Source of the DNA: Alphaproteobacteria bacterium
GTDB lineage: Bacteria > Pseudomonadota > Alphaproteobacteria > GCA-2731375
Length of the DNA stretch: 64,000 bases
Reading direction: 5' to 3'
Assembly: GCA_965225945.1 (NCBI GenBank)
Contig: CBDDBZ010000038.1
Coordinates: 480,001-544,000, forward strand
Shown piece after piece: positions 1 to 64,000 of this stretch. Every line of letters starts with the position of its first letter. Position 1 is the stretch's first letter. The notes under the pieces were generated by a model. It had not been told where the DNA came from, searched no databases, and saw only the letters and a program-made list of their open reading frames with translations. Both the position numbers and the translations under genes were made by a program.

Positions 1-1266
1 CAGCGGGTTCTCCGCCTCGATCACCTCCACCGGCGTATTGGAGAGGTTGCCGAGCCAGTAGGGCCCGGCGTCCTGTCCGTCCTGGTCGGGGCCGCCGCCA
101 CGCCCGGTCATGTTGTGGAATTCGACATGGAGAAAGCGCTTGCGCTCGGGCGTCAGGCCGGTGACGGAGAGGCCGAACTCGTTACCTCCGGGGCAGGCCG
201 GCATGGCATCGGGGAACAGCTTGACCAGCGCGCCGGTGACCGCGGTACGAACCCGGTAGCCGCCTTGCCCCCGGGCGCCGAGGGCGGCGGGAAAAAGAGG
301 ATTGACCCAACTGCCCTCCGGCGCGATGACCTTGATCGGACGGTAAAAGCCGGCGTTGTTCGGCGTCTCGGGCGGCAGCACGGCACGCAGCGCCGCATAG
401 GTGAGGGAGGCGGTGAACCAGTAGTTGGTATGGAGCGCGCCGCCCATCTGGCCCGAGGTGCCGGTGAAGTCGGCGGTGATCTCGTCGCCCGCGATGGTGA
501 CCTTGACCTGGATCCGGACCGGCCCGCCACCGACCCCGTCGTCGTCGTTCCACTCGGTAAACTCGGCCTCGCCGTCGGGCAGCGCGCGAATGGCGGCGCG
601 CACGAAGCGCTCGGTATAGTCGACCAGCGCCACCATGTAGGTCTTCACCTCCTCGACGCCGTAGGTCGCCACCAGCTTCAGAATCTCGGCTTCGCCCGCG
701 ACCAGTGCCGCGATCTGCGCGCGGATGTCACCCAGCATCTTGTCCGGCACCCGGGTGTTGTGCTCGATCAGGCGAAGCAGGGTCTCGTTGGGCTGGCCGG
801 CCTGGTGGATCTTGCTCGGTGGGATGCGCAGCCCTTCTTGCTGAATTTCGTCGCTGTCGGCGGCCTGGCCTCCGGCGACCCGCCCGCCGAGGTCGGTGTG
901 GTGGAGGATCAAACCCAGGAAGCAGATGCACGCGCCTTCGTGGAACACCGGCTTGTACATGAAGATGTCGTTCAGGTGGCTGCCGCCGGCATAGGGGTCG
1001 TTGTTGGCCAGAATGTCGCCGGGCGCTAACGAATCGCCGAAATAGTCGAGGCAGCCGCGCAGCGCCGGCATCATGGCGCCGAGGTGGCCCGGCAAGGCGA
1101 GCCCCTGCGCCACCATGTCGCCCGCCGCGTCGAAGGTCGCGGCGGAGAAGTCCATGTTGGCCTTGACCAGGGTGGAACGCGAGGTCCTGAGCACCGACAC
1201 CATCATATTGTCGGAGACCATGGTGAGCGCATTCTTGATCAGCTCCAGGCGAATCGGATCGATCAT
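1..1266 (-). CDS. Hydantoinase B/oxoprolinase family protein (runs off the left edge)
   Basis: Translated by hand (absent from the ORF track): starts MIDPIRLELIKNALTMVSDNMMVSVLRTSRS..., contains NDPYAGGSHLNDI, same frame still open at the edge (YWLGNLSNTPVEVIEAENPL). Confidence 0.88.
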   Translation of the reverse strand, partial: MIDPIRLELIKNALTMVSDNMMVSVLRTSRSTLVKANMDFSAATFDAAGDMVAQGLALPGHLGAMMPALRGCLDYFGDSLAPGDILANNDPYAGGSHLNDIFMYKPVFHEGACICFLGLILHHTDLGGRVAGGQAADSDEIQQEGLRIPPSKIHQAGQPNETLLRLIEHNTRVPDKMLGDIRAQIAALVAGEAEILKLVATYGVEEVKTYMVALVDYTERFVRAAIRALPDGEAEFTEWNDDDGVGGGPVRIQVKVTIAGDEITADFTGTSGQMGGALHTNYWFTASLTYAALRAVLPPETPNNAGFYRPIKVIAPEGSWVNPLFPAALGARGQGGYRVRTAVTGALVKLFPDAMPACPGGNEFGLSVTGLTPERKRFLHVEFHNMTGRGGGPDQDGQDAGPYWLGNLSNTPVEVIEAENPL

Positions 1267-1294
1267 GTGGGCATATTTCCCTGGTTCGATGCGC

Positions 1295-3319
1295 TCAAAG
1301 AGCGCGGCAAAGCCGCAAGGCGTCGAGCACCGCGGCATGGATGTTGCGCGAGGCGACCGCATCGCCGATTCGGTGCAATTCGAACCCGCCGTCCCGTCCG
1401 GGCTGCGCCGCGCCGGCCAACAGCGCCTCGATGTCGGTGACCCCGTCGTTCGCCGCTTGGCGCCGGAGTTCGCTGTAGACCGCGTCGAGGGGCACCGTCC
1501 CGCCTTCGACCACGATCCGGTCGGCCAGCCGCTCGCGCACCGCGCCCGTGACCTCGTTGCGGAACGTCGCGGCGAGGCGATTGCCCTGGCCCTCGATCCG
1601 GATCAGCCGCTGATCAACCTCGATCTCCAATCCCAACTCGTAGAGCCGCCGTTTCCAGATCATCCGCTCGGCATAGTTCATCTCCGGCGCGACGGAATCG
1701 TCGAGGGCGACGAAGACGACCCGCCGCCCCGCCGTCGCCAAGCGTTCCGCGGCGCTTGCCGCGCCATGCCGGCCGGTGCCGTCGTAGACGATCACCTCTT
1801 CGCCCGCCGGCACAGGATCGTCGAGCGCGCGCCAGACGTCGGTCGCATGCCCGGCCCCCTCCAGCCAGTCGAGATCGGGCAGGCCACCGGTGGCGACGAT
1901 GACGACGTCGGGCGTCTGGCCAAGGACGTCCGCCGCCTCGGCGTAACGCTCGAGGTGCACGGCGACGCCGAGGCGGTCCAATTCGCGTTCCCGCCACTCG
2001 ACGATGCCGAGGATATCGCGCCGCCAACTGGCGCGGGCGGCAAGGAGGATCTGCCCGCCCAGCGTGGCCGTGGCCTCGAACAGCACCACATCGTGGCCGC
2101 GCTCGCCGCAAACCCGCGCGGCCTCCAGCCCGGCCGGACCGCCCCCCATCACCACAACCTTTCGGCCCGGCCGCTCGGCGCGCGTCACGACTTGCGGCAG
2201 CGTCTCCTCCCGGCCGGTCGCGGCGTTGTGGATGCAGGCGGGGCGGTGTTGGCTCATGCAATGGGTGGCGCCGACGCAGGGGCGGATCCGCGCCTCCTCC
2301 CCACGCAGTAGCTTCTCCACGATGTGCGGATCGGCGATATGGGCGCGCGTCATCGCCACCATGTCGAGATAGCCCTCGGCGATGGCGTGCCGCGCGGTGG
2401 CGATATCGGCGATGCGGGCGGCGTGGAAGACCGGGAGGGCGACCTCGCGCTTGAAGGCGGCGACCGGCCGGAGCCACGGCGCGATTCGTGAGGCCATGCC
2501 CGGCATGTTGTCGGTGGCGAGCGTCATCGCCGTATCCATCCGCCCGTAGATCGCGTTGAAGAAGTCGATTCCGCCTGACGCTTCCAGAATCCGGGCGGCC
2601 GCCAGCGCCTCCTCGGCGCCGAGCCCGTCTTCCAGTGCCTCGTCGACGACCCAGCGGATACCGACGACGAATTCGTCGCCGACCTTGGCACGGATGTTTT
2701 CGTGCACCATCAGCGCGAAGCGGCAACGGTTCTCCAACGAGCCGCCGAAACGGTCGCTGCGATGATTGGTCGCGGGCGAGAGGAACTGGCCGATCAAATG
2801 GCCCCCCGTCAAGGTCTCGATGCCGTCCAGCCCGCCGTCGCGGCAGCGCCGCGCGGCATCGCCGTAGGCTTCCACGACGCGGCGAATATCGTCCTCGTCC
2901 ATCTCCTTCGGGAAACTGCGGTGCAGGGTCTCGCGGATCGCCGTCGGCGCGATGGTGGGCAGCCAGTTGTCGGCATAGGGCTCGCCCCGCCGGCCGAGAT
3001 GGGTGATCTGGCACATCAACGCCGCGCCGTGAGCGTGCACGCGCTCGGCGAACCGGCGGAAATGGGGCACGATGGCGTCGTCGCCGACATAGAGCTGGCG
3101 AAACACCGAGGGGCTGTCGGGCGCGACGTTGGAGGAGCCGCCGAACATGGTGAGCGCGAGGCCGCCCCGGGCCTTCTCCTCGTGGTAGCGCTGATAGCGC
3201 TCGAGCGGTAGACCGCCTTCCTCCAGCCCGCAGGCGTGGCTGGTGCTCATCACCCGGTTGCGCAGTCGGAGCCCCTTGAGCGTCAGCGGGCGGAGCAGGG
3301 GATCGCTCAATCTCGGCAC
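1295..3319 (-). CDS. NADH:flavin oxidoreductase (Old Yellow Enzyme TIM barrel plus Fe-S/FAD domain), DgcA/StcD-like N-demethylase family
   Basis: LRNRVMSTSH, GHLIGQFLSPATNHRSDRFGGSLENR, RPCVGATHC..CIHN, GGGPAGLEAA. Confidence 0.88.
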   Translation of the reverse strand: MPRLSDPLLRPLTLKGLRLRNRVMSTSHACGLEEGGLPLERYQRYHEEKARGGLALTMFGGSSNVAPDSPSVFRQLYVGDDAIVPHFRRFAERVHAHGAALMCQITHLGRRGEPYADNWLPTIAPTAIRETLHRSFPKEMDEDDIRRVVEAYGDAARRCRDGGLDGIETLTGGHLIGQFLSPATNHRSDRFGGSLENRCRFALMVHENIRAKVGDEFVVGIRWVVDEALEDGLGAEEALAAARILEASGGIDFFNAIYGRMDTAMTLATDNMPGMASRIAPWLRPVAAFKREVALPVFHAARIADIATARHAIAEGYLDMVAMTRAHIADPHIVEKLLRGEEARIRPCVGATHCMSQHRPACIHNAATGREETLPQVVTRAERPGRKVVVMGGGPAGLEAARVCGERGHDVVLFEATATLGGQILLAARASWRRDILGIVEWRERELDRLGVAVHLERYAEAADVLGQTPDVVIVATGGLPDLDWLEGAGHATDVWRALDDPVPAGEEVIVYDGTGRHGAASAAERLATAGRRVVFVALDDSVAPEMNYAERMIWKRRLYELGLEIEVDQRLIRIEGQGNRLAATFRNEVTGAVRERLADRIVVEGGTVPLDAVYSELRRQAANDGVTDIEALLAGAAQPGRDGGFELHRIGDAVASRNIHAAVLDALRLCRAL

Positions 3320-3328
3320 CTCCCGGCG

Positions 3329-3592
3329 TCAAAGGCCGGCGAAACCGGCATCGCCCAGCACTTGCCTCGGGATCATCAGGCGGGCCGCCATCATCGGCCG
3401 GGGCGAGGTGCCGATCCCGGGTTCGCCCACGAGATCGAGCAGCATATAGGCCTCCTCGCGATTCAACCCGGTGTTCTCGGCGACGAATTCGACGCTGGCG
3501 CGCGAGGCGTCCTCCGTCGCCTCCTCGTCCGGTTGGATATGCATCTCGGGCGGCGTGTTGGGGTTGACGCTGAACATGTAGGCCCGGGCCAT
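3329..3592 (-). CDS. Small protein resembling the C-terminal domain of acetamidase/formamidase (possible remnant)
   Basis: G-rich RBS before ATG 3592; TGLNREEAYMLLDLVG...ARLMIPR resembles the acetamidase C-terminus. Confidence 0.4.
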   Translation of the reverse strand: MARAYMFSVNPNTPPEMHIQPDEEATEDASRASVEFVAENTGLNREEAYMLLDLVGEPGIGTSPRPMMAARLMIPRQVLGDAGFAGL

Positions 3593-3632
3593 CGCGCTTT
3601 CCCCCTTTGTTTTGTCGGATGATCGGATATGG

Positions 3633-5720
3633 CTACTCGGCGGCTTCCCTGACGCCCGCTTCGACGCGGAGCCAGACGGCGGTGTCGTGGAAGCCGGCGC
3701 CGCCACCGGGCGGCAGGGGGTCCGCGCCGATCAGGTGATTGATCCCCAAGCCGTCGGGAAAATCGCGGTTGGGCCAGACGCCCTCGACGACCAGGGTGCC
3801 CGGGTGCAGCCCATCGAACAGCATCGCGTGCAGCACCACCTCGCCGCGCCGGTTGCCGAGCCGGACCGCCATCCCGTCGGCGATGGCGAGGCGGTCGGCG
3901 TCCTCGGGGTGGATCCTCACCGTCGGTCGCGCCTCCCGCGCGCGCGAGCCCGGGGTCTCGGTGAAGCTGGAGTTGAGGAAACTACGGGCGGGCGGCGCCA
4001 CCATGCGGAAGGGGTGTTCCACCGATGCGCGCTCGATCAGGTCGGCGAAGTCGACCATCTCCGGCAGGCGCTCGGCGTAGGGGCCGAGCGCCGCCCAGTC
4101 GGGCCGGAAGCGGAAGCGGCCACTCGGGTTGGGGAAGCCATTGGTGAAATGGCCTTCGTCGAAGTCTGGCCCCCGCTCGACATAGCCGCGCTTCCAGGCC
4201 GCTTCCGCCGTGCCGAGGCCGGAGGCCTGGAGCGTCGCGTCCACCAGCTCCCAGGCGCTCATGGCGAAGCCCGGATGCGCGGCGCCCAGCCGCTCGGCCA
4301 AGCCGCAAATGACCTCGTGGTTGGCGCGGCACTCCGCGTGGGGCTCCAGCACCCGGCGGCCGACCGTGATCGCGGTGTGGCCGAGGCCGTAATAGATGTC
4401 GTCGTGTTCCAGGAACATCGAGGCCGGTAGCACGATGTCGGCGCACTCGGCGGTCGAGGTCATGAACTGCTCGTGGACGCAAAGGAACAGGTCCTCGCGG
4501 GTCAGGCCGCGCCGCACCAGAGCGCTGTCCGGCGCCACGTTGGCGGAGTTGGCGTTCTGCATCACCATCGCCGTCACCGGCGGCCCGCCCTTCAGCGCCT
4601 CGGGGTCGTTATTGAGCACCGGGCCGATCCGCGCCTGATCCAATAGGCGGACCGAGGAGTCGATGCGATCCGTCGCGTGGGCCAGGCGGAGATCGAGCTT
4701 CCAATTGTCGAGATTGAGGAAGAAGGCGCCGCCGCCCCGGTGCCGCCAGGCCCCGCTCACCGCCGGGAGCGCGGTGACGGCGTGCATGTTGGGGGCGCCG
4801 TTGCGCGAGCGGGTGAAGCCGAAGCCGAGGCGGAGGAAGGCGCGTTCCGTGGCGCCGTAGAGGCGGGCGAAGTCACGGATGGTGTCGGCGTCGAGCCCGG
4901 TGATCGCCGCCGCCCATTCCGGCGTCCGGGCCGCGAGGTGCGCCTCCACGCCCGCGTCGAAATCGCTGTGGCTCGCCAGGAAGTCGCGATCGGCCAGCCC
5001 CTCGGCCAGCATCACCTGCATCATCGCGCAGGCGAGCGCCGCGTCGGTGCCGGGGCGAAGCACGATGGCGACATCGGCCGCCTCGATCGTCGGCGTCCGG
5101 TAGCAGTCGACGACGGCGAGTTTGGCCCCACGCTCCTTCCGCGCGCGCTGAATGTGGCGCATCAGGTTGACTTGGGTGGAGACCGGATTGCCGCCCCAGA
5201 CCACGATCAGGTCGGCGTTTGCGATCTCGCGCGGATCGGTGCCGCGCAACTCCCCGACGCCGGCCCGCCAGCCGGGGTCCGCCGCGCCGACGCAAATCGT
5301 CGTCTTCTGCCGGGAATAGCCCATGACGTTCCTGAGACGATCGAGGCCGTAGCGCTGGATGATTCCCATGGTGCCGCCGGAGTGGTAGGGCCAGACCGCC
5401 TCGCGGCCTTGGCCCCCGGTGGCGCGCACGAAGGCCCCGGCGATCTCGTCGAGCGCCGCATCCCAGGAAATCGGGCGAAATTCGCCGTCGCCCTTGGCGC
5501 CCACGCGTTGCAGCGGCCGCGTCAGGCGGTCCGGGTGATGCACGCGCTCGGCGTAGCGGGCGACCTTGGCGCAGACCACGCCGTCGGTGTAGTCGAAGTC
5601 GCGCGCGCCCCGGACCCGACCGATCCGGTTCCGCGCCAGGCGTTCGACCTCGAGCACACAGGCGCTGGGACAGTCGTGCGGGCAGGCGGTTTTCAGAATT
5701 TCCGGCACGGATGAGGTCAA
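3633..5720 (-). CDS. Molybdopterin (DMSO reductase family) oxidoreductase
   Basis: TACPHDCPSAC Fe-S motif, CAKV, HPDRLTRPL, ADIVLPA, C-terminal IHPEDA molydop-binding domain; start approximate (TTG 5720 or GTG 5708). Confidence 0.88.
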   Translation of the reverse strand: MTSSVPEILKTACPHDCPSACVLEVERLARNRIGRVRGARDFDYTDGVVCAKVARYAERVHHPDRLTRPLQRVGAKGDGEFRPISWDAALDEIAGAFVRATGGQGREAVWPYHSGGTMGIIQRYGLDRLRNVMGYSRQKTTICVGAADPGWRAGVGELRGTDPREIANADLIVVWGGNPVSTQVNLMRHIQRARKERGAKLAVVDCYRTPTIEAADVAIVLRPGTDAALACAMMQVMLAEGLADRDFLASHSDFDAGVEAHLAARTPEWAAAITGLDADTIRDFARLYGATERAFLRLGFGFTRSRNGAPNMHAVTALPAVSGAWRHRGGGAFFLNLDNWKLDLRLAHATDRIDSSVRLLDQARIGPVLNNDPEALKGGPPVTAMVMQNANSANVAPDSALVRRGLTREDLFLCVHEQFMTSTAECADIVLPASMFLEHDDIYYGLGHTAITVGRRVLEPHAECRANHEVICGLAERLGAAHPGFAMSAWELVDATLQASGLGTAEAAWKRGYVERGPDFDEGHFTNGFPNPSGRFRFRPDWAALGPYAERLPEMVDFADLIERASVEHPFRMVAPPARSFLNSSFTETPGSRAREARPTVRIHPEDADRLAIADGMAVRLGNRRGEVVLHAMLFDGLHPGTLVVEGVWPNRDFPDGLGINHLIGADPLPPGGGAGFHDTAVWLRVEAGVREAAE

Positions 5721-5888
5721 GGGCGCTCGCTTCCGGTTCGATCTCAAGGTCCCTGGGCGAGGGGACCGCGTTCCACCGCGCATGGTGCCTCCCGGAGCGA
5801 CGGCGCGCAAGCCGCGTTGCCGGCGGCGGCGATTTCGACGACCATCACCGACGAGATTGATTTTGGCGGGAGGCGGGAGGAAGCGGAG

Positions 5889-6716
5889 ATGGCGGAACGC
5901 GCGCGGCTCGACCATGCGGTAATCAAAGTCGGCTTCGAGATGGACACGGCCCAGGCGATCTTCACCGATCTGGGATTCTCGCTGACGAAACGCGGCTATC
6001 ACAGCCTCGGCTCGATCAACCATCTGATGATGTTCGACACCGACTATTTGGAGTTGATCGGCCTCCCCGCCGGGGTCGCGCACGATCGCCCGGATATCTC
6101 CGGCGCGCCGCACGGCATCAACGGCCTCGTCTTCAAGACCGACGATGTCGATCGGACCTTCGCGCATCTACGGGCGCTCGACATGGACGGCGCGGCGCCC
6201 AATGCCTTCAGCCGCCCGGTCACCCTGCCCGACGGCACCTTCGATGCCCGCTTCCGCACGGTGCACGTCCGACCGGATGTGTTTCCCGGCGGGCGGGTCT
6301 ATTTCTGCGAGCATGGAACGCCGGAATTGGTCTGGCGTCCGGAGTGGCAACGCCACGCCAACGAGGCCCGGGCGATGGCGGAGTTCGTCGTGGTCGACGG
6401 CGACGTCGAGGGCGCGGCGCGGCGCTTCGCCCAACTGCTGAATTGCGAAGCCACGGGCGATGCTCGGGTGGCCGATGTCGCCTACCAGGGCGGCCGCATC
6501 CGGGTGATGACGCCTGCCGCCTACGGGGCGCGTTACGGTGCGCTGGCGTCCGCGATGGGGGGGCGGGACTCGATCTTCGGCGCCATCGTCTTTCGCGTCG
6601 CCGATCTGGCGGCGGTCCGTCGCCTCGCCGCCGAGATGGACACGGCGAAGGTCGAGTCCGACCGCGTTGTGATCCGCGAGCCCACGTTCGACAGCGTGCT
6701 GGAGTTTATCGGCTAA
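5889..6716 (+). CDS. VOC/glyoxalase-like family protein
   Basis: RLDHAVI..LGFSLTKRGYHSLGSINHLMMFDTDYLEL; FCEHGTPELVW. Confidence 0.8.
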   Translation: MAERARLDHAVIKVGFEMDTAQAIFTDLGFSLTKRGYHSLGSINHLMMFDTDYLELIGLPAGVAHDRPDISGAPHGINGLVFKTDDVDRTFAHLRALDMDGAAPNAFSRPVTLPDGTFDARFRTVHVRPDVFPGGRVYFCEHGTPELVWRPEWQRHANEARAMAEFVVVDGDVEGAARRFAQLLNCEATGDARVADVAYQGGRIRVMTPAAYGARYGALASAMGGRDSIFGAIVFRVADLAAVRRLAAEMDTAKVESDRVVIREPTFDSVLEFIG

Positions 6717-6769
6717 CCCCTGATCCGCGCCCCGACGCTCCGGCATGGGCGGCCCGCGCGGCGGCTCGA

Positions 6770-8788
6770 CTAGCCGCCTCGGAGCGACGGGACGACCTTG
6801 CGAAGCTCGACCAGGCCGTCGTCGCGGGTCCGGATCATGTCGAGGCCGCTAGCGCCGAGGTGGAGTGCGTCGCTCTCCTGCCCCTCGGCGATCTGGACCC
6901 AGCCCCGAAGCACCGCGCCCTGCCCGCCGGTGATCTCGACCAAGCCGCCGGCTTCCACCTCGAGGCGCAGGGCGAGGTCCGGGGCCAGACGGAAGATTCT
7001 CTTGACGCCCTCGAAGATCTCCTCGTTCGCCGGCGCCAGCCGGACCAGGACGCGCCTCCCCCGCAACGCCTCTCGCAGCACCTCCGTCGCCCTGCCGTCG
7101 ATCGCGCCCGCGCCGTCCAGCACCACGCCGTAGCGCCGTTGGGCCTCTTCCACCTTCAGGTAGCCCTCGGACACGTCTTCGAGCACGCGATCGGGGGCGC
7201 GTTCCAGCGGATCGCCGGCCCCGCCGCCGCCCGAGGATTCGATCCGGACGATGTCGCCCGGGCGAAGCGGAAAGCCCGAGACCTTGCCGGGCACCGGCGA
7301 AGGCTCGATCACCGCGTCATCGCGCACCACGGTGAAGCGGTTGCCGGCGCCCGGCCCCCCGCCGTCGACGCCGGCCGGCGGCAGCATGTTCTTCTCCGAG
7401 AGCACCGACATCACCGCGCCCTCGCCGAGCACCCGGATGTCGCGGCGCAGGCCCAAGCCGCCCCGGTCGCGGCCGTCGCCACCCTGCCCCTCGCGCAGCT
7501 CGCAGCGCTCGATCCTGAGCGGAAAGAGCGATTCCACCACCTCCGAGGAGTTGATCGAGTTGAAGTCGCCCTCGCTGAAATAGCGGGCGGCGTTGTTGCC
7601 GTCGCCGAAGCCGGAGGCCCCGGTGCCGCCCGCTGGCCATTCGTAGAGCAGGTAGATGCCGTCGCGGTCCGGATTTGGGCCGGAGACATAGACGTGGTTG
7701 CCGCCGCCCTTGTTGTCGCCGGTCGCCATCTCGGGCACCGCCTGGCTCATCGCCGCCGTCACCACCGTGTCCATCAGCGCCTTGCATTCCACCATGCCGC
7801 CGCAGGGCGCCGGATAGCGGGCGTTGATGAAGCTTCGCTCCGGCGCGATCACGGTGATGGCTGCGAAGGCGCCGTGGTTGATCGGCGTCGAGGGATCGAG
7901 GAAGGATTTGACGATGGTGCCGACGGCATTGAGGGCCATGGCGGGGCCGACGTTGGTCGGCCCGTTGGTCTGTGGCGAGGTCCCGGTGAAGTCGGCGGTG
8001 AGCTCCTCGCCCCGGATCGTCAGGCTCAGGCGGACGACCAGCGGGTCCGGGTTGTGGCCGTCGCTCTCGATATAGCCCTCGGCCCGGTAGACGCCGTCGG
8101 GGCAGTCGCGGATCCGCGCCCGCATCAGCGCCTCCGATTTGGCGAAGATGGTCTCGACGTCCGCCATCAGCGCGCCGCCGAAGCGTTCGAACAGGCGCTC
8201 GACATGCTCCGCCGCCTTGCGGCAGGTGCCGAGCATGGTGTTGAAGTCGCCGCGGCGTTCCTGCTGGCCGCGCATGTTGTTGAACATCAGCTCCAGGAAC
8301 GCCGTGTTCATCCGGCCCTTGTGGCAAATCCGCGTCGGCTCGATCCGGATGCCCTCCTGGATGATCTCGTCGACGCGGCCGGAAAGGCTGCCGGGTGTCA
8401 TGCCGCCGACGTCGCCCCAATGACACCGCGCGGCGGCGAACATCACCAGCGCGCCCTGGTGGAAGACGGGATAGAGCATCAGCACGTCGTTCAGGTGCGT
8501 GCCGCCGGTGTAGGGATCATTGTGAAAGAAGATGTCGCCTTCATTGATGTCGCCGGCGAAGGCGCGCGCGACCTCGCGGGTCGAATAGGGCACGGGAAAG
8601 ATGTGGAGGGGATGATCGTCCAGCGATTGCGCCACCTGGCGGCCGTCGGCGCTCATCAAGCCGCAGGAAAAGTCGTGCCCTTCGTATATGATCGAGGAAT
8701 AGGAAGCGTGGATGATGTTGGCCCGCATCTCGTTGACGACGGCGACCAGGGATTCGCGGATTAGCTCCAGGCGGACGGGATCTTCCAT
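6770..8788 (-). CDS. Hydantoinase B/oxoprolinase family protein with an extra C-terminal domain
   Basis: DPVRLELIRESL, NDPYTGGTHLNDV, HWGDVGG, QEGIRI, GGGGAGDPLER. Confidence 0.9.
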   Translation of the reverse strand: MEDPVRLELIRESLVAVVNEMRANIIHASYSSIIYEGHDFSCGLMSADGRQVAQSLDDHPLHIFPVPYSTREVARAFAGDINEGDIFFHNDPYTGGTHLNDVLMLYPVFHQGALVMFAAARCHWGDVGGMTPGSLSGRVDEIIQEGIRIEPTRICHKGRMNTAFLELMFNNMRGQQERRGDFNTMLGTCRKAAEHVERLFERFGGALMADVETIFAKSEALMRARIRDCPDGVYRAEGYIESDGHNPDPLVVRLSLTIRGEELTADFTGTSPQTNGPTNVGPAMALNAVGTIVKSFLDPSTPINHGAFAAITVIAPERSFINARYPAPCGGMVECKALMDTVVTAAMSQAVPEMATGDNKGGGNHVYVSGPNPDRDGIYLLYEWPAGGTGASGFGDGNNAARYFSEGDFNSINSSEVVESLFPLRIERCELREGQGGDGRDRGGLGLRRDIRVLGEGAVMSVLSEKNMLPPAGVDGGGPGAGNRFTVVRDDAVIEPSPVPGKVSGFPLRPGDIVRIESSGGGGAGDPLERAPDRVLEDVSEGYLKVEEAQRRYGVVLDGAGAIDGRATEVLREALRGRRVLVRLAPANEEIFEGVKRIFRLAPDLALRLEVEAGGLVEITGGQGAVLRGWVQIAEGQESDALHLGASGLDMIRTRDDGLVELRKVVPSLRGG

Positions 8789-8840
8789 GCGTGGCGGCCT
8801 CGCGGGACTTCGAATTGGGCCATCCTAGCGGAGCGGACGG

Positions 8841-8910
8841 AAGGGCCGGCCACCCCCGGTGGCGTGGAGGGGACAAAGGGCCGGCCACCCCCGGTGGCGT
8901 GGAGGGGACA
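8841..8910. repeat. Perfect 35-bp tandem duplication in a divergent intergenic region
   Basis: AAGGGCCGGCCACCCCCGGTGGCGTGGAGGGGACA at 8841-8875 and 8876-8910; internal hairpin GCCACC-ccc-GGTGGC. Confidence 0.92.
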
Positions 8911-8925
8911 AGAGGAGAGGGACGA

Positions 8926-9819
8926 ATGCGAGAAGATTTGCCGGTCTGGCGCTCGATGATGTTCGTGCCGGCGAACGTGGCCAGGTTCGTCGAGAAGGCG
9001 CACACCCGTGGCGCCGACGCCATCATCATCGACCTGGAGGATAGCGTCGTTCCGGCCGAGAAGGCCGCCGCCCGCAAGCTGGTGCCGGAAGTCGCGGCCA
9101 AGGTGAGCCGGGACGGCGCCGACGTCATCGTCCGGATCAACCGGCCCTGGCGCCTGGCGGTGCGCGACATCGAGGCCTCGGTCTCGCCGGCGATCCACAC
9201 GCTCGCGCTGCCGAAGGTGGCGGACGGCGGCCACATCCGCGCCGTCGCCGAGATCTGCGACGAGCTGGAGGCCGAGCGCGCCATGACGCCCGGCCACACC
9301 AAGTTCCTGGCCATGGTGGAAACCACGGACGCCCTCTTCCATGCCCGCGACATCGCCGGCGCCCACGAACGCATCATCGGCATGGTGCTCGGAAGCGAGG
9401 ATTTCGCCCTCGATGCCGGCATGGCGCCGGACGTGGACGGGCTCTATCCGCCGACGCTCGAATGCGTCTTCGCCGCGCGGGCGGCGGGCATCATGCCGCT
9501 GGGCTTCCTCGGCTCGATCGCCAATTTCGGCGATCTCGACGCCTTTCGCGCCCTGATCCAGCGGTCGCGTTCCTTGGGCTTCGTCGCCTCGTCCTGCATC
9601 CACCCCGCTCAGGTGCCAATCCTGAACGAGCTCTACGGACCGAGCCCGGAAGAGGTGGCGCATGCGCGCCGCGTGGTCGATGGCTTCCGCGAGGCCGAGG
9701 CGGCGGGGCGCGGCTCGTTCCAGCTCGACGGCCGGATGATCGACATCCCCGTCGTGGTGCGCGCCGAACGCCTGCTGGCCCGCCACGAGGCGCTGGAGGC
9801 CCGCGCCGCCGCCGACTAG
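8926..9819 (+). CDS. CoA ester lyase (CitE/HpcH-HpaI; citryl/malyl-CoA lyase family)
   Basis: RSMMFVPAN, ADAIIIDLEDSV, VRIN, GSEDF, CIHPAQV, GRMIDIPVV. Confidence 0.9.
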   Translation: MREDLPVWRSMMFVPANVARFVEKAHTRGADAIIIDLEDSVVPAEKAAARKLVPEVAAKVSRDGADVIVRINRPWRLAVRDIEASVSPAIHTLALPKVADGGHIRAVAEICDELEAERAMTPGHTKFLAMVETTDALFHARDIAGAHERIIGMVLGSEDFALDAGMAPDVDGLYPPTLECVFAARAAGIMPLGFLGSIANFGDLDAFRALIQRSRSLGFVASSCIHPAQVPILNELYGPSPEEVAHARRVVDGFREAEAAGRGSFQLDGRMIDIPVVVRAERLLARHEALEARAAAD

Positions 9820-9829
9820 GAGGAATCCA

Positions 9830-10633
9830 ATGAGCGAGACCAAGACCGCGCCCCGCGCCTCGGGCTACGCCGCCAACCCGGACTACGACGTCCACTTCGA
9901 GCCCTGCCCGAAGCGGGTCCGTGTCTTCCTCGGCGGCGAGGCGATCGCCGATTCGACCGGGGTGATGCGGATGCACGAGACGGCGCACCTGCCAGTCTAC
10001 TACTTCCCGCGGCCCGACGTTCGCCTCGATCTGCTGAGTCCGAGCGAACATTCGACCTTCTGTCCCTACAAGGGCGAGGCGAGTTACTGGACCATCGGCG
10101 CCGGCGCGCAGCGAGCCGAGAACACGGTCTGGAGCTACCAGCAGCCGTTTCCCGAGACCGCCGAGATACGCGACTACATGGCCTTCTACTGGAATCGCAT
10201 AGACTCCTGGATGGAGGAGGACGAGGAGGTCTTCGTCCACGCCCGCGATCCCTATGTTCGCCTCGACGTGCTGCGAAGCCGGCGCCCGGTGGAGGTCCGC
10301 CATTATGGCCGCGCGCTCGCTCGCAGCGAGAACGCCCTCTTCCTCTTCGAGACCGGTCTGCCGACGCGCTACTATCTGCCGGCCGACGACGTCGACATGA
10401 CCCGCCTCGAGGCGACGGCGACGCGCAGCCGGTGTCCCTACAAGGGCGAGGCGATCCATTGGAGCCTGGTCGACGGCGAGAGCCGCGAGGAAGACCTGGT
10501 CTGGAGCTATCCCGACCCCCTGCCCGAGTGCGCTTCGATCAAGCACCGGCTCTGCTTCCCGCAGGAGCGGGTCGAGGCGATCCTGGTCGACGATGCACCG
10601 ATTGTGCGGCCGACGACGAAGCGGTCCAAGTGA
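9830..10633 (+). CDS. Tandem DUF427 domain protein
   Basis: Two copies of the YY.P...CPYKGEA.(Y/H)W...WSY motif. Confidence 0.85.
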   Translation: MSETKTAPRASGYAANPDYDVHFEPCPKRVRVFLGGEAIADSTGVMRMHETAHLPVYYFPRPDVRLDLLSPSEHSTFCPYKGEASYWTIGAGAQRAENTVWSYQQPFPETAEIRDYMAFYWNRIDSWMEEDEEVFVHARDPYVRLDVLRSRRPVEVRHYGRALARSENALFLFETGLPTRYYLPADDVDMTRLEATATRSRCPYKGEAIHWSLVDGESREEDLVWSYPDPLPECASIKHRLCFPQERVEAILVDDAPIVRPTTKRSK

Positions 10634-10646
10634 CGAGACCAGGCTA

Positions 10647-11906
10647 ATGGGCGACGTCGAGGCGGCGGCGCGAGCACTGCTTCGGGCGCTGTTCGACGCG
10701 GCGGTGGCCGCCGCCGACCCGGCCTTGGCGGTGCCGGGGCACCTGCCGCCGCCACCCCGGGGCCGCACGGTCGTCGTCGGCGCCGGCAAGGCGGCGGCCA
10801 GCATGGCGGCTGCGGTGGAGGGGGCATGGGACGGCCGGCTCTCCGGCCTGGTGGTCACCCGTTACGGCCACGCCGTGGCGACGGGCCGAATCGAGGTGGT
10901 CGAGGCCGCCCATCCGGTCCCCGACGCCCGCGGTCGCGATGCGGCCGGCCGGATTCTGCGCCTGGTCCGAGATCTGGGCGAGGACGATCTGGCCCTGGTG
11001 CTGATATCGGGCGGCGCCTCGGCCCTGCTGAGCCTGCCGGCGGACGGCCTGAGCCTGGCGGACAAGCAGGCGGTGAACCGCGATCTCCTGGCCTCGGGTG
11101 CGCCGATCGACGAGATGAACTGCGTCAGGAAGCACTTATCGGCGATCAAGGGTGGCCGGCTGGCCGAGGCGGCGGCGCCCGCGCGGGTGGTGACGCTGGC
11201 GATCTCCGACGTTCCCGGGGACGATCCGGCGGTGATCGGCTCTGGCCCCACGGTGGGCGATCCGACCACGGTGGCGGACGCGAAGCGGATCCTGGCGAAG
11301 TATGCGTTGACACCGCCCCCGGCGGTGCGCGCCTTTCTCGACGGCGGCGCGGCCGAGACGCCGAAGCCGGGCGCCGCCGAGCTCGCCCGGGCGGAGACCT
11401 ATGTGATCGCCGCCCCCGCCATGGCGCTGGAGGCGGCGGCGAAAGTGGCTCGGGCCGCCGGCTACGAGGTCGAGATCCTGGGCGATGCGTTGGAAGGCGA
11501 GGCGCGCGAGCTCGCCGCCGCGCACGCCGCGCTGGCCCGCCGCCGCTCGGGCGAGGCCAACCGGCTGGCCTTGCTGTCGGGCGGCGAGACCACGGTGACG
11601 GTGCGCGGCGAGGGGCGCGGTGGGCGCAACGCCGAATACCTGCTGGGCCTGGCCCTGGCGCTCGACGGCACGCCCGACATCCGCGCCATCGCCTGCGACA
11701 CCGACGGGATCGACGGCACCGAGGACAACGCCGGCGCGGTGATCGACCCCGAGACCGTGGCCCGAGCCCGCGCCCTCGGCCTCGATGCCCGCGCGGCGCT
11801 CGAGCGGAACGATGCCTATTCGATCTTCCAAGCCCTCGGCGACCTGGTCGTCACCGGCCCGACGTTGACCAACGTGAACGACTTTCGCGCCATTCTGGTT
11901 CGCTGA
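10647..11906 (+). CDS. Glycerate 2-kinase (TtuD/MOFRL family)
   Basis: GAGKAAASMA, EAAHPVPD, ISGGASAL, SGGETTV, GGRN, TDGIDG, TGPTLTNVND. Confidence 0.92.
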   Translation: MGDVEAAARALLRALFDAAVAAADPALAVPGHLPPPPRGRTVVVGAGKAAASMAAAVEGAWDGRLSGLVVTRYGHAVATGRIEVVEAAHPVPDARGRDAAGRILRLVRDLGEDDLALVLISGGASALLSLPADGLSLADKQAVNRDLLASGAPIDEMNCVRKHLSAIKGGRLAEAAAPARVVTLAISDVPGDDPAVIGSGPTVGDPTTVADAKRILAKYALTPPPAVRAFLDGGAAETPKPGAAELARAETYVIAAPAMALEAAAKVARAAGYEVEILGDALEGEARELAAAHAALARRRSGEANRLALLSGGETTVTVRGEGRGGRNAEYLLGLALALDGTPDIRAIACDTDGIDGTEDNAGAVIDPETVARARALGLDARAALERNDAYSIFQALGDLVVTGPTLTNVNDFRAILVR

Positions 11907-11976
11907 AGCTGGTAAGTTGGCAGCCGAATGGGCGGAGTCGTCGACTCCGTCCCGAATGGTATCGGAGGTCCGGCCG

Positions 11977-13398
11977 ATGCGCCGCCGACGCAATACCAAG
12001 ATCCTCGCCACCCTCGGCCCCGCGAGTTCGTCGCCCGAGACCATCCGCCGCCTGTTCGAGGCGGGCGCGGATGCCTTCCGCCTCAATTTCAGCCACGGCG
12101 GGCCGGAGGATCACGAGGCCCTGGTCGCGATCATCCGCGCCTTGGAAAGCGAGGTCGGCCGGCCGATCGCCATCGTTGCCGACCTGCAGGGCCCCAAGAT
12201 CCGGGTCGGTCGGATGACCGACGGCGGGGCGATGCTGGAAACGGGGAAGCGCTTCCGCCTCGACCTCGAGGCGAATCCGGGCACCAGGCGCCGCGCGCCG
12301 CTGCCGCATCGCGAGGTCTTCGAGGCCCTGCAGCGCGGCCACGAGCTGCTGCTCGACGATGGGCGCATCCGTCTCCGGGTGGAGCGGATCGGCGACGGCT
12401 TCGCCGAAACTCGGGTCATCGTCGGCGGTCGCTTGAGCGACCGCAAGGGCGTCAACCTGCCGGATAGCGTCGTCTCGCTTTCCGCGCTGACGGAGAAGGA
12501 TCGCCGCGATCTCTCGCTGGCGCTGGATCTCGGCGCCGACTGGATCGCCCTCAGCTTCGTCCAGCGGGCCGACGACGTGGCCGAGGCACGCCGTCTGATC
12601 GCCGGCCGCGCGGCGGTGATGGCGAAGATCGAGAAGCCGGCGGCACTCAGCCGGATCGACGACATCGTCGAGCTGGCGGACGCGATCATGGTGGCGCGCG
12701 GCGATCTCGGCGTCGAACTACCGGTGGCCGAGGTGCCGGGGGCACAGAAGCGCCTGGTCCGCCTGGCGCGGCGCATGGGCAAACCGGTCGTGGTGGCGAC
12801 GCAGATGCTGGAGAGCATGGTGCATCTGCCGGTGCCGACCCGGGCCGAGGTTTCGGACGTCGCCACCGCCGTCTACGACGGCGCCGACGCGGTGATGCTG
12901 TCGGCCGAAACGGCGGTGGGCGAGAATCCGGTGGCGGCGGTCGAGGTGATGAACCGGGTGGCGGAGGAGGTGGAGTCGGATCCGCTCCATCGCTCGATCA
13001 TGGACGCGGTGCATTTTGAACCGGAGGCGACGGCCGCCGACGCGATCACGCTGGCCGCGCGCCAAGTCGCGGAGACGATCTCGGCGCGCGCCATCGTCAC
13101 CTATACGACCTCCGGCTCGACCGCGCTCCGCGCGTCGCGCGAGCGGCCGCGGGTACCGATCCTGGTGCTGACGCCGAGGCTCGATACCGCGCGCCGCCTG
13201 TCGCTCGCTTGGGGTCTCCATTGCGTGCGGACGGAGGATGCCAGCGACTTCATCGACATGGTCGACAAAGCCTGCCGATTGGCCCGACGCGAAGCCTTCG
13301 CCGAACCGGGGGAGAGCCTGGTGACCACGGCCGGCGTTCCCTTCGGTACGCCGGGCGCCACCAACACGCTCAGGATCGCCTGGGTCCCCGACGACTGA
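11977..13398 (+). CDS. pyk: Pyruvate kinase
   Basis: TKILATLGPAS, FRLNFSHG, DLQGPKIR, MVARGDLGVE, ATQMLESM, PTRAEVSD. Confidence 0.96.
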   Translation: MRRRRNTKILATLGPASSSPETIRRLFEAGADAFRLNFSHGGPEDHEALVAIIRALESEVGRPIAIVADLQGPKIRVGRMTDGGAMLETGKRFRLDLEANPGTRRRAPLPHREVFEALQRGHELLLDDGRIRLRVERIGDGFAETRVIVGGRLSDRKGVNLPDSVVSLSALTEKDRRDLSLALDLGADWIALSFVQRADDVAEARRLIAGRAAVMAKIEKPAALSRIDDIVELADAIMVARGDLGVELPVAEVPGAQKRLVRLARRMGKPVVVATQMLESMVHLPVPTRAEVSDVATAVYDGADAVMLSAETAVGENPVAAVEVMNRVAEEVESDPLHRSIMDAVHFEPEATAADAITLAARQVAETISARAIVTYTTSGSTALRASRERPRVPILVLTPRLDTARRLSLAWGLHCVRTEDASDFIDMVDKACRLARREAFAEPGESLVTTAGVPFGTPGATNTLRIAWVPDD

Positions 13399-13471
13399 TT
13401 CAGCCACGCGACGGTTGGTCGCGCATCGGTCCCTCGGCTTCGCCGTTCGAAGAAAATTATTTGCCGGCAGC

Positions 13472-14278
13472 TCAACTTCCGCCGGGTTGCATCGTTTCGA
13501 CCAGCGCCGTCGCCAGCCGTTCGACGTCGCCCGCCGCCTCGCTGACGGGATAACGGGTGAACAACGGTGCCTGGTGGCGGATGGCCTCGCGAACCTTCGG
13601 ATCGCGCCGCACGACGCCCAGCAGCGGCGGCGTGATCGCGAGAAAGTTGTGGCAGGCGTTGGCCAGCGCGGCATAGGTTCGCTCGCCGGTCCGTGTCGTC
13701 TCCGCCATGTTTACGACCACGCGGATGGAGGCCTTGGGATTGTCCCTGAGCGTCAGCTTGATCAGGGCATAGGCGTCGGTGAGCGAGGTCGGCTCGTCGG
13801 TGACTATCGCCAGCAGCGGTCCACCGCCCTGGATCAACGCCCGAGCCGGGCCGTCGATGCCGGCGCCGAGGTCGAGCACGACCCATTGGTAACGGCCGGC
13901 AATCTGGCCGAGCGCGCGCCCCAGATTGGCAACCGCCTCGGCGCCGAGGTCGGCGAGCGCGCCGGAGCCCGACTTGCCGGCGACGACGTCGAACGAGCCC
14001 TCCGCGTAGTGGGTGATCGCCTCCTCGATCTCGATCCGACCCTCGACCGCGTCGACGATGCCGTGACGCAAATCGAGGTTGAGCTGAACGTCGACGTTGG
14101 CGAGCCCCAGGTCGCCGTCGAACAGCAGCGTGCGGGTGCCCATGCGGGCCAGCGCATGGGACAGCGTGATGGCGAGCCAGGTCTTGCCGACCCCGCCCTT
14201 GCCGGAGGCGATGGAGACGATGTGTCGCTCGCTAGCGACGCTCCGGGGGTGATCGGTTTGGCGCGATGGACTTCTCAT
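13472..14278 (-). CDS. flhG: FlhG/FleN MinD-like ATPase
   Basis: SGKGGVGKT, DGDLGLAN, DLGAG, EPTSLTDAYALIK; directly follows flhF. Confidence 0.85.
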   Translation of the reverse strand: MRSPSRQTDHPRSVASERHIVSIASGKGGVGKTWLAITLSHALARMGTRTLLFDGDLGLANVDVQLNLDLRHGIVDAVEGRIEIEEAITHYAEGSFDVVAGKSGSGALADLGAEAVANLGRALGQIAGRYQWVVLDLGAGIDGPARALIQGGGPLLAIVTDEPTSLTDAYALIKLTLRDNPKASIRVVVNMAETTRTGERTYAALANACHNFLAITPPLLGVVRRDPKVREAIRHQAPLFTRYPVSEAAGDVERLATALVETMQPGGS

Positions 14279-15249
14279 GTCTCGAGGCTCTCCAGTGGGG
14301 CAATCCGGTCTTCGGCGCACGGATCGTGGCAAAAGACGCGGGCCAGGGCGGCCGCGTCGGGACGGCGCAGCCCTCGGGGGATGGAGGGCGTGATCCCGAC
14401 TTCGGCGAGGGCAAGGTCGCCGGCGTCGGCGGCGGACAGCAGAGCGCCCAGGCGGCGGGCCGCGTCGATGCGGGTCACGACCAAGTGGCGGCAGCCGAGG
14501 CGGGCGAATATCCTCGCCGTTTCCGCCGCCTCGAGCGCGTCGGTGCCCGCCGCCAATACCAGCACCGGGCGCGTCGGCGCGGCGTTGAGAAATCCCGCGA
14601 GGTCGTCGAGCTCGCGGCTCTCGAAGGGATTGGTGCCGGGCGTGTCGACGATCGTCGGCGGACCCGAAGCGCCCTCGGTCAGGATTTGACGGAACAGCTT
14701 CGGCGTCTTGGCGGTGGCGATCGGCTGCTCCAGGATGCCCGCGAAGGCCGCCAGTTGCGCGACCGCGCCGGCACGCAGCGTATCGGTGGTCAACAGTCGC
14801 GCGGTCTCGCCGGCAAGCACGCGGCGGGCGGCGAGCTTGGCCGCGGTCGAGGTCTTGCCGGCCCCGCTGGGCCCGACCAGGACCAGTGGACGCTCGGCCT
14901 CCGGCTCCGGTGCCTCGAAGGCGATCCGACGCTCGAGCGCGCCCGCGAGCGCGTCCGTAGACTCTGTTTTGCCCAGTCGGTCGGCCGTGCGGATCAGGCG
15001 CACCGACAGCTCGCCCGGAACGCCGTGATAGTCGAGGTAGGGGCCGAGCGTCTCGGCGAGGCACGAGGACGGCGGGGCGGTGGCGGGCTCGCGAGTCGCG
15101 CGACTGTCGTCGACACCTGCCGTTACTCGGACGCCCTGGCCACGAGCGCTGTCGTGGGTCGAGAGGATGACCGCGTCCTCGCCCAGGATCTCGCGCACCT
15201 GGGTCATCGCCTCGCGCATGGTCGCCGCTGTAAAGGTTCTGAGACGCAT
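14275..15249 (-). CDS. flhF: Flagellar SRP-family GTPase FlhF
   Basis: MRLRTFTAATMREAM N-terminus, GPSGAGKT, DTLRAGA, DTPG, TRID. Confidence 0.88.
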   Translation of the reverse strand: MRLRTFTAATMREAMTQVREILGEDAVILSTHDSARGQGVRVTAGVDDSRATREPATAPPSSCLAETLGPYLDYHGVPGELSVRLIRTADRLGKTESTDALAGALERRIAFEAPEPEAERPLVLVGPSGAGKTSTAAKLAARRVLAGETARLLTTDTLRAGAVAQLAAFAGILEQPIATAKTPKLFRQILTEGASGPPTIVDTPGTNPFESRELDDLAGFLNAAPTRPVLVLAAGTDALEAAETARIFARLGCRHLVVTRIDAARRLGALLSAADAGDLALAEVGITPSIPRGLRRPDAAALARVFCHDPCAEDRIAPLESLET

Positions 15250-15262
15250 TCCGCCGATCCCC

Positions 15263-17380
15263 TCAGATCTGTGCCATGGTGCGAATCTTCGCCTGCGGGT
15301 GAATTTCGCTCTGCGACAGCACGGCGATGGTGGGACGGAAGCGCTCGATGATCGAGCGGACGAAGGGCCGTGCCGCGGGGCTGGTCAACAGCACGGGTGT
15401 CTCGCCGCGCATCGCCAGATCGTCGAGCACGCCGCGCACCCGGGCGATGAAGTCCTGTAGCCGGCTCGGCGCCATCGCGAGCTGCTGCTCACCGGGCTGA
15501 CCGACGATGGCCTCCGCGAAGCTCTGCTCCCACTCCGAGGAGAGCGTGACCAATGGGATATGGCCGGCGGGCGAGGTGTGCACCTGGCTGATCTGTCGGG
15601 CAAGCCGCGCGCGAACGTGCTCGGCGATCGGAATCACGCCCTGCGAGAAGCTGAGCGCCTCCGCCACGCCCTCGAGGATCGTCGGCAGATCACGGATCGA
15701 GATTCGCTCGGCCAACAGGCGCTGGAGCACGCGCTGCAAGGCCGCGACCGAGATCTGCGAGGGCACGAGATCGTCGACCAGCTTCTTGTGCTCCTCGCCG
15801 AGCTCGTCGAGCAGACGCTGCGTTGCGGCATAGGACAGCAGCTCCGCCATGTTCTCCTTGATCACCTCGGTCAGGTGCGTGGTCATCACGGTGGCCGGAT
15901 CGACCACCGTGTAGCCGTGGAAGGCGGCTTCCTCGCGGAGCGATTCCTCGACCCACATCGCCGGCAGGCCGAAGGTGGGCTCCGTCGTCGTTTCGCCCGG
16001 CAGCGTCAGCTCGGCGCCACGCGGATCCATGATCAGCAGCTTGTCCGTGCGGACCTCGCCGCGCGCGGTCTCGACCTCCTTGACCCGGATCGCGTAGCTG
16101 CTGCTCGGAAGCTGCATGTTGTCGAGAATGCGCACCGAGGGCATGACGAAACCCATGTCGCTGGCGATCTGGCGACGTAGCGCCTTGATCTGGTCGGTCA
16201 GGCGATAGCCACGCGCGTCGTTGATCAGCGGCAGCGGGCCATAACCCATCTCGACCCTGAGATCGTCGATCGCGAGCGCCGAGGAGATCGGCTCCTCGGG
16301 TGGCGGTGGCATCTCCGCCTCGTGGGCCGCCACCGCCTCCTTGGCCGCGGCCTCGCGATTTTGCGTGACGCGCCAGGCGGCCACCCCCAACACGCTCGCG
16401 ACGGCGAGGAAGGGCAACATCGGGATGCCGGGCAACACGCTCAGCGCCAGCAGCAGGCCGGCGCTGAGCATGATCGCCTTCGGATAGCCGCCCATTTGGT
16501 TCAACAGCGCCTTGTCGGTCGGTCCGGTGACGCCCCCCTTGGAGACCAGAAGGCCGGCCGCCGTGGAGACGATCAGGGCGGGAATTTGCGAGACCAGACC
16601 ATCGCCCACGGTCAACATCGTGTAGGTGGCCGAGGCCTCGGCGAAGCTCAGATCCATCTGCGCGACGCCGATGATGATGCCGCCGATAATGTTGATGAAG
16701 GTGATCAGCAGGCCGGCGATCGCATCGCCCCGAACGAACTTGGCGGCCCCGTCCATGGCGCCGTAGAAGGTGCTCTCGTCCTCGAGCTGGCGGCGCCGGG
16801 CGCGCGCCTGGTCCTCGCTGATCAGGCCGGCCGAGAGATCGGCGTCGATCGCCATCTGCTTGCCGGGCATGGCATCGAGCGTGAAGCGCGCCGCCACTTC
16901 GGCGATCCGGCCCGAACCCTTGGTGATGACGACGAAGTTCACGATCACCAGGATCGCGAAGACGATGATGCCGATGACGAAGTTACCGCCCATGACGAAG
17001 CCGCCGAAGGCTTCGATGACCCGGCCAGCGGCATCGGTGCCTTCGTGGCCCTCGGAGAGCATCAGCCGCGTCGAGGCCATGTTGAGCGCCAGGCGCAGCA
17101 TGGTGGCGAGCAACAACACCGTCGGAAAGACGCTGAATTCCAGCGGCGTCTGGATGAACAGGCAGGTCATCAGGATCAGCACCGAGAACGTGATCGAGAT
17201 GGCGAGCGAGAAGTCGAGCAGCCAGCTCGGCATCGGCAGGATCAGCACGACCAGGATCGCCGCCACGCCAAGGGCGAGTGCGACGTCGCTCTGCGGCAGG
17301 TGGCGGAGATAGGGGGCGAGGAAATCCAGCGGCCCGACGGCGCCCTTGCTCTCGCGATTCGGCTCCATGCTCTCACTCAT
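15263..17380 (-). CDS. flhA: Flagellar export gate protein FlhA
   Basis: RIAEVAARFTLDAMPGKQMAIDADL, FYGAMDGAAKFVRGDAIAG. Confidence 0.97.
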   Translation of the reverse strand: MSESMEPNRESKGAVGPLDFLAPYLRHLPQSDVALALGVAAILVVLILPMPSWLLDFSLAISITFSVLILMTCLFIQTPLEFSVFPTVLLLATMLRLALNMASTRLMLSEGHEGTDAAGRVIEAFGGFVMGGNFVIGIIVFAILVIVNFVVITKGSGRIAEVAARFTLDAMPGKQMAIDADLSAGLISEDQARARRRQLEDESTFYGAMDGAAKFVRGDAIAGLLITFINIIGGIIIGVAQMDLSFAEASATYTMLTVGDGLVSQIPALIVSTAAGLLVSKGGVTGPTDKALLNQMGGYPKAIMLSAGLLLALSVLPGIPMLPFLAVASVLGVAAWRVTQNREAAAKEAVAAHEAEMPPPPEEPISSALAIDDLRVEMGYGPLPLINDARGYRLTDQIKALRRQIASDMGFVMPSVRILDNMQLPSSSYAIRVKEVETARGEVRTDKLLIMDPRGAELTLPGETTTEPTFGLPAMWVEESLREEAAFHGYTVVDPATVMTTHLTEVIKENMAELLSYAATQRLLDELGEEHKKLVDDLVPSQISVAALQRVLQRLLAERISIRDLPTILEGVAEALSFSQGVIPIAEHVRARLARQISQVHTSPAGHIPLVTLSSEWEQSFAEAIVGQPGEQQLAMAPSRLQDFIARVRGVLDDLAMRGETPVLLTSPAARPFVRSIIERFRPTIAVLSQSEIHPQAKIRTMAQI

Positions 17381-17399
17381 GATCGTTCAGCCTCGATCC

Positions 17400-18779
17400 T
17401 CAGGCCGGCGCGCTCCGCGCCTCGCCCGGCGAGGGCACGCGAACCCCATCGTCGCCGTATTGGCGAAGCTTGTTGCGCAAGGTGCGGATTGAGATGCCGA
17501 GAATGTTGGCGGCATGCGTGCGGTTGCCGATGCAGTGGTAGAGCGTGTCGATGATCAGGTCGCGCTCGACGTCGGCCACGGTACGGCCGACCAGCGCCTG
17601 GGTGACGGCCTCGCCGTCCTCCTCGGCGAGGACGGCTTCGCACGCGCCCACCTCGGCGCGGGGCGCCACTGTCGAGCGGCGGCCGTCGGGCGTCAGAATC
17701 GCCTCGGGTTCGATGGTATCGCCGTTCGACAGCAAGACCGCGCGGTGCATCATGTTCTCGAGCTCGCGAACATTGCCGGGCCAGGCCTGGCGGGTCAGCA
17801 GGTCGATGGTGGCCGGCGCCAACAGGCGCTCGGGAACCCCGTTCGCCTCGGCGTATTTGGCGGCGAAATGGCGCGCCAGCAGGGCGACGTCGCGCGGTCG
17901 ACCCCTGAGCGGTGGCAGCTGCAGGTTGACCACGTTCAAGCGGAACAGCAGATCCTCGCGGAAGGCGCCGTTGCGCGCCGCCTCGGCGAGGTCGCGGTTG
18001 GAGGTGGCGATGAAGCGGATGTCGACCGGGATCGGCCGTCCGCCTCCGACCCGGTCGATCTCGCGTTCCTGGATCGCGCGCAACAGCTTGGCTTGAAGCC
18101 GGGGCTCCATCTCGCTGATCTCGTCAAAGAGAAGGGTGCCACCGTCCGCCTCCTCGAACTTGCCGATACGGCGCGCGACGGCGCCCGTGAAGGCCCCCTT
18201 CTCATGACCGAAGAGCTCGCTTTCCAGCAAGTTGTCGGGGATCGCGGCGCAGTTGACCGAGACGAAGGTATTGCGGGTCCGGCGGCTCTTGCGATGGAGG
18301 TAGCGGGCCATCACCTCCTTGCCGGTGCCGGATTCGCCGGTGATCAGGATGCTCGCCTCGCTCGGCGCCACCTGCTCGGCGAGCCGCACCACCTCGCGCA
18401 TCGACTCGTCCTCGTACAGGAGCGCGTAATTCTCTTCGGCCACCGCCTCCAGCACGGCGGCGATCAGCGCCGGCTCGGGCGGAAGCGGCAGGTATTCCTT
18501 GGCTCCGGCGCGGATCGCGGCACTGGCGGCTTGCGGGTCGGCGCCGACGCCACAGGCCACGACCGAGATGTTGAAGCGTTCGCTGGCCAGGTTCTCGACG
18601 AAGCCGCGGATGTCCTGGCCGACCTCCATCAACACCAGATCGGCACCGCGTCCGCCGCGCAGCTCGCCGAGCGCGATCGCCGGCGTCTCCGCGTGTGCCA
18701 CCTTGGCACCCCGGCGCATGGCGATTTGGGTCGCCGCGACGACTTGGCCTTCCAACGAGCCGATGATCAGTAAACGCAT
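17400..18779 (-). CDS. flbD: Sigma54-dependent flagellar activator FlbD
   Basis: MRLLIIGSLEGQ N-terminus, GESGTGKE, GAFTGA, WPGNVRELEN, C-terminal GNRTHAANILGISIRTLRNKL HTH. Confidence 0.92.
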   Translation of the reverse strand: MRLLIIGSLEGQVVAATQIAMRRGAKVAHAETPAIALGELRGGRGADLVLMEVGQDIRGFVENLASERFNISVVACGVGADPQAASAAIRAGAKEYLPLPPEPALIAAVLEAVAEENYALLYEDESMREVVRLAEQVAPSEASILITGESGTGKEVMARYLHRKSRRTRNTFVSVNCAAIPDNLLESELFGHEKGAFTGAVARRIGKFEEADGGTLLFDEISEMEPRLQAKLLRAIQEREIDRVGGGRPIPVDIRFIATSNRDLAEAARNGAFREDLLFRLNVVNLQLPPLRGRPRDVALLARHFAAKYAEANGVPERLLAPATIDLLTRQAWPGNVRELENMMHRAVLLSNGDTIEPEAILTPDGRRSTVAPRAEVGACEAVLAEEDGEAVTQALVGRTVADVERDLIIDTLYHCIGNRTHAANILGISIRTLRNKLRQYGDDGVRVPSPGEARSAPA

Positions 18780-18799
18780 TCCGTGAACTCCCGGATCTC

Positions 18800-19582
18800 T
18801 TAGTCGTAGACGTGGAGCCGCTTCGTCGGCGGCAGCTGGGTATTGAGCAGGATCTCGAGCCGGCGCGGGTTCTCCTGTCGGCCGATGGAGCCGGCGCCGA
18901 GCAGATAGAAGTTCTGCAACAGCGATTCCTCAGAGGAATTTCGCTCCAGCTTGGAGGCGATCGGTCCGAACACCATGTTGGACAGAATGGCGCCATAGAA
19001 GGTTGTGAGTAGCGCCACGGCCATGGAGGGGCCGATGGTCGAGGGGTCGTCGAGGCTGCCCAGCATCCGCACCAGGCCGATCAGGGTCCCGATCAGGCCC
19101 ATCGCCGGCGCCACCTCGGCCGCCTTGCGGAAGACGCTGGCGCTCTTTTCGTGGCGGGTCGTCATCGCCATCAGCTCGTGGCGCATGATACGATCGAGAT
19201 CCTCGCCCGGCGTGCCGTCGACGACCAGGCTCAATGCCTTGTGAAGAAACGGTTCCGCGCCGAGCTGTCGGAGTCTGGATTCCAACCCCAGCACGCCGTC
19301 GCGGCGCGCCAGCTCCGCCAGCTCGACCAACCGATAGGCGGTCTGGGCGGGGTCGGGCAGGCGATGGAAGACGGTCTTCGCCATCACCATCTGGGCTCGG
19401 GCGATATCCTCCAGCGAAAAACACACCATGGTCACGGCGAAGGTCCCGCCGAGTACGATCAGCAGCGAGGAGAGGTCGAAGAAAGCCGCCGGCGCGCCGC
19501 CCAGAACCATGGCGGTGACTAAAAGCCCGAAACCCGACAGCAGGCCGAGCACGGTCGCGAAATCGAAACCATTATGTCGCAT
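18800..19582 (-). CDS. motA: Flagellar stator MotA/PomA
   Basis: APAMGLIGTLIGLVRML, IGPSMAVALLTTFYG, ENPR. Confidence 0.88.
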   Translation of the reverse strand: MRHNGFDFATVLGLLSGFGLLVTAMVLGGAPAAFFDLSSLLIVLGGTFAVTMVCFSLEDIARAQMVMAKTVFHRLPDPAQTAYRLVELAELARRDGVLGLESRLRQLGAEPFLHKALSLVVDGTPGEDLDRIMRHELMAMTTRHEKSASVFRKAAEVAPAMGLIGTLIGLVRMLGSLDDPSTIGPSMAVALLTTFYGAILSNMVFGPIASKLERNSSEESLLQNFYLLGAGSIGRQENPRRLEILLNTQLPPTKRLHVYD

Positions 19583-19615
19583 GCGTTGGCCCTCCGCGTA
19601 TCCGGCCCGCTGGCA

Positions 19616-20044
19616 TCAACCTTGGTCGCCCTTGATGATTTCGGTCATCGTCACCCCGAGCTGGTTCTCGACGATCACCACCTCGCCGCGGGCGACGAGG
19701 CGATCGTTGACGTAGATGTCGATCGCCTCGCCGACCTTCCGATCGAGTTCGATCACCGCGCCCCGACCGAGCTTCAGGAGCGAACTCACCTGCATCTTCG
19801 ACTTGCCCAGCACCGCCGAGACATGGACCGGGATGTCGTAGACCGCCGCGAGATCGGCGGCGGTGCGAATCGTGTCCGTCTCCTCGATCGCCTCGAGCCC
19901 CGGCGTCGTGCCGTCGGCCTCGGGCGTCGCGCCGTCGGCCTCGGGCGCCGCGCCGTCGGCCTCGGGCTCCGCCCCGGCCGCCGCCGGCGCGGCGTCCGTG
20001 CTCAGATCCTCGAGGGTGAGACTGTCCTCGTCTTCGCTCATCAC
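19616..20044 (-). CDS. fliN: Flagellar motor switch FliN
   Basis: VYDIPVHVSAVLG, LDRKVGEAIDIYVNDRLVARGEVV. Confidence 0.93.
   Translation of the reverse strand: MMSEDEDSLTLEDLSTDAAPAAAGAEPEADGAAPEADGATPEADGTTPGLEAIEETDTIRTAADLAAVYDIPVHVSAVLGKSKMQVSSLLKLGRGAVIELDRKVGEAIDIYVNDRLVARGEVVIVENQLGVTMTEIIKGDQG
19901..19967. repeat. In-frame 21-bp tandem repeat (about 3 copies) in the fliN N-terminal linker
   Basis: Encodes EADGAAP-EADGATP-EADGTTP. Confidence 0.8.
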
Positions 20045-20694
20045 CAGCTCCCATCATTCGACGGCGCCGCATGCCCCGTCGGTCCCGCGTCCAGGTTCCA
20101 CGAGCGACAATGATGCTCGATGATCTCCTCGATTTCGCCGGCCAAGGCTCGGGGGTCGCGCTCGGCGCCTCCGTCGGGCCACTCCACCCGGCACTCGCCC
20201 GGGCCGAGCATCGGATCGCCGAGCAGGATGACCGCGCCGGAGAAGCCGGCGCCGGTGGCGACCTCGTCGATCCGTGCCCTCGTCGCCTCGACCAACGACT
20301 CCTCGACCCTGAGCACGATCCTCGGCTCCGTCGGCATGCGGGTGAGGCACTCGCCCGCCAGCGCCAGAATCTCCTCGACCGGCGCGCGCCGGATCAGCAC
20401 CGGCGCCAATTTACTGGCGATCAAATGGGCGAGGCGCGCGGCATCATCCCTGATCGTCTCGAGGCCGGCGCGGTGCGCGTCGTCCAGGGTCTCGAGGCCG
20501 GCGCAAATCGCCGTCATCGTCTCGGCGAGCGCGCGCTCGATCCCGTCGAGCGCTGCTTGTCGTCCCGCCGTCTCGCCTTCCGCGAACGCCTCCGCCCGGG
20601 CCTGATCCAAGACGTGGGCGCGCGGGTCGTCGACGTCGCCGGCGGCACTGAACACCGTGTCGAATTTGAAGCGGGTCGGGGATGGCGCGTTCAC
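20041..20694 (-). CDS. fliH: Flagellar assembly protein FliH
   Basis: RFKFDTVF N-terminus, EPRIVLRV, GECRVEWPDGGAERD; lies between fliG and fliN. Confidence 0.85.
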   Translation of the reverse strand: MNAPSPTRFKFDTVFSAAGDVDDPRAHVLDQARAEAFAEGETAGRQAALDGIERALAETMTAICAGLETLDDAHRAGLETIRDDAARLAHLIASKLAPVLIRRAPVEEILALAGECLTRMPTEPRIVLRVEESLVEATRARIDEVATGAGFSGAVILLGDPMLGPGECRVEWPDGGAERDPRALAGEIEEIIEHHCRSWNLDAGPTGHAAPSNDGSW

Positions 20695-20707
20695 CGTCGG
20701 TCCTCTT

Positions 20708-21727
20708 TCAATAAATCAGCTCGTCTTCGTCGCGATCTTCGGTCAGCATGATCTCGCCCCGGTCGGCGAGTTCCTTGGCGACCGTGACGACGTCCATCTG
20801 TGCCTCGTCGACGTCGCGCAGGCGGACCGGGCCCATCATCTCCATGTCCTCGCGCAGGATCTTCGCCGCGCGTTCCGACATGTTGGAGAAGAAGAGATCC
20901 CGGAGGGTGTCCGAGGCGCCCTTGAGACCGATCGCGAGCTTGGTGTTCTCGACCCCGCGGAGCAGGGTCTGCACGCCGCCGGGATCGAGGCGGATCAGAT
21001 CCTCGAAAGTAAACATCAAGGCCTTGATCTTCTCCGCCGACTCGCGATTGCGCTCCTCCAAGGAAGTCATGAACCGGTTCTCGGTGGACCGGTCGAGATT
21101 GTTGAAAATCTCGGCCATCATTTCGTGACTGTCGCGCCGGCTGGTGCGGGCGAGATTGTTCATGAACTCGACGTGGAGCGTCCGCTCGACCTTATCGAGA
21201 ATATCCTTCTGCACCGCTTCCATCCGCAGCATGCGCATCACCACCTCCATCGGGAAGTCCTCGGGCAGCGCGCCGAGAACGCGGGAGGCATGTTCCGCCT
21301 TCACCTTGGAGAGCACGACGGCGACGGTCTGCGGATATTCGTTCTTGAGGTAATTGGCGAGCACCGTCTCGTTCACGTTGCCGAGCTTGTCCCACATGGT
21401 GCGTCCGGCGGGTCCGCGGATCTCTTCCATGATCTGGCCGACCCGGTCGTCCGGCAGGATCTTGGTCAGCAGCCGCTCGGTGCTGTCGTAGGAGCCGACC
21501 AGCGCGCCGGTGTGGGACATATTATCGGCGAAGTCGACGAAGAGCTGCTCCACGGTGCCGGATTCGACCGCGCCGAGACTGGCCATCGCGGTGGACACCT
21601 CGCGGATTTCGTCGTCCTCCATCAGGATCCAGAGCTTCGCCCCTTGCTCCTCGCCGAGGGCGAGCATCAGCACGGCGGCCTTGTCCGGACCGCTCAGTCC
21701 CTGGCGCGTGGAGCGTGCCTTCGCCAT
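20708..21727 (-). CDS. fliG: Flagellar motor switch FliG
   Basis: [37 protein letters not shown]. Confidence 0.96.
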
Positions 21728-21737
21728 CGTTGCTTCC

Positions 21738-23495
21738 TAGCTCTCCTGGTACAGCCAGGTGCGCAGGATCGAGAGCGCCTCATCCGGGTGCTGCTCGACC
21801 AACTCGCCGATCTTGCGCACCGAGGAAGCCCGCACTTGGCCCTCGATTCGCGATGTCGCCGGCCGGCCGAAGTGGACTCACCGGTCAGCAGGCGCGGGCG
21901 ATGTCGATCATCACTTCGTTGTCCTCGCCGGCCGAAGTGGACTCACCGGTCAGCAGGCGCCTGGCTTCCTCGGGCCGCATCTCGCCGGCCTCGACGGCGG
22001 CGATGATTGCCTCGCGCTCGGCCGCCGGCATGCCGGACGCGGCGGGCGCCGGCAGCGCCGCCGCCGCTTCGGGCGCGGCGAGCGCGGGTTGTTTGGCGGG
22101 CGCGCCTCCCGTCGACGGGATCGCGGCGAGCAACGGGCGGGCGATGAACAGGAGCGTCAGCAAGGCAACCAAAACCAGCGCCACCATCTCCGCCGCCCGC
22201 ATCACGTCGCCGATCTCGAAGCCCATGACCTCGAAGCCGACAACGGTGTCCTCCAAGGGCTCCTGAAAGCGCTGGAATCGCATGTTCACGACCTCGACCG
22301 TGTCGCCACGCCCCTGGTCGAAGCCGATCGTCGATTTCACCAGGGTCGCGATCTTGTCGAGCTCGTCCTGTTTGCGCGGCGCGTAGACCATGGCGCCGTC
22401 CTGCCCGGTGGTGTAGGCGCCGTCGACCAGCACGGCGACGGAAATTCGCTTGAGCCGCCCGGATTCGTGAATCTGGGTCTTCGTCGTCTTGGAAATTTCG
22501 TAGTTGACGGTCTCCTCGGTGCGCTGCGTTTGGCTTTCGTTGGAGGCGTCCTCGCCGGCCTCCGCTTCGGGCAGGTTGTTGGCTACCGTGATCGATGTGT
22601 CCGCCTCGCTCTCACTCGTCGCCGTCGTCTCCTCCAGCGTCTGGGTCGAGCGGGCGACTTGGCTTTCCGGATCGTAGATTTCCTGTTTGGTGGTGATCCG
22701 GTCGAGATCCATGTCGACCGAGACCTCCGCTCTGACCCGTCCGACGCCGAGCGACTGCTCGACCAGGGATTCGATGGCGTCCTTCAGACGGCCTTCCTCG
22801 GCGGTCCGGGCATCCGCCAGGCCGCTGGCGCCGGCGCCGCCGTACTTGCCGGCGCGCGACAGCAACTGGCCTTGCTGGTCGACGATCGAGACCCGCTCCG
22901 GCTCCAGGTCCGGTACGGCGGAGGCGACCAGATGCTGCATCGCCCGGACTTGGCCGGCGTCGAGCCGGCTCGCGCCCCGCATGCGGATGGCGATCGAGGC
23001 GCTCGGCCGGCGGCGCTCGCGGGCGAAGACCTCGCGGCGCGGCAACACCAGATGGACCCGCGCCGCCGCGATCCGATCGATGCTTCGGATGGTCCGGGAT
23101 AGCTCGCCCTCGAGTGCCCTGAGGCGATTGATGTTCTGCACGAAGCTGGAGCTACCGAGGCTCTCGCCCTTGTCGAAGAGTTCGTAGCCGACCGAGCCAC
23201 CGGCGGGCAGCCCCTCGCGCGCCATCGCCAGGCGAAGCCGAAGCGCCCGATCCCGAGGCACCATGATTCGGCGACCATTCGCCTCGAGCTCGAAGGGAAC
23301 GCCCTGGGCCTCGAGTTGGACGACGATCTCGCTCGAATCCTCGACCGTGAGATCGCCGTAGAGGAGCGCCATCTTCGGCGCGCCCACCCGCTGGGCGAGG
23401 ACGAAGAAGGCGGCCAGGAGCGCCGCGCCGAGGGTGCCGATCAAAAGCAGGCGGGTCGGTCCGAGACGACGCACGTTCTCGACAAAACCGTTCGT
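21738..23495 (-). pseudogene. fliF: MS-ring protein FliF, disrupted (ACG in place of the start codon; 46-nt insertion near the 3' end)
   Basis: GYELFD, RALEGELSRTI, ARVHLVLP; RBS AGGAAGG then ACG-AAC-GGT-TTT; native tail IEGQVRASSVRKIGELVEQHPDEALSILRTWLYQES* is out of frame. Confidence 0.88.
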
Positions 23496-23573
23496 CGCCG
23501 ACCTTCCTGGAAGCCAGGGCGCGGAACACCGCCCATCCGCCAAGCGCCGACGTCACGGGTCCGATCGGCGGCT

Positions 23574-23588
23574 CGGCAAATACTGCCC
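23574..23588. promoter_or_regulatory. ftr-like (FlbD-binding) palindrome upstream of fliF
   Basis: CGGCAAATACTGCCC (GGCA-N5-TGCC); a TTAAC half-site lies at 23608. Confidence 0.5.
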
Positions 23589-23728
23589 AAGCGGGATGAA
23601 GATGCAGTTAACGGCGGAAAACCTTGCCTAGCGCGCTTCGGATTTGAAGCTATACGCCGGGGGAACGGGCGGCCTCGACCAATCTTGAAATGCCCTAGCG
23701 CGCTATCCTCCGGCGCGGCCAACAGCTC

Positions 23729-24076
23729 TCAGTCGCCGAGGCCGGGCGCGTATTCGCCGTGGCCGAGTTTGTCCTCGCGGATCCTATCCCAGGTCCGCTC
23801 GGCGTCCCGATAGGCCTGCAGTCGGGTGGTTCGCAGACCCGCTAGGCCATGACGCTCGATCGCCCGCTGCCAGGACAGGAACTCCTCGACCGACAGAACG
23901 TAACGTCGGCAGGCCTCGTCGAGGCTGATCAGGCCGCCGCGCACGGCGGAGACCACCTGCGCCTTGCGCCGAATCACCCAGCGGCTGGTGTTGGGCGGCG
24001 GTAGGTCGTCGAGCGTCAATGTCTCGCCGTCCGGTCCGATCACCCTGGGTTGCCGACTGTCCGTACGATGTTCCAT
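23729..24076 (-). CDS. sciP: CtrA inhibitor SciP (DUF1153)
   Basis: VIGPDGETLTLDDLPPPNTSRWVIRRKAQVVSAVRGGLISLDEACRRY..SVEEFLSWQ. Confidence 0.92.
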   Translation of the reverse strand: MEHRTDSRQPRVIGPDGETLTLDDLPPPNTSRWVIRRKAQVVSAVRGGLISLDEACRRYVLSVEEFLSWQRAIERHGLAGLRTTRLQAYRDAERTWDRIREDKLGHGEYAPGLGD

Positions 24077-24132
24077 CGGTGCTTCTGTCTTGCCTGCGAT
24101 TGTGTTCCGAGCGCCAAGCTAATCGCTTGAAT

Positions 24133-24147
24133 TTAAGGAAAATCTAA
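24133..24147. promoter_or_regulatory. CtrA-box-like site upstream of sciP
   Basis: TTAA-GGAAAAT-CTAA (one mismatch to TTAA-N7-TTAA), plus TTAAC at 24157. Confidence 0.6.
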
Positions 24148-24185
24148 GCGGCAGAGTTAACGGCGTGGTAACGATGTCACGGTGG

Positions 24186-25552
24186 CTATCTCAGCACGCG
24201 GACGAGCTCGTCGAGCATCTCGTCGGCGGTCGTGATTATCTTCGCACCGGCCGAGAAGGCGCGTTGCGTCACGATCATCGACGAGAACTCTTCGGCGAGT
24301 TCGACAGTCGAGGCCTCGAGGGCCGAAGGCGCCACGTTTCCGGACCCACCCTTGCCGGCTTCCTGCAACGTGAAGGCGCCGGAATCGAGGGTGCGATATA
24401 GGCGTTGCCGGTCCTGTTGCTGAGGCCGTTGACATTGGGGAAGTTGGCGAGCGGCAGCTTGAAGACATTGACCCGCTCGCCGTTGTCGAAAAGCGCGGTG
24501 ACGATGCCGTCTTCGTTCACCGAGAGCCCGACCAGGCCGCCGAACACGGCGCCGTTGACGTTGGTGTTGACCAGGATCGAGGCGGAATCGAACTGGGTCA
24601 CGCCGTCGGCGTTGCCGTCGGTGCCGAGATCGACGGTGAGCGCCGCGGGATTGAGGCCGAGGACGGTGGCCCAGGTGATGTTCAAGGTCGTGGGCATCGT
24701 CGTTCCGGCCGCGTTGTAGGTGCCGTCGGGGTTGAACTTCAGAATGCCGCTGGAGACCAGGCCGTTCGGGTGCGTGGGGAGGTCGACGTCCGCGGCGGGC
24801 TCGACATAGGCTTCCACGTAGCAGGCGTTGGGACCGGCGGCACCGGCCGGGTCGGCGCGGAGGAAGGAGAATGTGAGATCGCGGGTGCCGCCCTTGGAAT
24901 CCACCACCTGCACGCTGCGTTCGAAGTCGGCGATGATCTGCAGCGGATCGGTGTCCGGGCGCGCCATGTCGCCGGCGGCGTAGGGCTGAGAGGTGACCAG
25001 CGGGTTGATCGGTTGCGAGGACCACAGGTTGGCCTGCATCGAGATCAGCGTCGTCGGCTCGGCGGTACCGACGAGGGACTGCACGTTGACGCTCTCCAGG
25101 ATATTCAGATCGACGCGGTTGGCGGGGATGTTGCCGTTGGTGTCCATCGCCCAGCCCTGTAGGTAGAAACCGGCCGGATTGCGCAGGTAGCCGTCCGCAT
25201 CGGCGCTAAAGGAGCCCGCGCGCGTGAACAAATAATTGCCGTTGCTGGGGGTCGGCTGGTTCGCGGTATGAACCACGAAGAAGCCGTTGCCGGAGATCGC
25301 CAGGTCGGTCGGCGAGGCGGACGCCTGGAGCAGCCCCTGACGGTTGACCAAGGCTTGCGGCGAGGAACGGACGCCGCCGGCGGAATAGGTGGTGGCGCTT
25401 CGGGTCTGGGTCACCAGGGTGGAGAACGCAGCCTTGGTGGACTTGTAGCCGATGGTGTTCACGTTGGAGATGTTGTCCGCGATCATCGCCATCGACTGGC
25501 TCTGTGCCGCGAGGGCGGAAACGCCTGAAAACAGTGCACTGTAGAGACTCAT
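24186..25552 (-). pseudogene. flgE: Flagellar hook protein FlgE, frameshifted near 24393
   Basis: IADNISNVNTIGYK, DLAISGNGFF, TRAGSF; the C-terminal LEASTVELAEEFSSMIVTQRAFSA is in another frame after GNAYIA. Confidence 0.88.
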
Positions 25553-25616
25553 GACTTCTTCCTCCGTTGCCGCCGACGCCCGCTCTTCGGGTGCGGCGTT
25601 ACCTTGATTGGCAGCC

Positions 25617-26286
25617 TCAAGCGGCCGCCGCGTCGAGGCTCAGCCGCCGAACGTTGGAGAGCGGTATGGCGGCCTCGCCGATCATCAGCCGGGTCTCGCC
25701 GTCCGCGGTCTCGACCCCGTCGACCCGGCCGACGACGCCGATTCGGGTCGGCAGTTCCACGCCCTCGGCGCTACGCGCCGTGACGGTGAGCCGGTAGACG
25801 CCCTCCGGCGCCGCGTTGCCTGCGTTGTCGTTGCCGTCCCAGACGAAGCTTCGCTCGCCGAGTGTCGTATCGCCCCCCACCGTGCGGACCAGTCGACCGT
25901 TCGCGTCGGTGATCGTCAGCACGATCGCGTTGGCGGCGCCCTCGACCTCGTAGGTCCAGTCGGCGGCGCCGGCGGCGAGGTGCGTCGTGTTCCCATCCGC
26001 CTCGATCGTGCGGCCGAGATAGGAGGCGGCGGCGGCGGTCAACTGTGCCCGCGACAGGCTCAGTATGTTCTCCAGGTGCTTGTTGGTGGCGATATTCTGT
26101 TCGACGTTGGTGAACTGGACGAGCTGTTTCGGTGAATTCGGACGAACTGACCGGATCCAGCGGATCCTGGTTTTTCAGCTGCGTGGTCAGCAGGGTCAGG
26201 AAATTGTCGAAGGTTTCGGCGATGGAGGCACCGGCGCGCGCCGAACCACTCGTCGCCGTCGAACTCGCGAGGCCGGGGATTTCCAT
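25617..26286 (-). pseudogene. flgD: Hook capping protein FlgD, +1 frameshift near 26128
   Basis: FLTLLTTQLKNQDPLDP; ACC GAA A CAG CTC GTC CAG TTC has one extra A; downstream FVWDG..G..APEGVY. Confidence 0.88.
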
Positions 26287-26306
26287 GACTGGCTCCTCTC
26301 TTCGGC

Positions 26307-28268
26307 TCAGACGTTGATGTCGAGTAGGCGATCCGTCGCCGTTCGACGAGCATCGCTCGCCGCGATCGTCGCCGCGCCACCGGTCTCGATGTCGCGGCCA
26401 GGCCGGCCACTCGGATCGTCTCCGGCGAAGCCATCGCCCTCGCGGCCTTCGGACTCCCCACGCAGGGAGAAACTCAGGCCGCCCGAGCCGGTATCCAGAC
26501 CGGCATCCTGCAACGCCTTCTCCAACAGGCGGGCATCGCGCTGCAGCAGCTCAAGAGTGTCGATCCGGTCCGCCGTGATCACCGCCAGCACCCGGCCGTC
26601 GAAGCCGATGTCGAGCTTGATGTCGACGCGTCCGAGTTCCGCCGGATGCAGCCGGACGTTGATCCGCCTGAGGCCATCCTCGACACCCTGGGTGATCCGC
26701 GCCGCGACTTGAACCGTCGGTGGCGGTGGCGGCGCGGCCGGGCGTGTCGTGGCCGCGCCGAGGCGGCTCGCCGAATCGCTCGACGTGGCTTCCTGGGCCG
26801 GCCCGCCAGCCCCTTCGAGGTCGACCGCGAAGCCGCCCTCGCTCGCCAGCACGAGGCCGGCCGGGCGCGGGGCGAGGTCGGCGGTCGTCGCGGGAGCGCT
26901 CGACGGTGGCGGCGTCACGGTTTCGGTGAGCGGGGCCGCCGTCGGGTTGCCGCCGACGCGTGTCGCGAGCCCGAGGGCGACCGATCGCATCGAGCTTGCG
27001 CCGGCGATTTGCGACACCGTCGCGGTCCCGTCCAGCATGCCCCAGACACCGCCGACATGCGGGCGGGCGGAAGCTTCGGGCGCCGTGGCGGCCGATTGGA
27101 TCGTGAGCCGAGTCCGCGCCGCCGGATCACCTCCGCTCTCGGTGGCGATCTCCGGTTCGACGGACAGGCCGAGCCCGATGTTCGGCGTCGCGATAGCCCG
27201 AGGTGCTACGCCGCTCGCCCGTGGCGCCGTGGCGACAAGAGGGGTGGGCGATGCGACATTCGGGTTTGGCGTCGCGCCGGCGAGCAAGGCAATCGGCGAC
27301 GCAGCGGTCGGGTTCGGCGTCGCCCTGGCGAGCAAGGCAATCGGCGAGGCGGTGGTCGGGTTCGGTGTCGCGGCGGGGGGGCTTGCCGGCGCGGCCACGG
27401 CCGCCGGCGTTGCAGTGGCGAGCAAGGCAATCGGCGAGGCGGTGGTCGGGTTCGGCGTCGCGGCGGGGGGGCTTGCCGGCGCGGCCACGGCCGCCGGCGT
27501 CGCACTGGCGAGCAAGGCAATCGGCGAGGCGGTGGTCGGGTTCGGCGTCGCGGCGGGGGGGCTTGCCGGCGCGGCCACGGCCGCCGGCGTCGCCCTGGCG
27601 AGCAAGGCAATCGGCGAGGCGGTGGTCGGGTTCGGTGTCGCGGCGGGGGGGCTTGCCGGCGCGGCCACGGCCGCCGGCGTTGCAGTGGCGAGCAAGGCAA
27701 TCGGCGAGGCGGTGGTCGGGTTCGGTGTCGCGGTGGGGGGGCTTGCCGGCACGGCCACGGGTCTCGCGACGACGGGCAATGTCGACGTTGGCGTCGTCGT
27801 GGCATCCCTGGTGCCGTCGGCCGTGGGAGGCGCGGCGACAGGCGCGAGCGACGCCATCGGTCCGGCGTCGACCGGCGCGGGAACGGCGATCCGACCCACG
27901 TCCTGGATGAGAGCGGGCGCGACGACGTTGACGATTGACGCTGGCGTCGGCACGGCGATGACGATGGGCGTGGAGGGCTCGGCGACTCTGGTGGGAAACA
28001 GTCGGGTATCGAATACCCTCGCGTCACCGGACGCCGGCGGGGCACCGCCGTTCTCGGCACCGTCGGTTCGTGTTGGCGATGAAGCCGGACCGGCCGCCGT
28101 CTCGGAGCCTTCGATCAAGGTCGCAAAGCTTTCCGTAGTCTCTCCGTCCGCGCCGGCACCTGAGCTTTCGCTCGGGATCCGCTCCGGGCCGGGTCGCGCG
28201 ATCGACCCGGTGGTCGCCGGCGTCGGTGCCGTCGGTGTCGTCTGGGGAAGGGGAAGGGGCGCTGGCAT
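26307..28268 (-). CDS. fliK: Flagellar hook-length control protein FliK
   Basis: Ala/Pro/Thr-rich body; C-terminal INVRLHPAELGRVDIKL...TLELLQRDARLLEKALQDAGL..LSFSL; start uncertain. Confidence 0.88.
   Translation of the reverse strand: MPAPLPLPQTTPTAPTPATTGSIARPGPERIPSESSGAGADGETTESFATLIEGSETAAGPASSPTRTDGAENGGAPPASGDARVFDTRLFPTRVAEPSTPIVIAVPTPASIVNVVAPALIQDVGRIAVPAPVDAGPMASLAPVAAPPTADGTRDATTTPTSTLPVVARPVAVPASPPTATPNPTTASPIALLATATPAAVAAPASPPAATPNPTTASPIALLARATPAAVAAPASPPAATPNPTTASPIALLASATPAAVAAPASPPAATPNPTTASPIALLATATPAAVAAPASPPAATPNPTTASPIALLARATPNPTAASPIALLAGATPNPNVASPTPLVATAPRASGVAPRAIATPNIGLGLSVEPEIATESGGDPAARTRLTIQSAATAPEASARPHVGGVWGMLDGTATVSQIAGASSMRSVALGLATRVGGNPTAAPLTETVTPPPSSAPATTADLAPRPAGLVLASEGGFAVDLEGAGGPAQEATSSDSASRLGAATTRPAAPPPPPTVQVAARITQGVEDGLRRINVRLHPAELGRVDIKLDIGFDGRVLAVITADRIDTLELLQRDARLLEKALQDAGLDTGSGGLSFSLRGESEGREGDGFAGDDPSGRPGRDIETGGAATIAASDARRTATDRLLDINV
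27256..27760. repeat. 90-bp (30-aa) tandem repeat array in fliK
   Basis: Units begin at 27328, 27418, 27508, 27598 and 27688, with a 48-bp variant at 27280; ASPPAATPNPTTASPIALLAxATPAAVAAP. Confidence 0.92.
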
Positions 28269-28502
28269 GGAAAGGATCGTCGGGGTCCGCTTCGGTTTCA
28301 CTGCTTCCGTTCCGTCGCTCGCCGGGACTCGGAGACGACGACGGTCGGACCATCGCAAGATCGGGGCCAAGGCGAGTCTCGAGATCGAAGCCGCGAAATT
28401 GTGCCATTCCCGGTCGGGGCACGGCGCCGAGACGGCTCACCGACGGCAAGTTCTGCACCTCGTCCCGGTCGATGCTGCCGATCGCGCTCGGCGAATTCAT
28501 CG

Positions 28503-28517
28503 TTAACCGAAGCTTAA
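28503..28517. promoter_or_regulatory. Perfect CtrA box between fliK and the Sel1 gene
   Basis: TTAA-CCGAAGC-TTAA. Confidence 0.75.
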
Positions 28518-28967
28518 GGCCGCTCCGCGAGGATGGCGCATCGACGGGTCGCCGCGCGGTCCGTCCGCGACCATCGGGGATCTAGCGACATGATCACTTC
28601 GAACCTGGATACAGCCGCCGAACGCGAAGCCGCCGCCGCCGCTTTCGAGCGCGCCGACTTCGAAACCGCGCGCGCGTGTTGGCTTCGCGGCGCCGAGGCG
28701 GGCGACGTCGAGGCGCTGGTCGAGCTGGGCCTGATGCACAGCAACGGACGCGGCGCCGAACGGGATCATGTGGCGGCCAAGCCCTACTTCGAACAGGCCG
28801 CGGAACGTGGCCACCCCGAGGCGGAATACTGTTTGGGCGTGCTGTTCAACGCCGGTCTCGGCGTCGAGGACGACGCAGCCGAAGCCGCCTACTGGTACAC
28901 CCGGGCGGCCGAGAAGGGCCACGCGCTGGCGCAATGCAATCTGGCGATCCTCTACGAGAAGGGCTTA

Positions 28968-30139
28968 TACCAATCGGCATTAATCAGAACTCATGCGCCC
29001 ATTTACGCCGCCCGATGGACGTGATGTTCCATGGTTGATCGATGAGCTTGTTCCAGGCTTCGCAGCAGGAGGTGATGATCTGCTCGTCGGATTGGAAGAC
29101 CAAGTTGGACAGCCAGTTGTCGCGCATGAACTGCCAGATGTTTTCGGTCGGATTGAGCTCCGGCGAGCGTGGTGGCAGGGGCAGGAGGGTAACGTTGGCG
29201 GGGATCTTCAGCTTGTCCGTGGTGTGCCAACCCGCCTGATCGAGGAGCAGGAGGGCATGCGCGCGCGCGCCTACCCGGGAGGAGATCTCCTCCAGATGCA
29301 GCTGCATGGCCTGGGTGTCGCAGTGGGGGAGCACGAGGGCGGCGCCGACGCCGCGTTCGGGACAGATGGCGCCGAAGATATAGGCTGATTTGGTGCGCTG
29401 GTCATGCGGTGCGCGGGGCCGGGTTCCGCGCCGCGCCCAGCGCCGAGTGATCTTGTTCTTCTGGCCGACACGGGCTTCGTCCTGCCACCAGATTTCTATC
29501 TCGGTGCCGGCGGGCAGGCGCCGGCGGGCTTGCGCCACCAGCTCGGGGAATTTTTTTTAAAATCCTCGATGACGCCCTCCTCCTGGGCATGGTGGCGCGG
29601 ACGCGCCGTCATCTTCGTGAAGCCCATCGCCTTCAATTCCCGGCTCACCGTGGTCTCGTCGAGCGAGATCGCGAACATATCCCGGATCCAGCCCGCCAGA
29701 TCCTTCAGCCGCCAGCGCACCACGCCGTCGACCGCCGGGTTCGGCCCCGCATCGACGCGTGCCCCCAGCGCCTGGCGTTGTGCATCGTCGAGCTTCGCCA
29801 CCGCACCGGGCGCCTTGCGATCGATCAAGCCGTCCGGGCCCTCGGCGTTGAAATGCAACACCCAATCTCGGATCACCTGAAGCCCCACGTGGCCGGTCCG
29901 TGCCGCATCCGTCCGCCGCCCACCGTCATAGATCACCGCGAGAGCCAAGAGCCGGCGGCTCTGGCCGGCATCCTTGGAAAGCTTCGCCAAGCGACGCAGC
30001 TCCGCCGCATCGAAATCCTCTCGTAACCCGATCGCCGCTCCCATGGTGAACCTCCTCAACTCCGAATCACCGGAATTGAGTCAGAAATCATCCACCATGG
30101 GAATCCTCAAAGTGAGTCTCCCTCAAGGCCAATTGGTAT
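28968..30139 (-). mobile_element. IS630-family insertion sequence
   Basis: Ends TACCAATCGGC / GCCAATTGGTA(T); duplicated TA target at 28966-28967 and 30140-30141. Confidence 0.92.
28984..30044 (-). CDS. IS630 transposase, two frames joined at a slippery A8 run (29551-29558)
   Basis: HTH ORF (MGAAIGLREDF...) then DDE ORF with WQDEARVG, LLLDQAGWH, SPELNPTENIW; TTTAAAAAAAA at the junction. Confidence 0.9.
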
Positions 30140-30648
30140 TAGGCGTTACCCGCGACTTCTACAAGGCCGTCGACCTCTACGGCCGCTCGGCCGAGGGCGG
30201 CAATGTCGTCGCCGTCTTCAATCTGGGCGTCATGTGCGAAAATGGCATCGGTCTAGAGACGGACCGGGAACGCGCGGTGAAGCTCTATCGCGTCGCCGCC
30301 GAGTCGGGCCTCGCCGCCGCGCAGCACAATCTGGGCGTGATGTTGAGCGATGGCCGGGACGTCGAAGCCGACGACGAGGAGGCGCTGGCCTGGTTCGAGC
30401 GCGCCGCGGAGCAAGGCTACGAGCTTTCCGTCAAGAACCTGGCCGTGCTGCGGGCCGAGGCCGAATAGCGTCGGCGGGCGTTGAACTCGACCGCCCCATC
30501 CTAGACCAATGGACATGAACTTCACTCGAGGGCCCCACTTGCCCCGCCGACCACCCAGGACGGGTAGCCTCGCGGGTCGTTGGGAAGGGGCGTGGGGCGG
30601 CACGGGGAGTCGCCCGTCAAGGCTGTTGGTGTTGCGACGACTTCGGAG

Positions 30649-30664
30649 TGGCCCGAACCTTGCA
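30649..30664 (+). promoter_or_regulatory. Sigma54 -24/-12 promoter upstream of flgK
   Basis: TGGCCCGAACCTTGCA versus consensus TGGCACG-N4-TTGCW. Confidence 0.72.
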
Positions 30665-30791
30665 GCTGCTTGATCGAACGGCCCCGGCGCGGGCGTATCG
30701 ATCGAGGGACCGACGGATGAGCGGCACGGAAAGCCCCGAAAAGACCGACCTCGGCGGCGATTCGACCGAGACCGGGCGAGCATGCGGACGG

Positions 30792-30806
30792 CGGCAGGAA
30801 TTGCCG
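30792..30806. promoter_or_regulatory. ftr-like (FlbD-binding) palindrome before flgK
   Basis: CGGCA-GGAAT-TGCCG. Confidence 0.55.
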
Positions 30807-30845
30807 GCGGGCAGGTCGTCTCGAGCGTGGGCGTGAGGATCGGTC

Positions 30846-32957
30846 ATGTCTATCACCCAGGTCATGCAGTCGGCGGTCAGCGCGCTCAACACCCAGGCGC
30901 GCGCCATCGACATCACCTCGAGCAACATCGCCAACGTCAACACCGAGGGCTATGCCCGTCGGCAGGTGCAGTTCGATCCGTTGGTCATCGACGGCAAGAC
31001 CGCCGGGGTCGAGTTGGGCCAGGCCCTGCAAGTGATCGACCGCTTCCTCCAGACCGAACTGATTGGTGTGTCGGCGGCCACGGGTTTCTACCAAGCCCAG
31101 GCGGACCTGCACAGCCGTTTGCAGGACTTCCTCGGCCGCCCGGATCTGGATATGAACCTGTCCGCCCGACTCAACGAGGTCTTCGCGGCATTTTCGCAGC
31201 TCGCCGTGGAGCCGGACGAGCTCGCTCGCCGCTTTCAGACGTTGGAGGGCCTCATGACCCTCGCGACCGAGATCAATCGCCTGAGCGAGCGATTGCACTA
31301 CCTCAGGGCGGAAGCCGAGACCCGGATCTCCTCTAACATCACCCGGATCAACTCGGCGCTCGCGCGGATCCACGAGCTCAATCCGCAGATCGCCAACCTC
31401 AACCATATCGACGGTGACGCGTCGGCCCTGGTGGATCAGCGCCAGCGTGCATTGAACGAGCTCTCCGAGCTGATCGATCTCCACGTGATCGAAAAGAGCG
31501 ACGGTCAGATCGATATCTTTACCCGCTCCGGCCTGACGCTGTTGGACCGCAACCTCCGGATGCTGGAATACAATGCCGCCGGCATCGTCGATGCGGCCAC
31601 CCCCTTCGATGCCATTCGCGTCTTCAGGCTGGATCTGGGCGGCAACAAAATCGGCACGGGAGATCCGCTCTATCCGAAACTCCGCTCGGGCGCGCTCAAG
31701 GGCCTGATCGACATGCGCGATATCGAGCTTCCCGATCTCGCCGCCAGGATCGGCAACATCTCGTCGATGCTGATCGACCAGATCAATCGCGCCCACAACG
31801 CCAGCTCGGCGGTCCCCGCGCCGGCGAGCTTGGTCGGCATCGACACGGGCCTCGCCGCCGACGATGCGCACGGCTTTACAGGCATCGTCGATTTCGTGCA
31901 ACTCGCCGCCGACGGCACCCTTCAGGCACAGGCGACGATCGACTTCGCTAATCCCGGGCTCGTCACTCTCGCCGACGTCGTCGCGGCGGTGAATGCGGCA
32001 CTGCCGGGCGCCGGACTCGCCCTGGTGGGCGGCGTTCTCACCTTCTCGGCCACCGCGCCGGGCAGCGGCGTCGCCGTCGTCGACGATGCGACGACGGCGT
32101 CGGATCGCGGCGGTCGCGGCTTCGCCCACTTCTTCGGTCTGAACGACCTGATGAGGGCCGCCGCACCGAGCCATTTCGACACCGGCTTCACCACCGCGGA
32201 CGCCCATGGCTTCGGCGCCGTCGGCACGGTCGACTTCAGGATCGACGGGCCGGGCGGCCAGACGATCAGCGCCTATACCCTCGACTTCGCCTCGGGCTTC
32301 GTTTCCTTTGGCGACGTCCTGGCCGATCTGAATACCGCGTTCGGCGGCTTCGCGACCTTCGCGCTCGACGCGAACGGCCGGCTCACGACGACCTTGGCGC
32401 CGGCATACGAGAGTTTTCATCTCTCGGTCGGCGCCGACACCACGACGCGCGGCACCAGCACCCAGACCTTCTCCGAGCTCTTCGGCCTCGGCCGCCGCTT
32501 CACCATGGAGACCGCACGCTCGGTCGCGGTGGTGGATCGGATCGCCGACGATCCCGGCCTCTTGGCCACGGCGGGCGTCGATCTCGCGGCCCCGGCCGGC
32601 CAGCCGGTGCTCGTTGTTGGCGACAACGCCGGCGCCATGGCGCTGAAGGCGATCGAATCCACCATCCAGAATTTCGGCGCCGCGGGCGGACTGCCGGCCA
32701 TGATGGCCGAATTGCCGCGCTACGCCGCCTTGATCCTGGGCGGGATCGGCCAGGAGGCGGCGCGCATCGCCAGCTTGGCGGAAGACCGGAACATCCTACT
32801 GGAGGAGATCGAGGCACGGCGCCAGTCCTTCTCCGGCGTCAATCTCGACGAGGAACTCTCCAACATGATCCTCTACCAGAACGCCTACAACGCGGCCGCG
32901 CGGATGATCAAGACGGCCAACGAAATGTTCGACGTCCTGTTGTCGATCGCCAACTAG
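30846..32957 (+). CDS. flgK: Hook-associated protein FlgK
   Basis: SSNIANVNTEGYARRQV; SGVNLDEELSNMILYQNAYNAAARMI. Confidence 0.95.
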   Translation: MSITQVMQSAVSALNTQARAIDITSSNIANVNTEGYARRQVQFDPLVIDGKTAGVELGQALQVIDRFLQTELIGVSAATGFYQAQADLHSRLQDFLGRPDLDMNLSARLNEVFAAFSQLAVEPDELARRFQTLEGLMTLATEINRLSERLHYLRAEAETRISSNITRINSALARIHELNPQIANLNHIDGDASALVDQRQRALNELSELIDLHVIEKSDGQIDIFTRSGLTLLDRNLRMLEYNAAGIVDAATPFDAIRVFRLDLGGNKIGTGDPLYPKLRSGALKGLIDMRDIELPDLAARIGNISSMLIDQINRAHNASSAVPAPASLVGIDTGLAADDAHGFTGIVDFVQLAADGTLQAQATIDFANPGLVTLADVVAAVNAALPGAGLALVGGVLTFSATAPGSGVAVVDDATTASDRGGRGFAHFFGLNDLMRAAAPSHFDTGFTTADAHGFGAVGTVDFRIDGPGGQTISAYTLDFASGFVSFGDVLADLNTAFGGFATFALDANGRLTTTLAPAYESFHLSVGADTTTRGTSTQTFSELFGLGRRFTMETARSVAVVDRIADDPGLLATAGVDLAAPAGQPVLVVGDNAGAMALKAIESTIQNFGAAGGLPAMMAELPRYAALILGGIGQEAARIASLAEDRNILLEEIEARRQSFSGVNLDEELSNMILYQNAYNAAARMIKTANEMFDVLLSIAN

Positions 32958-32970
32958 GCGGGGTCCGGCG

Positions 32971-33968
32971 ATGACACGGGTCACCAACCTCGGACAGCAC
33001 CAGGCCCTCCTCCAGAGCCTGATGCGGAATCAGGAAACGGTCTTCGACAGCAACCGCAAGATAGCCACCGGAAAGAAGGTGACCCGGTTCGACGGCTTGG
33101 GCAACGAGGCGCCGAGCCTTCTCGCCACCAAGGCGGTGAAGTCGCGGATCCTGGCCACGATCGAGGCCAACCGGCTCGTCGACCAGCGTCTGGAGATGAA
33201 CAACATCGCCCTCGGCTCGCTGGCGGAGATCGCCGACAGCTTGCGTCAGGTGGTGATCACGGCGTCCGGCCAGAATTCGGGCATCGCGCTGATGGCCAAC
33301 ATACGCGGCCTCTTCGAGCGGGCGCTCGACGCGATCAACACCCGCTTCGACGGGCGCCACATCTTCGCCGGCACCCGCACCGATACGCCGCCCTTCAACG
33401 CCGGCAGCGAGGCCGAACTGCTGGCACTGGCGATGACCAGCGACGGCTTCGACAACAACCAGAGCTGGCACTGGCGATGACCAGCGACGGCTTCGACAAC
33501 AACCAGAAAGTGCTCTCGGCGGAAGTCGACGAGGGCCGGACGCTACGCTATGGCGTGCTGGCGAGCGATATCGCGGAAGGCCTCTTCGACGGCTTCCGCC
33601 GGCTGATGCAATTCGAGAACGGCATACTGCCACCCGCCGCGGCGGGCGGCGGCCCGGCCGGCTCCTTCGACACCGAACTGACGATCGCGCAGCGCGATTT
33701 CCTGCTGGGTGAATTGGGCACCATCGCAACCACGATCCAAACGCTGCGCAATGCGGAGGCGGCGAACGGTGTGCGGATGAACGAACTCGACAAGCTCACC
33801 GGCCGCCATGACGACGAGCTGGTCTTCCTCGAAACCTTCATCTCGGAAATCGAGAACGTCGACATGGCCGAGGCGGTGTCCAAGTTGACCCAAGATCAAA
33901 CGGCGCTCGAGGCCGCGATCCAGGTGATGGCGCGGCTGAGCCGAGTTTCGCTACTCGATTTCATCTGA
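32971..33968 (+). pseudogene. flgL: Hook-associated protein FlgL (flagellin-like), frameshifted by a 44-bp tandem duplication
   Basis: IATGKK, GRHIFAGTRTDTPPF, IENVDMAEAVSKL..SLLDFI; perfect duplicate at 33420-33463 / 33464-33507. Confidence 0.88.
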
Positions 33969-34008
33969 CCGCTCGAGCGTCGGGCCATAAACGACGGAGG
34001 AGGCACGG

Positions 34009-35046
34009 TTGAGCGAACGCGACAACGGCCAGTATTGGCACGACTTCGACCTGGTGAGCGGTGGCGCGGGCTTCATCGGCTCGCACCTCGTGGACGGCCT
34101 CAGGGATCGCGGCCGACAGGTCAGGGTGATCGACAACTTCGCGACCGGCGGCCCCCACAACCTCGCCCATCGGGCCGACGATCCGGGGCTGGAGCTGAGG
34201 CGCCTAGACGTCCGGGACCGGGACGTCCTACGCGAGGCGACGGCCGGCGCCCGGCGGGTCTTCCATCTGGCGGCGATGGCCGACATCGTGCCCTCGATCC
34301 AGCATCCGGCGCACTACTTCGATGCTAACGTCACCGGCACCTTCAACGTCCTGGAGGCGGCCCGTGCCGCCGGCGTCGAGCGCCTGATCTACGCCGCCTC
34401 GGGCTCCTGCTACGGCATCCCCGACCAGTTCCCGACGCCGGAGACGGCGCCGATCCGGCCGCAATATCCCTATGCGCTGACCAAATTTCTGGGTGAGCAG
34501 AGCGTGCTGCACTGGGGCGAGGTCTATGGGCTCGCAGTCACCTCGCTCCGCTTTTTCAACGTCTATGGGCCCAGGAGCCGAACTTCCGGCGCCTATGGCG
34601 CGATGTTCGGCGTCTTCTTGGCGCAACTGCTGGCGGACCAGCCGCTCACCATCGTCGGCGACGGCACCCAGAGTCGCGACTTCACCTGGGTTGGCGACGT
34701 GGTGGCGGCGATCCTGGCGGCGGGCGAGGGCGGGGCCGAGGGCCGGATCCTGAACGTCGGCTCGGGCCGCGACGTCAGCGTCAACCGGATCGTCGAGCTG
34801 CTGGGTGCGCGCCGCGCCGTCCACATCCCCAAGTGACCGGGCGAACCCGACCGTACCCTCGCCGCCATCGACGAGATCCGGGCCGTCCTGGACTGGGAAC
34901 CGCGAACCGACATCGAGACCGGGGTCGAGGCCATGCTGGCGAACGTCGGCTACTGGCGCGACGCCCCTGTCTGGACCCCCGACGGCATCGCCGAGGCCAC
35001 CCGCGACTGGTTCCGCTACCTCTCGCCCGGGGGGACGATGGGCTAA
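34009..35046 (+). pseudogene. NAD-dependent sugar epimerase/dehydratase with a premature TGA at 34834-34836
   Basis: GGAGFIGSHL, YPYALTK, RFFNVYGPR; HIPK*PGEPD then continues in frame to WRDAPVWTPDGIAEATRDWFRYL...TAA. Confidence 0.85.
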
Positions 35047-35112
35047 GTCGGCGCGGTATCGGCGCGCGGCGGCGATGATCTGCTAGAATGGGCCGGTCCC
35101 GGAGCGCGGCCC

Positions 35113-35919
35113 ATGGCGGAGACGATCATCGATAACGAGCCGACGATCCGGCTCGGCTTTTTCCTCGGCGTCCTGGCGGTGATGGCAGCCTGGGAGCATC
35201 TGGCGCCCCGTCGCCGGCGCTTTCATTCCCGGCTCGCCCGGTGGCCCAGCAACCTCGGGATCGTCGTCGTCAATGCCGGCCTCGTGCGTCTGCTGTCGCC
35301 GCTGGCGGTGGTTGCCACGGCGGAACTGGCGACGGCGAGGGCGTGGGGGCTATTCAATCTCGTCGACGTGCCCGGCTGGCTCGCCGGCCTGTCGGCTCTG
35401 GTGCTGCTCGATGTGGCGATCTACTGGCAGCATCGGTTGTTCCACGCGGTGCCGTCACTGTGGCGTCTGCACCGAATGCATCACGCCGATCTCGACTTCG
35501 ACGTCACGACGGGTATCCGCTTTCACCCGATCGAGATCCTGCTGTCCTTGGCCATCAAGCTGGCGGTCGTGGTGGCGATCGGCCCACCGGCCCTGGCGGT
35601 ATTGATCTTCGAGGTGGGCTTGAACGCGAGCGCGATGTTCAATCACGCCAACGTCGCCATTCCCTTCGGGCTAGACCGCGTCCTCCGCCTCTTCATCGTC
35701 ACGCCCGACATGCACCGCGTCCACCATTCGATCCGGCGCGAGGAGACCGACAGCAACTTCGGTTTCAATGTCCCCTGGTGGGACCGGCTGTTCGCCACCT
35801 ACCGAGCCCAGCCGGACGACGGGCACGAGCGAATGGTGATCGGGCTCGAGCGGTTCCGGACCGCCGCCGATCTCCGCCTCGACGCCATGCTGCTGCAACC
35901 CTTCCGGCGCGAGGCGTAG
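35113..35919 (+). CDS. Sterol desaturase/fatty-acid hydroxylase family membrane protein
   Basis: His boxes HRLFH, HRMHH, HRVHH; NFGFNVPWWDRLF. Confidence 0.9.
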   Translation: MAETIIDNEPTIRLGFFLGVLAVMAAWEHLAPRRRRFHSRLARWPSNLGIVVVNAGLVRLLSPLAVVATAELATARAWGLFNLVDVPGWLAGLSALVLLDVAIYWQHRLFHAVPSLWRLHRMHHADLDFDVTTGIRFHPIEILLSLAIKLAVVVAIGPPALAVLIFEVGLNASAMFNHANVAIPFGLDRVLRLFIVTPDMHRVHHSIRREETDSNFGFNVPWWDRLFATYRAQPDDGHERMVIGLERFRTAADLRLDAMLLQPFRREA

Positions 35920-35924
35920 AGGTC

Positions 35925-36734
35925 ATGGCGCGGCGCGCCAGCATGCCGATGTACGACATGGCGGAAATCGCCTCGGCGCTCGACGATCTCTGGGCCGGTT
36001 TTGCCTGCAATTTCGCGGCTGAGGGGCTTGCGGACGTTCCGGCGCGGCTCATTCACGGCCAGGCCTTGCGGACTTTGTGGGACGCTCCCGACGTCTGGTT
36101 CTCGCAGTGCTGCGGCCACGATTTGATCGCCCGCTATCGCGGCCGCCTCCAGCCCCTGGCGACGCCCCGGTTCGCCGTGCCGGAGTGCCGCGGGCGGGAC
36201 TATGCCAGCGTGATTGTCGTCGCCGAGGATCGCGAAGCCGACGACATCCGCGATTTGCGCGGCACCCGATGCGTCGTCAACGGGCTGGAATCCCATTCCG
36301 GCGCGAACGCGCTCCGCGCCCTGGTGGCGCCGCTCGGTCGCGACGGTCGCTTCTTCACCTCGGTGGTGGAAAGCGGCACGCACGCGGCCAGCATCGAGGC
36401 GGTCGCCCGCGGCGAGGCGGACGTGGCGGCGATCGACTGTGTCACCCATGCGTTGCTCGGCCGCTACCGCCCCGAGGCACTCGACGGCACGCGCAAGCTC
36501 GGCGTCACCGAGTGGGCGCCGGGCGTTCCCTATGTCACGCCGGCGAGCGAGGACGCGGAGGTCGTCGCGCGGATGCGCGCGGCGATCCTGCGAACCTTCG
36601 ACGGGCCGGACTTGGCATCGACGCGGGAGGCCTTGCGACTCGACGGGGTCGAGGCGACGGAGGTCGAGAACTATCGCCAAATCGCCGAATTTCGCGATTC
36701 GGCGGCGCGCGAGGGCTATCCGGAGCTTCGCTGA
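35925..36734 (+). CDS. PhnD/SsuA-like substrate-binding-fold protein
   Basis: ASMPMYD, SQCCG, SHSGANAL, ADVAAIDCVT. Confidence 0.8.
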   Translation: MARRASMPMYDMAEIASALDDLWAGFACNFAAEGLADVPARLIHGQALRTLWDAPDVWFSQCCGHDLIARYRGRLQPLATPRFAVPECRGRDYASVIVVAEDREADDIRDLRGTRCVVNGLESHSGANALRALVAPLGRDGRFFTSVVESGTHAASIEAVARGEADVAAIDCVTHALLGRYRPEALDGTRKLGVTEWAPGVPYVTPASEDAEVVARMRAAILRTFDGPDLASTREALRLDGVEATEVENYRQIAEFRDSAAREGYPELR

Positions 36735-36833
36735 GTATCCGGCCGAGGCCGGGCCGCGCGCGGGCGATTGACGGCGCGGCCCGCCCGGCTGATTGTGGCC
36801 GTCGCGAAAAACCGACGTACCCGAGGCTCCCGC

Positions 36834-37874
36834 ATGCCCGAACGGCACCTCGCCCCCTTCGACCATCCCGCCGCCTGGAAGGCGAGCGATTTCGGCGCCA
36901 AGGACGATTTCGCCGTCGACCTGGAGGATCGCCATCTTCGCGCGCTGGCGGCGGAGGTCGATCGCCTCGGCGATGCTCTCCCCGGGCACGACGCGATCGA
37001 TCGGAAAAGCTTTCCGCTGGCCGCGATCCAGGACGATATTCGGGCCTGGCGGGAGGAGGTATGGCAAGGACGCGGTCTTCTGCTGCTGCGCGGCTTTCCG
37101 GTGGCGGATATCCCGCTCGACCGTCTGCGGCTGATGTATCTCGGTCTCGGCGTCCACTTCGGCCGCCCGGTCTCACAGAGCGCCATGGGCGATTTGGTGG
37201 GTGACGTGGTCGACGTCGGCGGCAAGGACGAGCGCGAGCGGGCCTATCGCGGCAGCCGGGCGCTCAATCTCCACACCGATCGCTGCGATCACGTCGCCAT
37301 GCTCTGCATCCGTACAGCGCTCGCGGGCGGCATCACCGGCCATGCCAGCGCGCTCGCCATTCACAACACGATCCTGGCGGAACGGCCGGAGCTGTTGGCG
37401 CCACTCTACCGGGGCTATTTCCACCATCGCTTCGGCGAGCAGCCGCCGGGCGAGCCGCCGGTGACGGCCGAGCGTATTCCGATCTTCTCGGTGACCGGCG
37501 ACTTGCCGAGCGTGATCTACATCCGGGGCTACATCAACCTCGCCGTCGCCGAGGGCCACGTCGCCTTGAGCGAACGGGAACTCGAAGCGCTGGATTTCCT
37601 GGACCAGGTCGCCAATCGGCCCGAGCTCCGGCTCGACTTCCGCCTCGAGCCGGGCGAAATGAGCTTTACCAACAACTGCCTTCTGCTGCACACCCGCACC
37701 GCCTTCGAGGACTCAGGCGAGCCGGCGTTGAAACGCCACCTGCTGCGCCTCTGGCTGCGCGAGGACGACCGCCCCATGGCGCCGGGCGTGGTGCTGCACA
37801 AGGGCCGGGCCGGCATCGAGGCCCGCCGAGGCAAGGGCACCTACTATACGCCCACGGGTACGGCTGCCGGCTGA
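36834..37874 (+). CDS. TauD/TfdA family Fe(II)/2-oxoglutarate dioxygenase
   Basis: HTD motif, NNCLLLHTRTAF, RHLLRLWL. Confidence 0.88.
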   Translation: MPERHLAPFDHPAAWKASDFGAKDDFAVDLEDRHLRALAAEVDRLGDALPGHDAIDRKSFPLAAIQDDIRAWREEVWQGRGLLLLRGFPVADIPLDRLRLMYLGLGVHFGRPVSQSAMGDLVGDVVDVGGKDERERAYRGSRALNLHTDRCDHVAMLCIRTALAGGITGHASALAIHNTILAERPELLAPLYRGYFHHRFGEQPPGEPPVTAERIPIFSVTGDLPSVIYIRGYINLAVAEGHVALSERELEALDFLDQVANRPELRLDFRLEPGEMSFTNNCLLLHTRTAFEDSGEPALKRHLLRLWLREDDRPMAPGVVLHKGRAGIEARRGKGTYYTPTGTAAG

Positions 37875-37898
37875 GCGGCGATCGGCCCTCGAACCTCC

Positions 37899-38471
37899 CT
37901 ACCGGCACATGAATTCGGGCCAACAGGCGAATGCGCCGTCGGTGATCAGGTTCGAGACCTGCAGGTAGATGGCGTAGAACCAACCGAGGAAATAGCCGAG
38001 AAAGCCGAACAGGGCCAAGCCGGAGAAAAGGCAAATACGCCAAAGCGGTATCGTGGTTTTGCGGCCGGGCCGAAAGCGCGACGTCAGGCGGTCGGAGGTC
38101 ACCGCGGAAATGCAGATTTCGCCCGGACCGGCGCGCCCGCGGAGTCGGTCCGCAAAGGCGATGTCGCGTTCACTTTCGGTGCCGCTAAGAGCGCCGAGGT
38201 TGATGCCGATCGCAAGCGGTGCTTGATCGCTCGATTGCCCACCCTCTTGCACCGCCCTGGCGAACGCCGTCGCTGCGTCCAGCCGCCCGAAGGTGGCAAG
38301 GAGCCTTTCCGGAGAGCTTTCGACGATCACGCCACCGTGGCGCGTCACCATCGAATTCATTACCACGAAAGGCACTTCGCCCGCGCCGTCGGCCGCGGCC
38401 CCGAGCGAGACGATCGCCACCAGGCGCATCGAGAAATCGTCCGGCGAGACGCCGTTTTGCCGCGTCGCCAT
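37899..38471 (-). CDS. Degenerate class III nucleotide-cyclase-like domain with a C-terminal TM helix
   Basis: RLVAIV...HGGVIV..LLATF..AIGINLG..GPGEICIS; canonical catalytic Asp motifs not evident. Confidence 0.55.
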   Translation of the reverse strand: MATRQNGVSPDDFSMRLVAIVSLGAAADGAGEVPFVVMNSMVTRHGGVIVESSPERLLATFGRLDAATAFARAVQEGGQSSDQAPLAIGINLGALSGTESERDIAFADRLRGRAGPGEICISAVTSDRLTSRFRPGRKTTIPLWRICLFSGLALFGFLGYFLGWFYAIYLQVSNLITDGAFACWPEFMCR

Positions 38472-38485
38472 GTCCTCGGTCCGCG

Positions 38486-39510
38486 TCAAAATTCGAACAC
38501 CAGGCCCGGCAACCAAACCGCGATCACCGGCAGGGCCAGGAGCAGGGCGATGCCGACGAGCTGGGCCCCCACGATCGGCACGATACCCCGATAGATATCG
38601 CCGAGCGTGATTCCCGGCGGCGCCGCGCCCTTGAGGAAGAACCGGCGGCGCCGCGCCCTTGAGGAAGAAGAGGGCAAAGCCGAAGGGCGGCGTCAGGAAC
38701 GAAGTCTGCAACGTCAGTGCCACCAGCGTGGCCATCCAGAGCATCTGAACCTTGCCTTCGCCCTTATGGCCTGAGAAATCGAGGCCGGCCAGCACCGGCG
38801 CGAACAACGGCAGGGTGATCACCGTGATCTCGATCCAATCGATGAAGAAGCCGAGCACGAAAATGAACGAGACGACGAGCACGAGCGTGCCCCAGGCACC
38901 GATGTCGAGCCCGGCCAGTGCATTCGCGATCACCTCGTCGCCCCCGAAATAGCGGAAGGGGTAGGAGAACACCACGGCGGCAATGATGATGAAGAACACC
39001 ATCGCCACCATCAGCACCGTGGTCTCCACCACCTCGAGTAACAGCCGCCGGGAGAAGCGACGGTTCACCACCATGAGCAACAGGCCGCCCGCCGCCCCGA
39101 TGGCGCCCGACTGCGGCGGCGTCGCCCAGCCGAAGATGATGGAGCCCAGGACCAGGCTGACCAGGCCCACCGGCAGCACCAGGCCCCGGGTCAGGAAGCC
39201 GAGCCATTGGCCGAGCGACTCCGGCCTTGCTTCCGCCTCGACCCCGCGCCGCGGCGGATCCAGCACGCCGGTGGCGACGTAGTAGACCAGATAGAGGCCT
39301 ACAAGCACGGCGCCGGGGAGCAACGTCGCCAGGAACATATGGCCGATCGAGACGCCGAACTGCCCGGCCAGAAAGAACAGCATCACCGCTGGCGGCAGGA
39401 TGATGCCGACGGTGCCGGCGGCGAGGCTCGGCCGATAGCCCTGGGCCAGCATGGTCGGGAGCGCAATGAGCGCGAGCGTCACCACCGAGGCGCCGACCAG
39501 CCCCGCCGCA
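38486..39510 (-). pseudogene. TRAP transporter large permease (DctM), N-terminus deleted and frameshifted by a 28-bp duplication
   Basis: GASVVTL..LPTML..GY, GWATP, LGFFIDWIEI, QTSFLTPPFGFALFFLKG; duplicate at 38614-38641 / 38642-38669. Confidence 0.85.
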
Positions 39511-39757
39511 GGCGGTCGCGAAGGATGTCCACCCGGACATGGGCGTTGCGGACATAGGCGAAGCCGAGCGAGAGCACTACCAAGAGGGTGAAGGCTTCCC
39601 ACTCGATGAATTGCAGGAAGGTCGACGGCGCGTTGAAAATCTTGCGCATCACGATTTCGTATCAACGCACGCCGATCAGCAGCGGCAACAGCACCACCGC
39701 CGAGGCGATGCCGACGAACGCCACCATTCGCTCCAATGCGTTCAAGAGCCTCGACAT
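39511..39757 (-). pseudogene. TRAP small permease (DctQ) fragment with an internal stop
   Basis: RBS AAGGAGG; MSRLLNALERMV...GVR*YEIVMRKIFNAPS...NAHVRVDILRDRL, then an abrupt join to dctM. Confidence 0.78.
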
Positions 39758-39973
39758 GCGTCGTTCGACCTCCTTGCCACGCCATCATCCCGGACGGAGA
39801 GTCATCGAGACAAGGGTCGGAGCGCGCGCCACCTCGCTCGCTCGCTCCCTACGCGACCGCTTGAAATGCAGATCTGATAAGGGATTGTCCGATCGCGCCG
39901 CCGAGGGGGTCGCCGAATCGACGTCGGCCGGCGAACAAGGCGCGACGATTGACGCGAGGGAGGAGAACGAATT

Positions 39974-41983
39974 ATGTCGCGCGAGATCATGCGCCTGATG
40001 GCCGCGGCGACCAACAAGGGCCAAGCCTACGACCTGTCGGAGGAAATTCCGACCAACCAGTCCGACGCCGCGACGCTGGGCGACGTCATCCACCGGCGTT
40101 ACCGCCGCCGCACGGTGCTCAAGGGGGCGCTGGCGGTCTCGGCGATCGCGGCGGTGGCGGGATCGGGCGTCCTCAGCGCGGCACGGGAGGCACGCGCCGC
40201 CTCGGGACGTTTCTCCTTCACGGAGATCGAACACGGGGCCGACGGAACCCATCACGTGGCGCCCGGCTACGATGCCGATATTCTGATTCGTTGGGGCGAT
40301 CCGGTGACCGCCGACGCGCCCGCCTTCGATCCCCACAAGCAGACGCCGGAGGCCCAGGAGCGGCAGTTCGGCTACAACAACGACTATATCGGCTATCTGC
40401 CGCTGCCGGCCGGTTCCGACAACTCCGAGCACGGCCTGCTCTTCGTCAATCACGAATACACCAACGAGGAACTGATGTTTCCCGGCCTCGGCAAGCAGGA
40501 TCGCAAGGCGAAGTTCTCCGGCATGACGCGGCCGTTGATCGACATCGAGATGTCGGCGCACGGCGGCTCGGTCATCGAGGTGAAGAAGGAAAACGGAAAG
40601 TGGCGGGTGGTCGCGGGCAGCCGCCATGCGCGGCGGATCACCACGCGGACCACGCCGATGGTGCTCTCCGGCCCCGCCGCCGGCGACGAGGCGATGAAGG
40701 CCTCGGCCGATTCGACCGGCACCAAGGTCGTCGGCATGCTCAACAATTGCGCTGGCGGAACCACTCCGTGGGGCACGGTGCTGACCGGCGAGGAGAACAT
40801 TCGCGGCTACTTCTGGACCGACGGCGATCGCAAGAAGGTCGCCAAGCGTTACAAACGCTATGGTGTTCCCGGCAAGTGGTACGCCTGGGGCAAGTTCCAC
40901 GATCGCTTCAACATCGACAAGGAACCGAACGAATCCAACCGCTTCGGCTATATCGTCGAGATCGATCCCTATGATGCGGACTCGGTGCCGATAAAGCGCA
41001 CCGCGCTCGGTCGGATGGCGCACGAGGGGGCCAACGTCATCGTCAACGGCGACGGTCGCGTCGTCGCCTACACCGGAGACGACGCGCGCTTCGAATACCT
41101 CTACAAGTTCGTTTCCGTCGGCCGCTTCGATGCCGACGATCGCGCCGCGAACCGCGACCTGCTGGACGACGGCACGCTCTACGTCGCCCGGTTCGACGCC
41201 GACGGGTCCATCGCTTGGCTGCCGCTCGTGCACGGCCGGGGGCCGTTGACCACGGCGAAGGGTTTCGCCTCGCAGGCGGACATCTGCATTCGCACGCGCC
41301 AAGCGGCCGACGCGGTGGGCGCGACGCCGATGGACCGACCCGAGGATGTCGAGCCGAACCTGAAGACCGGCAAGGTCTACGTCATGCTCACCAACAATTC
41401 GAAGCGCAAGCCCGACCAGGTGGACGCGGCAAATCCCAGGGCGAAGAACAGTTTCGGCCACATTGTCGAGATCACGCCCGCCGAGGGCGATCACGCGGCG
41501 ACGACGGCCAAGTGGGAAATCCTGATCAAGGCGGGCGATCCCAGGGTCGCGAAGGTCGGCGCGATGTATCACCCGGCGACGTCCGAGAACGGCTGGTTCG
41601 CCTCACCCGACAACTGCGCCGTCGACAACCAGGGCCGGCTTAGGGTGACTACGGATCAGGGTCGCAATTGGGGCAAGACGCAGACCGCCGACGGCGTCTA
41701 CGCGGTGGAGACAGAAGGCGAGATGCGCGGCCATTCCAAGATGTTCTTCCGCACGCCGATCGGCGCCGAGATGTGCGGCCCCGTATTCACCCCGGACGAC
41801 CGCACGCTGTTCCTGGCGGTGCAGCATCCGGCCGCCGACGGCACCAAGGACTACAAGGACTTCGAGCGCGCCTCGACGTTCGAGGATCCGGCCACCCGTT
41901 GGCCCGACTTCGACGACGGGATGCCGGTCAGGCCGAGCGTGGTCGTGGTCACCAAGAAGGACGGCGGCGTGATCGGCGGGTGA
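39974..41983 (+). CDS. phoX: PhoX family alkaline phosphatase (Tat-exported)
   Basis: RRTVLKG Tat signal, FGYNND, VNHEY, NCAGGTTPWGTVLTGEEN, MDRPED, SPDN, QHP. Confidence 0.93.
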   Translation: MSREIMRLMAAATNKGQAYDLSEEIPTNQSDAATLGDVIHRRYRRRTVLKGALAVSAIAAVAGSGVLSAAREARAASGRFSFTEIEHGADGTHHVAPGYDADILIRWGDPVTADAPAFDPHKQTPEAQERQFGYNNDYIGYLPLPAGSDNSEHGLLFVNHEYTNEELMFPGLGKQDRKAKFSGMTRPLIDIEMSAHGGSVIEVKKENGKWRVVAGSRHARRITTRTTPMVLSGPAAGDEAMKASADSTGTKVVGMLNNCAGGTTPWGTVLTGEENIRGYFWTDGDRKKVAKRYKRYGVPGKWYAWGKFHDRFNIDKEPNESNRFGYIVEIDPYDADSVPIKRTALGRMAHEGANVIVNGDGRVVAYTGDDARFEYLYKFVSVGRFDADDRAANRDLLDDGTLYVARFDADGSIAWLPLVHGRGPLTTAKGFASQADICIRTRQAADAVGATPMDRPEDVEPNLKTGKVYVMLTNNSKRKPDQVDAANPRAKNSFGHIVEITPAEGDHAATTAKWEILIKAGDPRVAKVGAMYHPATSENGWFASPDNCAVDNQGRLRVTTDQGRNWGKTQTADGVYAVETEGEMRGHSKMFFRTPIGAEMCGPVFTPDDRTLFLAVQHPAADGTKDYKDFERASTFEDPATRWPDFDDGMPVRPSVVVVTKKDGGVIGG

Positions 41984-42004
41984 GCGGGCGGCGACCTTGA
42001 GCCT

Positions 42005-43054
42005 TTACGCCGCCGCTTGCGCCCGGAAGTGGGGGGCGACCTCGGCCATGAAGCGGCGGAGGCTCGCCATCGCATCCTCGTGCGCCATGGGGCCGAGGCG
42101 GAAGCTCAAGATCAGGCCGCCGACGCCGGTCGCGGCCAATTCGGCGATTCGCTCGCGAACCGTGGCCGGCGCGCCCATGATCAGCGCGTCTTCCGGCCGG
42201 TTGCGGGCGATTTCGCCGCCTTCGTGGTGCAGGCGGAGGCCCTGTTCCCGGTAGACCCGCTCGCGCATCGCCGCGCGGTGCGCCGCCTGTTCGCGGAACG
42301 CCGGCAGCGCGATGCGCTCCGCCTCGCCGTCGCTTGCCGCCACGAAGACGTTGCGCCAGGCCCAGCTCTCGGCGAGGCAACGCCGAATCGTCGCCGGGTC
42401 GTGGCCGGCCTCGGCCATCGCTTCGCGATAGAGGGCGAGGCGGTGGGCGACGGTCGCGCTCGACTGCACGTTCATCATGAACGGGCGGCCGGTCCGCGCC
42501 ATCTCCAGCATCGAGACTTCGCCGCTGGCGGCGCGGATGATCCGGGGGTGCGGCCGGGTATAGGGGCGCGGGCGCAGCAACGGCAGGCGGAGAGTCCAAA
42601 ACCTTCCCCGATGCTCGAAATTCTCCGTCGTCCAGGCCCCGAGCAGGATCTCCTCCGCCTCGATCAGCCGCGCCTGGGCTTCGTCGGGGTCGATCCCATA
42701 GCCGATGTATTCGTAAATGTTGTGCGCCGTGCCCCGGCCGAGGCCGATGATCAGCCGGCCGTGGGAGATGTTGTCCAAGAGCGCCATCTGCTCGGCGAGA
42801 CGGATCGGGTGGTGCAGCGAGACCTGGGCCACGGCGAAGCCGATCTGGATCCGCCGGGTCGAGGCGGCGATGGCGCCGGCGAAGCTCACGGAATCGACAT
42901 AGGCGCAGTTGCCGTCGAAGTGATGCTCGGCGAGCCACAGCACTTCCATGCCCAGTTCGTCGGAGAGGCGCGCCTCGGCAAGCGTCTCGTCGATCACCTG
43001 GCCGTCGCGCTCGGGCACCCGGCTTTCGGGGAACAAAAAGTTACCGAACCGCAT
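42005..43054 (-). CDS. Luciferase-like (LLM) flavin-dependent monooxygenase
   Basis: MRFGNF, WLAEHHF, HPIRLAEQMALLDNISHGRLIIGLGRG. Confidence 0.9.
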   Translation of the reverse strand: MRFGNFLFPESRVPERDGQVIDETLAEARLSDELGMEVLWLAEHHFDGNCAYVDSVSFAGAIAASTRRIQIGFAVAQVSLHHPIRLAEQMALLDNISHGRLIIGLGRGTAHNIYEYIGYGIDPDEAQARLIEAEEILLGAWTTENFEHRGRFWTLRLPLLRPRPYTRPHPRIIRAASGEVSMLEMARTGRPFMMNVQSSATVAHRLALYREAMAEAGHDPATIRRCLAESWAWRNVFVAASDGEAERIALPAFREQAAHRAAMRERVYREQGLRLHHEGGEIARNRPEDALIMGAPATVRERIAELAATGVGGLILSFRLGPMAHEDAMASLRRFMAEVAPHFRAQAAA

Positions 43055-43062
43055 GGCGACTG

Positions 43063-43674
43063 CTAGCCGGCGCGGCCGGACTCGAGGGCGCTTTGCATCA
43101 CCTCCAGGCGATCGTTGCCGAAATACATGTCGTCGTCGTCGATGAAGAAGGTGGGGGTGCCGAAACCGCCCCGGGCGATGATCTCGTCTGTGCTGGCGAA
43201 GAGCCGCTGTTTGATCGCGTCCTCGCCGATTTGGGCGAGAAATTCGGTCGGATCGAACCCGGCCGAGGCGGCGACATCGGCCAACACCGCCGGGTCCGAG
43301 ATATCCCGGTCGTGGCACCAATAGGCCTCGAAGCAGGCCCGGGAATAGGCCGAAACCCGCCCCTCGTCGATGGCGAGGAGGGCGCCCCGGAGCGCTCTGA
43401 CGCTGTTCAACGGGAAGACGCTGGGACGTTTCACCGCCAGACCCAGGTGGCGGGCCCAGTCGACCATGTCCTTGCGGTAATAGTCGTCCTTCGGCGGTAC
43501 CGGATTCTCGCGGCGGTGATAGACCGAGGGGTTCACCTTGTTGAAGACGGCGCCGACCAGAAACGGCTTCCAGACCAGTTCGGCACCGTTGTCGGCGCAA
43601 AAGCCCTCGATCCTCTCGAAGGCGAAATAGGTCCAGGGGCTCGAATAGTCGAAGAAGAATTCGATGGTCGCCAT
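43063..43674 (-). CDS. 2-hydroxychromene-2-carboxylate isomerase/DsbA-kappa GST family
   Basis: IEFFFDYSSPWTY, GGFGTPTF, FGNDRL. Confidence 0.88.
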   Translation of the reverse strand: MATIEFFFDYSSPWTYFAFERIEGFCADNGAELVWKPFLVGAVFNKVNPSVYHRRENPVPPKDDYYRKDMVDWARHLGLAVKRPSVFPLNSVRALRGALLAIDEGRVSAYSRACFEAYWCHDRDISDPAVLADVAASAGFDPTEFLAQIGEDAIKQRLFASTDEIIARGGFGTPTFFIDDDDMYFGNDRLEVMQSALESGRAG

Positions 43675-43865
43675 GCTCCGGCCTCCCCCCCCGCGCGGTC
43701 CCACCGCCGCGCCCGCCGGCCACTCTGACGGATCGGCGAGATTCCGCAACCCGGCGGCGATCGTCTCGGCTGGGGTAACCGGCCTTGGGTGTGGTAATGT
43801 CGCGGACCGCTCGAGTTTCGGACGGCAGCGGCGATCACTTTTTTCATCGATAGGGGGCGGCGACC

Positions 43866-44612
43866 ATGGCCTACGAAGGCATGATTGCGGAGAGCATTTC
43901 GATCAACGGCGACGAGAACGAGCCGATCTCGGCCTATGTTGCGCGGCCGCTGGGTCCAGGGCCTTTCCCTGGCATCGTGCTGATTCATCATGTCCCCGGC
44001 TGGGACGAATGGTACCGCGAGGCGACCCGCAAGTTCGCCCATCACGGCTATGCGGCGATCAGCCATAACCTCTATCACCGCGCCGGCGAAGGCAAAGCCG
44101 ACGATGTCGCCGCCAAGGTGCGCGCCGAGGGCGGCGTCGGGGATGCCCAGGTCATCGGCGATACCGAAGGCGCGGTGGCATGGCTGCGCGCTCAGCCCTG
44201 GCTCAATGGCAAGGTCGGCGTGCTGGGCACCTGTTCGGGCGGGCGCCATACCTTCCTGTTCGCCTGCCATACCGGGAGCATCGACGCCGCGGTCGAACTT
44301 TGGGGCGGCCGGGTGGTGATGAGCGAGGAGGAGCTGACGGAGAAGCAGCCGAGGGCGCCGATCGAATTTACGAAGGACCTTTCCTGCCCTCTGCTCGGTC
44401 TCTTCGGCAATGACGACCGCGCGCCGACCCCGGAGCAGGTGGACCAGCACGAGGCCGAGCTCGAAAAGCACGGTAAGGATTTCGAGTTTCACCGCTACGA
44501 CGGTGCTGGGCACGGCTTCTTCTACTACGACCGGCCCATGTACCGCATCGAGCAGGCGGTGGACGGCTGGCAAAAGGTGTTCGCGTTCTTGGCCGAACAC
44601 TTGGCCGCATAG
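43866..44612 (+). CDS. Dienelactone hydrolase family protein
   Basis: GTCSGG nucleophile elbow, YDGAGHGF. Confidence 0.9.
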   Translation: MAYEGMIAESISINGDENEPISAYVARPLGPGPFPGIVLIHHVPGWDEWYREATRKFAHHGYAAISHNLYHRAGEGKADDVAAKVRAEGGVGDAQVIGDTEGAVAWLRAQPWLNGKVGVLGTCSGGRHTFLFACHTGSIDAAVELWGGRVVMSEEELTEKQPRAPIEFTKDLSCPLLGLFGNDDRAPTPEQVDQHEAELEKHGKDFEFHRYDGAGHGFFYYDRPMYRIEQAVDGWQKVFAFLAEHLAA

Positions 44613-44620
44613 TCGCGGGC

Positions 44621-44899
44621 ATGTGTACCTCGATCGTCGAGATCGCCGCCGCGGACGGCGCCGGCAAGGGCGAGGGGGGGTGGTTCGCGCTCACCCACGC
44701 GGTGGTGTCCTACGACCACCCGCACCATGCTCTGCTGGAAGAGGCCATTACCATCGACTTCGTGAACGCCGCGCTCGGGCCCGGCGCGCGCGCCGCGGTC
44801 GAGCTCACGCTCGGCTCGGCCAAGGAGCTGAGCGGCGCGCTCGCCAGGGCGATCGCGGCGGCCGAGGTCGAGGAAAGCGCGCGTTCACGCAGGGTGTGA
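44621..44899 (+). CDS. Small conserved hypothetical protein (DUF6295-like)
   Basis: MCTSI..GAGKG..GWF..YDHPHHA..AITIDF..RAAVEL; 8 nt after the hydrolase. Confidence 0.65.
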   Translation: MCTSIVEIAAADGAGKGEGGWFALTHAVVSYDHPHHALLEEAITIDFVNAALGPGARAAVELTLGSAKELSGALARAIAAAEVEESARSRRV

Positions 44900-44925
44900 A
44901 GCCGGTCTTGCATTTGAAAAGGGGG

Positions 44926-45021
44926 AAAGGGGTCATTCTACTTTTCCGCCTCCGCTGGCGCTGGCGACAGGAGCCACGAAGAGGCTTGCCGCAGCGACCG
45001 ATAAAGTAGAATGACCCCTTT
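44926..45021. repeat. REP-doublet/MITE-like element, copy 1 (96 bp, perfect 19-bp terminal inverted repeats)
   Basis: AAAGGGGTCATTCTACTTT ... AAAGTAGAATGACCCCTTT. Confidence 0.88.
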
Positions 45022-45185
45022 TCCATTTGCCTCACGCCGGCAATAGTTGGGTAATCTTCGAGCCAATGGTCACGGTCTTCTTGGCGTGAACACATCTGCA
45101 GTTGCAATTTGAGCACTAACTTTGCCGTGTCACCGTCGGGGCGAGTTTGTTCGACAGCTAACCAGAATGGCCCTACATAGACGCC

Positions 45186-46397
45186 ATGGAACGGTTTCGC
45201 GAATTTCGCGACGGTGGCTGGCGGCGGCCCGAGGTTTTGATCCTGGCGATGGCCGGCGCCGTGCCTTTCAGTTTTGCCACCTGGAGCGCGCTGCTGAACA
45301 ATTTCGTCATCGAACGCGCCGCCTTCACCGGCGCCGAAATCGGCATCCTGCAAAGCCTGCGCGAAGTGCCGGGCTTCTTGGCCTTCGGGGTGGTGTTCGT
45401 TCTAATCCTGATGCGAGAGCAGACCCTAGCGCTGGCGTCTCTTCTGCTGCTCGGAATCGGTACGGCGATGGCTGGCTGGTTCCCCACGGTGGTCGGCCTC
45501 TATTGCACGACGGTGCTGATGTCGCTCGGCTATCACTATTACCAGACCATGCAGCAATCTCTCACCCTGCAATGGATCGTGCCAGAGAAGACGCCCGAAA
45601 TGTTGGGCCGCATCCTCGCCGTGGGGTCGGCGACCTCGATCGTCACCTTTGGCATAATCTGGCTGGCGTACGACTTCGCCGCCCTCGAATTTCACTGGGT
45701 CTATATGATCGGCGGCGGCGTGACGGCGGCCGCGGCGCTGGCCTGCTGGACCGCCTATCCACGGTATACCGGCGCCGTGGAGCAGCATCGCCATCTGGTG
45801 ATCAGGCGGCGATATTGGCTGTTCTATCTATTGACCTTCATGGGCGGCGCCCGGCGGCAGATTTTTGTCGTCTTCGCCGGCTTTTTGATGGTCGAAAAGT
45901 TCGGCTTCGGAGTCGACGACATCACCCTTTTGTTCTTGTTGAACGCGGCCATCAACATGTGGCTGGCGCCACGCGTCGGACGGCTTGTTGCGCGCTGGGG
46001 AGAACGCCGCGTCCTGATCTTCGAATATAGCGGTCTGATCGGCGTGTTCGTCGGCTACGCCCTGGTCGAGAACGCCGCCCTGGCCGCCGGCCTCTATGTG
46101 GTTGATCATCTGTTTTTCGCCCTTGCCCTGGCGATCAATACCTACTTTCAAAAGATTGCCGACACCGCCGACATTGCCTCGACGGCGGGGGTCGGCTTTT
46201 CCATCGACCATACGGCGGCGGTGACCATCCCCGTGGTTTTGGGTTTTCTATGGCTGACCTCGCCGGCCATGGTATTTCTGACCGGCGGCGCCATGGCGGC
46301 CTTCTCCCTGCTGCTTGCCTGCAACGTGCCGACGCGGCCGTCACCCGGCAAGGAAACGCTGTTCAGCTTCGGCAGAAAACCAACCCTGGAGAGTTAG
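45186..46397 (+). CDS. MFS transporter
   Basis: About 12 hydrophobic segments; GILQSLREVPGFLAF; visibly more AT-rich than its neighbours. Confidence 0.88.
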   Translation: MERFREFRDGGWRRPEVLILAMAGAVPFSFATWSALLNNFVIERAAFTGAEIGILQSLREVPGFLAFGVVFVLILMREQTLALASLLLLGIGTAMAGWFPTVVGLYCTTVLMSLGYHYYQTMQQSLTLQWIVPEKTPEMLGRILAVGSATSIVTFGIIWLAYDFAALEFHWVYMIGGGVTAAAALACWTAYPRYTGAVEQHRHLVIRRRYWLFYLLTFMGGARRQIFVVFAGFLMVEKFGFGVDDITLLFLLNAAINMWLAPRVGRLVARWGERRVLIFEYSGLIGVFVGYALVENAALAAGLYVVDHLFFALALAINTYFQKIADTADIASTAGVGFSIDHTAAVTIPVVLGFLWLTSPAMVFLTGGAMAAFSLLLACNVPTRPSPGKETLFSFGRKPTLES

Positions 46398-46638
46398 CAT
46401 CCCCGGGATCGATGTTGACCGGCAAGCAGTACAAAGCCCGGCCCCACAGTCGCGCCCACGTTCGAAGGGCAGAAAGCGCGTCCTGCCATTGGCAACCTCG
46501 CACGAACTTTGGTGGTCAGCCGAGCAAGTTACACACTTAGAAGAGACAAAGGGGTCATTCTACTTTTCCGCCTCGGTTGGCGCTGGCGACACGAGCCACG
46601 AAGAGGCCCGCCGCAGCGACCGATTAAGTAGAATCTAA

Positions 46639-47586
46639 TTACGCATCAACCTCAGCCAATTTGAGGAGCCGATATGGCATGGGGGGCGTGCGCAGGGCGT
46701 CGCGTCCGAGGGCCTCGATCATGTCGGCGAGCCGGTAGCGGCGGTTATATCGGTATTGGAACGCCGCCAGGTAGCGCGGAACGTGTTTGGGCCGGATCGC
46801 ATGGTAGGTGCCACGCAGGGTGTTCTTGAGATTGCCGAGGGTGGTGTTGACCCATTTGAAGGCCGGCACGGCGACGGCCCCTGGTCCGGAGCCGGTGGGT
46901 ATCGGATGGTGGGCGCAGCCTTGCGCGGTGACCGCGGTGAAGCAGTTGAGCCCGTCGCTGAAGACGCTCGTCCCGGGGCTCAGGTCGCGCTTGGCCATCT
47001 TGGCGATTTCGGCCTTGCGGAAGCCCTTGACGCGGCGCAGCTTGATGCGCACGGGCTGGCCCTCCGCCGTGGTCTGGACGGCGGCGACGAACGGCGTCTT
47101 GCCCGGCGCGCCCCGGCCGCGCTTGGCCCCGGAACGGCGGCCGCCGAGGTAGGCGTCGTCCATCTCCACCCGCCCGGTGAGCGGCAATTTGGCGTCGCGC
47201 TCGAGCATGGATTGCATCAGTTTCTGCTTGATCTTCCAGGCCGTGGTCTGGGTGACGCCGAGCCGGCGGCCGAGTTCGATGGAGGAGATCCCCTTCTTCG
47301 ATTGGGTCATGTGATAGATCGCCGAAAACCACAGGGTCAGCGCCAGCTTGGTCGCGTGGAAGAGCGTGCCGGCGGTCAGCGAGACTTGATGACGGCAGGC
47401 GGCGCATTGGTAGAGCTTGCGGCCGGCGATCTCGCAATGGCGCGTGGCGCCGCATCGGGGGCAGGAGAAGCCCTCCGGCCAGCGCCAGCGGAACAGGGCC
47501 TCGCGACACTGCTGCTCGGTACCGTACAACTCACGAAAACGCGGCTCGCTGAGCCCCTTCTGGAACTGAACCTTGTTGCGTGGCAT
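46639..47586 (-). CDS. IS1595 transposase
   Basis: NKVQFQKGLS, zinc ribbon CPRC/CAAC, VEMDDAYLGG, FSDG, WVNTTLGNLK, YRYNRR. Confidence 0.93.
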   Translation of the reverse strand: MPRNKVQFQKGLSEPRFRELYGTEQQCREALFRWRWPEGFSCPRCGATRHCEIAGRKLYQCAACRHQVSLTAGTLFHATKLALTLWFSAIYHMTQSKKGISSIELGRRLGVTQTTAWKIKQKLMQSMLERDAKLPLTGRVEMDDAYLGGRRSGAKRGRGAPGKTPFVAAVQTTAEGQPVRIKLRRVKGFRKAEIAKMAKRDLSPGTSVFSDGLNCFTAVTAQGCAHHPIPTGSGPGAVAVPAFKWVNTTLGNLKNTLRGTYHAIRPKHVPRYLAAFQYRYNRRYRLADMIEALGRDALRTPPMPYRLLKLAEVDA

Positions 47587-47697
47587 CGTGAACCCCCTGA
47601 AAAACCGCCAAATGTTGTAACTACCCAGGTCTGATTGGCCCGAGCGTTTGTATGTGAGGGATCGTGGGGGTCCGGGCTGGTAGCGGTGCCGGTGTTC

Positions 47698-49236
47698 TCA
47701 GAGGCGCAGTTGGGGGATTAGTTGCATCGGATCGGGATGCACCAGGGTCTGGAGGACGTTCCAGCCTTGCTTTCGGGCGGTGGCGATGACGGCACGCATT
47801 CTGGCGAAGTTGTAGGCACCCCTCTCGGAGCGGAAGCCACCGGAGATCTTCTGGCGCAGCTTGGCCATTCGGAGGTCACGTTCGGCCTCATTGTTCGTAA
47901 ACGGCGTGCGCGGGTCGGTGAGGAATCGCAGGCATCCCTCCTTGTGCTTGCGGAGGCGGAGCGCGAGGTTATGACCGATGCGGCGTTTCTTTCGTCCGCG
48001 CTTGCCGGTCCGGAGCGGCGGCTGCGCCTCGTGGAAGGCGATGGCGTGGTCGAGGATGCGGGCCCAGGCCCGCGAGATCCGGGCCACCAGGGAGGCGGGC
48101 ACGTCGCGGCCGTTCTCACGGGAGAAGCGGGTAGCCCTGTGTGCGCGCTCAAGGAGGCGGTGCATGCTCTTTGCCCAGTCTTCCTTCTCGATGTCGATCA
48201 GGGCCTGGAGTTCGCGCAGGTGATGGGCGTTGCAGGCGCCGTGGCGCACGCCCTTGAGGGTGAAGTAGGCGGCGTAATCGTCATGGATGAGGATGCCTTC
48301 GAGGTCCTTTTCGACATCGCCGCGTCCCGCGCCGATGCGCAGGACGGTCAGGAATGGGGTGCACAGCACGTGGAGCCAGCGGGTACGGGCGGCGATCCGC
48401 AGGCCGGTTTCGTCGAGGTGCTTGACCGGGACCGCTGTGCGGATCACGTCTGCGACATGGGCGAGGAAGGGCTCGAAGCGCCTGGCGATTCGCCGGCCCA
48501 TGGCGGTGATCGTGGCTGTGGAGATGGACACTGCGAAGAGGTCGCTCATGAGTTCGGCCAAGCGCTTCTCGGGAACGAACTGGGCGTACAGCAGGTAGCT
48601 CACCCAGGCGGTGATGCGTGGCCCGTACTGGACCGGGGCGGTCACGCCGTCCGGGAAGACGGCTCCTGTCACGGTGGCGCAGGCGCCGCAGAGGCAGCGA
48701 TGGGCGCGGTGTTCGGTGACCTCCAGGGGGCGTGGCTCGGGCACATCGAAGACCTGTCGACAGACGGGCGCGCGGTGACGGTCGGCGTCCGACAGCGGTG
48801 CGCCGCAGCCCGAACAGGCGGAGGGGTCATGATCCACAACATGGTCCGGGCTCTCGGTCCGCGCCAGCGTCGTTCCCTTGTGGCCCGGCTGGCCGCCGCT
48901 TGGCCTGCCGGACTTGCCGCGCTGGCTTCGGGTGCGCCTCTGGGTTCCGCTCTTCTTGCGCAGGCCGTCGCTGGCGGGCGGCTTGCTGCTGGTGGTGCTG
49001 TCAAGCGCCGCGCTCCGCTCGAGCTCGGCGATGCGGTCCCGCAGGGTCGCGTTCTCCCGCTCGAGCGCGGCATTCTCCCGGACGAGCGCCGTGGCCAGGC
49101 GCAACAGCCCCTGGCCCCATTCCCGGAAGGCCTTGACGACTGTGATTGCGAAGGATGAGGGGTCAAGAAGATCTTGCAGGCACGCGAAGGCCTCGTCATG
49201 GGCGGCGAGGTCCTCGTGCCAGCGCGACAGCGTCAC
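47698..49236 (-). CDS. IS66 transposase (TnpC, ISBst12-like organisation without tnpA/tnpB)
   Basis: Leucine zipper, SSKPPASDG, GGQPGHKG, CSGCG/CLCG zinc finger, HLDETG, IHDDY, CNAHHLREL, TNNEAERDLR..KISGGFRS. Confidence 0.93.
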   Translation of the reverse strand: MTLSRWHEDLAAHDEAFACLQDLLDPSSFAITVVKAFREWGQGLLRLATALVRENAALERENATLRDRIAELERSAALDSTTSSKPPASDGLRKKSGTQRRTRSQRGKSGRPSGGQPGHKGTTLARTESPDHVVDHDPSACSGCGAPLSDADRHRAPVCRQVFDVPEPRPLEVTEHRAHRCLCGACATVTGAVFPDGVTAPVQYGPRITAWVSYLLYAQFVPEKRLAELMSDLFAVSISTATITAMGRRIARRFEPFLAHVADVIRTAVPVKHLDETGLRIAARTRWLHVLCTPFLTVLRIGAGRGDVEKDLEGILIHDDYAAYFTLKGVRHGACNAHHLRELQALIDIEKEDWAKSMHRLLERAHRATRFSRENGRDVPASLVARISRAWARILDHAIAFHEAQPPLRTGKRGRKKRRIGHNLALRLRKHKEGCLRFLTDPRTPFTNNEAERDLRMAKLRQKISGGFRSERGAYNFARMRAVIATARKQGWNVLQTLVHPDPMQLIPQLRL

Positions 49237-49898
49237 GGGTCCTCGGCATCGACGGCCATCATGGCGGCCAGCACCGCGAGGCGTTCGCCCGCCGGCAAGG
49301 CCTTGTAACGCCGGCCCCAGTTGGCCGCCTTACGCTTGATGCGCTGGCGGTCGGTGAAGTTCCGGCCTGCGTAGCTCGCCCAATGCACCCGGTCGGGCGC
49401 GAAGTTGAACCACACGACCTCGGTCCGCACCTGGGCCTGGGTCGTCACCTGCAGCGCCAGACTGCGCCAGCCCGCCAGCATCTCGTCATAGAGCGCCGAG
49501 GGATGGCCCGAGACCATCACCTGGCAGGGCAGATCCTTGAGCAGGTCCAGGAGCGCGACATGGTCGACCTCCTCGTAGTCGAAGCGATAGCGCCGTGCCG
49601 AACGGCGGGTCGCGTGCAGATAGGGGGGATCGCTGTAGACCAGCTCCGGGCCCAGAAACGGGAACGAGGCCAAAAAGGCATGGGCACAGCCATGCACCAA
49701 CTCGACCGGGTAGTCACAGGCAAAGGCCTCGAGCGCCTGCGCATCGCGGTCGATGCCGATCGAGCGCACGCCCGTTGGCTTGCGCTTCATCAGCGCACCG
49801 CCCCCCAGGTGGCTCTCGATGTAAACGCTGTGCGGCGGCATCAGCGCAATCAGCGCCTGGCACAGACCGCTCGTCGCCTTCGACCCAAAATATTCCAC
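49233..49898 (-). CDS. Compact DNA adenine methyltransferase (Dam/D12-like motif order)
   Basis: YFGSK (motif X), YIESHLGGG (motif I-like), IGID, LVYSDPPY (motif IV), VMVSG, RTEVVW; stop codon overlaps the transposase GTG. Confidence 0.85.
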   Translation of the reverse strand: MEYFGSKATSGLCQALIALMPPHSVYIESHLGGGALMKRKPTGVRSIGIDRDAQALEAFACDYPVELVHGCAHAFLASFPFLGPELVYSDPPYLHATRRSARRYRFDYEEVDHVALLDLLKDLPCQVMVSGHPSALYDEMLAGWRSLALQVTTQAQVRTEVVWFNFAPDRVHWASYAGRNFTDRQRIKRKAANWGRRYKALPAGERLAVLAAMMAVDAEDP

Positions 49899-49924
49899 GC
49901 GCCGCTCCCGTCACACGAGAGCGC

Positions 49925-49955
49925 AACCCATAGACGCCCGATTCTATGGAGTCAA
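49925..49955 (-). promoter_or_regulatory. Candidate sigma70 promoter/operator for the MTase-transposase operon
   Basis: TTGACT-N17-TATGGG; overlapping palindrome CCATAGA-N8-TCTATGG; two GANTC sites (49940-49944, 49949-49953). Confidence 0.5.
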
Positions 49956-50301
49956 GAGACGATCAACGACGCGGCGGCGGAAACCCGGCCCCGGCGACCA
50001 CCTACATCATCCTCTCGCGGTCAAGAGCGGGGTACCTGGGTAGTTACCAAATGTTTATGATTTGTACTAAATCGATCCGGCTGAGTAAAGTGCGTAATCA
50101 GGAAGTAGAATGACCCCTTTTTGCGGAGTCGTCGAGAGACGCCGCCGACGGCCGGCGCCACTTCCGCCGTGCCGTCACGGGAGCGGGGTCGTCATGCGCG
50201 CGGTCGATCGTCTGGTCGATGGCAAGGGCGGCGGCTGATCGCGCCCGCGTTTCCGCGCTATGCTCCCCGCCGGCACGGTAGTCGGAGGGGAGGACGAGAC
50301 G

Positions 50302-51171
50302 ATGAGCGGGCTTCGCGAACGCTTGGGCGAGGCGGCGCCGGTGCTGGCGCCCCTGGTGCTCAACCCGTTGATGGCGCGGCTCGCCGAGGCCCAGGGCTTC
50401 GAGGCGCTCTATCTCGGCGGCGGCGCCACCGGCTACACCAAGGTCTTCCTCGAGGCCAACCTCACGGTGACCGAGTTGGCACAGGCCGGCGTCGAAATCC
50501 GCGCCGCCTCGGCCCTGCCGCTGATCCTGGATGCCGCCGGCGGCTGGGGCGATCCGATGCACATGCACCGAACCGTCACCACCGCCGAGGCCGCCGGCTT
50601 CGCGGCGATAGAAATCGAGGACCAGCACCTGCCGAAGCGGGCCCACCATCACATCGGCGTCGAGCACATGATCCCGGCCGAGCTGATGGCGGCCAAGGTG
50701 CGCGAGGCGCTGGCGGTCCGCCGCTCTTCGGAATTCCTCGTCGTCGCGCGTACCAACGCGGTCCGCGTTGCCTCGCCGGAGGAGGCAGTGCGGCGCCTCC
50801 TGCTCTATCACGAGGCGGGCGCCGACCTGCTGCTGCCCTCGCCCCGGACTCAGGAGGAGGCGCGATTTCTCGCCGACCGGCTGCCGGCCCCGCTGATGTT
50901 CCTCGCCGCGCGCGGGGGGCCGGCGGCGCTCGACATGACGGCGGACGACTTGGGCAGGCTCGGCTTCAAGCTCCTGGTCGACGCGCAGACGCCGCTTCTG
51001 GCGGCCTTCCGCGTCTGGCGGGACTGTTACCGGGCGCTGGCCGACGGCCTGGTCGACCCGGCATACGGCCCCGAGGAATGCGCCCGCCTGCAGGACGAGC
51101 TGCACGAGGCGATCGACCTCGAGCGCCTGCTGGCGGTGGAACGCGCCACGGTCGAGGGAGCGGAGGGATGA
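50302..51171 (+). CDS. Isocitrate lyase/PEP mutase family enzyme
   Basis: GFEALYLGG, LILDAAGGWG, IEIEDQHLPKRAHH, VVARTN. Confidence 0.85.
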   Translation: MSGLRERLGEAAPVLAPLVLNPLMARLAEAQGFEALYLGGGATGYTKVFLEANLTVTELAQAGVEIRAASALPLILDAAGGWGDPMHMHRTVTTAEAAGFAAIEIEDQHLPKRAHHHIGVEHMIPAELMAAKVREALAVRRSSEFLVVARTNAVRVASPEEAVRRLLLYHEAGADLLLPSPRTQEEARFLADRLPAPLMFLAARGGPAALDMTADDLGRLGFKLLVDAQTPLLAAFRVWRDCYRALADGLVDPAYGPEECARLQDELHEAIDLERLLAVERATVEGAEG

Positions 51172-52067
51172 CCTTGGCGAAGCGGCTCGCCGCCCTGGCG
51201 ATGGCCTGTCTGCTCAGCCCCGGGTCCGTGGCGGCGGCGGAGAAGGTGGATCTGGAGCTGGTGCTGTTGGCCGACGCCTCGCGCTCGATCGACGACGAGG
51301 AGATCCGCCTGCAGCGGGAGGGCTATGCCGCCGCGCTCTCCCACGCGCAGGTGTTGGGCACGATCACCAGCGGCCTGCATCGGCGGATCGCCGTCACCTA
51401 CGTCGAATGGGGAAGCGCCGAATCGCAGGACATCGTGGTGCCCTGGACGATCATCGAGGGGCCGAGGAGTGCTGCCGCCTTCATCGCCGCGCTCAGGTCG
51501 CGCCCACGCATCGCCAACGGGCCGAACGCGATCGGCAGCGCCATCGCCACCGGCCATGCCCTGATCGAAGCCAACGATCTCCAGGGCACGCGGCGGATCA
51601 TCGATTTCTCGGGCGACAGCGCCTACAGCTTCGGCGGCATTCCCGTCGATCAGGCCCGGGTGCTGGCGCTCGGCGACGACATCACCATCAACGGCTTGGC
51701 GATCCTCTGCCGCACCCCGGGGTGCAGCGGCCGGCCGGTCGGCTACGACCTGGAGGAGGCCTATCGCCGTTACATCATCGGCGGCCCAGGCGCCTTCGTC
51801 GTCACCGCCGACGGCAATCGCAGCTTCGCCGAGGCGGTGCTGCGCAAGCTCTTGCTCGAAGTCGCGGGCGTGCCGGCGCCGGGCCGCGTCGCCGGCAGCG
51901 AGGGGTTGGAGATGGCGGCCTCGCCGCCTCAATCCTCCTCGCCCGAGGCCGCCGCCTCGATCGCGTTCCAGCGCGAGAGGCCCATCAGCTCGCTCAACGG
52001 CTCGAGGCCCATCAACGCTTCGCCGCTCGCCGCGCCCAGAGCGCCGTTGGCCAGCAGATCCCCGTAG
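51168..52067 (+). CDS. DUF1194 (vWA-like) exported protein
   Basis: Signal peptide; VDLELVLLADASRSID, RRIIDFSGD, ITINGLAI, IGGPGAFV; 3' end overlaps the convergent gene. Confidence 0.82.
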   Translation: MTLAKRLAALAMACLLSPGSVAAAEKVDLELVLLADASRSIDDEEIRLQREGYAAALSHAQVLGTITSGLHRRIAVTYVEWGSAESQDIVVPWTIIEGPRSAAAFIAALRSRPRIANGPNAIGSAIATGHALIEANDLQGTRRIIDFSGDSAYSFGGIPVDQARVLALGDDITINGLAILCRTPGCSGRPVGYDLEEAYRRYIIGGPGAFVVTADGNRSFAEAVLRKLLLEVAGVPAPGRVAGSEGLEMAASPPQSSSPEAAASIAFQRERPISSLNGSRPINASPLAAPRAPLASRSP

Positions 52068-52813
52068 ACCGCCATCTGCGCCTTGAGCGCGGCGCCGAGC
52101 CCGGTCACGGCGTAGAGCGCGAGCTTCACCCCGAGCTCGGCGAGCCCATCCTTCGACAGCATCGATTCCGGCCATTCCGGCACGCCGCCGACGATGGTCA
52201 CCGGTCCCTTCACCTCGGCGCAGAGACGGCGCAATTCGTCGATCTCGAAGCTCTCGGCGATCATCGCCAGATCGGCGCCGGCGTCGAGATAGGCGTTGAG
52301 CCGCTCGATCACGCCGCCGAGGCCGAATTCGCCCTTGGCGTCGCTGCGGGCGATGATCACGAAGTCTGGATCACGCCGTGCCGCCAGCGCCGCGCGCAGC
52401 CGCGCCAGCATTTCCTCGCATGGCACGACGCGACGGCCGGCCAAGCCGCCGCAACGCTTCGGCAGGGCCTGATCCTCGATGTGGACGCCGGCTATCCCGG
52501 CGCGCTCGAATTCCTGGATGGTGCGGTGAACGTTGACCAGGCCGCCATAGCCGGTGTCGGCGTCGGAGAGCACCGGTATCGAGACCGCGGCCGCGATCCG
52601 GCCCGCATGCGCCACCACCTCTGCTTGGCTGGCGAGGCCGATGTCCGGCATGCCGAGCATCGAGGCCTCCATGCCGAAGCCGGAGAGATAGACTACTCGA
52701 TGGCCCACCGCTTCCACCACCCGCGCGCTGGCGCCGTCATAGGCGCCGGGCACCAGCAGCGGGCCGTCCGCCGCCAACAATTCCCTGAGCCTCGCGCTCG
52801 CCGTCATCGCCAT
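51929..52813 (-). CDS. Isocitrate lyase/PEP mutase family enzyme (PrpB/dimethylmalate lyase-like)
   Basis: PGAYDGASAR, DADTGYG, HIEDQALPKRCG, IIARSDA. Confidence 0.88.
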   Translation of the reverse strand: MAMTASARLRELLAADGPLLVPGAYDGASARVVEAVGHRVVYLSGFGMEASMLGMPDIGLASQAEVVAHAGRIAAAVSIPVLSDADTGYGGLVNVHRTIQEFERAGIAGVHIEDQALPKRCGGLAGRRVVPCEEMLARLRAALAARRDPDFVIIARSDAKGEFGLGGVIERLNAYLDAGADLAMIAESFEIDELRRLCAEVKGPVTIVGGVPEWPESMLSKDGLAELGVKLALYAVTGLGAALKAQMAVYGDLLANGALGAASGEALMGLEPLSELMGLSRWNAIEAAASGEED

Positions 52814-52983
52814 TGCGTACCTCCCGCCCGGGCCTCGGTTGAGCTGCCTTCGTAGCTTTGCATGGCTCTCTCTCCGCGACCTGGGACGCCCGCGTCAGGA
52901 TAGCCGATAATCGCTGCCGGCTCGTCGGTATAAGCGGCGAACGGCAGGCCACGCCCGCTCACCACGGCCGAGGGAAACGAGCC

Positions 52984-54045
52984 ATGACGACGCGATTCGG
53001 TATCGTCGGAGCCGGCATGATCGCCGCCATTCACCTGGAGGCCTTGCGCGGCCTGCCCGACGTCGAGGTCACCGCCATCATGGACGGCGGCAGCGGCAAG
53101 GCCCGCAGGCTGGCGCCGGCGCTCGATCTCGCCGGTAGCCACGACATCGCCGCCTTCGCAGCCCGCGACGACATCGACATCCTGACCGTCGCCTCGCCGA
53201 GCGGCGCGCACCTCGACGCCGCGCTGGCCGCCGCGGCCTGCGGCAAGCACTGCATCGTCGAGAAGCCGCTGGAGATCACGCTGGCCCGCGTCGACGAGAT
53301 GATCCGGGCCCATGGCGCCGCCGGCACCCGGCTCGGCGGGATCTTGAACACCCGGCACACGCCGGCGGCTCGAATGATGAAACAGGCGGTCGAGGCCGGC
53401 CGCTTCGGCCGCCTCACCTTCGCCTCCGCCATCGGCCCCTGGTGGCGCGACCAGGCCTATTACGACCAGAGCGCGTGGAAAGGGACCTGGCGGCTCGACG
53501 GCGGCGGCGCCTTGATGAACCAGGGCATCCACGCCATCGACCTCTTGCAATGGCTGGTGGCCTCGCCCGTCGCCAGCGTCTCCGGGCTGATCGCCACGCT
53601 CGCGCACGCCGGTATCGAGGTGGAGGACACAGGGGCGGCGGTGCTGGAATTCGAGAACGGCGCGCTGGGCCAGATCGCCTGCGCGACGGCCATGTGGCCG
53701 GGTCACTTCCGCACGCTGACCATCGCCGGCGAGAACGGCACCGCCAGCCTCGCCGACGGCGGCCTGCTGTTCTGGCGCTTCCGCGAGGAGGACGCGCGCG
53801 ACGACGAGATCCGGCGCCGACACCTGGCCTTGCCGGGCGCCGGCGTCGGCGCCGCCGACCCCTCGGCCGGGGTCGACGCGGAGGGGCACCGGGCGATCTT
53901 CCGCGATTTCCTGGCGGCGGTCGAAGCGGGCGGGCCGCTGGCGATCGACGGGGCCGAGTGCCGCAAGGCGGTGGCCATCATCCGCGCGGTCTACGAGTCG
54001 TCCAAACGCGGCGGCGCGCCCGTCAGCCTTGACGAGGTCGATTGA
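52984..54045 (+). CDS. Gfo/Idh/MocA family oxidoreductase
   Basis: GIVGAGMIA, VEKP, WKGTWRLDGGGALMNQGIH. Confidence 0.9.
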   Translation: MTTRFGIVGAGMIAAIHLEALRGLPDVEVTAIMDGGSGKARRLAPALDLAGSHDIAAFAARDDIDILTVASPSGAHLDAALAAAACGKHCIVEKPLEITLARVDEMIRAHGAAGTRLGGILNTRHTPAARMMKQAVEAGRFGRLTFASAIGPWWRDQAYYDQSAWKGTWRLDGGGALMNQGIHAIDLLQWLVASPVASVSGLIATLAHAGIEVEDTGAAVLEFENGALGQIACATAMWPGHFRTLTIAGENGTASLADGGLLFWRFREEDARDDEIRRRHLALPGAGVGAADPSAGVDAEGHRAIFRDFLAAVEAGGPLAIDGAECRKAVAIIRAVYESSKRGGAPVSLDEVD

Positions 54046-54099
54046 GATGGCCCGCCGGCGCCGCCTATGATGGCGTCGCCGCAACGACCGGGTAATGCC

Positions 54100-55890
54100 A
54101 TGACCAGCGCCGCCGCCACCGACGAGAGCCGCTTTCCGCCCTACCTCATGTCCGTGCTCGCCAGTCGCTTCGAGGCGATCATCCGCGAGATGACCAACAC
54201 GGTGATGAAGGCCAGCCGCTCCGCCGTGATCAAGAACGCCCGCGACATGTCCTGCGGCATCCTGACCTATGACCACCGCCTGCTGAGCGTGGAGGAAGGC
54301 ATTCCGATCCACATCACCGCGCTGGACTTGACGACCCGCCCGATCACCGAATTTTTCGACGATATCGCGGAAGGCGACGCCTTCCTCAACAACTGTCCCT
54401 ATACCGGGGCGACGCACCACGCCGACCTCACCGTCTGCGTGCCGGTCTATCACCAAGGCGAGCCGCTGTTCTGGGTCCTTGCCCGCTCGCATCACGCCGA
54501 TATCGGCGCGCCGATCCCGACGACCTACCTGCCCTATGCCCGCACCGTCTACGAGGAAGGCCTGCACTTCCCCTGCGTCCGCGTGCGGCGGAACCACCGC
54601 GATCTCGACGACATCATCCGCATGTGCCGGATGAAGATCCGCGTGCCCGACCTCTGGTATGGCGACTATCGCGCCCAGGTCGGCGCCTGCCGGATCGGCG
54701 AGCGGCGGCTGGGGGAGTTGGTCACCCACCACGGGCTTCCCACCATCCGGGCCTTCATCGAGGAATGGATGGCCTATGGCGCGCGGCGCGCGATCGCCGC
54801 CATAGCCGAATTGCCCAAGGGCACCTGGAGCTACGAGACCCGGCACGACCCCGTGCCCACCGTGGCCGACGAGGGCGTGCCGGTCCGGGTCACGGTCACC
54901 GTCGATCCGGACGAAGGCAGAATCACCGTCGATGCCCGCGACAACATCGACTGCGTGCCGGGCGGCATCAACCTGACCGAGGCGACGGCCACCGGAAGCT
55001 GCCGGATCGGGGTGTTCTACAACCTCGACCCCACGATCCCCCACAACGAGGGCAGCGCCAGCCGCATCGAGGTGCTGCTCCGCGACGGCTGCGTCGTCGG
55101 CCGGCCCGCTTATCCGGTCGGCACCTCCGTCGCCACCACCAACGTCAACGAGCGGCTGGTGATCGCCGTCGCCGCCTGCTTCGCCCAGATGGGGCCGCCC
55201 CACGGCATGGCCGAGGGCGGCCATATGCAGGCGGCCGGCATGGCGGTCATCTCCGGCCGCGACAGCCGCAAGGACGACCAGCCCTACGTCAACCAGATGT
55301 TCATCGGCTATGCCAGCGGCCCCGGCATCCACGGTCACGACGGCTGGATCACCTATCTCGCTTCGGAGAACGGCGGGATGATCGTGCTCGACTCGATCGA
55401 GATCGACGAGAGCATGTATCCGATCGTGGTCGAGGGCCGCTGGCTGGAGCCGGACACCCTCGGCCCCGGCGAGTTCGACGGCGCGCCGGGCGTGAAGCTG
55501 GTCTACCGGCCGATCGCCGACGAGATGACGGTGATCTACGCCAGTGATGGCGAGATCAATCCGGCGCTCGGCGTCGGCGGCGGCGGCGCCGGCGCGCCTG
55601 CGGCCAACTACAAGCGCCGGGCCGACGGTACGCTCTTGCGCCTGCCGGCCTTCCACCAGGAGGTCTTCCGGCCGGGCGAGGCGGTGGTCTGCCAGGCCGG
55701 CGCCGGCGGCGGCTACGGCGATCCCCGGAGGCGGGAAGCGGCCCGCGTGGCGGCGACGGCGAACCGCGGCTGGCTCACGCCGGCGAAGGCGGAAGCGGTC
55801 TACGGCGTGGCGTTGGAATGGGCCGAGAACGGCATCGACTACGTGGTCGACGCGGCGCGCACCCGGGCGCTCCGCGCCGAGGACGGCTGA
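54100..55890 (+). CDS. Hydantoinase B/oxoprolinase family protein
   Basis: SAVIKNARDMSCG, NNCPYTGATHHAD, HHADIG, EEGLHFP, GGGYGDP. Confidence 0.9.
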   Translation: MTSAAATDESRFPPYLMSVLASRFEAIIREMTNTVMKASRSAVIKNARDMSCGILTYDHRLLSVEEGIPIHITALDLTTRPITEFFDDIAEGDAFLNNCPYTGATHHADLTVCVPVYHQGEPLFWVLARSHHADIGAPIPTTYLPYARTVYEEGLHFPCVRVRRNHRDLDDIIRMCRMKIRVPDLWYGDYRAQVGACRIGERRLGELVTHHGLPTIRAFIEEWMAYGARRAIAAIAELPKGTWSYETRHDPVPTVADEGVPVRVTVTVDPDEGRITVDARDNIDCVPGGINLTEATATGSCRIGVFYNLDPTIPHNEGSASRIEVLLRDGCVVGRPAYPVGTSVATTNVNERLVIAVAACFAQMGPPHGMAEGGHMQAAGMAVISGRDSRKDDQPYVNQMFIGYASGPGIHGHDGWITYLASENGGMIVLDSIEIDESMYPIVVEGRWLEPDTLGPGEFDGAPGVKLVYRPIADEMTVIYASDGEINPALGVGGGGAGAPAANYKRRADGTLLRLPAFHQEVFRPGEAVVCQAGAGGGYGDPRRREAARVAATANRGWLTPAKAEAVYGVALEWAENGIDYVVDAARTRALRAEDG

Positions 55891-55901
55891 GCGGGCGCGC
55901 C

Positions 55902-57962
55902 ATGGGGTTCGAGATCTCGATCGACATCGGCGGCACCTTCACCGACTGCGTCGTCGCCGACGAGGCGGGCGAGGTGCGGATCTTCAAGGCCCGCTCGACG
56001 CCGGAAGCCTTCGAGAAGGGCTTCCTCGACGTGTTGGGGCTCGCGGCGGGCGAATACGGCACCGACCTTCCCGGCCTGCTCGCCCTGACGGGCCGAATCG
56101 TCCACGGCACCACGGTCTCCACCAACGCGCTGATCGAGGGCAAGGTGGCCCGCGTCGGCTTCATCACCAACGAGGGCTTCCCCGACATCCTGACGCTCAG
56201 GGAAGGGCCGAGGAAGCGGGCGTTCGAATGGCGGCTCGACTTTCCGCCCCCCTTCGTGCCGCGCAACCTGACGGCCACCGTGGCTGGGCGGATCGACGCG
56301 CTGGGGGCGGAACTGGAGCCCTTGGACGAGGACGCCGTGGTTCGGGCGATGGAGCGCTTCCGCCGCCTGGAGGTGGAAGCGGTGGGGGTCTGCCTGCTCT
56401 GGTCGATCGTCAACGGCGCGCACGAGCGCAGAATTGCCGAGATCATCGCCGCCGAATGGCCAGGCCTGCCGGTGACGCTGAGCCACCTGCTGAACCCGAT
56501 ACCGAGGGAATACCGCCGCGCCGTCTCGACCGTGATCGACGCCAGCTTGCGGACCATCGTCGGCGCCTATATGGCTGCGCTGACGGGAGTGCTGGCCGAG
56601 AACGGCTATCGCCGCGAGCTGCTGGTCGCCAACTCCGTCGGCGGCATGATGCCGCCGGAGGAGATCGTGGCCAAGCCGATCTATTCGGTGATGTCGGGGC
56701 CGACCTTGGCGCCGATCGCCGCCGGTCATCTGACCGAGGAATTGGACGTCATCGTCGTCGACATGGGCGGCACCACCTTCGACGTCTCCGCGATCCGGGG
56801 CGGCAACCTGATTGTCACGGCCGAGGCGATGATCGGCCACGACATGCTGGGCATCCCCAAGGTCGACGTCCGCTCGATCGGCGCCGGCGGCGGCAGCATC
56901 GCCCGGGTCGATGTCGGCGGCCTGTTGCGGGTCGGGCCTTCGAGCGCGGGCGCGGTGCCGGGGCCCGCCTGCTACGGCGCCGGCGGCGAGGCGGCGACGG
57001 TGACCGACGCCAACGTCGTCCTCGGCATCATCGATCCCGACTATTTCCTGGGCGGGCGCATCCGGCTCGACGCCAGCGCGGCGGAGGCCGCGGTGGGCGC
57101 GGTCGCGGCCGCCTTGGGCCTCGGCCCCGTGGACGCCGCCTACGCCATCCACACCACCAGCAACCACAACATGATCACCGCGATCGAGGACATCACCGTG
57201 CGCGAGGGCATCAACCCGAGGGAGAGCTATCTGGTTTCGGGCGGCGGCGCCACGGCCTGCCACATCGGCGAGATGGCCGAGATCATCGGCATCGACCGCT
57301 TCATGATCCCGCGCTTCGCGGCCGGCTTGAGCGCCTTCGGCGGCCTGATCTCGGAGCTTCGCTGGGCCGAGACGGCGACGTTGCCGACCGACGGCCGGCA
57401 CTTCGACCTCGATGGCGTCAACGCGGCTTTGGCCGACCTCAAGCGCCGGGGCGAGGCCTTCCTGGAGCGCGCCGGCGTGGCCCCGCAGGACCGCCGCTTC
57501 GAATACGCCTACCAGGGCCGCTACGAGTTCCAGTCCTGGGATATCGAGGTGCCGTTCACGCCCGCGGGCGAGCTGCTGGCGGCGGCGGACGTGGCCGAAC
57601 TGGTCGAGGCCTTCCATCGGACGCACGAGCGGATCTACACGATTTTTGACCGCAACGACGTGGTCGAGATGACGAGCTGGCGGGTCCGCGCCGTCGGCCG
57701 CAACCATCTGGCTGGGCGGCTGGCGGGCGGCGAGGGAACTGCGGCGGCACCGAGCCCGAGCCCGAAGTCGCGCCGCCCGGTCTACCTCCACGCCCGGGGC
57801 GGAATGGTCGAGCTCGAGGTTTACGAGGCCGACGCCATCGCCCCCGGGGCCCGTATCGCGGGCCCGGCGTTGATCGAGTCTGCGACCTTCACCACCTTCC
57901 TCCTCCCCGGCCACGTGGCCCGCGTCGACGCGGGCGGAAACTACCTGGTGACGATCGGGTAG
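55902..57962 (+). CDS. Hydantoinase A/oxoprolinase family protein
   Basis: IDIGGTFTD, HGTTVSTNA, DMGGTTFD, IGAGGGSI, PGPACYG, TVTDA. Confidence 0.92.
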   Translation: MGFEISIDIGGTFTDCVVADEAGEVRIFKARSTPEAFEKGFLDVLGLAAGEYGTDLPGLLALTGRIVHGTTVSTNALIEGKVARVGFITNEGFPDILTLREGPRKRAFEWRLDFPPPFVPRNLTATVAGRIDALGAELEPLDEDAVVRAMERFRRLEVEAVGVCLLWSIVNGAHERRIAEIIAAEWPGLPVTLSHLLNPIPREYRRAVSTVIDASLRTIVGAYMAALTGVLAENGYRRELLVANSVGGMMPPEEIVAKPIYSVMSGPTLAPIAAGHLTEELDVIVVDMGGTTFDVSAIRGGNLIVTAEAMIGHDMLGIPKVDVRSIGAGGGSIARVDVGGLLRVGPSSAGAVPGPACYGAGGEAATVTDANVVLGIIDPDYFLGGRIRLDASAAEAAVGAVAAALGLGPVDAAYAIHTTSNHNMITAIEDITVREGINPRESYLVSGGGATACHIGEMAEIIGIDRFMIPRFAAGLSAFGGLISELRWAETATLPTDGRHFDLDGVNAALADLKRRGEAFLERAGVAPQDRRFEYAYQGRYEFQSWDIEVPFTPAGELLAAADVAELVEAFHRTHERIYTIFDRNDVVEMTSWRVRAVGRNHLAGRLAGGEGTAAAPSPSPKSRRPVYLHARGGMVELEVYEADAIAPGARIAGPALIESATFTTFLLPGHVARVDAGGNYLVTIG

Positions 57963-58372
57963 CGGTCATCTTTCAGGGTTGCGGCACTCGAGACGCCATC
58001 TGCCGAAGAGGCTTGTTCGTGGCGCGCTCGGGTTCACCAGGGAAAATGGCCCGCCTGCCCCCCTCCGTCACCCTCGCTCGCCGGAACGGGCGAGCGAGCG
58101 ACGCCGGCTTCGGGGAAAAGGCTCGGGGACCGGCCTGTGTTTCGTGGTAGGGAAAAGGGAAAGTTACGGCGAAATTGTAGCGCTCGAAGCCCACCACTCC
58201 AGGCCATGGCGTCGCAAGGCGAGTTCTCGGCGGCAGGCGGAAAATCCGTTTCGCAAAAATGGGGTTTCTGTCGGTGATTACGAAAAGTTAGGGCAACTTA
58301 CAATTTCTGCTTGAAGTTTTAAGATAAATTTCAAATATTAAGACACCAATTGCCGAAGGCGGTCGCTCGTGT

Positions 58373-58507
58373 CGCGCTCGGGATCCGGTCGGCGACGAGG
58401 CGGTGGTTGATCGAATCCTCGAGCGGCGGGATCAGCTCGCCGGAGGCGGTCCGGTCGACGACCTCGTCGTGGGTGCACCAGGCGGCGGCGATCTCCTCGC
58501 CGTCGAC
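58373..58507 (-). pseudogene. Diverged copy of the nudC 3' end
   Basis: VDGEEIAAAWCTHDEVVDRTASGELIPPLEDSINHRLVADRI versus NudC VDGEEIVAAAWYTRDEIAEQTASGELILPPEDSISHRLVADWI (61248-61383). Confidence 0.85.
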
Positions 58508-58585
58508 AACGCCTCGGCGTCCTGCGGAGGTCGCGGGTGCCGGCCTCGGCCAGGCGGAATTGTGGCGCGTTCCCTTTGCCCGATT

Positions 58586-59290
58586 TCAAGCCCACTCGCG
58601 GATATCGAATAATTCTCCGAGTGCGCGCCTTCCCCTCGGCGTGACGGTGAGCGCCCGGGTGCCGCGTAACCGTTTGACGAAGCCATGGTCGAAGAAATGC
58701 ATGCAAATCGCGGCCCCGAGCCTTCCGGCCAGATGCGGCCTGCGTTCGCTCCAATCGAGGCACGGCCGACAAAGCGGTCGCGATGACGTCGATGAGCGCT
58801 CGGGCATCGCGATGCCGGCCTCGGTCAGCAGGGCGAGACCGGACTCGGTGATCATGCCGGCGCCGTCGTCGAATTCGATCGCCCCACGATCGAGCAAGCC
58901 ATCCGCGATCGCGACGCCGAGCCCTCCGGCCAAGTGATCGTAACAGGTTCGAGCCGCGCGCATGGCCGCGTCTCGCGGTCCGAAATGCAGCCGGCGATGC
59001 GCTGGCGGCCGGGAGACGGCGGCGATCCGCGTGATGGTTTCGAGCAACCCCGCCACCTCCGCAGAGGCGAGCCGGTGATAGCGATGGCGGCCCTGCGAAA
59101 CCACTTTCAAGAGGCCCGCCGAGGCGAGTTTGGCGAGATGACCGCTTGCCGTCTGGGCTGAGATTCCGGCAACACGGGCCAACTCGCCGGCGGTCAGGGC
59201 GCGGCCGTCCATCAGCGCCACGAGCATCGCCGTGCGCGCCGGTTCTCCGACCATCAGCCCGATCTCCGCAATCTGGTTGGTGTTGGCCAC
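58586..59290 (-). CDS. ArsR-family winged-HTH regulator with a Cys-containing C-terminal domain
   Basis: EPARTAML..GRALTAGELA..QTASGHL, QGRHRYHRL, ARTCYDHLAG, CLDWSERRPHLAG. Confidence 0.88.
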   Translation of the reverse strand: MANTNQIAEIGLMVGEPARTAMLVALMDGRALTAGELARVAGISAQTASGHLAKLASAGLLKVVSQGRHRYHRLASAEVAGLLETITRIAAVSRPPAHRRLHFGPRDAAMRAARTCYDHLAGGLGVAIADGLLDRGAIEFDDGAGMITESGLALLTEAGIAMPERSSTSSRPLCRPCLDWSERRPHLAGRLGAAICMHFFDHGFVKRLRGTRALTVTPRGRRALGELFDIREWA

Positions 59291-59408
59291 TGCTAAATCC
59301 TCCGGCAAATCAGACTACTCGATTCTCCCGGTGGACACTTCGGCCGTGACCGAAGCATCGCTGGCCCAGGGTATGGGAAAAACGGTCGCCAGAAAATCGG
59401 AGATAACG

Positions 59409-59520
59409 ATGATCACCTGCTTTATCCGCTACAGATTCGACCCGGCGAGAAGGGCGGACTTCGTGGAATATGCGAAAACTGGGGACAGGCGATTCCCAGA
59501 TGCGGCGCCGACCTGATCGA
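59409..59520 (+). pseudogene. NIPSNAP-family fragment (frameshifted and truncated)
   Basis: MITCFIRYRFDP..FVEYA then, after a frameshift, WGQAIPRCGADLI; divergent from the ArsR gene. Confidence 0.7.
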
Positions 59521-59591
59521 AATGTGGGGGCAGTCTATTTTTACCGTCTCCAAGGCCCTCGTATTTCCTGTCGAGCCGAACCCGACTCGGA

Positions 59592-60494
59592 TCAATCCGT
59601 CGCCATATGCTCCGCCATCCAGGCGACGGACATGTCGAAGATTTTCTTCCAAAGCGCGTCTCGGTAGATGTCATAGTGGACGGCGCCCGGAATAACCCAT
59701 AGCTTCTTCGGCTCCCCGGCGCGGTCATGCATATCCACCACATCGTCGGCCGGCGTCACCGCGTCCAGCTCGGCGGCGATGAACATGATGGCCCTCGGCG
59801 ATATCTGCTCCACCACCTCCACCGGCTTGAACTCCAAGAGCTTTTCGGCGCTCGCCAGGGAATAATCGGTGCTTATAGCGTTTTCCATTCCCGCGATGTT
59901 CCTGGTGACCTCCTCCCTGACCCGGGCGGCCGCCGGGTCCCCGACCAAAATCCCGCCGAATTGCCCCATGAGCTCGGACGTGCCCGTCGTGACACGCGCC
60001 TTGCGGTCGGCCTCGATGCGCCGCAGCAGATCGAGCCACTCGCCCTGGCGTCGGATGCCGCGCATCCAACGCCGGCCGTCTCCAAAGCCCGCCACGGCGA
60101 CCGCGCATTTCACCCGCGCGTCCACGCCCGCGACGTAAGGCACCATGCCGGCGCCGAAGCTGTAACCCAACAGGGCCAAGCGGTCGGGATCGACCAGCGG
60201 ATTGGTCTCGAGAAACGTCAGTCCATTTCTGATGTCGTTCGACTGCTCCAATGGATAGAGCCGTCCCGGCTCGCCTTCGCTTTCGCCCACCCCACGGTAG
60301 TCCCAAATCAATGCCACATAGCCCAGTTCGGCCAGGCGCCGGGCAATGGTGGGGAACCAGAAATACTCCTTCACCCCGATCATGCCCTGGCACAGAACCA
60401 CGCCCGGACAAGAGCCCTCGCCCGCCGCTTCGGGCTCGAAGAGAACCCCGGCGATTTGAACGCCGTCGCTGTTGAACCTGACTGCTCGCTCCAC
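59592..60494 (-). CDS. Alpha/beta hydrolase
   Basis: DYRGVGESEG, GYSFG nucleophile, ELDAVTP, GAVHYDIY. Confidence 0.88.
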   Translation of the reverse strand: MERAVRFNSDGVQIAGVLFEPEAAGEGSCPGVVLCQGMIGVKEYFWFPTIARRLAELGYVALIWDYRGVGESEGEPGRLYPLEQSNDIRNGLTFLETNPLVDPDRLALLGYSFGAGMVPYVAGVDARVKCAVAVAGFGDGRRWMRGIRRQGEWLDLLRRIEADRKARVTTGTSELMGQFGGILVGDPAAARVREEVTRNIAGMENAISTDYSLASAEKLLEFKPVEVVEQISPRAIMFIAAELDAVTPADDVVDMHDRAGEPKKLWVIPGAVHYDIYRDALWKKIFDMSVAWMAEHMATD

Positions 60495-60557
60495 GTCATC
60501 ACCTCCCGCTGCATGGCCAACGACGATTTCAGGGTACGGTGCTCCGATGTTTCGGCG

Positions 60558-60811
60558 TCACTTGCGCGCCGTCACGGCCCGTTCCAGAGCCTCACGGATA
60601 AACCGCTGGTAAGGAATTCCACGCCGCCTTGCGTGCTCTTTCAGCGCATCTAGCAGGGGCTGCGGTAGGCGCATATTGACCCGTGCATTCTTTTCTCGAA
60701 CTCGAAGCGTACCGGCTCCACGCCGGCAAGGTCGTAGTCGGAAAGGTCGGCGGTATCGACGAAGCGCTCGGCTTCCCGGTCGGTCTCAAAGGCCGGGATT
60801 TTCTTCTTCAT
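60558..60811 (-). pseudogene. CopG/BrnA-like antitoxin, frameshifted in an A-run near 60692
   Basis: MKKKIPAFETDREAERF..DLSDYD..RFEFEK / NARVNMRLPQPLLDALK..RRGIPYQRFIREALE. Confidence 0.8.
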
Positions 60812-61022
60812 AGCTGTCGATCTCCTTCTGATGCATGTAGCGGCCCACATCGGTTCTTCCGATTGCCCGCAAGCGTTCCTCGGTGTTCGAGTGGTCCGTG
60901 TCGGGCAAGATCAGGATGGGCCGCGCAAACAACCCCTCGATCTCGTCGACGGAAATGCCGTGCTTCTGGCATTTGGCCCGGTTCCCGCTATCCCAATCAA
61001 AACCTGAAACAAATGTACTCAT
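60786..61022 (-). pseudogene. BrnT-family toxin with an apparent internal in-frame deletion
   Basis: FDWDSGNRAKCQKHGIS..E, HSNTEERLRAIG; GRY joins directly to MHQKE, so the usual FT.R..IR.ISAR segment is missing. Confidence 0.75.
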
Positions 61023-61029
61023 TCAACTT

Positions 61030-61058
61030 GTACATACTTTTGTATATACGTTTGTCAA
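61030..61058 (-). promoter_or_regulatory. TA operon promoter/operator
   Basis: TTGACA (61058-61053) followed by the inverted repeat GTATATAC-AAAA-GTATGTAC. Confidence 0.6.
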
Positions 61059-61239
61059 CGGTTCTCTTTGCGATGCTGGCTTGTTTGCCAGCTTCGAATG
61101 GATCGCCCTCGCCCCTACCCGACATCCGTTCCGATGTCCGAGCCTTTCCCCCTGATAAACCCGAGCGAACTCCGGGCATGCCGCCATTCGCGACACCGCC
61201 CACAGCTCGAATTCCCGCCTGAAACGCCGCCTCCCGTCG

Positions 61240-62136
61240 CTATTCCCCACGCTCGATCCAGTCGGCGACGAGGCGGTGGCTGATCGAATCCTCGGGCGGT
61301 AGGATCAGCTCGCCGGAGGCCGTCTGCTCGGCGATCTCGTCGCGGGTGTACCATGCGGCGGCGACGATCTCCTCGCCGTCGACCCGGATCTCGGTGCTGC
61401 TCGCGGCCGCGGTGAAGCCCACCATCAACGAGCAGGGGAAGGGCCAGGGCTGCGAGGAGTGGTAGCGCACCTCGTCGACTTCGATCCCCACCTCCTCCAG
61501 AGTCTCGCGGCGGACCGCGTCCTCCAGCATCTCGCCGATCTCGACGAAGCCGGCGATGGTCGAGCGCCGGTTGACCGGCCAGACCCCGCGCCGCGCCAGT
61601 AGGCATCTGGGCCCGTCGGTCACCAGCGTGATCACCGCCGGATCGGTCCGGGGGAAGTGCATCCGCCCGCAGTCTTCGCTTCCGCAGCGGCGTATGTGGC
61701 CCGCCCGCTCCGAGCGTGTGGCCGAGCCGCAGGCGCCGCAGAAGCCGTGCGTGCCATGCCAATGCACCAGGCCGCGGGCATAGGCCAGCACGGCGGCGTC
61801 GCGCCGGGACATGGAGAGAGCCACATCGCGAAGGTCGTGGAATTCGTGCTCCGCCAGCCCGAGACCGGTGGGATCGTCGAGCGGCAAGGCGAAGCGGGCC
61901 ACGCCACCGTCGATGCCGAGCAGGATCAGTTGCTCCACCTCGATGTCGCCGAGCCGCGCCAGCGCCACCGTGCCCGGTCGCGACGGCTCGTCCGCCGCCA
62001 CCAGGCAGCGTCCGCGCCATACCGGGTGGATCCGGGTTTCCGGCTCGCTCAGCCGCGTCGCCAGCCACGCGACGTCGATCCGCCGCGCGTCGGCCCGATC
62101 GAAGTTGCCGTCGGCGTAATAGTTCTCGATCGCCAT
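61240..62136 (-). CDS. nudC: NAD(+) diphosphatase NudC
   Basis: FCGACG/C..C zinc site, FPRTDPAVI, AGFVEIGEMLEDAVRRETLEEVG, SQPWPFP. Confidence 0.93.
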   Translation of the reverse strand: MAIENYYADGNFDRADARRIDVAWLATRLSEPETRIHPVWRGRCLVAADEPSRPGTVALARLGDIEVEQLILLGIDGGVARFALPLDDPTGLGLAEHEFHDLRDVALSMSRRDAAVLAYARGLVHWHGTHGFCGACGSATRSERAGHIRRCGSEDCGRMHFPRTDPAVITLVTDGPRCLLARRGVWPVNRRSTIAGFVEIGEMLEDAVRRETLEEVGIEVDEVRYHSSQPWPFPCSLMVGFTAAASSTEIRVDGEEIVAAAWYTRDEIAEQTASGELILPPEDSISHRLVADWIERGE

Positions 62137-62143
62137 CCGTGCC

Positions 62144-63562
62144 TCACGCCGCGGTTTGGGCGAGGGGGGCCACGAGGTCGCCGGCGCGGTGGTCCTCGAG
62201 CCTCGATATCGCCACCTCCAGCGCGTCGATCGCGGCGGCCGGCAGCAGCTCCGCCAACAGCCCTCGCGCCTTGGCGCGGAGCGCCGTCGCACGCTCCGGA
62301 TTGGTGGCGGCGCCGGAGGGGTCGTGGACATGGATCCGCCTCGGCCCCCCGGCCGCCTCGATCTCGACCCAGCCGCAGAAGTTTGCCGGATAGACCTCGT
62401 CGAGCGCTGCATCGTGCACCAGGCGCATCGCCCGGGCGCGGCGCAGCAGGTCCGGGTCGGCCAGCTTCTCGGGCGTGAACTGCGGCGGCAGGACCTGGCC
62501 GTCGGCGAGCGCGGCGGCGATGCAGTAGCGCGCGCTCATCTGGGCGTTGAGCTCGGTGCCGGGCGTGTAGTCGTAGCCACATTGCACTTCGACCACCTTG
62601 GCGAGACCGGCGGTGACGGCGAGCTCGGCCGCGGGCGGGCCGCCCAACTCACGCCTGAGTTGGAGCGCCGCGTCGATATAGGCGTGCAGGCTGCCGCAGC
62701 AGGAATAGGGCTTGAAGGCGGTATCGTCCAAGCGCCAGGCCCACCCCAGGCCGGCGGTCAGCGCGTCTGCGTGGGTGACGTCGGAGAAGGCGGCGAGGAA
62801 GCCGCCGTCCGCCGCCTCGTAGAGTTGCGTCGGGCCGCTGACGCCCCTGGCCGCGAGCTGAACGGCGGTCACGCCGGCGCGGGCCGCGAAGCCGGGGTGC
62901 AGCCGCTTGCTCATCGTGCCGTCGGCGTTGAAGGCGAAGAGGCCGGCGCCCTGGGTGCCCGCGAGGCCGAGCGCCCAGGCGCACCGCTCGCCATCCAGGC
63001 CGAGCAGCACCGCGCCCGCCGCCGCCGCGCCCAAGGGGCCGCAGACGCCGGTCAGGTGCCAGCCCCTGAGGCGCGCCACCGAGGGGTCGAGGGCGAGGCC
63101 GGTGCGGATCATGACCTCGTAGCCGGCGGCGATCGCCGTCTCGAGCAAGGCGCCCGGCGCGTCGTGGGCTTCCGCGAGCGCCAAGGCCGCCGGGATCACC
63201 ACCGCGCCCGGGTGCAGCTTGGCGTTGTGGAAATCGTCGAGCTCGAAGGCGTGCGCGGCGACGGCGTTGGCCATGGCGGCGTCGGCCGGGCGCCGGTCAC
63301 GCCTCGCCTCGCCCCAGAGCGTGGCCAGGCGGTGCGTGCCGGGCGCCGGCGGATAGTCGTCGAGCCAGTCGCGGACGGCGCCCGACCAGGCCCGCTCGCG
63401 CCCGTGGCGCCCGGCGGCCAGCGTGTCGAACAGCGCTAGGCGGATCGCCTCGCGGCTTCGCGCCGGCAGATGCTCCGGCCGCAATCCGGCGAGCCACGCG
63501 GCGATTCGGCGGGTCGGCGCCTCATCGGTGGCGGGTATGGCGGCGATCTCGGACGTGCTCAT
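62144..63562 (-). CDS. MmgE/PrpD family protein
   Basis: HAFELDDFH, HPGAVVIPAALA, GWHLTG, KRLHPG, FKPYSCC. Confidence 0.9.
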   Translation of the reverse strand: MSTSEIAAIPATDEAPTRRIAAWLAGLRPEHLPARSREAIRLALFDTLAAGRHGRERAWSGAVRDWLDDYPPAPGTHRLATLWGEARRDRRPADAAMANAVAAHAFELDDFHNAKLHPGAVVIPAALALAEAHDAPGALLETAIAAGYEVMIRTGLALDPSVARLRGWHLTGVCGPLGAAAAGAVLLGLDGERCAWALGLAGTQGAGLFAFNADGTMSKRLHPGFAARAGVTAVQLAARGVSGPTQLYEAADGGFLAAFSDVTHADALTAGLGWAWRLDDTAFKPYSCCGSLHAYIDAALQLRRELGGPPAAELAVTAGLAKVVEVQCGYDYTPGTELNAQMSARYCIAAALADGQVLPPQFTPEKLADPDLLRRARAMRLVHDAALDEVYPANFCGWVEIEAAGGPRRIHVHDPSGAATNPERATALRAKARGLLAELLPAAAIDALEVAISRLEDHRAGDLVAPLAQTAA

Positions 63563-64000
63563 GGCCTATCATCTCGCGTGGCCGCGGCGCGGAAGTCGCG
63601 CCAGCGATAGGGAATCAGCGCCAGCCGGGCCAGCGGCACCGCCAGATCATGGAACGGCAGGCTCTTCGGCCGGTCGCGCGGTATCGGCATCTCGTCGTCC
63701 GCCAAGCCATGGACGCGGGCCGCCAGCAGCTTACCCATCGCGGTCGCGAGGGCGATTCCGCGCCCATTGTAGCCCAGTCCGGCGAAAAGGCCGGGGGCCG
63801 GCTCGAAATAGCGCGGCAGGCGGTCCATGGTCATCGCCACCTTGCCGTCCCAGACATATTCGATTTCGACGTCGCCGGCCTGCGGAAAGGTCCGCCGGAT
63901 CCGCGCCGCCACCGCGCGGGCCGCCCGCTCGCGGGAGAAGGCGGGGATCACGTGGTCGCCGCCGGTGATCAGCCGGCCCTCGCGGTCGTAGCGGAACGGC
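63559..64000 (-). CDS. FAD-dependent (DAO-family) oxidoreductase, 3' part only
   Basis: YVWDGKVAMTMDRLP, GYNGRGIALATAMG. Confidence 0.82.
   Translation of the reverse strand, partial: PFRYDREGRLITGGDHVIPAFSRERAARAVAARIRRTFPQAGDVEIEYVWDGKVAMTMDRLPRYFEPAPGLFAGLGYNGRGIALATAMGKLLAARVHGLADDEMPIPRDRPKSLPFHDLAVPLARLALIPYRWRDFRAAATRDDRP

What the first reader, a model, noticed from the sequence alone, without database searches (positions are those of the whole stretch)
47617..50047. IS66 element with its own translationally coupled DNA adenine methyltransferase
Seen: a 2431-bp unit with perfect 14-bp GTAA-type IRs and an 8-bp TSD holds exactly two genes, a 221-aa DPPY methyltransferase and an apparently intact DDE transposase, overlapping by 4 nt (GTGA, 49233-49236). 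The MTase sits where tnpA/tnpB sit in classical IS66. No restriction nuclease is present. The intact TSD shows both genes moved together. Known: passenger-carrying ISs exist, but classical IS66 is tnpABC and the ISBst12 group is transposase-only. Inference: an epigenetically equipped IS whose MTase may shield it from restriction, regulate its own ends or promoter, mark donor versus target, or alter the host methylome. I cannot confirm novelty without a search.
Basis: partly seen in the sequence, partly recalled or inferred. Interest (0 to 1): 0.85.

Follow-up and report, generated by a model that had tools for sequence, protein, structure and literature searches.

The report
Insertion sequence carrying a shared methyltransferase cassette
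This is an active jumping gene that carries its own small DNA-methylating enzyme, and the same enzyme cassette, with its own control sequence, sits in front of the transposase in several unrelated families of jumping genes, which suggests that it helps these elements spread or control themselves.

Summary
Window 47617-50047 is a 2431-bp IS66-family element with perfect 14-bp GTAAC inverted repeats and an 8-bp duplication (CAAATGTT). It holds a 221-aa DPPY methyltransferase (MTase) and a 512-aa IS66 transposase that overlap in GTGA. Its genome holds 15 full copies and one interrupted copy, and a sponge-metagenome contig shows the empty site.

The MTase is 70-89% identical in the 80 related loci examined, from 39 genomes. 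The downstream transposase differs among them:
- IS66 close to the window's: 13 loci
- IS66 only about 30% identical: 36 loci
- IS701 family, two lineages: 8 loci
- an unclassified DDE_Tnp_1-type transposase: 19 loci

Each type is multicopy, with its own inverted repeats and duplications enclosing the MTase. Nucleotide similarity between types stops at the MTase gene plus at most 73 nt upstream. That stretch holds a conserved promoter-like element with a dyad, TTGACA-CATAG-N10-CTATGGT (79 of 81 sequences).

The MTase is a Dam-like core without the usual target-recognition insert. It is under purifying selection (median dN/dS 0.23). Its nearest relatives (44-59% identical) are orphan MTases of conjugative plasmids and phages.

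Its function is inferred only. I found no description of it in print; ISfinder could not be searched.

The parts
47609..47616 (.). Target-site duplication, left copy (CAAATGTT)
   Evidence: Read. Identical to 50048-50055. The empty site is seen in DNA run X2 (joint 47606->50046).
47617..47630 (.). Terminal inverted repeat at the transposase-distal end (GTAACTACCCAGGT)
   Evidence: pair I2. All 15 full-length genome copies start and end at these terminal repeats (one lacks the last 4 nt).
47698..49236 (-). IS66-family DDE transposase, 512 aa, GTG start inside the GTGA overlap
   Evidence: ORF. PF03050 at 3.9e-41 and DUF6444 at 5.3e-10. NF033517 at 290.7 bits (cut-off 180).
49233..49898 (-). Compact Dam-related (D12-class) N6-adenine MTase, 221 aa. 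Motif I is HLGGGA at residues 30-35 and motif IV is DPPY at 90-93. It has no inserted target-recognition domain.
   Evidence: ORF. TIGR00571 at 2.3e-5, below its cut-off. PF02086 matched weakly by 23 of 24 homologues. PHROG_56 DNA methyltransferase at 1.1e-19; the predicted fold is closest to E. coli Dam (4rtl_A, E 4.8e-7). G32-G34 and D90-P92 are invariant.
49233..49236 (-). GTGA overlap of the MTase stop and the transposase start. A GAGGA Shine-Dalgarno-like sequence lies just upstream.
   Evidence: The same 4-nt overlap occurs in IS66a relatives and in DDE_Tnp_1-type elements.
49927..49955 (-). Promoter-like element with dyad: TTGACT (-35), 17 nt, TATGGG (-10). The inverted repeat CCATAGA-N8-TCTATGG spans the spacer and the -10.
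   Evidence: Read. CATAG-N10-CTATG at 49929-49948 is the only match in the 64-kb window (0.01 expected). The element is conserved in 79 of 81 cassettes, and its dyad symmetry exceeds the controls. The tool's own promoter rule did not flag it.
49232..49971 (-). The exchangeable cassette (promoter/dyad + RBS + MTase ORF). This is the only stretch with nucleotide similarity to the IS701-type element.
   Evidence: element positions 77-816 (counted from 50047 on the minus strand, i.e. window 49232-49971) match L024 unit positions 483-1225 at 84.7% identity. No other part of the element aligns.
50034..50047 (.). Terminal inverted repeat at the MTase-proximal end
50048..50055 (.). Target-site duplication, right copy (CAAATGTT)

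Best explanation
SHOWN. The unit is an active, multicopy IS66-family insertion sequence of the tnpA/tnpB-less kind. Its first gene is a compact Dam-related adenine MTase. The MTase, about 60-70 nt of upstream DNA with a promoter-like element and a ribosome-binding site form a cassette of about 740 bp. The same cassette stands in the same place and orientation (end - promoter/dyad - MTase - transposase - end) in at least five IS lineages: two deeply divergent IS66 clades, two IS701-type lineages and one unclassified DDE_Tnp_1-type lineage. Each lineage has its own inverted repeats and target duplications. On a tree rooted with plasmid homologues, the IS-borne MTases form one clade whose root falls among the IS66b elements, and the other IS types are nested inside. 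So the cassette has moved between IS families several times.

INFERRED (about 0.4-0.45; the confidence figure given is for this part). The cassette works as a portable, self-contained control region for the transposase.
- Transcription starts at the cassette promoter, and the transposase is made only as the second cistron. It is often translationally coupled to the MTase: a 4-nt overlap in the IS66a and DDE_Tnp_1 types, and a gap of 3-82 nt in the others.
- The conserved dyad CATAG-N10-CTATG lies over the -10 hexamer. I take it to be the site through which the MTase feeds back on its own promoter, either by methylating the adenines there or by binding.
- That would give copy-number-dependent, and possibly replication-coupled, limitation of transposase synthesis in any host. 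Host Dam does this for IS10, IS50 and IS903.
- The enzyme probably also methylates the genome at large with a short or relaxed specificity. This is the ancestral plasmid and phage role and may help DNA that carries the element survive restriction.
For: Anatomy and activity:
- 15 full copies plus 1 interrupted copy, with 8-bp duplications.
- the empty site is seen in a DNA run.

Cassette sharing:
- of 80 loci, 13 are IS66a, 36 IS66b, 19 DDE_Tnp_1-type, 4+4 IS701-type and 4 truncated. NF049999 (IS701) scores 309 bits for L024. NF033517 (IS66) scores 247 bits for L061.
- each type has its own multicopy unit, inverted repeats and duplications around the MTase.
- similarity between types is confined to the MTase plus at most 73 nt upstream.
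- Trees: the IS701a MTases are nested in the IS66a clade (support 99). The DDE_Tnp_1-type MTases lie among IS66b (96-97). The IS clade is separated from the plasmid homologues by a stem of 0.81.

Selection:
- the MTase ORF is uninterrupted in 77 of 80 loci.
- median dN/dS is 0.23 over 151 usable of 171 pairs, maximum 0.41.
- the catalytic motifs are invariant.

The MTase is tied to this clade rather than to IS66 in general:
- IS66 transposases 43-55% identical lack it. These are an own-genome 1596-bp IS with nearly the same inverted repeat, and genomes G191, G151 and G275.

Control element:
- present in 79 of 81 sequences, giving 44 distinct 35-mers.
- 76% of cells are paired against 29-46% when the partners are slid. 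The covariation score is 0.226 against 0.153 in shuffles (reached by 0 of 500). Three sequences carry the compensatory CGTAG/CTACG form.
- the nearest plasmid homologue (55% identical) has the same dyad twice upstream.

Operon layout.

RNA: contigs from RNA libraries of three studies hold the element, and contigs from two of them (X1, X5) bridge the MTase-transposase junction.
Against: - No methylation data exist, so activity, specificity and any effect on the promoter are untested.
- The window protein is below the curated cut-offs of the Dam models: TIGR00571 at 24.2 against 114.85 bits and PF02086 at 13.1 against 22 bits.
- The structure model is only moderate (pLDDT 69.8).
- The consensus promoter scan found no promoter-like site in 47500-50200 by its own rule, because the window's -10 is TATGGG.
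- The dyad could be bound by a host factor, or could merely keep MTase levels low without mattering for transposition.
- The half-sites are not enriched elsewhere in the elements.
- RNA-library contigs can come from contaminating DNA, and several run into flanking DNA.
- Only the best 80 of at least 404 matching stretches were examined, so the proportions of types are not a census.
- The IS-type MTase was found in no other genome of an even sample of 400 genomes of the phylum, so it is patchy.
- Several cross-phylum records are 2-4 kb contigs of binned genomes, whose taxonomy is unreliable.
- The plasmid and phage relatives point as much to anti-restriction as to regulation.
Confidence: 0.42

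Rival explanations
1. Anti-restriction passenger only. The MTase keeps the role of its plasmid and phage relatives. It methylates the donor's DNA with relaxed specificity, so that plasmids, phages or fragments carrying the element survive restriction in new hosts. The dyad merely autoregulates MTase dosage, and the enzyme has no role in controlling transposition.
For: - The nearest relatives outside IS elements (44-59% identical) are orphan MTases. They occur on 189 plasmid records, 134 of them conjugative. The neighbourhoods examined (6 records) include transfer genes (TraA/TraD, MobF relaxase) and StbB/CcgAII in two, and a SprT-like or zinc metalloprotease gene in three.
- They also occur in at least 149 viral contigs, for example beside gpA in a P2-like prophage.
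- Passages of PMC11541004 state that orphan MTases are among the most prominent functions enriched in plasmid leading regions.
- The IS clade is 70-89% identical across several phyla and sits in sponge metagenomes, which implies frequent horizontal transfer.
- There is no target-recognition insert, which fits a short or relaxed specificity.
Against: - It does not by itself explain why five IS lineages all placed the cassette directly upstream of the transposase, on the same strand and often translationally coupled.
- The IS-type MTase was not found on any plasmid or viral record. All such matches are below 60% identity.
- Specificity is unknown.
Confidence: 0.3
2. The protein is a DNA-binding repressor that has lost or does not use catalysis. 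It is a regulator derived from an MTase that binds the dyad.
For: - The dyad overlaps the -10.
- Two basic C-terminal helices (residues 181-219) lie outside the Rossmann core.
- The protein is below the curated cut-offs of the Dam models.
Against: - The SAM-binding loop (G32-G34) and D90-P92 of DPPY are invariant, and Y93 is at least 90% conserved, in 24 homologues.
- The plasmid relatives keep the same motifs (printout).
- dN/dS of about 0.2 applies along the whole gene.
Confidence: 0.05
3. Incidental one-off passenger capture, of no consequence to the element (an ordinary transporter IS).
For: Passenger-carrying IS elements exist. A review passage read (PMC11891212, citing Siguier et al.) lists methyltransferases among passenger genes (IS220, IS1380 family).
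Against: - 80 loci in 39 genomes carry it.
- It has been placed repeatedly in different IS families.
- It is under purifying selection.
- The elements reach high copy number with an intact MTase.
Confidence: 0.03
4. Assembly or binning artefact: a chimeric join of an MTase gene and a transposase gene.
For: Most related records are metagenome-assembled genomes.
Against: - 15 full copies with precise ends lie on 10 contigs of the same genome.
- Identical architecture is seen in closed long-read chromosomes.
- Contigs of independent runs cover the junction, and an empty-site contig exists.
Confidence: 0.01

Closest known systems
IS66 family, ISBst12-type members (transposase only)
   Same: IS66-type DDE transposase (NF033517, PF03050), termini beginning GTAA, 8-bp target duplication, and no tnpA/tnpB. 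A transposase-only relative with almost the same inverted repeat (GTAACTGCCCAGGTA), 1596 bp long and 53% identical in the transposase, lives in the same genome.
   Different: It carries an extra, conserved gene (the MTase) with its own promoter between the end and the transposase gene. The features that define the ISBst12 group are recalled from ISfinder and TnPedia and were not checked there.
Transporter IS (tIS) with passenger genes, e.g. IS220 of the IS1380 family, said to carry a methyltransferase
   Same: An IS bounded by its own inverted repeats that carries a gene besides the transposase. MTases are listed among known passengers (passage of PMC11891212 read).
   Different: Here one MTase family (at least 70% identical), with its promoter, recurs in three transposase families and is linked in an operon with the transposase. 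I could not see the sequence of IS220, so I cannot say whether its MTase is related.
Dam control of IS10/Tn10, IS50/Tn5 and IS903
   Same: Adenine methylation at a site overlapping the transposase promoter limits transposase synthesis to hemimethylated DNA after replication. This is recalled textbook knowledge, also stated in the discussion of PMC9296519 (passages read). The dyad here overlaps the -10 of the promoter that precedes the transposase operon.
   Different: There the MTase is the host's and the site is GATC. Here the MTase would be encoded by the element itself, and its site is unknown. This is a working analogy, not a demonstrated mechanism.
Orphan Dam-like (D12-class) MTases of conjugative plasmids and phages
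   Same: Homologous over residues 1-204 or more at 44-59% identity, including the C-terminal FTDRQRIKRKA...AER motif. They have the same compact size (224-238 aa). The closest one (a Xanthomonas plasmid) has the same dyad upstream.
   Different: They are not inside an IS. In sphingomonad plasmids the downstream IS varies (IS6100, IS256, ISSp1, Tn3) and is incidental. The IS-borne proteins form a separate clade on a long stem.
M.EcoGIX / M.BceJIII, single-strand-specific promiscuous MTases of plasmid leading regions (PMC7736820)
   Same: Orphan, plasmid-borne m6A MTases with a DPPY motif and relaxed specificity (SAY) that help plasmid establishment (abstract and passages read).
   Different: The paper assigns them to the beta class, in which motif IV precedes motif I. 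The window protein has motif I before motif IV and matches Dam/DpnM. It is not the same family and serves only as a functional precedent.

Membership tests
IS66 family | DDE transposase of the IS66 type | tested here: met
   PF03050 at 3.9e-41 (141.8 bits, cut-off 23.1). NF033517 at 290.7 bits (cut-off 180).
IS66 family | Terminal inverted repeats beginning GTAA and an 8-bp target duplication (feature recalled from ISfinder) | tested here: met
   GTAACTACCCAGGT at both ends, with CAAATGTT duplicated. Nine of 15 full copies have perfect 8-bp duplications.
IS66 family, classical type | tnpA and tnpB accessory genes upstream of tnpC | tested here: not met
   The unit holds only two long sense-strand ORFs. 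The upstream one is an MTase.
ISBst12-type IS66 members | The transposase is the only gene | tested here: not met
   A conserved 221-aa MTase gene lies inside the inverted repeats.
Transporter IS (tIS) | An IS with its own ends that carries a gene not needed for transposition | tested here: inconclusive
   That an extra gene is carried is shown. Whether it is dispensable for transposition cannot be told from sequence. Transposase-only relatives transpose without it.
D12-class (Dam/DpnM) N6-adenine DNA MTases | SAM-binding glycine loop followed by a DPPY catalytic motif on a class-I Rossmann fold | tested here: met
   HLGGGA at residues 30-35 and DPPY at 90-93, invariant or nearly so in 24 homologues. 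The model has seven strands, and the best fold match is E. coli Dam 4rtl_A (E 4.8e-7, TM 0.54), followed by DpnM and T4 Dam.
D12-class (Dam/DpnM) N6-adenine DNA MTases | Score above the curated family cut-offs | tested here: not met
   TIGR00571 scores 24.2 against 114.85 bits. PF02086 scores 13.1 against 22 bits for the window protein, and the best of 24 homologues reaches 3.3e-5.
D12-class (Dam/DpnM) N6-adenine DNA MTases | Target-recognition domain inserted between motifs I-III and motif IV | tested here: not met
   Query residues 37-85 correspond to DpnM residues 50-189, so about 90 residues are missing. The model shows no extra domain there.
Beta-class single-strand MTases (M.EcoGIX family) | Motif IV (DPPY) precedes motif I | tested here: not met
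   The order here is motif I and then motif IV. The class assignment of M.EcoGIX is taken from PMC7736820, section 31.
IS701 family (partner elements L024-L027) | IS701-type transposase | tested here: met
   NF049999 scores 309.1 bits (cut-off 170) for L024. L056 scores 156.2, just below the cut-off.

The most novel reading that the evidence does not exclude
The cassette is a portable epigenetic switch. The MTase methylates adenines in the dyad over its own -10 hexamer, so the MTase-transposase operon fires only from hemimethylated DNA just after replication, or is shut off as copies accumulate. This would be an IS10/Dam-type control that the element carries with it, making the control of transposition independent of the host. 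It would explain why unrelated IS families (IS66, IS701, a DDE_Tnp_1 type) have each taken up the same cassette in the same position.
Probability: 0.25. Interest if true: 0.85.

Novelty: new variant of a known kind. Interest (0 to 1): 0.68.

Why it matters
Insertion sequences are usually thought of as a transposase plus its ends. Accessory genes are family-specific (tnpA/tnpB of IS66, TnpB of IS605), and host Dam control of IS10 and IS50 is the textbook case of epigenetic regulation of transposition.

Here one highly conserved MTase cassette, with its own promoter and dyad, has been taken up by at least three transposase families. The elements that carry it reach 7-16 copies per genome in several lineages. 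This points to a general, transposase-independent benefit for the element.

That makes a concrete question testable: can a mobile element bring its own methylation-based control, or its own anti-restriction mark? It also offers a compact adenine MTase without a target-recognition insert, whose specificity is worth determining. For annotation, these "DNA methylase" genes next to transposases should be read as parts of an IS and not as host orphan MTases.

Tried and rejected
- IS1634 as a further partner family: rejected. In L063 the IS1634-type gene is an insertion into an IS701b copy. L043 shows the uninterrupted form.
- IS1380 (ISSp1) next to the Sphingobium plasmid homologue: rejected as incidental. 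Related plasmids have IS6100, IS256 or Tn3 at that place.
- Homology to M.EcoGIX/M.BceJIII: rejected. They are beta class according to PMC7736820.
- Dyad half-sites at the IS ends, as a test of end regulation: not found. CATAG and CTATG occur about as often as expected and not at the termini.
- Search of solved structures by sequence gave only a marginal DpnM match (E 0.2 for the single protein, 0.015 for the profile) and spurious TPR hits.
- The pink-berry methylome paper (PMC9296519, passages read) and the sponge holobiont paper (PMC11410982, passages read) do not describe this element.
- An even sample of 400 genomes of the class had close transposase relatives in only one other genome (G006). 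A sample of 400 genomes of the phylum had no IS-type MTase outside the window's genome.
- RNA-library contigs cover the element. Contigs cannot show starts, strand or level, and DNA may be present, so I claim no transcript structure.
- A sensitive family-wide profile search was not possible.
- Supplements of PMC7736820 (motif alignment, list of homologues) and of PMC11541004 (list of leading-region gene families) were not opened. They might show whether this MTase family is among theirs.
- ISfinder, TnPedia and REBASE cannot be reached with these tools.
- In one search my script's label rule counted L090, an IS66b locus, as 'plasmid'. The one 'plasmid' row inside the IS clade in that printout is this mislabel.
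- Rows left out of the tree: L023, L025 and L041 (broken MTases).


Full report
**1. The observation**

The sequence shows GTAACTACCCAGGT at 47617-47630 and its exact reverse complement at 50034-50047. These are flanked by CAAATGTT at 47609-47616 and 50048-50055. Two minus-strand ORFs fill the unit. One is 221 aa (49233-49898) and carries HLGGGA and DPPY. The other is 512 aa (47698-49236). They share GTGA at 49233-49236.

The larger protein is an IS66-family transposase: PF03050 at 3.9e-41 and NF033517 at 290.7 bits against a cut-off of 180.

The window's genome (G000, 6.27 Mb, 39 contigs) holds 15 full-length copies at 99.9-100% identity, plus one copy interrupted by another insertion. Nine of the 15 full copies have perfect 8-bp duplications, two of these with identical flanks. 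The interrupted copy has one as well (CCTCGATG). Target sites are mostly AT-rich. A contig of a sponge-metagenome DNA run joins 47606 directly to 50046, which is the empty site.

**2. What the small protein is**

It scores below the curated cut-offs of the Dam models. TIGR00571 reaches 24.2 against 114.85 bits. Pfam D12 is matched only weakly, though by 23 of 24 homologues. It does match PHROG_56 'DNA methyltransferase' at 1.1e-19.

An AlphaFold model built from 24 homologues (pLDDT 69.8) shows a seven-stranded Rossmann core and two basic C-terminal helices. Its best structural matches are E. coli Dam (4rtl_A, E 4.8e-7), DpnM and T4 Dam.

In the DpnM alignment, query residues 37-85 stand for DpnM residues 50-189. 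So the roughly 90-residue target-recognition insert of Dam-type enzymes is missing. The glycine loop and D90-P92 of DPPY are invariant in 24 homologues. I read it as an active, unusually compact adenine MTase whose specificity is unknown.

**3. The surprise: one MTase, several transposases**

The protein has 3794 database relatives at E <= 1e-3, and the best 120 are all at least 71% identical. A scan of one genome per species found at least 404 encoding stretches. I examined the best 80 (L011-L090), which come from 39 genomes.

The MTase is 70-100% identical throughout, but the gene just downstream differs:

| Downstream transposase | Loci |
|---|---|
| IS66, 70-98% identical to the window's ('IS66a') | 13 |
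| IS66, only 28-47% identical ('IS66b') | 36 |
| IS701 family, lineage a (NF049999, 309 bits) | 4 |
| IS701-like, lineage b (156 bits, just under the cut-off) | 4 |
| 429-aa protein with only weak DDE_Tnp_1_assoc/DDE_Tnp_1 matches and no NCBIfam match | 19 |
| None: truncated element or contig end | 4 |

Comparing copies within genomes shows that each type is a real multicopy IS whose own inverted repeats and duplications enclose the MTase:

| Type | Unit length | Inverted repeat | Target duplication | Copies seen |
|---|---|---|---|---|
| DDE_Tnp_1-type | about 2145 bp | CAGCAGTTCTCATTTTG | 7-9 bp | 8 and 7 among the loci examined, in two genomes |
| IS66b | about 2290 bp | GTAACTACTCACCCCCT | 8 bp | multicopy in three genomes |
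| IS701a | 2781 bp | AGCTCGACTTTGTACATTT | not resolved | 2 in one genome |
| IS701b | 2789 bp | CTCGAGAGTCCCG / CTCGTGAGTACCG | 7 bp | 2 in one genome |

An apparent IS1634 partner (L063) is only an insertion into an IS701b copy.

**4. The MTase is a cassette**

Nucleotide similarity between types is confined to the MTase ORF and a short leader. Positions here count from the MTase-proximal end of each unit. Window element positions 77-816 match IS701a positions 483-1225 at 85% identity. IS66b (L039) positions 73-742 match the DDE_Tnp_1 type at 81%.

In MTase trees the IS701a sequences are nested in the IS66a clade (support 99). The DDE_Tnp_1-type sequences lie among IS66b (96-97), and IS701b appears in two places. 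At least 10 changes of partner label are needed where 5 is the minimum. With three plasmid homologues as outgroup, the IS-borne MTases form one clade on a stem of 0.81 and the root falls among IS66b. In that printout my script mislabelled L090 as plasmid.

Two genomes hold two types side by side, which gives the opportunity for exchange.

The MTase ORF is uninterrupted in 77 of 80 loci. Median dN/dS among 19 representatives is 0.23, from 151 usable of 171 pairs, with a maximum of 0.41.

IS66 transposases that are only 43-55% identical to the window's lack the MTase. One is a 1596-bp transposase-only IS in the same genome, with almost the same inverted repeat, 8-bp duplications and at least 15 full copies. 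The others are relatives in three further genomes.

**5. A conserved control element travels with the MTase**

Aligning the leaders shows, in 79 of 81 sequences, TTGACA, then 1-2 nt, then CATAG-N10-CTATGGT. This reads as a -35 hexamer, a 17-nt spacer and a -10-like hexamer (TATGGT, TATGCT, or TATGGG in the window). An inverted repeat, CATAG/CTATG, spans the spacer and the -10.

On 44 distinct sequences, 76% of cells in the dyad are paired, against 29-46% when the partners are slid. The covariation score is 0.226 against 0.153 in shuffles, reached by 0 of 500. Three sequences carry the compensatory CGTAG/CTACG form, and several extend the dyad inward.

In the window it lies at 49927-49955. The core pattern is the only match in 64 kb, where 0.01 is expected. 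The consensus promoter scan did not flag it, so 'promoter' is my inference.

The closest non-IS homologue, on a Xanthomonas conjugative plasmid (55% identical), has the same dyad twice upstream. The half-sites are not found at the IS ends.

The transposase always follows on the same strand:

| Type | MTase stop to transposase start |
|---|---|
| IS66a | 4-nt overlap |
| DDE_Tnp_1-type | 4-nt overlap (L029: overlap longer) |
| IS66b | gap of 3-36 nt |
| IS701a | gap of 67 nt |
| IS701b | gap of 82 nt |

**6. Relatives outside IS elements**

Homologues 45-55% identical lie on 189 plasmid records, 134 of them conjugative, annotated 'DNA adenine methylase'. I opened six records. Transfer genes, StbB and CcgAII flank the gene in one, and a MobF relaxase lies nearby in another. 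A SprT-like or zinc-metalloprotease gene is nearby in three.

Homologues 45-59% identical lie in at least 149 viral contigs, for example beside gpA in a P2-like prophage.

Passages of PMC11541004 state that orphan MTases are prominent in plasmid leading regions and are thought to protect entering DNA. The single-strand MTases of PMC7736820 are a functional precedent, but they are beta class and not homologues.

**7. Habitat and expression**

The element is held almost whole in sponge metagenomes. It is also held in eight metatranscriptome runs from three studies. Contigs from two RNA libraries of two studies bridge the MTase-transposase junction (X1: 47614-49362; X5: 47617-49341). DNA carry-over cannot be excluded, so this is weak evidence of co-transcription.

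**8. Explanation**

The anatomy, the mobility, the cassette exchange and the purifying selection are shown. The mechanism is inferred.

My best reading (about 0.4-0.45) is that the cassette is a portable control region. Its promoter drives the MTase and, coupled behind it, the transposase. The MTase feeds back on the dyad over the -10, by methylation or by binding. This limits transposase synthesis in a copy-number-dependent or replication-coupled way, by analogy with host Dam control of IS10, IS50 and IS903.

The main rival (about 0.3) is a pure anti-restriction passenger inherited from plasmids and phages. The two are not exclusive.

**9. Novelty**

IS elements with passenger genes, methyltransferases among them, are catalogued (review passage read). 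IS66 members without tnpA/tnpB are known from recall. In eight full-text searches I found no description of this MTase inside IS66, IS701 or other IS elements, nor of a cassette shared between IS families. ISfinder, TnPedia and REBASE could not be searched.

I rate it a new variant of a known kind, with interest 0.68.

Noticed in passing
window 46639-47586 (-) and flanks to about 50130: The element is inserted 23-30 nt upstream of the start codon of an IS1595-family transposase gene (PF12762 2.1e-34, NF033547 191 bits). It therefore sits inside the 5' end of another IS and probably cuts that gene off from its promoter. The empty-site contig of run X2 shows the uninterrupted form.
   Followed up: partly
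G000, e.g. C35:343371-344967 (outside the window): A 1596-bp transposase-only IS66 element with inverted repeat GTAACTGCCCAGGTA, 8-bp duplications in 6 of 6 copies inspected, and at least 15 full copies. Its 486-aa transposase is 53% identical to the window's. It is a natural MTase-less comparator living in the same cell.
   Followed up: yes
G000 C38:239517-243982 (outside the window): One copy of the MTase-bearing IS is split by a 2020-bp insertion flanked by a 15-bp direct repeat (CCAGCCTTGCTTTCG). The insert is itself made of pieces repeated elsewhere in the genome. A 15-bp duplication is unusually long.
   Followed up: partly
G000, e.g. C35:34542-35621 and C31:229301-230529 (outside the window): Two further high-copy repeats, of about 1080 bp and about 1229 bp, lie next to or inside IS copies. 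The genome is very rich in mobile elements. They were not characterised.
   Followed up: no
L091:4800-5000 (Xanthomonas oryzae plasmid NZ_CP101720.1): The 55%-identical plasmid MTase has two tandem copies of the ATAG-N10-CTATGCT dyad upstream and sits between a CcgAII gene and hypothetical genes, near stbB and traD. So the control element predates the capture by IS elements.
   Followed up: partly
L109:83-4678 (viral contig IMGVR_UViG_2898854145_000006): A P2-like prophage carries a full-size Dam-like MTase (318 aa, PHROG_56 7e-102), then the gpA replication nickase, then the compact MTase homologue (about 50% identical). That is two adenine MTases of different build in one phage.
   Followed up: no
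L066:1918-3060 and L029/L065 (same genomes): Two different MTase-bearing IS types (IS66b and the DDE_Tnp_1 type) occur in one genome, and in L066 within 1 kb of each other. These are places where the cassette could be exchanged by recombination.
   Followed up: no
L026:3446-4000 and L056:3448-3990: The IS701-type elements have about 480-550 nt between their end and the cassette, much more than the 25-100 nt of the other types. What this stretch holds was not examined.
   Followed up: no
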